DNA of 32,000 bases from Rhodobacter capsulatus SB 1003 (GTDB lineage Bacteria; Pseudomonadota; Alphaproteobacteria; Rhodobacterales; Rhodobacteraceae), in contig NC_014034.1 of the NCBI RefSeq assembly GCF_000021865.1, positions 3,300,001 to 3,332,000 of the forward strand, given 5' to 3'. The notes under the pieces are model-generated. The model searched no databases, was not told where the DNA came from, and saw only the letters and a program-made list of their open reading frames with translations. How positions within the stretch are numbered: position 1 is the stretch's first letter; the number at the start of each line of letters is the position of its first letter. Below, one piece after another: positions 1 through 32,000 of the stretch. Made by a program: the position numbers and the translations under genes.

Positions 1-689
1 CCTATACCGTGGGCTGGATCGATGCCACCGCCACCGGCGCCAGCCTTGGCCGCGGCATCTTCGAAGAGGGCGAGGTCGCCCGCGGTCTGGTCAGGACACG
101 CGGAAAACCGGCGAAAGTGCCGCTGGATGCGCCGCATTTCGCGCTCTCGGCGCCTGTCGTGCGGGCCTTCAACGCGGCTTACTATGCCCGTGTGCCTGCA
201 GCCGGGAGGACGGTGGTGCGGACAATGGCGGAGTTCTTCTTTCCGCTCGACAGGATCCTCGACTGGAACCGGCTTTACGGCAGGCGCGGCTTTCATCAGT
301 TTCAATGCGTCGTGCCGCTGGCGGCGGCGGAGGCGCTGCGGGCCATGCTCGACCGGATCGCCACTTCGGGCCTGGCCTCGCCCTTGGCCGTGCTCAAGCG
401 GATGGGGCCGGGGCGGGCCGGGTATCTGTCCTTCCCGATGGAGGGCTATACCTTGGCCGTCGATTTCCCGAACCGTTCCGCCGCCCGCGATCTGATCCGC
501 ACGCTGGAGGAAGACACCGTCGCGGCGGGCGGGCGGCTTTATTTCGCCAAGGATGCCCTGGCCGGGGGGACGCATATCCCCGCCATGTATCCCGAACTGG
601 ACGCCTGGCGGCAGGAGGTGGCGCAAGCCGATCCCGCCCGGGCCTATGAGACCGACCTTGTCCGTCGGCTGAAGCTGAGGAGCCCCTGA
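1..689 (+). CDS. FAD-linked oxidoreductase, DprE1-like (decaprenylphospho-ribose 2'-oxidase family), C-terminal part; 5' end lies outside the window
   Basis: The reading frame is open from nt 3 to the TGA at 687-689, so the Met at nt 9 is probably internal. The C-terminal sequence FFFPLDRILDWNRLYGRRGFHQFQCVVP...GRLYFAKDA...MYPELDAWR...DLVRRLKL matches my recollection of the DprE1 / FAD-oxidase C-terminal domain. The stop lies 1 nt before the next ATG, suggesting an operon. Confidence 0.8.
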   Translation, partial: YTVGWIDATATGASLGRGIFEEGEVARGLVRTRGKPAKVPLDAPHFALSAPVVRAFNAAYYARVPAAGRTVVRTMAEFFFPLDRILDWNRLYGRRGFHQFQCVVPLAAAEALRAMLDRIATSGLASPLAVLKRMGPGRAGYLSFPMEGYTLAVDFPNRSAARDLIRTLEEDTVAAGGRLYFAKDALAGGTHIPAMYPELDAWRQEVAQADPARAYETDLVRRLKLRSP

Positions 690-690
690 G

Positions 691-1422
691 ATGCAGAGCT
701 GGATCATTTTGGGGGCCGGATCGGAGATGGCCCGCCCCTTCCTGCGCCGTCTGGCGGGCGACGGCGCAAGCCTGTTTCTGGCCGGTCGCAATCTGGCCGA
801 TCTTGAAACGCTGGCGCAGGATCTGCGGCTGCGGGGCGCGGCGGCGGCCGAGGTCGTGGCCTTTGATGCCCGCGACAGCGCCGGTTATCCCGCGCTGGTG
901 GCCCGGCTGGCCGCTTGCGAGGGCGTGCTGAATGCGGCCTCTTTCGTCGGCGCGATGCCGGATCAGGCGGCGATCGACGCCGATCCCGGGCTGATCGCCG
1001 GGGTGATCGCTGACAATTTCACCGGCCCCGCGACGTTTCTGAGCCTGCTGGCCCCGGTGCTGGAAGCCCGCGGCGCGGGTGTCGTCGTCGGCATCGGCTC
1101 GGTCGCGGGCGACCGGGGGCGGATCGGCAACTATGTTTACGGCGCGGCAAAGGCGGGGTTTGCCACCTATCTGTCGGGGCTGCGCAACCGGCTGGGCCGC
1201 CGCGGCGTGCAGGTGATGACGGTGAAGCCCGGCCCCGTGGCCACCCGGATGACCGCGGGAATGACGCTGCCTTTCATGACGACGCCCGAGGCCGTGGCCG
1301 AGGATATCGCGCAGGGCATCGCCAAACGCCGCAACGTGATCTACACGGCCAGGATCTGGGGGCCGGTGATGCGGGTGATCCGCGCCATCCCGGAACCGAT
1401 CTTCAAGAAACTCTCGATCTGA
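691..1422 (+). CDS. Short-chain dehydrogenase/reductase, DprE2-like partner of the upstream oxidase
   Basis: 243 aa. It has an N-terminal Rossmann glycine motif (ILGAGSEMA), the catalytic SDR Y-x-x-x-K (NYVYGAAKAG) and a PGPV motif. It is tightly coupled to the upstream DprE1-like gene. GC3-rich codons. Confidence 0.8.
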   Translation: MQSWIILGAGSEMARPFLRRLAGDGASLFLAGRNLADLETLAQDLRLRGAAAAEVVAFDARDSAGYPALVARLAACEGVLNAASFVGAMPDQAAIDADPGLIAGVIADNFTGPATFLSLLAPVLEARGAGVVVGIGSVAGDRGRIGNYVYGAAKAGFATYLSGLRNRLGRRGVQVMTVKPGPVATRMTAGMTLPFMTTPEAVAEDIAQGIAKRRNVIYTARIWGPVMRVIRAIPEPIFKKLSI

Positions 1423-2208
1423 TCAGCCGAATTTCGGCGCCCGTCCGGCCATGTTGGCGGCGATGACCGCCATCTGGTCGGGCTTGCCGATCAGCGCGAT
1501 CTGTTCGCGGCTTTCCAGCTGCAAGACCTCGGCCGCGGGCGCGGCATAGGCCGCCGTGACCAGCCGCTTCGCCGCCCGGATCGCGCTGGGCGAGCGCCCG
1601 GCAATCGCGCGGGCCAGATCCAGCGCCCGCATCAGCGGATCTTCGGCCAGTTCGGTGACCAGACCCAGCCGCAGCGCCTCTTCCCCCGGGACTTCCTCGG
1701 CGGTGTAGGTCATCCGCCGCAGCACGTCGGCGCGCAAAAGCTCGGGCAGGGTCACCATGCCGCCCATGTCGGGGATCAGCCCCCATTTCATCTCCATCAC
1801 CGCAAGCCGCGTGCCCGGCGCGGCAATGCGGATATCGGCCCCGGCGGCCAGCTGCAGCCCGGCGCCGAAGACGACGCCGTGCAGCGCCGCGATCACCGGC
1901 ACCGGCAGCGCGCGCCAGCACAGCGAAAACTGCTGGAACCGGTTCGCATCGCCGTGGCTGCGGGGCGCGATCAGCGCCTCGGGGTCGCCCAGGGCCAAAG
2001 CGGAGAAATTCGCGACATCCAACCCGGCGCAAAAGGCCCGGCCCTCGCCGCGCAGCACCACCGCCCGCAGGCCCGGTTCGGCGGCCAATTGCCCGGCCAG
2101 CGCGATCATCTCGTCGATCATCGCGAAATCGACCGCATTCATCTTGTCGGGGCGGTTCAGCGTCACCACCGCCACCCCCTCGACCCGTTGCAACGTCAGC
2201 CTGTCCAT
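1423..2208 (-). CDS. Enoyl-CoA hydratase/isomerase (crotonase) family protein
   Basis: 261 aa. Crotonase hallmarks are present: VVTLNRPDKMNA, RAVVLRGEGRAFCAGLDV, and the oxyanion-hole region GVVFGAGLQLAAGADIRIAA. Its stop codon abuts the stop of the convergent SDR gene (TGATCA). Confidence 0.85.
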   Translation of the reverse strand: MDRLTLQRVEGVAVVTLNRPDKMNAVDFAMIDEMIALAGQLAAEPGLRAVVLRGEGRAFCAGLDVANFSALALGDPEALIAPRSHGDANRFQQFSLCWRALPVPVIAALHGVVFGAGLQLAAGADIRIAAPGTRLAVMEMKWGLIPDMGGMVTLPELLRADVLRRMTYTAEEVPGEEALRLGLVTELAEDPLMRALDLARAIAGRSPSAIRAAKRLVTAAYAAPAAEVLQLESREQIALIGKPDQMAVIAANMAGRAPKFG

Positions 2209-2325
2209 CGCCTCCCCCCGCTTCGCGTTCCGTTTGCGTCATCAAAGCACATCGCGCCCGCCCGCGCGCGCATGACGCTGCGAAACCGGCTTTACGCAGG
2301 GCGCCAAAGCCCCTAGCCATGGCGC

Positions 2326-3441
2326 ATGACCCAGATCCGTCTCACGCCGCTTGTCGCCAGCCTGCCCGCCACCGTGCCCTTTGTCGGCCCCGAAACGCAG
2401 GAACGCCTGCGCGGCCGCCCGTTTCGGGCGCGGCTTGGCGCGAATGAAAACGGCTTCGGACCCTCCCCCCGCGCGATCGCCGCGATGGCGGCGGCGGCGG
2501 GCGAGGCCTGGATGTATGGCGACCCGGAAAACCACGATCTGAAGGTGGCGCTGGCCCACGCGCATGGCTGCGGCGTCGAAAATGTGGTCGTGGGCGAGGG
2601 GATCGACGGGCTTCTGGGCACGCTCTGCCGGATGGTTCTGAAACCGGGCGATGCGGTGGTGACCTCGGAGGGCGCCTATCCGACCTTCAATTTCCATGTC
2701 GCGGGCTTTGGCGGGGTCCTGCACAAGGCGCCCTACCGCAACGATGCCGAAGACCCCGAGGCGCTTTTGGCGCTGGCGCAGCAGGTCCGGCCGAAGCTCC
2801 TTTACATCGCCAATCCGGACAATCCGATGGCCAGCCATCACCCGGGCGCGGTGATCGCCGCGATGCTGGATCACCTGCCCGAAGGCACACTGATGGTGCT
2901 TGACGAGGCCTATGTCGAACTCGCCCCCGAGGGCACGGCGGCGCCGGTTGCGGCCGATGACCCCCGGGTGATCCGGATGCGCACCTTTTCGAAGGCGCAT
3001 GGGCTGGCAGGCGCCCGGGTGGGCTATGCGCTCGGCGCGGCGCCGCTGATTGCCGCCTTCGACAAGATCCGCAACCATTTCGGCATCAGCCGGATCAGCC
3101 AGGCCGGTACCCTTGCGGCGCTGTCGGACACCACCTGGCAGGTCTACATGCGCCGTCTGGTGGCGGCCTCGCGCGATCGGATTGCGGCGATTGCGGCAGA
3201 TAACGGGCTGAGCGCCCTGCCCTCGGCGACGAATTTCGTCGCCGTCGATTGCGGCGGGGACGGCGCCTTTGCCCGCGCCGTGCTGGAGGAGCTGACCGCC
3301 GCCGACATCTTCGTGCGCAAGCCCGCCGTCGCGCCGATGGACCGCTGCATCCGCATCTCCTGCGGGCCGGAGGCCGAGATGGCGGCGCTGGCAAAGGCCC
3401 TGCCCGGCGCGCTCGACCGGGCCAGAGAACGGTCCCGTTAA
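2326..3441 (+). CDS. hisC: Class I/II PLP-dependent aminotransferase, histidinol-phosphate aminotransferase-like
   Basis: 371 aa. It has the HisC-type N-terminal motif LGANENGFGPSP and the PLP-lysine region RTFSKAHGLAGARVGY. I cannot tell from sequence whether it is the housekeeping hisC or a paralog. Confidence 0.7.
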   Translation: MTQIRLTPLVASLPATVPFVGPETQERLRGRPFRARLGANENGFGPSPRAIAAMAAAAGEAWMYGDPENHDLKVALAHAHGCGVENVVVGEGIDGLLGTLCRMVLKPGDAVVTSEGAYPTFNFHVAGFGGVLHKAPYRNDAEDPEALLALAQQVRPKLLYIANPDNPMASHHPGAVIAAMLDHLPEGTLMVLDEAYVELAPEGTAAPVAADDPRVIRMRTFSKAHGLAGARVGYALGAAPLIAAFDKIRNHFGISRISQAGTLAALSDTTWQVYMRRLVAASRDRIAAIAADNGLSALPSATNFVAVDCGGDGAFARAVLEELTAADIFVRKPAVAPMDRCIRISCGPEAEMAALAKALPGALDRARERSR

Positions 3442-3525
3442 CGCTCACGCAAATGCGCGCAGCCTTGAATTGCGCGGGGCGGGATTCTGCCCGACAGTAG
3501 GGCATTCCCGTTTCAGGAGGCGCCC

Positions 3526-3924
3526 ATGACCCCGCACCGCAGTCCCCGTTTCCTTGCCGTCACCGCGCTTGGCCTTGCGCTGGCGCTGCCCGTTGCCGCG
3601 ACGGCCCGTGCCGAACAGGCGATGGAGGGCCATTCCGGCCATGCCATGAGCGCCACCGCCGATGCCGCCCCCTCGACCACCGCCTATATCGACGCCAATG
3701 CGAAGATGCATCAGGCGATGGCGATCGACTTCACCGGCAATGCCGATGTGGATTTCGTCCGCGGCATGATCGGCCACCATCAGGGCGCCATCGACATGGC
3801 AAAGATCGTGCTGGAAAACGGCGCCGATCCCGAGGTGCGAAAGCTGGCGCAGAACGTGATCGCGGCGCAGACGGCCGAGATCGACTGGATGCGGAAATGG
3901 CTTGAGACCCACGCGCCGAACTGA
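3526..3924 (+). CDS. Secreted DUF305-family protein (CopM-like, putative periplasmic metal-binding)
   Basis: 132 aa. GGAGG SD lies upstream. The signal peptide is MTPHRSPRFLAVTALGLALALPVAATARA, followed by a His/Met-rich stretch (MEGHSGHAMS). DUF305-type motifs are DFVRGMIGHHQGAIDMAK and AQNVIAAQTAEIDWMRKWL. Confidence 0.75.
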   Translation: MTPHRSPRFLAVTALGLALALPVAATARAEQAMEGHSGHAMSATADAAPSTTAYIDANAKMHQAMAIDFTGNADVDFVRGMIGHHQGAIDMAKIVLENGADPEVRKLAQNVIAAQTAEIDWMRKWLETHAPN

Positions 3925-3927
3925 GGC

Positions 3928-5127
3928 TCAGCCCGCGGCGATCACCGCGGCGGCAGATTGAATGCCGCCACCGCCATGGGCAAGGCCCAAAGCTTGCAGA
4001 CCGGCCTCCATCGTCGCCAGAACGCCCAGCACCATATGGGCGTTCACATGGCCCATGTGGCCGATGCGCAGGAAATCCCCCGCCTCGGGCGTGCCGGGCG
4101 CCGCCATGCCAAGGCCGATGCCGAGCGTGACCCCCGCCTCTGTCTCGCACCAGGCGCGCAGCCGCGCCGCGCCGCCCTGCCCGATCCGCGCCGCCGTCAC
4201 CGCGCCCGAACGATGCGCCGCCACCGGCACATTGAGCGCGATATCCCCGCCCTGCCCCCAGGCCTCGAAAGCCGCGGCGACGCTGCGGGACAGGGTGCGA
4301 TGCCGCGCCCAGACCTGTGGCAGGCCTTCCTCGTCGAGGATCATCTGCAGCGCCTCGGCCAGACCGAAGAGGTGATGCGTCGGCGCCGTGCCGCCGAATT
4401 GCTGCCAGTATTCCTGCGCGAAGATCCGCGGCCCCCAGTCCCAATAGGGCGTGACGAGACCGGCGCCCTTGCAGGCCGCCACCGCCTTGTCGGAAACCCA
4501 GACGAGGCCCAGACCCGGCGGCACCATCAGCCCCTTTTGGCTCGCCGCCACCATCACATCGACGCCCCAGTCGTCAAAGCGGAACTCATCGCAGCCCAGC
4601 GAGGCGATGCAATCGACCGCCAGCAGCGCCGGATGGCCCGCGGCATCGATTGCCGCCCGCACCGCCGCGACATCGTTGAGAACCGACGAGGCGGTATCGA
4701 CATGGGTCAGCAGCACGACCTTGATCTTGCGGGCGGTATCGGCGCGCAGCGCGGCCTCGACCCGGGCCGGATCGACCGGCGCCTTGATGCCGAAATCAAG
4801 CGTCTCGACCGTCACCCCCAGCGACCGGGCATGCTGCGCCCAGCCCAGCCCGAACCGCCCGGTGATCAGCGAAAGCGCGGTATCGCCGCGCGAAAACAGG
4901 TTCGAGATCGCGGCTTCCCAGGCGCCGTGGCCATTGGCCAGATAGATCGCCACATGGCCGGAACAGAGCGCGACGCGGCGCAGATCGGTCATCACCCGCG
5001 CGGTCAGATCGATCAGATCGCCCTCGTAGATGTTCGGCGCGGCGCGGTGCATCGCGCGCAGCACCCGGTCGGGCATCACCGAGGGGCCGGGAATGGCAAG
5101 ATAGGAACGTCCCTGGGCAAGGCTCAT
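3928..5127 (-). CDS. Class V PLP-dependent aminotransferase (serine-glyoxylate / alanine-glyoxylate type)
   Basis: 399 aa. The N-terminus LAIPGPSVMPDRVLRAM is typical of AGT/SGAT enzymes. The PLP-lysine context is VMVAASQKGLMVPPGLG. It is convergent with the DUF305 gene, with only 3 nt between the stops. Confidence 0.8.
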   Translation of the reverse strand: MSLAQGRSYLAIPGPSVMPDRVLRAMHRAAPNIYEGDLIDLTARVMTDLRRVALCSGHVAIYLANGHGAWEAAISNLFSRGDTALSLITGRFGLGWAQHARSLGVTVETLDFGIKAPVDPARVEAALRADTARKIKVVLLTHVDTASSVLNDVAAVRAAIDAAGHPALLAVDCIASLGCDEFRFDDWGVDVMVAASQKGLMVPPGLGLVWVSDKAVAACKGAGLVTPYWDWGPRIFAQEYWQQFGGTAPTHHLFGLAEALQMILDEEGLPQVWARHRTLSRSVAAAFEAWGQGGDIALNVPVAAHRSGAVTAARIGQGGAARLRAWCETEAGVTLGIGLGMAAPGTPEAGDFLRIGHMGHVNAHMVLGVLATMEAGLQALGLAHGGGGIQSAAAVIAAG

Positions 5128-5251
5128 GCGGTCTCTCCGATTGATCCGTCAGCGGTAGCGAAGCGCCCCGGGCCGGTCAACGACCGCGCTTGTATCCGTC
5201 ACAAACCGGGCCCCGCTTGTGACATCCGGGCTTTCCGGCTATCGATCCGCC

Positions 5252-7030
5252 ATGCCACAGGCAAAGACCGAGGACCGCGCGACCAGTTCTTCCCCCTCCG
5301 CCCCCTCCTCGTCGCGGATCTTCGCGCGGATCTGGCGCGACTACCTGCGGCAGCAATGGCTGCTGATGGCGGTGGCCATGCTGCTTCTGATGATCGAGGG
5401 ATCGACGCTTGGCCTGCTCAGCTGGATGATCGAGCCGCTCTTCGACCGGGTCTTCGCGCAGGGCCAGACCGGCGCGGTGATGTGGGTCGGCGCGGCGATC
5501 TTCGGGCTGTTCCTGATCCGGGCGATCACCTCGGTCGCGTCCAAGACGCTGCTGACCGCGGTGGCGCAGGCCTCCTCGACGGCGATGCAGATCGACATCG
5601 TCCGCCACATCCTGCGGCTGGATCAAAGCTTCTTCCAGACCAACCCGCCCGGCGCGCTGATCGACCGGGTGCAGGGCGACACCCAGGCGGTGCAGGGGGT
5701 CTGGAGCGTCTTCGTCTCCGGGGCGGGGCGCGATGCGGTGTCGCTGGTGTCGCTCTTTGTTGTCGCGCTGGCGATCGACTGGCGCTGGACGCTGGCGGCG
5801 CTGATCGGGGCGCCGCTGCTGATCGCGCCGACCGCGATGGCGCAGCGCTACATCCGCCGCAAGACCCGGCAGATGCGCGACGAATCCGGCCAGCGCGCGA
5901 CGCGGCTCGACGAGGTGTTTCACGGCATCGCCGCGGTGAAGCTTTACCAGATGGAGGACTATCAGCTGGGCCGCTTCACCGCGCTGGTGCAGCGGATCCG
6001 CCGGGCGCTGGTGAAGATGAGCTTCTCGCAGTCGATCGTGCCCGCGCTGATCGACGTGATGACCGGGCTTGGCTTCTTTGCCGTGCTCTTGATGGCCGCC
6101 CCCGAAATCACCTCGGGCGAACGCACGGTGGGCGAGTTCATGTCCTTCTTCACCGCGATGACCCTGACCTTTCAGCCGCTGCGGCGTCTGGGCGGGCTGG
6201 CGGGCACCTGGCAATCGGCCCGCGCCAGCCTCGAGCGGCTTTACGAGGTGCTTGACATCGCGCCCGGCGTCTTTGCCCCCGCCCGTCCCGCCGCGGCGCC
6301 GGCGACGACGCTGATCCGCTTCGATCAGGTCGACCTTTCCTATGGGCAAAAGCCGGTCCTGCGCGGGCTTTCCTTCACCGCCGAGGCGGGCAAGACCACC
6401 GCGCTTGTCGGCCCCTCGGGCGCCGGGAAATCGAGCGTCTTCAACCTGCTGACCCGTCTGGTCGAGGCGCAGTCGGGGGCGATCACCTTGGGCGGCGTGC
6501 CGATCACCGCGCTCGATCCGGCGGTGTTGCGCGGGCTTTTCGCGATGGTGACGCAGGATGCCGCGCTCTTTGACGAGACGATCAGGGAAAACATCCTGCT
6601 GGGCCGGACCGATGTCGCGCCCGAGGTGCTGGCCCGCGCCATCGAGGTGGCGCATGTGCGCGAATTCACCGAGGCGATGCCGCTTGGCCTCGACACCCCC
6701 GCCGGTCCGCGCGGCTCGGCGCTCTCGGGCGGGCAGCGCCAGCGCGTCGCCATCGCCCGGGCCGTGCTGCGCGATGCGCCGATCCTGCTTCTGGACGAGG
6801 CGACCTCGGCGCTTGACACCGCCTCCGAGGCGAAGGTGGCCGAGGCGCTGACGACCCTGTCGCAGGGCCGCACCACGCTGGTGATCGCGCACCGGCTCTC
6901 GACGGTGCGGCATGCCGACAAGATCGTGGTGATCGTCGAGGGGCAGGTGGTGGAAGAGGGCACGCACGAGGATCTGCTGGCCCGCGGCGGCGCCTATGCC
7001 ACCCTGTGCCGGATGCAGCTTGTGGAATGA
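5252..7030 (+). CDS. ABC exporter, fused transmembrane + ATPase (ABCB/MsbA-like)
   Basis: It has a six-TM N-terminal half followed by Walker A GPSGAGKSS, signature LSGGQRQRVAIARA, Walker B ILLLDEATSALD and an H-loop IAHRLST. The start is uncertain: ATG 5252 is preferred and GTG 5219 is possible. Neither has a clear SD. Confidence 0.85.
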   Translation: MPQAKTEDRATSSSPSAPSSSRIFARIWRDYLRQQWLLMAVAMLLLMIEGSTLGLLSWMIEPLFDRVFAQGQTGAVMWVGAAIFGLFLIRAITSVASKTLLTAVAQASSTAMQIDIVRHILRLDQSFFQTNPPGALIDRVQGDTQAVQGVWSVFVSGAGRDAVSLVSLFVVALAIDWRWTLAALIGAPLLIAPTAMAQRYIRRKTRQMRDESGQRATRLDEVFHGIAAVKLYQMEDYQLGRFTALVQRIRRALVKMSFSQSIVPALIDVMTGLGFFAVLLMAAPEITSGERTVGEFMSFFTAMTLTFQPLRRLGGLAGTWQSARASLERLYEVLDIAPGVFAPARPAAAPATTLIRFDQVDLSYGQKPVLRGLSFTAEAGKTTALVGPSGAGKSSVFNLLTRLVEAQSGAITLGGVPITALDPAVLRGLFAMVTQDAALFDETIRENILLGRTDVAPEVLARAIEVAHVREFTEAMPLGLDTPAGPRGSALSGGQRQRVAIARAVLRDAPILLLDEATSALDTASEAKVAEALTTLSQGRTTLVIAHRLSTVRHADKIVVIVEGQVVEEGTHEDLLARGGAYATLCRMQLVE

Positions 7031-7066
7031 GCCCGCCGCCCCATAATGGGGAAAAAGGGGGGCGCC

Positions 7067-7810
7067 ATGCGCAAGATCTTCGACATCACCGGCCAGGACC
7101 GCGAGCATTTCCTGCAGGGCCTTGTCTCCAATGACCTGCGGCGGCTGGCCGAGGGGCCGCTTTACGCCGCGCTGCTGACGCCGCAGGGCAAGTATCTGGC
7201 GGATTTCTTCCTGATCGCGCGGGGCGAGGCGATCCTGCTCGATATCGAGGCCGCGATTGCCGAGGCCACCGTGGCACGGCTGAACATGTATCGTCTGCGC
7301 GCCGATGTGGCGATCGCGCCCTCGGCGCTGTCGGTCTTTTGCGGCACCGGCCCCGCGCCCGAAGGCGCCCTCTCCGATCCGCGCCATCCGGAACTGGGCT
7401 GGCGGCTTTACGGCGACCGGGATGGCGACGATGGCAGCGACTGGGATGCGCTGCGCGTGGCGCATCTGATCCCCGCCACCGGCATCGAGCTGACGCCCGA
7501 GACCTATATCCTGGAAGCCGGGTTCGAACGGCTTCACGGCGTCGATTTCCGCAAGGGCTGCTATGTCGGGCAGGAGGTCACGGCGCGGATGAAGCACAAG
7601 ACAGAGCTACGCAAGGGGCTGGTGCAGCTGGCGATTTCGGGCGCGGCGCCGGTGGGCACGCCGATCGGGGCGGGCGGCAAGACCGTCGGCACGCTTTACA
7701 CGCAATCGGGCGGCAAGGCGCTGGCGCAGCTGCGGCTGGATGCGCTGGAGGGGCCGATGCAGGCCGGAGAGGCGCAGTTGCGGGCGGTGGAGGCGATCAC
7801 AAAAGCGTGA
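7067..7810 (+). CDS. ygfZ: Folate-binding Fe-S cluster repair / tRNA-modification protein YgfZ (GcvT-like fold)
   Basis: YgfZ signature KGCYVGQEVTARMKHKTELRKGL. AGGGGGG SD lies 4 nt before ATG 7067. The upstream ATG 7046 lacks an SD. Confidence 0.8.
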   Translation: MRKIFDITGQDREHFLQGLVSNDLRRLAEGPLYAALLTPQGKYLADFFLIARGEAILLDIEAAIAEATVARLNMYRLRADVAIAPSALSVFCGTGPAPEGALSDPRHPELGWRLYGDRDGDDGSDWDALRVAHLIPATGIELTPETYILEAGFERLHGVDFRKGCYVGQEVTARMKHKTELRKGLVQLAISGAAPVGTPIGAGGKTVGTLYTQSGGKALAQLRLDALEGPMQAGEAQLRAVEAITKA

Positions 7811-7955
7811 AGCCCGCGCCCGATTTGCGGCGCGCCCAAAGGACAGGCGGCGCCGCGCGGTCGAAGCGCAAAAACGCGGCGTCGCGCAATACCCCTTGTT
7901 TTGCACGCTCCGGACTTGAACGCAACGGTTTGGTAACCATATATGCGCCGGTGTT

Positions 7956-7974
7956 GCCGTTAACGGCACCTAAA
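7956..7974. promoter_or_regulatory. 12-bp perfect palindrome GCCGTTAACGGC overlapping a TTAA-N7-TAAA (CtrA-box-like) element
   Basis: Read directly: GCCGTTAACGGC at 7956-7967, TTAA at 7960-7963 and TAAA at 7971-7974. It lies in a 299-bp lower-GC intergenic region upstream of the 8110 CDS. The functional assignment is speculative. Confidence 0.25.
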
Positions 7975-8109
7975 TACGGGGGCTGTTGCGGCAAGCCATG
8001 CACCATGCGCATGCCGGACATGCCTTTCAGGGCATATCGAATCGGTGGGCAGGGGGCCTAGATGGCCGCCACGCCAGCAAACGCAAGAGCAATAACAAAG
8101 GACGGAATA

Positions 8110-8430
8110 ATGCGCGATTTCGTTGACGGCTCCGCATTCAACTATGAGCAAGGTCAGAGGGCGCGCAAGCTGTTTGCCGCGGTCGTCCTGGCGGCTCTGG
8201 ATGATGCGATTGCCGATGACAAGAAATACGGCAACGGCCCCGAGCAGATCGCCCGCTGGGCGCGCTCGCGCGATGGGCGCGAGGTCTTGTCCTGCGCCGG
8301 GATCGACCCGAACGAGCGCGTGGTCAAGGGGCTGATGGAATTCGTGTCGAAAGGGGTGCGGACCTCGGTGGCACTGTCGCGCGAAGAAAGCGAACGGCGG
8401 ATCGCGGCAGAGGAAGCAGAGGCGGCCTGA
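8110..8430 (+). CDS. Hypothetical protein (106 aa), no family recognised
   Basis: GC3-rich codons from ATG 8110 onward. An AAGGA SD-like sequence lies a few nt upstream. The 16 codons between the ORF-track start (8062) and 8110 are mostly A-ending, atypical for this genome, so 8110 is preferred. A strong terminator hairpin follows. Confidence 0.55.
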   Translation: MRDFVDGSAFNYEQGQRARKLFAAVVLAALDDAIADDKKYGNGPEQIARWARSRDGREVLSCAGIDPNERVVKGLMEFVSKGVRTSVALSREESERRIAAEEAEAA

Positions 8431-8454
8431 CCGCCCCTGCCCTGCCAGAGACGG

Positions 8455-8487
8455 AAAACGGCGCGCCAGGGGCGCGCCGTTTTCATT
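8455..8487. terminator. Bidirectional rho-independent terminator
   Basis: 13-bp perfect stem AAAACGGCGCGCC (8455-8467) / GGCGCGCCGTTTT (8471-8483) with a 3-nt loop. T-runs follow the stem on both strands. It lies between convergent genes. Confidence 0.65.
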
Positions 8488-8542
8488 TCCGGGGGGGGTC
8501 GCGGGGGGCCTTCGGCGCGACGGGGGCCGCGCCGGGGCCGGA

Positions 8543-10159
8543 TCAGTCGTAATCCTGCCCCAGCAGCGCGCGCTGGATTTCGCGGCGCACCAGCTTGCGG
8601 ACATTCTGGGTGATCCGCTCGCCCAGGCTGCCGCGCAGCTCCTCGCGCACGAGCTGGGCCACCATGTCGCGCAGAACCGTCTCGTCGATCAGCCCGTCCT
8701 CATAGGACGGCACCAGATCTTCGGGGTAAAGCTCCGCGGCCTCGTCCAGATCCTGCGCCAGCTCCTCGCGCAGCTCCTCGTAGCTCGAGCGCATCGTGGC
8801 GGCGTCCTGCACCGTCTCCTCGGCCTCCGAGACGGCCAGACGCCGCGGCGGGGTCCGACGCGCCAGATTGAGCGTCGCCTCGGCCCAGTCCATGCCGACC
8901 CCGGGCTCTTCGGGGCCGCTGTCGCCCTGCGGTTCGGGCGCGGTCATCTCGGCCAGCACTTCCGCCGCGTGATCCTGTTGCGCCAGCTGCTCCGCCTCGG
9001 CCGCGGCCTCGATCGCCTCTTCGGCGGCATCGGCACTCCAGGCCTCGGCGCTGTCCGCAAGCGGTTCGGCGACCGGCTCGGCCGACGCGGCGAGATCCTC
9101 GGCCGGGGCCGTGACATCCTCGGCCGGGGGCTCCGCAAGCGCCTCCGGGGCGGGAGTTTCGATCGCCTGACGCACGTCGGCCTCGAAGGCGTCGGGAAGC
9201 TCGGCGCCGGCCGCTTCGGGCTCCAGCGCAAAGGGATGGCCGGTGTCCGGCTCGAAGTCGAAGCCGCTTTCGGCCACCGCGGCCTCAAGCTCGGCAATCG
9301 TGCTTTCCAGCCGCGACAGCTCGTCGCCCAGATCGATCGCCGTCCCGGCACGCGGATCGGCGGGCGTCTCGGCCAGTGCCGCATCGCCCTCGCCCGCGGC
9401 ATCGATCGCGCTCGAGGCATCTTCCAGCACGACCCCGGTTTCGGCCAAGGCCGCCTCGGCTTCGGCCAGCAGCACCTCGGCCTCGGTCATCGGACGCGAG
9501 GCGGGCACGACGGCAAAGGGACGGATGTCGGAAGGCGAGACCGCCGCGGAGGGTTGCAGCAGGAACGGCGCAGAAGCGTCGAAAGCCGGGCCGACATCGG
9601 CTTCGGCAGGGGTCTCGACGGCCAGATCGGCGGCGGTGTCGACAGCGGGTTCGACAGGGATTTCGGCAGCGGCTTCGGCGGGCACAAGCGGCGCGGCCGC
9701 CTCGGCTTCCTCGGCAAACGCAGGGTCGAGCGCGGCGGAAGGGGCGGCAAAGTCGAGGATTTCCGCCGCGACCGGCGCGGCTTCTGCCGTCTCCTCGGGG
9801 GAGGTCAGCGCCGCCTCTGCGACCTCGGCCGCGCTTTCGATGGCCGCTTCGATTTCGCTCTCCAGCTCCGCCCCGAACGCGGGCCCGAACGCGGTTTCGA
9901 TTTCGGGCGCGCTTTCGGCCGCCGCCGCGATCTCTTCCGCCTCCTCGCCGATCCGCAGCGCCGGGGTCAGCACCAGGCAATCCGCCTCGGCCGGTTGCGG
10001 CGCGGGCATGGTCTCCGGCGCAACCGCGGCGGGGGCCGCAGCGGGCGCAGGCGGGGTCACCGGCATCGGCCGCGCCGCCCCGATATCGCGCGAGACCAGA
10101 CGACGGATCGACGACAGGACGTCTTCAATTTCGATTTTCGTTTCGGGTTCGGACATCAT
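8543..10159 (-). CDS. PopZ-like (DUF2497-type) acidic protein with a greatly expanded Ala/Glu/Pro-rich linker
   Basis: The N-terminal motif IEIEDVLSSIRRLVSRD resembles the PopZ N-terminal helix (MEEILASIRRIISED, from memory). The C-terminal LRDMVAQLVREELRGSLGERITQNVRKLVRREIQRA resembles the PopZ oligomerisation domain. The middle ~450 aa are low-complexity and acidic. GGGAG lies just upstream of the tandem ATGs at 10159/10156. The ORF-track start at 10189 is unlikely. Confidence 0.6.
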   Translation of the reverse strand: MMSEPETKIEIEDVLSSIRRLVSRDIGAARPMPVTPPAPAAAPAAVAPETMPAPQPAEADCLVLTPALRIGEEAEEIAAAAESAPEIETAFGPAFGAELESEIEAAIESAAEVAEAALTSPEETAEAAPVAAEILDFAAPSAALDPAFAEEAEAAAPLVPAEAAAEIPVEPAVDTAADLAVETPAEADVGPAFDASAPFLLQPSAAVSPSDIRPFAVVPASRPMTEAEVLLAEAEAALAETGVVLEDASSAIDAAGEGDAALAETPADPRAGTAIDLGDELSRLESTIAELEAAVAESGFDFEPDTGHPFALEPEAAGAELPDAFEADVRQAIETPAPEALAEPPAEDVTAPAEDLAASAEPVAEPLADSAEAWSADAAEEAIEAAAEAEQLAQQDHAAEVLAEMTAPEPQGDSGPEEPGVGMDWAEATLNLARRTPPRRLAVSEAEETVQDAATMRSSYEELREELAQDLDEAAELYPEDLVPSYEDGLIDETVLRDMVAQLVREELRGSLGERITQNVRKLVRREIQRALLGQDYD

Positions 10160-10287
10160 GCTCCCAATCCTGCTCTCTGGCCGACACAAGGTCCGGCTGT
10201 TTGAATTAAGCAGAATTCCTCCTCCCGAGGACGCCGTCCGAGGGAAGCCGGGTCACACCCAGTCACAGCCACGCGGGGCACAAGAAC

Positions 10288-11694
10288 TCAGTTCTTGCCG
10301 ATGGCGCGCAAGACACGATCAAGAGCCTTGCCCTGATCGCTGAGAGGCGCGTTCTGCACCGCGTTGTAGTAGGCTGCGGGGTCATAGGTGGGGATCCCGA
10401 GCTTGAGGTTTTCTACCGTCAAGAGTCCCATAGCGGACAAAAGTTGATAATATGCTACCTGCAACGAGGCTTCCGCCGAAATCCGCGAAGCTTTTGCATC
10501 AAGAAGGTCCTGTTCGGCATTCAGCACGTCCAGCGTCGTCCGCGCGCCCAGCGTCGCTTCCTCGCGCACGCCCTGATAGGCCAGATCGGCGGCCTGGATC
10601 TGCTGGTCATAGGCGTTGATCTGCGCCCGGTAGACATCGATGCCGGCAAAGGCATTGGCGACGGCCTGCGCCACTTCCACCCCCGCCTGGCTCAGCCCGG
10701 CCCGGGCCTTGTCGCGGTTGGCAACCGCCTTGCGGTTGGCCGAGGCGATGGCGCCGCCGGAATAGATCGGCTGCCCGATCGACAGCGTCAGGGTGGATTT
10801 GCGCCCGGTGTCTTTCGGATCGGCCAGCTGCGCCTCTCCGGTCACCGTCGGCAGATGCTGGGCAAAGGCCAGCTCCACCCCCAGATCGGCCGCCGACACC
10901 AGATGCTGGGCCTGCTTGATGACGGGATGCAGCCGCAGCGCCGTCGCATTCGCCTCGGCGGTGGTCTTCGGCAGCTTCGGCGCTTTCGGCAGGCGCGACA
11001 GGCGTTCGGGATAATGCCCGATCACCGCCTTGTAGGCCTCGCGCGCGGCCTTGTATTCGCCCTGCGCCGCCGCCAGCGAGGCACGCGCCCCCGCCAAAGA
11101 CGCTTCCGCCTGCGACACGTCGGTCTTCGTCACTTCGCCGACATCGAACCGATCCTGCGCGGCCTTCAGCTGTTCGGAAATCACCCGCACCGAATTCTCG
11201 GTGATCGCCACCTGTTCGGCCGTGGCCTTGGCATCGGCATAGGCCTTGACGGCAGAGAGCAGCACATCCTGTTCGGTCGAGAGCAGCGCAGCCCGCGTCG
11301 CCAGAACGGTTTCCTTCTGGATATCCACCGTCAGCCGATTGCGGCCAAAGTCGAACAGCGTCCAGTCAAGCGTCAGCGCCATCGTCGCCGACAGCTCATC
11401 CCAGTGGCCGTCGCAGCTGGTCAGGAAGGTCGACGGCATGTTGCAGCGGCTGCGGGAAAACTCTGCCCCCCATTTCGCCACCGGACGCAGCGCCGAAACG
11501 GCGGTCGCCACATCCTCGTCGGCGGCGCGCAGCGTGGCGCGGTTCTGCTCCAGCAGATGCGAGACCTTGTAGGCCGAGACCAGCGCATCGGCCAGCGTCT
11601 CGGCCGAGGCGGAAAGCGACCCGGCCAGAAGGCCAAGCCCGGCGACGGTGGCCAGAAGAAGGGGTTTGAACTGTCTGCGCGTCATGCCTCGCAT
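10288..11694 (-). CDS. tolC: TolC-family outer-membrane efflux / type I secretion channel
   Basis: 468 aa. The signal peptide ends in SASA, followed by ETLADALVSAYKVSHLLEQNRATLRAADEDV, typical of alphaproteobacterial TolC. There are two repeated coiled-coil/beta-barrel halves. It sits next to pcm, as in many alphaproteobacteria. Confidence 0.9.
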   Translation of the reverse strand: MRGMTRRQFKPLLLATVAGLGLLAGSLSASAETLADALVSAYKVSHLLEQNRATLRAADEDVATAVSALRPVAKWGAEFSRSRCNMPSTFLTSCDGHWDELSATMALTLDWTLFDFGRNRLTVDIQKETVLATRAALLSTEQDVLLSAVKAYADAKATAEQVAITENSVRVISEQLKAAQDRFDVGEVTKTDVSQAEASLAGARASLAAAQGEYKAAREAYKAVIGHYPERLSRLPKAPKLPKTTAEANATALRLHPVIKQAQHLVSAADLGVELAFAQHLPTVTGEAQLADPKDTGRKSTLTLSIGQPIYSGGAIASANRKAVANRDKARAGLSQAGVEVAQAVANAFAGIDVYRAQINAYDQQIQAADLAYQGVREEATLGARTTLDVLNAEQDLLDAKASRISAEASLQVAYYQLLSAMGLLTVENLKLGIPTYDPAAYYNAVQNAPLSDQGKALDRVLRAIGKN

Positions 11695-11789
11695 CCTCTT
11701 GCTGCACCGCTGCCCGGCGGCTGTCCCGCCGTTCTACGGCGTTAACATTCATTTCCGCCGATATGAGCCCAATTCGGAGGCAAAGGCAA

Positions 11790-12440
11790 TCAGAGGACGA
11801 ATTCTTTTGCGCAGGTGAAGCCCGGAAGCACCGGTGCCGCGGCGTTGAACGCATCGCGCCAGGCCACCAGACCATCGATCTTGCGGCCGATCCGCACCGT
11901 GCCCAGGGGCCCCTGCATGAAGATCGCCGCGATCCGGCCGCCTTCCTTCAGCTGCGCCTCGATCGCCGCGGGCACCTGCTCGACGCCGCCCTCGATCACG
12001 ATCGCGTCATAGGGCCCCTCGTCGGCGACGCCCGCCTCCAGCCGCCCTTCGACGACGGTCACGCCCTCGATGTCCTGCACCGACAGATGCGCCTCGGCCG
12101 AGGCGGCCAGCGTGCCTTCCTCCAGCGCGACGACGGCTTTCGCCATCCGCGCGAGGACGGCCGAGGAATAGCCCATGCCCGCCCCGATATCGAGCACGAG
12201 ATCGCCGGGCTGGATATCGAGCGCATCGAGCATCTTGGCGAAATTGCGCGGCTCGAGCAGCCAGCGCCCCTGCCCCAGATCGAGGTTTTCGCCGACATAG
12301 GCGGCCTCGCGGCGGGCATCGGGCACATAGGCCTCGCGGGGGACGGCCAGCATCGCTTCGATGATCGGGAATTTCGTCACGTCATTGGGGCGAACCTGGG
12401 TGTCGACCATCATGGTGCGGCGGGCGGCGAAATCCGGCAT
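11790..12440 (-). CDS. pcm: Protein-L-isoaspartate O-methyltransferase
   Basis: SAM-binding motif [16 protein letters not shown] and overall Pcm-like sequence ([12 protein letters not shown]...REAYVP). Start ATG 12440 has a GGAAGAG SD. The ORF-track extension to 12548 has no support. Confidence 0.85.
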
Positions 12441-12579
12441 GGGGGAACTCTTCCGTCTGAGCGTTGCGTTGCGCGGTTTTGCCACAGAAGTCGCAAGGGA
12501 GCAACGGTCGGCGGCAGGCTGCGCCCGGTTTTGCATACCATGGTGCACGGAACAAGCTGCAAAGTCGGCGCAAGACCCC

Positions 12580-12608
12580 TTGCACGGGGCGGCGTGATTG
12601 GGTAGGTG
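12580..12608 (+). promoter_or_regulatory. Putative sigma70-type promoter of tRNA-Cys
   Basis: TTGCAC (12580-12585), a 17-nt spacer, then TAGGTG (12603-12608), about 16 nt upstream of the mature tRNA 5' end. The -10 element is weak. Confidence 0.3.
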
Positions 12609-12624
12609 AGAGGCACCTCACGGC

Positions 12625-12698
12625 GGCGGGTTGGCGGAGAGGTTACGCAGCGGATTGCAAATCCGTGAAGACCGGTTCGATTCCGGTACCCGCCTCCA
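12625..12698 (+). tRNA. tRNA-Cys (anticodon GCA), CCA-encoded
   Basis: Folded by hand, 74 nt. The acceptor stem is GGCGGGT/ACCCGCC with discriminator T and CCA. The D-stem is GCG/CGC. The anticodon stem is GCGGA/TCCGT with loop TTGCAAA (U33, GCA, A37). The T-arm is ACCGG-TTCGATT-CCGGT. Confidence 0.9.
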
Positions 12699-12850
12699 CG
12701 AGCCCCCGCAAAATCCTGACAACAAGCAGTAGTTCGGCGATCCATGTTTTGGCTCGCCATGCAGCCCGTCATTCCGTCTGCGCTTGGTTGCGAGAGATCG
12801 CAGCGCATCGCGGGGAAAGACTCACCCTGCGCAGCTGAGCTGGGCAAGGT

Positions 12851-12935
12851 GCCGTCTCTGTTCCGAGACGGCTTGACGATCCTGGCAGCCTTGCTTGCAG
12901 CAAGGCTTGAAGGGTGGCTTGAAAGCACCCTTCAA
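12851..12935. other. Cluster of three consecutive perfect stem-loops (candidate terminator cluster or small structured RNA)
   Basis: The hairpins are GCCGTCTC-tgttcc-GAGACGGC (12851-12872), GCCTTGCT-tgc-AGCAAGGC (12888-12906) and TTGAAGGGTG-gcttgaaag-CACCCTTCAA (12907-12935). None has a following U-tract. Confidence 0.4.
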
Positions 12936-13092
12936 GGCCCTCCGAGACGTTCACGGCGCCGCCCGCATTCCGGTGATCAGGGGGCCGCGAACATCAACAG
13001 CGCCTCGGCCAGATCAAGCGCGTCGTCGGGCCAGCAGGGGGCCGGGCGCGGATGGGCGACATCGGGCGCCGCAACCGCACGGCAGCCGAGAA

Positions 13093-13872
13093 TCATCCCC
13101 TGCCAGCGCGCAGGAAGGGCGGACCACCGATGCAGCCCGCAAAGCCGCCCCGGCCATGCACGACCGGCGCCCCGTTCGCCTGCACCAGCACGCCGCCCGC
13201 CCCGATCAGCGCCGCATGGCCCGCGGCGATGTCGTAACTGTCGAGCCCTTGGGTCAAACTGATTGCCGCGTCGACCTCGCCCACCGCGGTCAGCGCCAGC
13301 CGATAGGCAATCGAGGGGAGCGCCCGCAGCGCGGCGGGGGCGAAGCGGGCATGGTTGGCAGCGGCGAAATCGCCCGCCTGTTCGTTCAGCGCAAGGACGG
13401 TCGCGGCATCATGGCGACGCGGGGCGAGCGGCCCGACCGGCTGGCCGTTGCGTGTGAGGCGCCGCCCCTCGGCCCAAGCGATCACGTCGCCCGCATCCGC
13501 GCGCGCAGTCGGCGCATGGATCACCCCAAGCACCGGCTGCCCATGGCGCAAAAGCGCCACCGAAACCGCCGACCCCCGATGGCCGCGCAGAAAGGCCGAG
13601 GTGCCGTCCTGCGGATCGACCGCCCAGACGTCGGGATGGCCGCTCGCTTCGCGCGGCAGTTCCTCGCCGCGCCAGTCGCAGCGATGCAGCGCCAGCAACT
13701 GCGCTTTCAGAAATGCCTCGATCTCGGCATCGATTGCGGCATGGCTGCCCTGCCCCCGCGGCCCGCCGGGGCGGTGAAACTCGGTCCAGAGCATCGCCCC
13801 GGCCTGATGTACCGCGGCCAGCACGTCTTCGAGCAGATCGGCGGGGTCGGGCAGGTGGAAATCTCGGGTCAT
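13093..13872 (-). CDS. Inositol monophosphatase / CysQ-family phosphatase
   Basis: 259 aa from ATG 13872, with an AAGGAG SD. IMPase motifs are WAVDPQDGTSAFLRG and SYDIAAGHALI. The ORF-track N-terminal extension to 14409 overlaps the divergent gene and is rejected. Confidence 0.8.
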   Translation of the reverse strand: MTRDFHLPDPADLLEDVLAAVHQAGAMLWTEFHRPGGPRGQGSHAAIDAEIEAFLKAQLLALHRCDWRGEELPREASGHPDVWAVDPQDGTSAFLRGHRGSAVSVALLRHGQPVLGVIHAPTARADAGDVIAWAEGRRLTRNGQPVGPLAPRRHDAATVLALNEQAGDFAAANHARFAPAALRALPSIAYRLALTAVGEVDAAISLTQGLDSYDIAAGHAALIGAGGVLVQANGAPVVHGRGGFAGCIGGPPFLRAGRG

Positions 13873-13959
13873 CGCTGATATCTCCTTTGCTGATGGCCCT
13901 TTGTGCCAGCCAACCCGGCCCCGCCGGGGCTTTGTCGGAAAATTCCGCGTCGAGGTCTC

Positions 13960-14583
13960 ATGGACAGCCCCCTGCGCATCATCGGTTTTTACTGGACGCT
14001 TCCCGTGCCCTGGCGGGGCTTCACCCGCCTGCCCGGGGGCATCGACGAAGCCGCCGCCGCCAGCCGCTCGATCCGCTATCAGCGCGAACGGGTTTGGCGC
14101 TGGGCAAAGGACGAGGGCGGGCAGGTGGTGGCCGAGGAGGCCTTTCTGGAAACCCGCGCGGATCGCGGCACCAGCGCCATCCTGCCCGAGGTCGAACGGC
14201 TTCTGGCAAAGGCCGAGGCAATGGGCGCCACCCTGGCCGTGGTCAATTTCGCCGAGAGCTTTCACTGGCGCCCGCATGCAAGCCTTTGGGGCCGCTTGCA
14301 GGCCGCGCCGCGGGTGATGGCGCTTGACCCGGTGCCGGTGCTGATCGACGGGCAGATCTTCGACCCGGTGACGCATTTCCGCGCCTGGGGCGAGATGGCC
14401 GCGGCCCATACCGCGCTCAAACCCAAAGCCAAGGCCGAGATGGCCGCGCGCATCCGCAGGATGAAGGACACCGGCGCGAGTTACGCCGAGATTGCGAAAG
14501 CGCTGAATGCCGAAGGCGTCACCACGCCCGGCGGCAAGCCCTGGCGGGCGGACAACCTGCGCAAGCTGCTGGCGGCGCTTTGA
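13960..14583 (+). CDS. Small serine-recombinase (resolvase)-like protein with C-terminal HTH, apparently lacking the catalytic Ser motif
   Basis: 207 aa. GAGG SD lies 4 nt before ATG 13960, and codons are strongly GC3. The C-terminus GASYAEIAKALNAEGVTTPGGKPWRADNLRKLL resembles the resolvase/recombinase HTH. The N-terminal beta1 reads LRIIGFYWTLPVPW where resolvases have (I/V)GY-x-R-V-S. The fold assignment is by pattern only. Confidence 0.5.
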   Translation: MDSPLRIIGFYWTLPVPWRGFTRLPGGIDEAAAASRSIRYQRERVWRWAKDEGGQVVAEEAFLETRADRGTSAILPEVERLLAKAEAMGATLAVVNFAESFHWRPHASLWGRLQAAPRVMALDPVPVLIDGQIFDPVTHFRAWGEMAAAHTALKPKAKAEMAARIRRMKDTGASYAEIAKALNAEGVTTPGGKPWRADNLRKLLAAL

Positions 14584-14798
14584 TCAAAGGCGGCGCTGTC
14601 AGGGTCGGGAGACGCTCCATCAGGCCGAGGGAACGTCCGCCGGGCCGGGCAACAGGCGGAAAATCGCGCAGAGCTCCTCCGGAATTCGGGTATGCTCCGG
14701 GCAAGCGCGAGGCTTTTCCGGTTCCTTTCCGCACCCGAGCACAGCGCACCCCGTCTCCGGGTTCCGCCGCGGGGTGGATGTCCGATCGCCCTGCCCGG

Positions 14799-15560
14799 TC
14801 ACACCAGCCCCTCGTCCTCGATCTTCAGCACCACGCCGCAATGCTTGCAGTGCACCGCATCGGCATCATGCAGCAAGAGCCCGCAGCTGGGGCATTTGTG
14901 ACGCACCTTCAGCGGCCGGAACAGCACCTGTGCCAGCCGCAGGAACAGCGTCACCCCCACGATCATCACCACCACCGAGATCATCCGCCCCGAAGTGCCC
15001 TGCAACGTCACGTCGCCAAAGCCCGTCGTCGTCAGCGTCGTCACGGTGAAATACAGCGCATCGGCGTAATTGCCGATCTGCGGGTTGTGCCCGGCCTGCG
15101 TCGCGTGGATCAGCCCGGTCATCACGAACAGGAAGACCGCCAGATTGACCGCCGCCAGAATCACCTCTTCATGCTTGCGAAACAGCCGGAAATCCTGCCG
15201 CAGCCGCCCCAGCATCTGATAGGCATGCAACAGCCGCACCGTCCGCAGCACCCGCAGGAACCCCAGCTGCGCCCCCAGAAGCGGCGCCAGGAACGACAGC
15301 ATCGCCACCACATCGGCCCAGGTCGCCAGCCGCCGCCAAAAGGCAAGCTTGCGTTCCTCGACCGCGAAGCGCGCGGCGAAATCCAGCACGATCACCGCCC
15401 CGATCGCCACATCGGCGACCAGAATCCACGGCGTCATCGGCAGGAACGAGGTCACGATGACAAACAGGATCGTCGCCAGATCAAAGGCCAGCAGCGCATA
15501 ACGGAACCGATGCGCCCGCTTCGAGCGCCCGTGATAGAGGTTGCGCAACTCTTTCAGCAT
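14799..15560 (-). CDS. Kv-like potassium channel (S4-like helix + pore) with C-terminal zinc-ribbon
   Basis: 253 aa. The K+ selectivity filter is TTLTTTGFGDV. An Arg-repeat S4-like helix reads LRVLRTVRLLHAYQMLGRLR, and there are 5-6 predicted TM helices. The C-terminus has CPSCG-x11-HCKHCG. Confidence 0.8.
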   Translation of the reverse strand: MLKELRNLYHGRSKRAHRFRYALLAFDLATILFVIVTSFLPMTPWILVADVAIGAVIVLDFAARFAVEERKLAFWRRLATWADVVAMLSFLAPLLGAQLGFLRVLRTVRLLHAYQMLGRLRQDFRLFRKHEEVILAAVNLAVFLFVMTGLIHATQAGHNPQIGNYADALYFTVTTLTTTGFGDVTLQGTSGRMISVVVMIVGVTLFLRLAQVLFRPLKVRHKCPSCGLLLHDADAVHCKHCGVVLKIEDEGLV

Positions 15561-15655
15561 CCATCCCTCCCGGTGGGCTTTGGCGGCTCACCCCTTCCCC
15601 AAAGGCCCCGTTTCCCCTATCTAGCCACAAACTTCCCTTTCCCAAGGTGCGCGCA

Positions 15656-17311
15656 ATGGCTTCCTATCAATATGTCTACCACATGGATGGCGTCTCCAAG
15701 ACCTATCCCGGTGGCAAGAAATGCTTCGAGAACATCCGCCTGAACTTCCTTCCGGGCGTCAAGATCGGGGTCGTCGGCGTCAACGGCGCCGGGAAATCGA
15801 CGCTGTTGCGCATCATGGCGGGCATCGACAAGGATTTTCAGGGCGAGGCCTGGGCCGCCAAGGGCGCCAAGGTCGGCTATCTCTCGCAGGAGCCGCAGCT
15901 GGATGAAACGCTGTCGGTGCGCGAAAACGTCATGCTGGGCGTGGCGGAAAAGACCGCCAAGATCGCGCGCTACAATGACCTGGCGATGAACTATTCCGAC
16001 GAGACCGCCGAGGAAATGGCGCGTCTGCAAGACGAGATCGACGCCGAGAACCTCTGGGATCTCGACAGCCAGGTCGATATCGCGCTCGAAGCGCTGCGCT
16101 GCCCGCCCGATGACGCCAATGTCGCGACGCTGTCGGGCGGCGAACGCCGCCGGGTGGCGTTGTGCAAGCTGCTTCTGGAAGCGCCCGACATGCTGCTCTT
16201 GGACGAACCGACCAACCACCTTGACGCCGAGACCATCGCCTGGCTGCAAAAGCACCTGATCGACTACAAGGGCACGATCCTTTGCGTCACCCACGACCGC
16301 TATTTCCTCGATGACATCACCTCGTGGATCCTGGAACTCGAGCGCGGCCGCGGCATCCCCTATGAGGGGAACTATTCCAGCTGGCTGGAACAAAAGGCCA
16401 AGCGGCTCGAACAAGAGGCGCGCGAGGACAAGGCCAAGCAGAAGGTCATGGAAAAAGAGCTGGAATGGATCCGCGCCGGCGCCAAGGCCCGGCAGGCGAA
16501 ATCCAAGGCCCGGATCGCGGCTTACGACAAGATGGCCGAGGAAGGCGTCAAGGAACGGGTCGGCAAGGCGCAGATCATCATTCCGAACGGGCCGCGTCTC
16601 GGCGGCAAGGTGATCGAGGTCGAAGGCCTGAAGAAGCACATGGGCGACAAGCTTCTGATCGAGAACCTCAGCTTCTCGCTGCCGCCGGGCGGCATCCTTG
16701 GGGTGATCGGCCCGAACGGCGCCGGGAAATCGACGCTGATCAAGATGCTGGTCGGCGCCGAGGCCCCGGACGAGGGCACGATCACGCTGGGCGACACGGT
16801 GAAGCTGGCCTATGTCGATCAGTCGCGCGACGCGCTCGATGCGAACAAGAACGTCTGGGAGGAAATCTCGGGCGGGGCGGAACTGATCGAACTGGGAGAT
16901 GCGCAGGTGAACTCGCGCGCCTATTGCGGTGCCTTCAACTTCAAGGGCGCGGATCAGCAGAAGAAAGTGGGCCTGCTCTCGGGCGGGGAACGCAACCGCG
17001 TGCACATGGCGAAACTGCTGAAATCGGGCGGCAACGTGCTGCTGCTTGACGAACCGACGAACGATCTGGACGTGGAGACCCTGCAGGCGCTGGAAGCGGC
17101 GATCGAGGATTTCGCGGGCTGCGCGGTGATCATCTCGCACGACCGCTTCTTCCTGGACCGTCTGTGCACGCATATCCTGGCGTTTGAGGGCGACGCCCAT
17201 GTGGAATTCTTCGAGGGCAACTTCGAGGATTACGAAAACGACAAGATCCGCCGTCTGGGCCCGGATGCGGTCGAGCCGAAGCGGGTGAAATACAAGAAGT
17301 TCACCCGCTGA
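15656..17311 (+). CDS. ettA: Energy-dependent translational throttle protein EttA (ABC-F ATPase)
   Basis: The N-terminus MASYQYVYHMDGVSKTYPGGKKCFENIRLNFLPGVKIGVVGVNGAGKSTLLRIMAGIDKDFQGEA is close to E. coli EttA. It has two ABC cassettes (LSGGERRRVALC, LSGGERNRVHMA) and no TM domain. Confidence 0.92.
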   Translation: MASYQYVYHMDGVSKTYPGGKKCFENIRLNFLPGVKIGVVGVNGAGKSTLLRIMAGIDKDFQGEAWAAKGAKVGYLSQEPQLDETLSVRENVMLGVAEKTAKIARYNDLAMNYSDETAEEMARLQDEIDAENLWDLDSQVDIALEALRCPPDDANVATLSGGERRRVALCKLLLEAPDMLLLDEPTNHLDAETIAWLQKHLIDYKGTILCVTHDRYFLDDITSWILELERGRGIPYEGNYSSWLEQKAKRLEQEAREDKAKQKVMEKELEWIRAGAKARQAKSKARIAAYDKMAEEGVKERVGKAQIIIPNGPRLGGKVIEVEGLKKHMGDKLLIENLSFSLPPGGILGVIGPNGAGKSTLIKMLVGAEAPDEGTITLGDTVKLAYVDQSRDALDANKNVWEEISGGAELIELGDAQVNSRAYCGAFNFKGADQQKKVGLLSGGERNRVHMAKLLKSGGNVLLLDEPTNDLDVETLQALEAAIEDFAGCAVIISHDRFFLDRLCTHILAFEGDAHVEFFEGNFEDYENDKIRRLGPDAVEPKRVKYKKFTR

Positions 17312-17333
17312 CACCTGCGCGCAAGTTGACGGG

Positions 17334-17370
17334 AAGCCGCGAGGGGAGACCTTCGCGGCTTTTTCGTTTT
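17334..17370 (+). terminator. Rho-independent terminator of ettA
   Basis: Stem AAGCCGCGA / TCGCGGCTT with a ~10-nt loop, followed by TTTTCGTTTT. It begins 23 nt after the ettA stop. Confidence 0.6.
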
Positions 17371-17664
17371 CCGATCGGGAAACGAGTCAGGTCTGCCCTG
17401 CGCAACGTGACCGTGGCCAAGGCCATCGCCGAGGCCCAGCGTGACAGATGCCCTACGACCGCCGGGGGTCCAAAGTGGCCTTCGGTGGCCATCTGTGAAT
17501 ATGATGATGAGAGCCAACAGATTAGCGGAACGCTTCTGCAGAGAAAATATGTGCATGCGAGGCGTGCAAATGCCAACGCGTAAGCAAACGACGCCCTATT
17601 AAATTTTCTCAACACAAGGGAATCATTTTCCAGAAAAGAGCACATTTCAACTTAAGTTAATAAA

Positions 17665-17680
17665 GGTATAAATTTATACC
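17665..17680. promoter_or_regulatory. Perfect 16-bp AT-rich palindrome GGTATAAATTTATACC (candidate operator)
   Basis: I verified it is its own reverse complement. It lies ~35 bp upstream of the putative -35 of the FRG gene, in the most AT-rich line of the window (15 G/C in 60 nt at 17641-17700). Confidence 0.35.
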
Positions 17681-17713
17681 TCAAAGCAATAACGAATACA
17701 CCTCACCTCAGAC

Positions 17714-17742
17714 TTGAAGCAACCCCGATTGCATGTTATTTT
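17714..17742 (+). promoter_or_regulatory. Putative sigma70-type promoter of the FRG-domain gene
   Basis: TTGAAG (17714-17719), a 17-nt spacer, then TATTTT (17737-17742). The predicted TSS is near 17750, which would exclude the ORF-track ATG at 17733 and favour ATG 17769. Confidence 0.35.
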
Positions 17743-17768
17743 TTTGCCGTTCTAATCTGGTTGAGAAA

Positions 17769-18632
17769 ATGGCAAAAATTTCTTCCCCTTGCGAAATCGG
17801 CAGCGTAACGGATCTTCTTGAAATTGTGTTCGGCGAGAAAAAAAGTGCTGCATCAACTCGTTGCTTTCGCGGACAAAAGAACGCATCTTGGCCCGTCAAG
17901 CCGAGTGTCAGCAGAAAGAAAGCGAGCGACGCTGAGTCGAAAATGTTTTCTGAAATTGCGCTTGATGCCCCCGGCGATTTCGCCAGCGACAAAACGATGT
18001 TTGAGAAGCTTGTGCGGGCGCAGCATTATGAGTTGCCAACCAGGCTTCTTGATGTCTCCCTGAACCCGCTCGTCGCGCTGTTCTTCGCGTCAGAGGCGCA
18101 TGTCGAAGATGACAAAGAACACGATGGTGCGATACATCTCTACGATGTTCAGGCTGCCAGAACGAAACATGCGGACAGCGACACGTTGAGTTTGATCTGC
18201 AATTTGGCAAGACTGACGGATGACGAAAAGAGCACATTGAAAGCCGCGTCGAAAGATTGCAGTTCGGAAGAGGCCATAGATAGTTTTCGCAACCTGCCAG
18301 CTTGCAAACGACTTTGTCAGTTCGTGAAGATGGAAAAACCGTACTTTGAAAATTCAGTTCAACCCATCGATTTGCGAAAATATTACCTGGCACGTCCGTA
18401 CAGAAACAACAAACGTATCATCGCGCAGTCTGGCGCCTTTATTGCCTCCGGTCTTCTGGAATATCAAGCCCTTGAAACATCAAGCCTCTCAGATCGCTAT
18501 AAGAAGATTTTGGTGAGAGCGGGGGATAAGTCGAAAATACGCGCAGACCTTGACAAGCTCGGAATTAATGGCGGGAGTTTGTTCCCGGAGATCGTCTCTG
18601 CCGCCAAGAATATTAATGCGAGATATGACTAA
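17769..18632 (+). CDS. FRG-domain protein (PF08867-like), function unknown
   Basis: 287 aa. It has F33-R34-G35-Q36 followed by SWPVKPS, then AQHYELPTRLLDVSLNPLVALFFA (res 84-107), DGAIHLYD, NNKRIIAQSGAFI (213-225) and C-terminal GINGGSLFPEI. These are the FRG family hallmarks as I remember them. Hand-counted lines inside the gene are about 42-53% GC, and codons are A/T-ending, unlike the flanks. The alternative start is 17733. Confidence 0.75.
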   Translation: MAKISSPCEIGSVTDLLEIVFGEKKSAASTRCFRGQKNASWPVKPSVSRKKASDAESKMFSEIALDAPGDFASDKTMFEKLVRAQHYELPTRLLDVSLNPLVALFFASEAHVEDDKEHDGAIHLYDVQAARTKHADSDTLSLICNLARLTDDEKSTLKAASKDCSSEEAIDSFRNLPACKRLCQFVKMEKPYFENSVQPIDLRKYYLARPYRNNKRIIAQSGAFIASGLLEYQALETSSLSDRYKKILVRAGDKSKIRADLDKLGINGGSLFPEIVSAAKNINARYD

Positions 18633-18723
18633 ACATTTTCGCAGATAGATTTCCGGCGAAAGTTAGTTCCATCAGCAAACGAAGGGGCCGCTTCGCAACG
18701 CAGCAGTAGCTGCCCCCTCAGGC

Positions 18724-18788
18724 GTGCTAGGACGTTCGACGCTCAGATCGATCCCCGAAACGATTGCCCCCCCCAAGGGCGGGGTCGC
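18724..18788. repeat. GC-rich intergenic repeat, copy 1 (65 nt)
   Basis: GTGCTAGGACGTTCGACGCTCAGATCGATCCCCGAAACGATTGCCCCCCCCAAGGGCGGGGTCGC. By hand alignment it matches copy 2 at about 56 of 67 columns. Confidence 0.8.
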
Positions 18789-18831
18789 TTGCGCTTCGGG
18801 CGTTCGGGGCTCGCCCCTAGCCCTCGCAAGT

Positions 18832-18898
18832 GTGCTCGGGCGTTCGACGCTCGAATCGTTCCACTGGAACGATTTGACCCCGCCAAGGGCGGGGTCGC
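18832..18898. repeat. GC-rich intergenic repeat, copy 2 (67 nt) with two perfect internal hairpins
   Basis: GTGCTCGGGCGTTCGACGCTCGAATCGTTCCACTGGAACGATTTGACCCCGCCAAGGGCGGGGTCGC. The internal hairpins are ATCGTTCC-act-GGAACGAT and GACCCCGCC-aag-GGCGGGGTC. It ends 3 nt before the lepA stop codon. Confidence 0.8.
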
Positions 18899-18901
18899 AT
18901 C

Positions 18902-20701
<1,800 letters not shown>

Positions 20702-20906
20702 GGGCGCGCAAATAGCAGCAATTCAAGGGTGCGGGAAGGGGGATTGCGGCGGGCCCGCGGGCCGGGACGCCGCGCCCGGATCGGCCGGAACACCGCCCTG
20801 CCGAGTCCGTTGACGCAACCATAGGGCGAGTGGTAGCGTTATCGGGCCAGACCACCGGCGCCTTGCGACCGACCGACCGGACAATCTCATCAAGGGAGGA
20901 AAGAGA

Positions 20907-20960
20907 ATGCCGAGACCCGATTGCACTGCCGTGACACAGCCTGTCGACACCGGAGGCTGA
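20907..20960 (+). CDS. Candidate 17-codon upstream small ORF (MPRPDCTAVTQPVDTGG)
   Basis: GGGAGG (20894-20899) lies 7 nt before ATG 20907, the best SD match I saw in the window. The TGA at 20958-20960 is 7 nt before the next ATG. Several A/T-ending codons (AGA, GAT, ACT, ACA, CCT, GGA) argue against ordinary coding. It may be a leader/regulatory ORF or not translated at all. Confidence 0.3.
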   Translation: MPRPDCTAVTQPVDTGG

Positions 20961-20967
20961 GGGGATC

Positions 20968-21279
20968 ATGGACACGCAAACCACGCTGAATGCGCCGCTC
21001 ACCCTGACGTCGCTGACCACCCGCAGCATCGGGCTGGTGTCCTTCATCCGGCTGAAGGGGTATTTGCCCAATGCGGGCTGGAACGTGACCGGCGAGGCGG
21101 CGCTGACCACCTCCGGCGTGCTGGTGTCGCTGCGCACCCGCCAGCGCCCGGGGGAGTTTCCCGACGTCGCCCAGCCGCTGATGCTGGAATATGCGCTTGG
21201 CCAGCTGCGCCCGGGCGAGCGCCCCTATCGCGTCACCTGTGACGGGGCCCAGCTGGCCGAGGGCCGGCTGATGTTCTGA
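20968..21279 (+). CDS. Hypothetical protein (103 aa), no family recognised
   Basis: GGAGGCTGAGGGG SD region lies upstream of ATG 20968. Codon third positions are strongly G/C throughout. There is no signal peptide. Confidence 0.55.
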   Translation: MDTQTTLNAPLTLTSLTTRSIGLVSFIRLKGYLPNAGWNVTGEAALTTSGVLVSLRTRQRPGEFPDVAQPLMLEYALGQLRPGERPYRVTCDGAQLAEGRLMF

Positions 21280-21366
21280 ACCGGGCTGCGGGCGGCACAT
21301 GCAATCGCGGTTGACGCCGCCCGCGGATCGCGCCAGATCATGCAAGACGAAGCGCGGAGGCCCCCG

Positions 21367-21555
21367 ATGATCCTGTCCGTTCCCAACATGACCTGCGGCC
21401 ATTGCAAGGCCAGCGTGGAAGCCGCCATCACCGAAGTGGGCGGCAAGGCCCTTGTCAGCCTGGAAGACCGCGAGGTCGAGGTGAACGGCCTGCCCGAGGA
21501 AACCGTCCTCGCCGCGCTCAAGGCCGCGGGCTTCGAGGCCGAGGTCATCGCCTGA
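21367..21555 (+). CDS. Heavy-metal-associated (HMA) domain metallochaperone, CopZ-like
   Basis: 62 aa. GGAGG lies 6 nt before ATG 21367. The metal-binding motif is MTCGHCKASVEAAI, with ferredoxin-like HMA length and pattern. Confidence 0.8.
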   Translation: MILSVPNMTCGHCKASVEAAITEVGGKALVSLEDREVEVNGLPEETVLAALKAAGFEAEVIA

Positions 21556-21722
21556 CCCAGATTTCGGCGGAAATCCGCCCCTTGCCGCCAGATCTGGCGG
21601 CCCCTCCGGGCAATCGGCGGAAAGTCGCCGAAACTATTGTGCCTGCTTGTCGAATCCCCTAAAACACCGGTCAAATCGACGGGATACGGGCGTGAACCCG
21701 ACCCGCAACCGAAGAGCAGAGC

Positions 21723-22019
21723 ATGATGAAATATCTTCTTTCCGCCGCCTTGGTTCTTGCGGGAACCACGGCTTTTGCCGGTCCCATCGATCGGGCCTGC
21801 CTGAACGCCGGACGCACCGCCGATCCGGCGCTGTGCGGCTGCATCCAGCAGGTCGCCGACCAGACCCTGTCGCGGTCGGACCAGCGCCGGGCGGCGAAAT
21901 TCTTCGAAGACCCGGATCAGGCCCAGGAAACCCGCGTTTCCGACCGCGCCGCGGATGAAGATTTCTGGGCCCGCTACAAGGCCTTTGCCCAGACCGCCGA
22001 AGCTTACTGCGCGCGCTGA
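21723..22019 (+). CDS. Small secreted Cys-containing hypothetical protein
   Basis: 98 aa. The signal peptide is MMKYLLSAALVLAGTTAFA, and the mature part has four Cys (C-x11-C-x-C ... C near the C-terminus). GC3-rich. It overlaps the 3' end of the convergent LMW-PTP gene by 16 nt. Confidence 0.55.
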   Translation: MMKYLLSAALVLAGTTAFAGPIDRACLNAGRTADPALCGCIQQVADQTLSRSDQRRAAKFFEDPDQAQETRVSDRAADEDFWARYKAFAQTAEAYCAR

Positions 22020-22453
22020 AGCCGCGCCAGCAAGGCCCTTGCGCCTGCCTCGATGATGTCGAGGCAGCCGTCGAAATCGCGGGTGTAATAGGGGTCGGGC
22101 ACCTCGGAGACACCGCGTTCGCCCTGCAGGAACATTTCCAGCCGCGCCGTCGCATCGGCGGGCCGCAGCGCCTGCGCATCGCGGTAATTCTGCCGGTCCA
22201 TCGCCAGAATCAGATCGAAGTCGCGGAAATCCGCCGGTTTCAGCTGCCGCGCCCGCAGCGCGCTCAGGTCATGGCCGCGCGGGCTGGCGGCCGCCTGCAT
22301 CGGACCATAGGGCGGCTCTCCGACATGCCAGGCGCCGGTTCCGGCGCTGTCGAGCGTGACCGGCACCCCGGCCTGCGCGGCCAGCGTGCGAAAGACCCCC
22401 TCGGCGGCGGGGGAGCGACAGATGTTGCCAAGGCAGAGAAACAGGATACGCAT
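22004..22453 (-). CDS. Low-molecular-weight protein-tyrosine phosphatase
   Basis: 149 aa. The N-terminal P-loop is ILFLCLGNICRSPAAEG (C-X5-R-S). The downstream DPYY motif carries the general-acid Asp. Confidence 0.85.
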   Translation of the reverse strand: MRILFLCLGNICRSPAAEGVFRTLAAQAGVPVTLDSAGTGAWHVGEPPYGPMQAAASPRGHDLSALRARQLKPADFRDFDLILAMDRQNYRDAQALRPADATARLEMFLQGERGVSEVPDPYYTRDFDGCLDIIEAGARALLARLQRAQ

Positions 22454-22481
22454 GGGGAGGGTTTACCAAGGGGAAACGCCG

Positions 22482-23174
22482 ATGGCCAGAATCGTGATTC
22501 TCACAGGTGCGGGAGTTTCCGCCGAAAGCGGCATCCGCACCTTCCGCGCCAGCGACGGCCTGTGGGAGGAACACCGGATCGAGGATGTGGCAACGCCCGA
22601 AGGCTTTGCCCGCGATCCGGCCCTTGTGCACAGGTTCTACAACCAGCGCCGCGCGGCGGCCGCGGCGGCCCTGCCCAATGCCGCCCATCTGGCCCTGGCG
22701 CGACTTGAAGCCGCAGGGGCTCATCAGCTGCTGGTGGTGACACAAAATGTCGACGACCTGCACGAACGGGCGGGGACGCAAAACCTGATTCACATGCATG
22801 GCACGCTGGCGGGGGCGCTGTGCGCCGCCTGCGGCCATCGCTGGCCCGCGCCTGCCGAAATGGCACCGCAAGACAGCTGCCCGCGCTGCCTGCATCCCGC
22901 GACGCGGCCCGACATCGTCTGGTTCGGCGAGATGCCCTACCGGATGGAGGAGATCTGGGCGGCGCTGCGGGCGGCCGATCTTTTCGTTTCGATCGGCACC
23001 TCGGGGAATGTCTATCCGGCCGCCGGCTTCGTTGCCGATGCCCGCCATGGGGGCGTGGCGACGCTCGAGCTGAACCTCGAGCCCTCGCAGGGGACGCGGT
23101 TCTTCGACGAGGCCCGGCACGGCCCGGCAACACAGGTGGTTCCGGCCTGGGTGGATGAGATGCTTTGCACATGA
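22482..23174 (+). CDS. cobB: NAD-dependent protein deacylase, Sir2 family (CobB)
   Basis: The start MARIVILTGAGVSAESGIRTFR carries the Sir2 NAD-binding motif. Other motifs are QNVDDLHERAG, the Zn ribbon CAACG...CPRC, and GTSGNVYPAA. The ORF-track upstream extension overlaps the PTP gene and is rejected. Confidence 0.85.
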   Translation: MARIVILTGAGVSAESGIRTFRASDGLWEEHRIEDVATPEGFARDPALVHRFYNQRRAAAAAALPNAAHLALARLEAAGAHQLLVVTQNVDDLHERAGTQNLIHMHGTLAGALCAACGHRWPAPAEMAPQDSCPRCLHPATRPDIVWFGEMPYRMEEIWAALRAADLFVSIGTSGNVYPAAGFVADARHGGVATLELNLEPSQGTRFFDEARHGPATQVVPAWVDEMLCT

Positions 23175-23179
23175 ATCGC

Positions 23180-23208
23180 TTGACGCGGGGCGGCTTTGGC
23201 CCTATTCC
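23180..23208 (+). promoter_or_regulatory. Putative sigma70-type promoter of rpmB
   Basis: TTGACG (23180-23185), a 17-nt spacer, then TATTCC (23203-23208), about 90 nt upstream of the rpmB ATG. Confidence 0.35.
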
Positions 23209-23297
23209 CCGCGGACGGATTTCCGGGCCTCGCGCGCAGCGGGTCCCGCAGTATTGGAAGTGGGCCGCGTCGCCCGAGGAAACGAAGGAACAACGCC

Positions 23298-23585
23298 ATG
23301 TCGCGCGTCTGCGAACTGACCGGCAAAGGCCCGATGTCGGGCAACAACATCAGCCACGCGAACAACAAGACGCGTCGCCGCTTTCTGCCGAACCTGAACG
23401 AAGTCACCCTGATCTCGGACGTGCTGGGGCAATCGTTCCAGCTGCGCGTTTCGGCCGCCGGCCTGCGCACCGTCGATCACCGCGGTGGTCTGGACGCTTT
23501 CCTCGCGAAAGCCTCGGATGACGAGCTGTCGGCGAATGCGCTGAAGATCAAGAAAGCCATCGCCAAGGCGCAAGCCGCGGCGTGA
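23298..23585 (+). CDS. rpmB: 50S ribosomal protein L28
   Basis: [33 protein letters not shown] is the canonical L28 N-terminus. 95 aa, with the alphaproteobacterial C-terminal extension. Confidence 0.92.
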
Positions 23586-23618
23586 TTGGCCGCCGCGTGA
23601 TCGGATGATCCACGGATC

Positions 23619-23650
23619 AAAAACCCCGCCTCTGGCGGGGTTTTTCGTTT
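23619..23650. terminator. Bidirectional rho-independent terminator (rpmB / meaB)
   Basis: AAAAACCCCGCC-tct-GGCGGGGTTTTT, with T-runs after the stem on both strands. It lies between convergent genes. Confidence 0.7.
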
Positions 23651-23653
23651 GCA

Positions 23654-24643
23654 TCATCGTTGCAGCGCCGCCAGCATCTCGGCCGCCGCCACCGCGGGCG
23701 CCGTCTGCCCCGCGGCCACGGCACTGCCCAGGGCCTGCATCCGCGCCCGAATCGCCGGGTCGGTCACCAGCCGCGCCAGCAGACCTTCGCGCACTTCGGT
23801 CTCGAACCAGTGCCGCGCCTGTTCGGCCCGGCGGCGGTCGAAATGCCCCTGCGCGCGCCGCCAGGCGGCCAGCGCCTGCATGTCTTCCCAGGCCGTCTTC
23901 AGCCCCTCCTCGGCCAGGGCCGAGACCGCCACCGCCTTCGGAAAGCCCGCCGGATCCTGCGGACGGCGCCGCAACAGCCGCAACGCCCCCGCGTAATCCG
24001 CCATCGTCCGCAAGGCCGCCGGTTTCAGATCGCCATCGGCCTTGTTGACCAGAATCATGTCGGCCATTTCCATGATGCCGCGCTTGACGCCCTGCAACTC
24101 ATCCCCGCCCGCAGGCGCCATCAACAGGATGAACAGATCGGTCATTTCGGCCACCAGCGTTTCCGATTGCCCGACGCCCACCGTCTCGATCAGCACGACG
24201 TCGAACCCCGCCGCCTCGCACAGGCTGACCGCCTCGCGGGTGCGCCGGGCGACGCCGCCCAGCTGCGCCTGGCTCGGCGAGGGGCGGATGAAAGCCGCAG
24301 GCTCGCGCGAGAGCCGCTCCATCCGGGTCTTGTCGCCCAGGATCGAGCCGCCCGAGCGTGCCGAGGACGGATCGACCGCCAGCACCGCGACCCGGTGCCC
24401 CTGCCCGACCAGCATCATCCCGAAGCTTTCGATGAAGGTCGATTTGCCCACCCCCGGCGTGCCCGAAAGGCCGATCCGCAGCGCCTTTTTCGCCGTGCCC
24501 AGCCGGTCGAGCAGCGCCGTCGCCTGCGCCCGGTGATCGGCACGGCCCGATTCCACCAGCGTGATCGCCCGGGCCAGCGCGCGGCGCTCTCCGGCCAGGA
24601 TGCGGGGGGCAAGATCGGCGGCAGTCTCGGGGGAAAAGGTCAT
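23654..24643 (-). CDS. meaB: Methylmalonyl-CoA mutase-associated G3E GTPase (MeaB/ArgK)
   Basis: 329 aa. Motifs are the P-loop GLSGTPGVGKSTFIE, ETVGVGQSE and NKADG. No mutase gene is adjacent in this window. Confidence 0.85.
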   Translation of the reverse strand: MTFSPETAADLAPRILAGERRALARAITLVESGRADHRAQATALLDRLGTAKKALRIGLSGTPGVGKSTFIESFGMMLVGQGHRVAVLAVDPSSARSGGSILGDKTRMERLSREPAAFIRPSPSQAQLGGVARRTREAVSLCEAAGFDVVLIETVGVGQSETLVAEMTDLFILLMAPAGGDELQGVKRGIMEMADMILVNKADGDLKPAALRTMADYAGALRLLRRRPQDPAGFPKAVAVSALAEEGLKTAWEDMQALAAWRRAQGHFDRRRAEQARHWFETEVREGLLARLVTDPAIRARMQALGSAVAAGQTAPAVAAAEMLAALQR

Positions 24644-24764
24644 GGCGGGCCTGTGCGAAACGGTGCCGATCGAACGAAATCGTCAACCGGCGTGAAACGG
24701 TTTCGGTTTCATGCCCTCAACGGGCGGTGTATGTCCAGTCCGAAGGCATCCGCAGAGCAGGCCC

Positions 24765-25502
24765 ATGACAGCAGTTCCCCCCCGTCCCCTTTCCGCGATC
24801 GTCACCGGCCTTGCGCTGGCGCTGGCCCAACCCGCGCTGGCCGATCAAAGCGACCGCATCGTTTTTGACGTCGTCCTCAAGGGGATCAAGGCGGGCGAGC
24901 TGGCCATCGACGGCAAGATTGCCGACGGCGCCTATGCCGCCAATGGCGTCGTCAAGACCACCGGCCTTGCGGGCATGATCAAGAAGATCCGCTACGATGC
25001 CACCGCCTCGGGCCGCTTTGCCAAGGGCAAGTTCACCCCGCGCGCGGTCGAGGTGGCGTCGCAGCGCGGCGATGACCGCTCGAAGAACACGATGATCTAC
25101 AAGAACGGCACCCCCGCCTCGGTCAGCCACGAACCGCCGCGGGTGCCGCGCCCGACCGATGTCGACCCGGCGCAGCAAAGCGGCACGATCGATCCGCTGA
25201 CCGCGCTTTACGCCGTGCTGCGCGATGTCGACCGGTCCGAGGCCTGCCAGCTGAACGTGACGATGTTCGACGGCGTGCGGCGCTCGCAGGTGGCGCTCTC
25301 GGCGCCGCAGGTGCAGGGCGAGGGCGTCGTCTGCAGCGGCGAATACCGCCGCATCGCGGGGTTCAAGGACAAGGAAATGGCGGAAAAGACCCGCTTTCCC
25401 TTCACCCTCACCTATGCGCCGACCGGCGACGGCTCGCGGCTGCGGGTGGTCGATATCGCCACCGACACGATCATCGGCCAAGGCCGCCTGACCCGGCAGT
25501 GA
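24765..25502 (+). CDS. Secreted DUF3108-like protein
   Basis: The signal peptide from ATG 24765 is MTAVPPRPLSAIVTGLALALAQPALA. The beta-rich body begins RIVFDVVLKGIKAGELAIDG, as in DUF3108 proteins. Its stop overlaps the hrpB GTG start (GTGA). Confidence 0.6.
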   Translation: MTAVPPRPLSAIVTGLALALAQPALADQSDRIVFDVVLKGIKAGELAIDGKIADGAYAANGVVKTTGLAGMIKKIRYDATASGRFAKGKFTPRAVEVASQRGDDRSKNTMIYKNGTPASVSHEPPRVPRPTDVDPAQQSGTIDPLTALYAVLRDVDRSEACQLNVTMFDGVRRSQVALSAPQVQGEGVVCSGEYRRIAGFKDKEMAEKTRFPFTLTYAPTGDGSRLRVVDIATDTIIGQGRLTRQ

Positions 25503-27937
25503 CGACCGCGCTTCCCATTGATGACGTGCTGCCCGATCTGGCCGACGCCCTGCGTCGCGCCGGGCGGGCGGTGCTGATGGCGCCGCCGGGCGCGGGCAAG
25601 ACCACCCGCGTTCCGCTGGCGCTGCGCGATCTTGTGCCGGGCCGCATCCTGATGCTGGAACCGCGCCGTCTGGCCGCCCGCGCGGCCGCCGAACGGATGG
25701 CGGAAACCCTGGGCGAGAGCGTCGGGCAAACCGTCGGCTACCGCATCCGCGGCGAGGCGAAGCTTTCGAAAGCGACCCGGATCGAGGTGGTGACCGAGGG
25801 CATCCTGACCCGGATGATCCAGTCCGACCCGGAGCTGACCGGCATCGGCTGCGTGATCTTCGACGAATTCCACGAACGTTCGCTGAATGCCGATCTGGGC
25901 CTCGCGCTGGTGTGGGAGGCGCGCACGGCGCTGCGCCCCGATCTGATGCTTGTCGTGATGTCGGCGACGCTCGATGCCGCGCCGGTCGCCGCGCTGCTCG
26001 AGGATGCGCCGATTCTGCGCTCCGAGGGGCGGGCCTTTCCGGTCGAAACCCGCTGGCTGGGGCGGCCTTTGGCGCCGGGGATGCGGCTCGAGCCCGCCGT
26101 GGCGGGGCTGGTCGAGCAGGCCCTGGCCGAAACCACCGGCGGCGTTCTGGTCTTCCTGCCCGGCGAGGCCGAGATCCGCCGCACCGAATCGCTTTTGCGC
26201 GACCGGCTGCCCGCGGGGGTGCAGCTGCGCCCGCTGTTCGGCGCGATGGACTTTGCCGCGCAACGCGCCGCGATCGCGCCCTGTGCCGATGGCCGGAAAG
26301 TGGTGCTGGCGACCTCGATCGCGGAAACCTCGCTGACGATTCAGGATATCCGCGTCGTCGTCGATGCCGGTCGCGCCCGGCGGCTGCGGTTTGATCCCGC
26401 CTCGGGCATGGCGCGGCTGGTGACCGAACGTGTCTCCCGCGCCGAGGCGGAACAGCGCCGTGGCCGGGCGGGCCGTGTGGCCGAGGGGATCTGTTACCGG
26501 CTTTGGACCAGGGGGGAGGAAGGCGCGTTGCCCGGTTTTGCGCCGCCCGAAATGGCCGTGGCCGATCTGGCGGGCCTGGCGCTCGAACTTGCGCAATGGG
26601 GCAGCGACGGCGCGGATCTGGCCTTTCTGACCCCGCCGCCGGGCCCGGCTTTGGCCGAGGCGCGGGCGCTGCTGGAAAGCCTCGGTGCACTGACGGGCGG
26701 CCGGATCACGCCGCACGGCAAGGCGCTCGCTGCCCTGCCGCTGCATCCGCGTCTCGCCCATATGCTGGTGACGGCAGGCCCCGAGGCCGCGACCTTGGCC
26801 GCGCTTTTGGAAGACCGCGACCCGATCCGCGGCGCCTCGGCCGATCTGACCCTGCGCCTCTCGGCCATCGCCAACCCGGGCCGGTTTGAGGCCGACCACC
26901 CCGGCCAGCTGCACCGCGGCACGGTGGAACGCATCCGTCTGGAGGCGAAACGCCTGGCCCGCATGGTCGATCCGGTCAGCGCGCGCCATTCCCCGGCCGA
27001 GATGCTGGCCCTGGCCTATCCCGACCGGATCGGGCTGCGCCGCAAGGGCGATGCCGCCCGTTACGTGCTTTCCGGCGGCAAGGGCGCGGTGGTGGACGAG
27101 GCCGATGGTCTGGGCAAGCACCGCCTTCTCGTCGCCTCGGATCTGGATGGCGACCCGCGCGAGGCCCGGGTGCGGCAGGGGCTTGCGCTTGCCGATGCCG
27201 AGCTGCGCCGTCTTTACGGCGAGCGCATCACCTGGGTCGATCTGTGCGAATGGAGCAAGCGCGAGGGTCGCGTGGTCGCCCGGCGGCAAGAGCGTTTCGG
27301 CGCGCTGGCGCTGGAAGACCGGCACTGGCCCGAGGCCCCGCCCGAGGCGATGGCCCGCGGCGCGCTTGATGGTCTGCGCCAGATCGGCCTGACGCTTTCG
27401 CCCGGCGCCGCGCGTTTTCGCGCCCGCGTCGATATCCTGCGCGCCGATGGCGTCGATCTGCCCGACCTTTCCGATGGAGCGCTTCTGGGGTCGGAAGCGC
27501 TGCTGCCCTGGCTGAAAAAGGCCCGGACCGAGACGGATCTGCGCAATCTTGACCTGACCGAGGCTTTGCGTGCCCAGCTTGACTGGGGCCAGATGGCAGA
27601 GCTTGACCGGCTTGTGCCGGGTCATTTCGAAACGCCGCTCGGGCGGCGCGTGCCGATCGACTATGGCGCCGAGGTGCCGACGATCGAGGTGAAACTGCCC
27701 GAGATGTATGGGGTCACCGTACATCCCTCGGTCGGGCCGAAGCGGCATCCGCTCCGGATCGAACTGCTCTCGCCCGGGGGCAAGCCGATTCAGGTGACGA
27801 TGGACCTGCCCGGCTTCTGGGACGGGTCCTATGCCGAGGTCCGCAAGGAAATGCGCGGCCGCTATCCGCGCCACCCCTGGCCGGAAAACCCGCGCGAGGC
27901 CGCCCCGACGACGCGGGCGAAACCGCGCGGCACCTAA
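25499..27937 (+). CDS. hrpB: ATP-dependent DEAH-box RNA helicase HrpB
   Basis: 812 aa. Motifs are APPGAGKTT (motif I), DEFHERS (DEAH variant II), SAT (III), TSIAETSLTI and QRRGRAGR (VI). The HrpB-specific C-terminal domain ends in ...RGRYPRHPWPENP. Confidence 0.88.
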   Translation: MTTALPIDDVLPDLADALRRAGRAVLMAPPGAGKTTRVPLALRDLVPGRILMLEPRRLAARAAAERMAETLGESVGQTVGYRIRGEAKLSKATRIEVVTEGILTRMIQSDPELTGIGCVIFDEFHERSLNADLGLALVWEARTALRPDLMLVVMSATLDAAPVAALLEDAPILRSEGRAFPVETRWLGRPLAPGMRLEPAVAGLVEQALAETTGGVLVFLPGEAEIRRTESLLRDRLPAGVQLRPLFGAMDFAAQRAAIAPCADGRKVVLATSIAETSLTIQDIRVVVDAGRARRLRFDPASGMARLVTERVSRAEAEQRRGRAGRVAEGICYRLWTRGEEGALPGFAPPEMAVADLAGLALELAQWGSDGADLAFLTPPPGPALAEARALLESLGALTGGRITPHGKALAALPLHPRLAHMLVTAGPEAATLAALLEDRDPIRGASADLTLRLSAIANPGRFEADHPGQLHRGTVERIRLEAKRLARMVDPVSARHSPAEMLALAYPDRIGLRRKGDAARYVLSGGKGAVVDEADGLGKHRLLVASDLDGDPREARVRQGLALADAELRRLYGERITWVDLCEWSKREGRVVARRQERFGALALEDRHWPEAPPEAMARGALDGLRQIGLTLSPGAARFRARVDILRADGVDLPDLSDGALLGSEALLPWLKKARTETDLRNLDLTEALRAQLDWGQMAELDRLVPGHFETPLGRRVPIDYGAEVPTIEVKLPEMYGVTVHPSVGPKRHPLRIELLSPGGKPIQVTMDLPGFWDGSYAEVRKEMRGRYPRHPWPENPREAAPTTRAKPRGT

Positions 27938-28479
27938 AGGCTGGCGATCACCTCGGGCGTCGTGGTCAGGGTGGCGAAATCGGCGCCCAGCAGACCGAAA
28001 CTGACCCGGGCGATCTCCTCGGCCGAAAGTCCCATCCCCGGCAGATCGAAGCCCAGACAGGCATCGCGCGGCAAGATCACCGCAAAGCCCAGATCGGCAG
28101 CCGCGCGCACGGTCGAGGTGACGCAAAAGCCCAGCACCGCACCGGTGATGATCAGCCGGTCGATCCCCTGCCCGCGCAGATGCGCCGCCAGATCGGTCGA
28201 GGCAAAGGCCGAGGACGTGGATTTGAGGAACACCGCCTCGCCGGGCAAGGCCGCGTCACAGGGCATCGGCTGCGCCCCGGGCGCATCCGGGTGAAGGGGC
28301 GAGGCGGGACCCGCATCGTGATGGCGCACATGCACCACCGCCACGCCCTTCGCCCGACAGGCCCCGGCCAAGGCCGCAATCGCCGCCCCGGCCTCACGGT
28401 TCACCGCGGCGCGGCCCGCATCAAGCCGCGCCTGCATCTCGCTTTGCATGTCGATGATCAGAAGCGCGGTCTTGCCCAT
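27934..28479 (-). CDS. Isochorismatase-family cysteine hydrolase
   Basis: The start is MGKTALLIIDMQ, with the catalytic Asp context. It also has a conserved K (VFLKSTSSAF) and nucleophile Cys (ITGAVLGFCVTSTVR). The alternative start is 28494. The ORF-track N-terminus (to 28542) is translation of a repeat element. Confidence 0.75.
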   Translation of the reverse strand: MGKTALLIIDMQSEMQARLDAGRAAVNREAGAAIAALAGACRAKGVAVVHVRHHDAGPASPLHPDAPGAQPMPCDAALPGEAVFLKSTSSAFASTDLAAHLRGQGIDRLIITGAVLGFCVTSTVRAAADLGFAVILPRDACLGFDLPGMGLSAEEIARVSFGLLGADFATLTTTPEVIASL

Positions 28480-28490
28480 CGCCGTGCCTT

Positions 28491-28536
28491 TCATCTTGCC
28501 ATAAATATCCTGGGGGTCTGGGGGCAAACCCCCAGC
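28491..28536 (-). repeat. ~47-nt GC-rich repeat element, copy A (argF 3' side)
   Basis: The reverse complement reads GGCTGGGGGTTTGCCCCCAGACCCCCAGGATATTTATGGCAAGATGA. It matches copy B at 41 of 48 aligned columns by hand and contains a GGGGG/CCCCC hairpin. Confidence 0.75.
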
Positions 28537-28538
28537 CT

Positions 28539-29465
28539 TCACTTGCCCAAAGCCCAGCGCATGATCGCCTTTTGCGCATGCAGCCGGTTCTCCGCCTCGT
28601 CGAAGATCACCGAATGCGGCCCGTCCATCACGGCGCTGGTCGCCTCGTCATTGCGATGCGCGGGCAGGCAATGCATGAAAAGCGCATCGGGTTTCGCCTT
28701 GGCCATCAGCGTCTCGTTCACCTGATAGGGGCGCAGCTGGTTGTGGCGGCGTTCCTTGGCCGATTCCGGGTCGTGCATGCTGACCCAGGTGTCGGTGACG
28801 ACCAGATCGGCGCCTTCGACCGCCTTGGCCGGATCGCGCTCGATCACCACATTCACCCCCTTGGAGCGCGCAAACTCGATCCAGTCGCGTTCGGGATCAA
28901 GCGCCTGCGGCCCGGTGAAGGTCAAATCGAACCCGAACTGCCCCGCCGCCTGCAGGAAGCTGGCACAGACATTGTTGCCGTCGCCCGACCAGACCACCTT
29001 GCGCCCGGCAATGGGGCCGCGGTGTTCCTCATAGGTCATGATGTCGGCCATGATCTGGCAGGGATGGGTGCGGTTCGTCAGCCCGTTGATGACGGGAACC
29101 GAGGCATATTCCGCCATCTCGAGCAGCGTCGCCTCTTCGAAGGTGCGGATCATGATCAGATCCACATAGCGCGACAGCACCCGGGCGGTGTCGGCGATGG
29201 TCTCGCCATGGCCCAGCTGCATTTCCTTGCCCGAGAGCACCATGGTCTGCCCGCCCATCTGCCGCACGCCGACATCGAAGCTGACGCGGGTCCGGGTCGA
29301 GGGTTTTTCGAAAATCAGCGCCACCATGCAGCCCGCCAGCGGCTGATCGTCATCGAGCGCGCCTTTCGGGCGGCCGAGGCGGGCGGTCTTCATCGCGCGG
29401 GCGCTGTCGATCATCGAGCGCAGATCGGCCGGGCTGGTGGTGTGGATGTCAAGAAAATGGGTCAT
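28539..29465 (-). CDS. argF: Ornithine carbamoyltransferase
   Basis: 308 aa. Motifs are [12 protein letters not shown] (carbamoyl-phosphate binding), HPCQ, the ornithine-binding DTWVSM and HCLPA. Confidence 0.92.
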
Positions 29466-29485
29466 GTCGGTTTCCTTGCCGAGCG

Positions 29486-29533
29486 GCCGGGGGCTCTGCC
29501 CCCGGACCCCCGGGATATTTGTGGCAAGATAAA
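29486..29533 (+). repeat. ~48-nt GC-rich repeat element, copy B (argD-argF intergenic)
   Basis: GGCCGGGGGCTCTGCCCCCGGACCCCCGGGATATTTGTGGCAAGATAA. It is in inverted orientation relative to copy A. Confidence 0.75.
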
Positions 29534-30715
29534 TCAGGCCGGTTGGGTTTCGAGCGAAGCGGCGGCGGCATCAAGGCGGCGGACGGCCTCGGCCATGTCG
29601 TCTTCGGAGATGGTCAGCGCGGGCAGAAGCCGCAGCACATTATCGGCCGCGGGCACGGTCAGCAGGTTCTGCGCATAGGCCGCCTTGACCACATCCCCGG
29701 GCGGCAGCTTGAGCCGCAGGCCCAGCATCAGGCCCTGACCGCGCACCTCCTCAAAGATGTCGGGATGGGCGGCGACAAGACCTTCGAGCCACTGGCGCAG
29801 GAAGCCCGCCTTGCGGCTGACCTCGTCCAGAAAGCCCGGCGCGGTGACGATCTCGATCATCTTCGCGCCGATGGCACAGCCCAGCGGGTTGCCGCCATAG
29901 GTCGAGCCATGCGTGCCCGCGATCATCCCCGAAGCCGCGTCTTCGGTGGCCAGCACCGCGCCCAAGGGGAAGCCGCCGCCGATGCCCTTGGCCACCATCA
30001 TCACATCCGGCGTGACGCCCGCCCATTCATGCGCGAACAGCTTGCCGGTCCGCGCGACGCCGCATTGCACCTCGTCAAAGACCAGAAGCGTGCCGGTTTC
30101 GTCGCAGATTTCGCGCAGCGCGCGCAGGAAGCCCTCGGGCGCGGGGCGGATGCCGCCTTCGCCCTGAATGGGTTCGATCAGGATCGCCGCCGTGGTTTCG
30201 GTGACGGCGGCTTTCACCGCGTCAAGGTCGCCCCAGGGCAGATGGACGAAGCCGGGCAGCAGCGGGCCGAAGCCCTTGACCATCTTTTCCGTCCCCGCCG
30301 CGGCGATCGCGGCCGAAGACCGGCCGTGGAAGGCGCCCGAGAAGGTCAGGATCTCGGTCCGCTCCGGCTGGCCCTTGTCGTAGAAATGCTTGCGCACCAT
30401 CTTCACCGCGAGTTCGCAGGCCTCGGTCCCCGAATTGGTGAAGAAGACGGTATCGGCGAAGGTCTTGGCCACCAGCATGTCGGCCAGCCGTTCCTGTTCC
30501 GGGATCCGGTAAAGGTTCGAGACATGCCAGAGCTTGCCCGCCTGTTCGGTCAGCGTCGCCACAAGGTCGGGCGCGGCATGGCCCAGCGCATTGACCGCGA
30601 TCCCGGCGCCCAGATCCAGATATCGGCTGCCATCCGCGGTCCAAAGCCAGGAGCCCTCGCCGCGCACGAAGGCGAGGGGGGCACGGGTGTAGGTCGGCAG
30701 CACGGAAGCGATCAT
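29534..30715 (-). CDS. argD: Acetylornithine aminotransferase (class III PLP aminotransferase)
   Basis: The start is [25 protein letters not shown], with an AGGAG SD before ATG 30715. Motifs are [23 protein letters not shown] and the PLP-Lys context [13 protein letters not shown]. It lies immediately upstream of argF. Confidence 0.88.
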
Positions 30716-30967
30716 TTGCGGCTCCTGAAAAAGGAAGGCCAAGGCGTGCAACAGGCGCAGGGCGGCTGTCAACGGTCCGGGACCTTCGGGGGCGGTTTTG
30801 TGGAAAGGGTGTGGCGAGAAGCCACGGCAGATCAGGCGTCAGGCGCAGGTGCGGCGACGTCGGGGACGGGCAAGAGGGGCGGTCCGGGTGATCATTTCCC
30901 CCGCTTAGCCGCCGCCTGACGCAAAGTCAAAGGAAATGACCGTTTCACGCTTTTGCGAAAGATGCGC

Positions 30968-30985
30968 GGCAGATGCGCATCTGCC
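30968..30985. promoter_or_regulatory. Perfect 18-bp palindrome GGCAGATGCGCATCTGCC upstream of ccmF (candidate operator or hairpin)
   Basis: I verified it is its own reverse complement. AGATGCGC also occurs directly upstream (30960-30967), giving a direct repeat. It lies ~55 nt before the ccmF ATG, in the 324-bp argD/ccmF divergent region. Confidence 0.3.
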
Positions 30986-31039
30986 TTGGCCCCGGGGGGC
31001 TCCGTCTCTATGATGCACGCGACTTGAGGAGGACCCCGC

Positions 31040-32000
31040 ATGATCGTCGAGACCGGCCATTTCGCCCTGATCCTGGCCCTGTGCGTGGCGCTGGTGCAGG
31101 CGGTCATTCCCCTGGTGGGCGCGCAAAAGGGCTGGTCGGGCTGGATGGCCGTTGCCACCCCCGCGGCGCTGGCGCAGTTCGGGCTGATCGCCATCGCCTT
31201 TGCCGCGCTGACCTATGCCTTTGTGACGTCTGACTTTTCGCTGAAGCTCGTCTACGAAAACTCGCATACCGACAAGCCGATGCTCTACAAGGTCACCGGG
31301 GTCTGGGGCAACCATGAGGGCTCGATGCTGCTTTGGGTGCTGATCCTCGCCATGTTCGGCGCGGCGGCCGCGGCCTTTGGCGGTGCCTTGCCGGAGCGGC
31401 TGCGGGCGCGGGTGCTGGCGGTGCAGGGCACCATCGGGGTCGCGTTTCTGGTCTTTGTGCTTTTCACCTCGAACCCGTTCCTGCGGCTGGAAGAAGCGCC
31501 GTTCAACGGCCGCGACATGAACCCGCTGCTGCAGGACCCGGGTCTCGCCTTCCATCCGCCGTTCCTGTACCTTGGCTATGTCGGGCTTTCGATGGCCTTC
31601 AGCTTCGCCGTCGCCGCGCTGATCGAGGGGCGGGTCGATGCCGCCTGGGCGCGCTGGGTCCGGCCCTGGACCTTGGCCGCCTGGATCTTCCTGACCATCG
31701 GCATCGCGCTGGGATCGTGGTGGGCCTATTACGAGCTCGGCTGGGGCGGCTTCTGGTTCTGGGACCCGGTGGAAAACGCCTCGCTGATGCCCTGGCTGCT
31801 GGCGGCGGCGCTGTTGCATTCCGCCATCGTCGTCGAAAAGCGCGAGGCGCTGAAAAGCTGGACGATCCTGCTCGCCATCATGGCCTTCGGCTTTTCGCTG
31901 ATCGGCACGTTCCTGGTGCGGTCCGGGGTGATTTCCTCGGTGCACAGTTTCGCCAATGACCCCGAGCGCGGGGTGTTCATCCTGTTCATCCTTGCCTTCT
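31040..32000 (+). CDS. ccmF: Cytochrome c-type biogenesis heme lyase subunit CcmF (5' part; continues beyond the window)
   Basis: This gene is not in the ORF track because no stop falls inside the window. I translated it by hand from ATG 31040, which has a GAGGAGG SD. The N-terminus reads [31 protein letters not shown]...[42 protein letters not shown]. The WWD heme-handling motif [26 protein letters not shown] is in frame at 31718-31795. Confidence 0.88.

Follow-up and report, generated by a model that had tools for sequence, protein, structure and literature searches.

A strain-variable, low-GC cassette between ettA and lepA in Rhodobacter capsulatus and its FRG-domain protein as a candidate defence effector

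In Rhodobacter capsulatus SB 1003, a single AT-rich gene lies between ettA and lepA, two genes encoding translation factors, which raises the question of how such a gene came to occupy this position and what it may do there. An initial annotation, drawn from the window (the whole stretch of 32,000 nucleotides analysed here), had described an orphan FRG-domain gene recently acquired by horizontal transfer and had proposed for it a stand-alone role in conflict, such as anti-phage defence or addiction. According to the comparisons presented below, the gene is probably foreign, defence-type cargo consisting of a single gene in a variable hotspot.

Composition of the islet and exchange of its cargo

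The sharp drop in GC between the two translation-factor genes is real. With a GC of 0.469, the islet (17476-18711, 1236 bp) stands at z = -8.5 relative to same-size windows elsewhere in the 32 kb (mean 0.675, sd 0.024, minimum 0.612) and is the sole low-GC stretch found there, every other 500-bp window having a GC of at least 0.58. The G+C counts made by hand on four lines (15/60, 25/60, 32/60, and 38/60) were all exact on recount, and the bounds first proposed, 17497-18720, fall near the edges defined by strain comparison, where the cargo begins at 17475/17476 and shared sequence resumes at about 18813. The presence of only one plausible gene in the islet was likewise confirmed (Table 1). Regarding codon usage, GC3 is 0.535 in the FRG gene vs 0.78-0.86 in seven neighbouring genes, and A/T-ending codons make up 46% of the former vs 14-22% in the neighbours; the contrast noticed earlier is therefore sound, although such codons do not form the majority that had been claimed.

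Both its composition and its distribution among strains support the FRG gene as a foreign, strain-variable accessory gene. The part of the earlier claim that lacks support is that its acquisition was recent. The two R. capsulatus FRG alleles differ with a dS of 0.29 vs 0.077-0.078 for the flanking genes, a raised value that may partly stem from weaker codon-usage constraint in the islet, not age. Moreover, as the FRG gene is AT-richer than its own flanks at 35 of the 36 loci compared family-wide, low GC is a family trait and not a clock.

Table 1. Features at and around the ettA-lepA junction, numbered from the first letter of the window.
Feature	Coordinates	Strand	Basis or remark
ettA (ABC-F translation factor), left conserved flank	15656..17311	+	Pfam ABC_tran x2 and ABC_tran_Xtn; identical protein with different cargo
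GC-rich backbone segment	17312..17475	.	Homology breakpoints; inverted repeat I6
Low-GC cargo module (islet proper)	17476..18711	.	Left edge from L020 comparison; right edge where first backbone repeat copy starts (18712)
AT-rich non-coding upstream region	17476..17768	+	Allele comparison; putative promoter-like block
FRG-domain protein gene, 287 aa	17769..18632	+	PF08867, PADLOC PDC-S15, dN/dS, AF2 model
Hypervariable patch, codons 152-172, inside helical insert	18222..18284	+	Allele substitutions, undefined family consensus, AF2 helices
Imperfect GC-rich hairpin 3' of stop codon, no U-tract	18681..18719	+	Fold z = -1.9
Two tandem structured GC-rich repeat copies, ~80-110 nt, REP-like, abutting lepA stop	18712..18901	.	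Families D1 and D3
lepA (EF4), right conserved flank	18902..20701	-	Pfam GTP_EFTU and LepA_C; identical protein with five cargos

The junction itself, first taken for conserved backbone, proved to be restricted in its distribution. In a scan anchored on ettA, none of 80 related species had lepA within 6 kb of ettA, nor was FRG found there, and the adjacency of the two genes is specific to R. capsulatus. Since both adjacency and FRG are missing from these species, the scan yields no ancestral empty site. Within R. capsulatus, exact-protein look-ups of EttA and LepA revealed at least five cargos among strains with identical LepA, namely the 287-aa FRG protein, a divergent FRG allele, CutA with a 286-aa TIR-like protein, CutA with a small membrane protein, and a BRCT protein. 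An empty junction was not found in any strain by these look-ups, alternative cargo being always present; because the site is always occupied, it behaves as a replacement hotspot and not as the target of a simple insertion, which is what an empty site would have defined. Several cargos have a match in PADLOC, i.e., FRG (PDC-S15), the TIR-like protein (TIR effector, 9.4e-10), and the BRCT protein (PDC-S48-like, 7e-7), and one cargo has none; the matched proteins are candidates.

Cargo breakpoints are sharp, lying at 17312 or 17476 on the left and at about 18813 on the right. Homology with the window ends at 17309-17312 in haplotypes L016 and L019, and at 17475 in L020. The GC-rich backbone segment that follows ettA, in which the ettA terminator hairpin (17334-17361) precedes a T-run, is common to L018 and L020 and is replaced in L016 and L019. 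In agreement with the initial annotation, no integrase, transposase or partner gene was found between ettA and lepA; nor does any direct repeat bracket 17476-18711, so that site-specific integration, or an integrase-mobilised island, was rejected. As sharp homology breakpoints are combined with the lack of an integrase and of att repeats, turnover of the cargo by recombination through the flanks can be inferred. In such a process, the cargo at the lepA 3' end would be exchanged by homologous recombination via the conserved ettA and lepA/repeat flanks, an inference limited by the only modest climb in allele divergence near the junction.

On the right, exchange is bounded by the GC-rich repeats, which are present as had been described but which belong to the backbone beside lepA in every haplotype and not to the islet. 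They occur in all five haplotypes (fold z = -3.0) and are absent from the rest of the 32-kb window. No RNA family from Rfam was detected in the islet or in the repeats. The hairpin noticed just downstream of the FRG gene exists; it is marginal in its folding score, lacks a U-tract, and was not called as a plus-strand terminator by a terminator scan. As for the 293 nt upstream, divergence between alleles reaches 7-32% vs about 5-9% in the coding sequence, and few blocks are conserved. One block common to both alleles, in which TTGAAG (17714-17719) is separated by a 17-nt spacer from the hexamer of TG-n-TATTTT (17734-17742), may be a weak promoter-like element (8/12 consensus positions), with a predicted start near 17749. 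Scans for consensus promoters and terminators gave nothing above shuffled expectation, and the promoter-like block itself was not called.

FRG genes can also be found at the lepA 3' end in two further Rhodobacter-like contigs, L108 and L158, in which two subclades of the family are represented. The L108 gene (GC3 0.38) encodes a 58%-identical protein and lies 19 bp from the lepA stop; its product and that of the window are mutual closest relatives. The L158 gene belongs to a different subclade, lies 116 bp from lepA, and is frameshifted. A metagenome scan with a single FRG protein returned no matches, and a profile scan succeeded. The linkage to lepA in three related organisms, together with the mutual relationship of the window and L108 proteins and the presence of two old alleles inside R. 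capsulatus, could suggest an accessory gene unrelated to conflict, or a lineage-specific housekeeping gene, residing beside lepA since before these Rhodobacter-like species diverged and lowered in GC by selection or expression tuning. Such ancient residence is very unlikely: strains with identical LepA lack FRG and harbor unrelated cargo, the L158 copy is frameshifted and of the other subclade, FRG GC3 values of 0.38-0.53 occur in genomes with a GC3 of about 0.85-0.9, and many family members reside on plasmids or in phages. Furthermore, the nearest relatives beyond the Rhodobacter-like group are found in Rhizobium, Burkholderia, and Pseudomonas, at ~50% identity.

The FRG protein and its conservation

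The 287-aa product corresponds to the R. capsulatus SB 1003 protein ADE86846.1 / D5AR41 and to WP_157834371.1, of which the former is annotated from an upstream ATG, as 299 aa. The alternative start at ATG 17733 is not supported, only ATG 17769 being common to both alleles and homologs aligning from residues 1-10. Counted from ATG 17769, the family hallmarks sit exactly where they had been reported, i.e., FRGQ at residues 33-36, AQHYELPTRLLD at 84-95, NNKRIIAQSGAF at 213-224, and LFPEI at 271-275. Family membership is clear from the Pfam FRG model (PF08867), which is matched at residues 32-114 with 69.6 bits vs a gathering cutoff of 25 (E = 4.3e-19). The PADLOC model PDLC04936 of PDC-S15 covers residues 1-286 of 287 (profile positions 15-296 of 300; E = 3.6e-100), and the 14 PADLOC matches of the protein are all to PDC-S15 models, with no other system among them. 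The gene hence belongs to an already catalogued candidate defence family. Neither can it be called an orphan, the FRG family comprising some 21,400 clusters when grouped at 50% identity.

In an alignment of 117 FRG sequences, R34, G35, H86, P90, T91, and D95 are invariant; the FRG, QHY..PTR..D, and AQSG motifs, invariant across the family, are present in the window protein, which keeps all 34 of the 34 family-invariant residues. The conserved core is composed of R34-G35, H86, D95, S137-D138, Y205, N214, R216, and Q220-S221-G222. While PF08867 models residues 32-114 only, the window protein is conserved as a whole 287-aa unit that includes a helical insert and the C-terminal helices. The insert, located at residues ~138-203 in the AF2 model (pLDDT 89.8, a confident fold prediction), contains the most variable part of the protein: half of the 16 replacements between the two R. 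capsulatus alleles sit in residues 152-172, for which the family consensus is undefined. This patch is a candidate specificity surface.

Considering the frameshift in the related L158 copy and the failure to detect a canonical promoter or terminator, the gene might be regarded as a functionless hitchhiker, the decaying remnant of an insertion. This is extremely improbable given a dN/dS of 0.11 over 286 codons against the L018 allele, indicative of purifying selection at an allele dS of 0.29, an ORF that is intact across 62 contigs, the retention of every family-invariant residue, and the confident prediction of a fold.

Genomic contexts of homologs and the candidate defence role

Homologs of the FRG gene are found in phage, plasmid, and defence-island contexts, which fit the defence role hypothesized at the outset. 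An Enterobacter homolog occupies a prophage moron position between the antiterminator Q and holin genes, and another lies in the gpA-to-cos hotspot of a P2-like phage, a region defined as a defence hotspot (PMC9122126). In Pseudomonas, an island with FRG also harbors Mrr, SIR2_2, an OLD-like ATPase, a NotI restriction-modification (RM) system, and an integrase; in Burkholderia, FRG adjoins nSTAND1, HicB, and an integrase. Recurrent neighbours include antiterminator Q (three times), nSTAND1 (three times), and KwaB (twice). FRG was also found on 303 plasmid records, of which 208 belong to conjugative plasmids. PADLOC models matched by FRG neighbours number 420 vs 52 for control ettA neighbours, a comparison in which models and not proteins are counted, genes were predicted by a home-made ORF caller whose GC3-GC2 rule had been checked against established gene calls, and the controls are high-GC throughout. 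In one Pseudomonas lineage, as in R. capsulatus, the copy is solitary, its surroundings consisting of housekeeping genes and lacking any other defence gene.

From these contexts, a defence role is well supported as the candidate function of the FRG gene. In the mechanism that can be hypothesized, the islet would be a single-gene cassette, acquired horizontally and lodged in a hotspot of exchange that adjoins the 3' end of R. capsulatus lepA and varies among strains, and its stand-alone PDC-S15-type product would most likely be a self-contained anti-phage effector acting by abortive infection or exclusion. The protein, presumably expressed from the AT-rich region upstream of its gene, is kept intact by purifying selection and would remain inactive until infection. 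The variable helical insert, and within it the hypervariable residues 152-172, may sense a phage cue, upon which the conserved FRG core, with its putative ADP-ribosyltransferase (ART)-superfamily fold, would consume NAD+ or transfer ADP-ribose and phage replication would stop.

The name PDC-S15 designates a single-gene defence candidate of PADLOC, the PDC systems being described as candidates awaiting test that were drawn from genes lying inside BREX, DISARM, and type I RM loci (Payne et al., bioRxiv 10.1101/2024.01.29.577857). The full-length HMM match, the single-gene architecture, and the foreign or mobile context are shared with these systems, whereas the window copy stands alone between ettA and lepA. 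Their definition as embedded genes leads to another explanation, in which FRG acts between mobile elements or as an RM accessory, modulating or backing up type I RM or BREX or serving anti-restriction or anti-defence, with the R. capsulatus copy a stranded passenger. One FRG member fused to HARE-HTH, HsdM, and N6_Mtase, the type I methylase and specificity subunits encountered among FRG neighbours, and the many copies on conjugative plasmids and temperate phages are in line with it. Nevertheless, it appears unlikely, as most members stand alone as proteins about 290 aa long, the copies in R. capsulatus, L108, and Pseudomonas P0095 have no adjoining RM genes, and purifying selection operates despite the solitary context; the prophage moron and P2-hotspot positions are moreover typical of exclusion genes that protect lysogens.

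Possible chemistry and likeness to known systems

In the literature searched, no experimental work was found on FRG, PF08867, PDC-S15 or the protein accessions, in accordance with the earlier statement that the family has no experimentally assigned function. Canonical ARTs (R-S-E/H-Y-E) carry a catalytic Glu. In the 117-sequence alignment, no such canonical residue is present at the Q-S-G position of the FRG family. PMC9503650 assigns Frg to the ART superfamily, groups it with RES, and predicts it to be an antiviral NADase effector, after Burroughs and Aravind. A Foldseek search of the PDB with the AF2 model gave the NatT RES toxin as best match, albeit a non-significant one (E = 0.34, TM 0.22-0.24), and four distinct ART-superfamily proteins were present in about 28 sub-threshold matches, i.e., NatT (ranks 1-2), CARDS toxin, pierisin-1, and EcPltA; ART proteins are thereby over-represented in this weak set, none of them reaching significance. 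Nothing significant was found in BFVD with Foldseek. A PDB profile search gave no match, and no ART, RES or DarT Pfam family was detected in the 117 members, even at E <= 10, by methods less sensitive than those on which the published ART unification rested. Taken together, NAD+ or ART chemistry of the FRG protein can be put forward only tentatively and is on balance doubtful. A weak match to Pfam Phage_DsbA (20 of the 117 members), below the gathering score and inside the FRG domain's own helices, is probably spurious.

The RES-domain toxins that degrade NAD+ (Xre-RES, MbcT, and NatT) are proposed relatives, by superfamily and by NAD+ chemistry (PMC9503650). With this grouping, with NatT as top structural match, and with a foreign gene at a variable locus, FRG could be a toxin-like selfish or addiction gene, as had also been envisaged, or a RES-type, stress-activated growth-arrest effector, retained for reasons other than phage. 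That is quite improbable. No conserved, antitoxin-like small ORF exists in the islet, where the sequence preceding the gene is non-coding and little conserved between alleles; FRG has no cognate antitoxin gene, and a lone toxin would be unable to enforce addiction. Profile similarity to RES is lacking, including any RES signal in Pfam, and the surroundings of homologs, with many phage and defence genes, do not resemble those of toxin-antitoxin systems.

With single-protein, NAD+-depleting TIR and SIR2 effectors, e.g., DSR and the Thoeris effector, the favoured anti-phage reading would share a likely self-contained combination of sensor and NAD+-targeting, abortive-infection logic, and the TIR-like protein occupies the same ettA-lepA junction in another strain. 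These effectors differ from FRG in fold and family, and the activity of FRG is a predicted one. A more speculative proposal, with a very slight chance of being right, takes the repeated tail-to-tail linkage of FRG and lepA (three alleles, two subclades) to be functional and not positional. FRG would then be an ART-like enzyme that targets, or is triggered by, the translation apparatus (e.g., a stalled ribosome or a translational GTPase), and the lepA 3' flank an integrase-free cassette-exchange site, possibly using recombination of RcGTA size (about 4 kb), that preferentially keeps single-gene effectors of the NAD+/ADP-ribose type such as FRG and the TIR-like protein.

As to significance, FRG is a very large family with members in phages, on plasmids, and within defence islands, and its proteins have been flagged as immune effectors by two independent computational studies. 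R. capsulatus SB 1003 is a genetically tractable model in which a one-gene cassette comes with natural allelic-replacement controls in sister strains (the second FRG allele, the TIR-like protein, and the BRCT protein); therefore, defence by PDC-S15, the chemistry of the FRG core, and phage specificity of the hypervariable patch are directly testable. The junction resembles the P2 gpA-gpQ and P4 hotspots (PMC9122126), of which the first also harbors an FRG homolog, in its alternative small cargos, fixed flanks, and known or candidate defence genes. It differs from them in being chromosomal, located between housekeeping genes, limited to one or two genes, devoid of an integrase, bordered by a REP-like repeat, and confined to the lineage of R. 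capsulatus. A small chromosomal hotspot of this kind, integrase-free and with a REP-like border, bears on the movement of defence genes without dedicated mobility genes.

Composition and boundaries of the FRG islet

The low-GC islet between ettA and lepA has a GC of 0.469 vs. a mean of 0.675 (sd 0.024, minimum 0.612) in equal-size windows elsewhere in the 32 kb, hence a z of -8.5, and it is the only place within the 32-kb window where GC falls below 0.58 in 500-bp windows. The 60-nt G+C counts of the initial annotation (15, 25, 32, and 38 of 60) were exactly equal on recounting. As claimed there, one credible gene can be found in the islet, and its foreign character is borne out by the GC difference together with a GC3 of 0.535 vs. 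0.78-0.86 in seven neighbor genes; its A/T-ending codons amount to 46%, for which "mostly" is too strong a word. Both known alleles share its ATG start codon, and the alignments with homologs begin at residues 1-10; a start at the upstream ATG 17733 was discarded, this codon being unconserved between the alleles.

The promoter-like region proposed for the islet does no better than chance in a consensus promoter scan, and a consensus terminator scan of the islet gave no signal above chance. The hairpin reported at the islet end folds marginally (z = -1.9) and has no U-tract. The GC-rich repeats, previously attached to the islet, adjoin the lepA stop in every haplotype, with a copy number that differs among strains. 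Within them is a perfect 9-bp hairpin (GACCCCGCC-AAG-GGCGGGGTC), and no Rfam family matches them. Given their presence in every haplotype, their strong fold (z = -3.0), and the lack of further copies in the 32-kb window, they are considered REP-like backbone, forming the right boundary.

Coordinates of the islet and of nearby features in the window
Feature	Position	Strand	Remark
tRNA-Cys gene	12625-12698		
Inositol-monophosphatase-family gene	about 13093-14409	-	259 aa in window-type strains
ORF with weak Recombinase match	13903-14583		207/226 aa
ettA	15656-17311	+	
Low-GC islet	17476-18711		
FRG gene	17769-18632	+	287 aa
Phage_DsbA match site	about 17907-18035		FRG residues about 47-89
Hairpin	18681-18719		
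GC-rich repeats	18712-18901		two tandem structured copies, next to lepA stop
lepA	18902-20701	-	
SIR2-family gene	about 22482-23174		downstream of lepA

Cargo exchange and age of the FRG gene

A look-up of exact EttA and LepA matches revealed that R. capsulatus strains whose flanking proteins do not differ can have different junction genes. The window type harbors the FRG gene and haplotype L018 a divergent allele of it. In L019 (= L013), CutA is associated with a 286-aa low-GC (0.45) protein, encoded between ettA and cutA, which has a match to the PADLOC TIR effector model (9.4e-10) as well as a weak one to nucleoside 2-deoxyribosyltransferase. L016 has CutA and a small membrane protein. In L020, a 289-aa gene lies on the opposite strand between ettA and lepA, its product displaying a C-terminal BRCT domain and a match to the PADLOC candidate class PDC-S48 (7e-7). 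In L016 and L019, homology to the window is lost at the ettA stop codon (17309-17312), and L020 keeps it up to 17475; it is back from about 18813 in all three. An empty site, the check set earlier, is found in none of the strains retrieved via exact EttA and LepA. The ettA-lepA locus is a cargo-exchange hotspot rather than the site of a simple insertion. Since neither integrase nor transposase lies between ettA and lepA, as already stated in the initial annotation, and no direct repeats flanking the islet were found, we infer that the cargo is swapped by homologous recombination via the conserved flanks. RcGTA of R. capsulatus packages roughly 4 kb, a size that, speculatively, would fit the 1.2-1.6 kb cargo with its flanks. 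As for cutA, two haplotypes (L016 and L019) have it between the two flanking genes, and those with FRG or BRCT cargo lack it here; among 80 related species, it is found downstream of ettA in R. maris only.

The junction, described earlier as conserved, is unconserved beyond R. capsulatus, lepA being within 6 kb downstream of ettA in 0/80 related species found via EttA; the same count holds for an FRG gene within this distance. Nor is the acquisition demonstrably recent when judged by allelic divergence, dS between the window and L018 FRG alleles being 0.29 vs. 0.077-0.078 for ettA and lepA. This excess may come partly from weaker codon constraint; in the non-coding stretch upstream of the gene, the two alleles diverge by up to 32%. 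Low GC is a trait of the whole FRG family, and 35 out of 36 FRG genes from metagenomic loci are AT-richer than their flanks (mean -0.106, Wilcoxon p = 6e-11). The alleles have a dN/dS of 0.11, and the FRG protein is therefore kept by selection. Both this purifying selection and the strain variability speak against the gene being an ancient resident outside any conflict, which is quite unlikely, and against a decaying passenger, which is very improbable. Half of the substitutions between the alleles (8/16) fall in residues 152-172, within a helical insert over which the family consensus is undefined.

FRG can also be found beside the lepA 3' end on two Rhodobacter-like contigs. In L108 (LepA 91.6% and FRG 57.5% identical to those of the window), the FRG gene has a GC3 of 0.38 and its stop codon lies 19 bp from the lepA stop, the other flank being different. 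On the metagenomic contig L158 (1-1769; LepA 94% identical), the FRG gene is frameshifted and separated from the lepA stop by 116 bp; it is of another subclade, with 57% identity to the family member P0191. Because these contigs carry FRG there and lepA is nearby in 0 of roughly 90 other FRG loci, the lepA 3' flank is a lineage-specific landing site which has received FRG more than once. An upstream ORF of L158 (33-365) has motifs which appear to resemble those of a REP-associated tyrosine transposase. On the metagenomic contig L135, an unrelated FRG homolog is preceded, at a distance of about 1.7 kb, by a gene for a GTP_EFTU-domain protein (537-1883, about 449 aa) with 28% identity to the G domain of LepA.

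Family, homolog contexts, and predicted role of the FRG protein

Family membership was confirmed with PF08867 (69.6 bits, cutoff 25), and the four motif positions previously given in the protein were exactly reproduced. PDC-S15 is the only PADLOC system matched, over the full length (E = 3.6e-100), and no matches were obtained among NCBIfam and PDB sequences. An identical protein is annotated in R. capsulatus, SB 1003 included (ADE86846.1 / D5AR41), and was found on 62 contigs. The protein is no orphan, as a profile search gives 21,410 clusters (50% identity, E <= 1e-3), 1,604 of them at E <= 1e-30. The commonest form is stand-alone, of about 290 aa; a second one is extended at the N-terminus, by sequence without Pfam match, to about 430-490 aa. 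One natural fusion, the 868-aa protein P0172 of the representative search, combines HARE-HTH, HsdM_N, N6-adenine DNA methylase, and FRG, and so ties FRG physically to a type I/IIG-like restriction-modification (RM) module. That the gene has an RM accessory or inter-MGE role is unlikely. In 20/117 members, the helical portion of the FRG domain is weakly matched by the Pfam family Phage_DsbA, a regulator of late transcription in T4 that binds dsDNA (best E = 4.9e-4, 20 bits vs. cutoff 25); although recurrent, the match is probably spurious.

The confident AlphaFold model (pLDDT 89.8, pTM 0.87) predicts a core of mixed alpha/beta type, interrupted by a helical insert (about residues 138-203). Family-invariant residues are R34, G35, P45, R49, E56, H86, P90, T91, D95, S137, D138, N145, K190, Y205, N214, R216, Q220, S221, G222, F224, and K254. 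Structure searches with this model gave no significant match. The top PDB matches were to the RES-domain NADase toxin NatT (E = 0.34, TM 0.22-0.24, non-significant), and three further ART toxins were among about 28 distinct weak PDB matches, an enrichment of ART proteins that is suggestive but no proof; profile searches of the family gave no link to ART or RES. The Aravind group has described Frg as an ART-superfamily domain and potential antiviral NADase effector (PMC9503650). The published ART-like, NAD+-targeting chemistry would be the most likely one here, though still less probable than not, and the variable helical patch would be a candidate sensor.

Homologs occur in various mobile settings. 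In an Enterobacter lambdoid prophage, FRG is an opposite-strand moron between the antiterminator Q and holin genes (Q is near FRG in 3/31 loci), and in Peduovirus P2_2H1 it lies past gpA at the cos-proximal end, the gpA-to-cos region of P2-like phages being the old/tin defense hotspot (Rousset et al., PMC9122126). In Pseudomonas, it shares an island with Mrr, SIR2_2, an OLD-like ATPase, a NotI RM system, and an integrase; in Burkholderia, it adjoins an nSTAND1 NTPase, HicB, and an integrase; in Hoeflea and one other genome, it is found in islands with a resolvase or integrase. Plasmid records number 303, of which 208 are conjugative. They are the settings of mobile defense cargo. When 150 neighbors from 31 FRG loci were compared with 150 identically called ettA neighbors, 420 vs. 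52 PADLOC models were matched, including type I RM, Kiwa, PARIS AriA, mads, and Nsn on the FRG side; as models rather than proteins were counted and the controls are all high-GC, this crude comparison is no more than supportive of a conflict or defense role. PADLOC PDCs comprise 145 candidate systems, found inside BREX, DISARM, and type I RM loci (bioRxiv 10.1101/2024.01.29.577857).

A defense role is predicted as fairly probable. The gene is a foreign single-gene defense candidate, as proposed in the initial annotation, whose interpretation is partly supported overall. A toxin or addiction role is improbable, and a toxin-antitoxin module in particular is opposed by the missing antitoxin at the islet. 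In agreement with the initial annotation, no experimental study assigning a function to FRG was found in the literature. The family itself has already been catalogued, under the names PDC-S15 and Frg. What is new locally is that a small hotspot lacking an integrase lies at the lepA 3' end, that FRG was captured there repeatedly, and that a helical patch of the protein is hypervariable. The main value lies in having an FRG gene in a tractable model strain, with sister strains supplying natural allelic controls.

Other features near the hotspot

The SIR2-family gene is syntenic in another species, on L108 (10809-11486), with 67.6% identity and native GC, and looks like a housekeeping CobB-type deacetylase and not a defense SIR2. 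About 1.2 kb downstream of the tRNA-Cys gene, an ORF with a weak Recombinase match (PF07508) is kept in all R. capsulatus haplotypes; this could be what remains of an element once integrated about 3 kb left of ettA. The inositol-monophosphatase-family gene varies as well, being annotated in three other strains, L016, L018, and L020 (about 12512-13800), as a 598-aa protein fused to an ADP-ribosylglycohydrolase domain (PF03747). Strain variability near the hotspot thus extends to a second feature, once more with a link to ADP-ribose.
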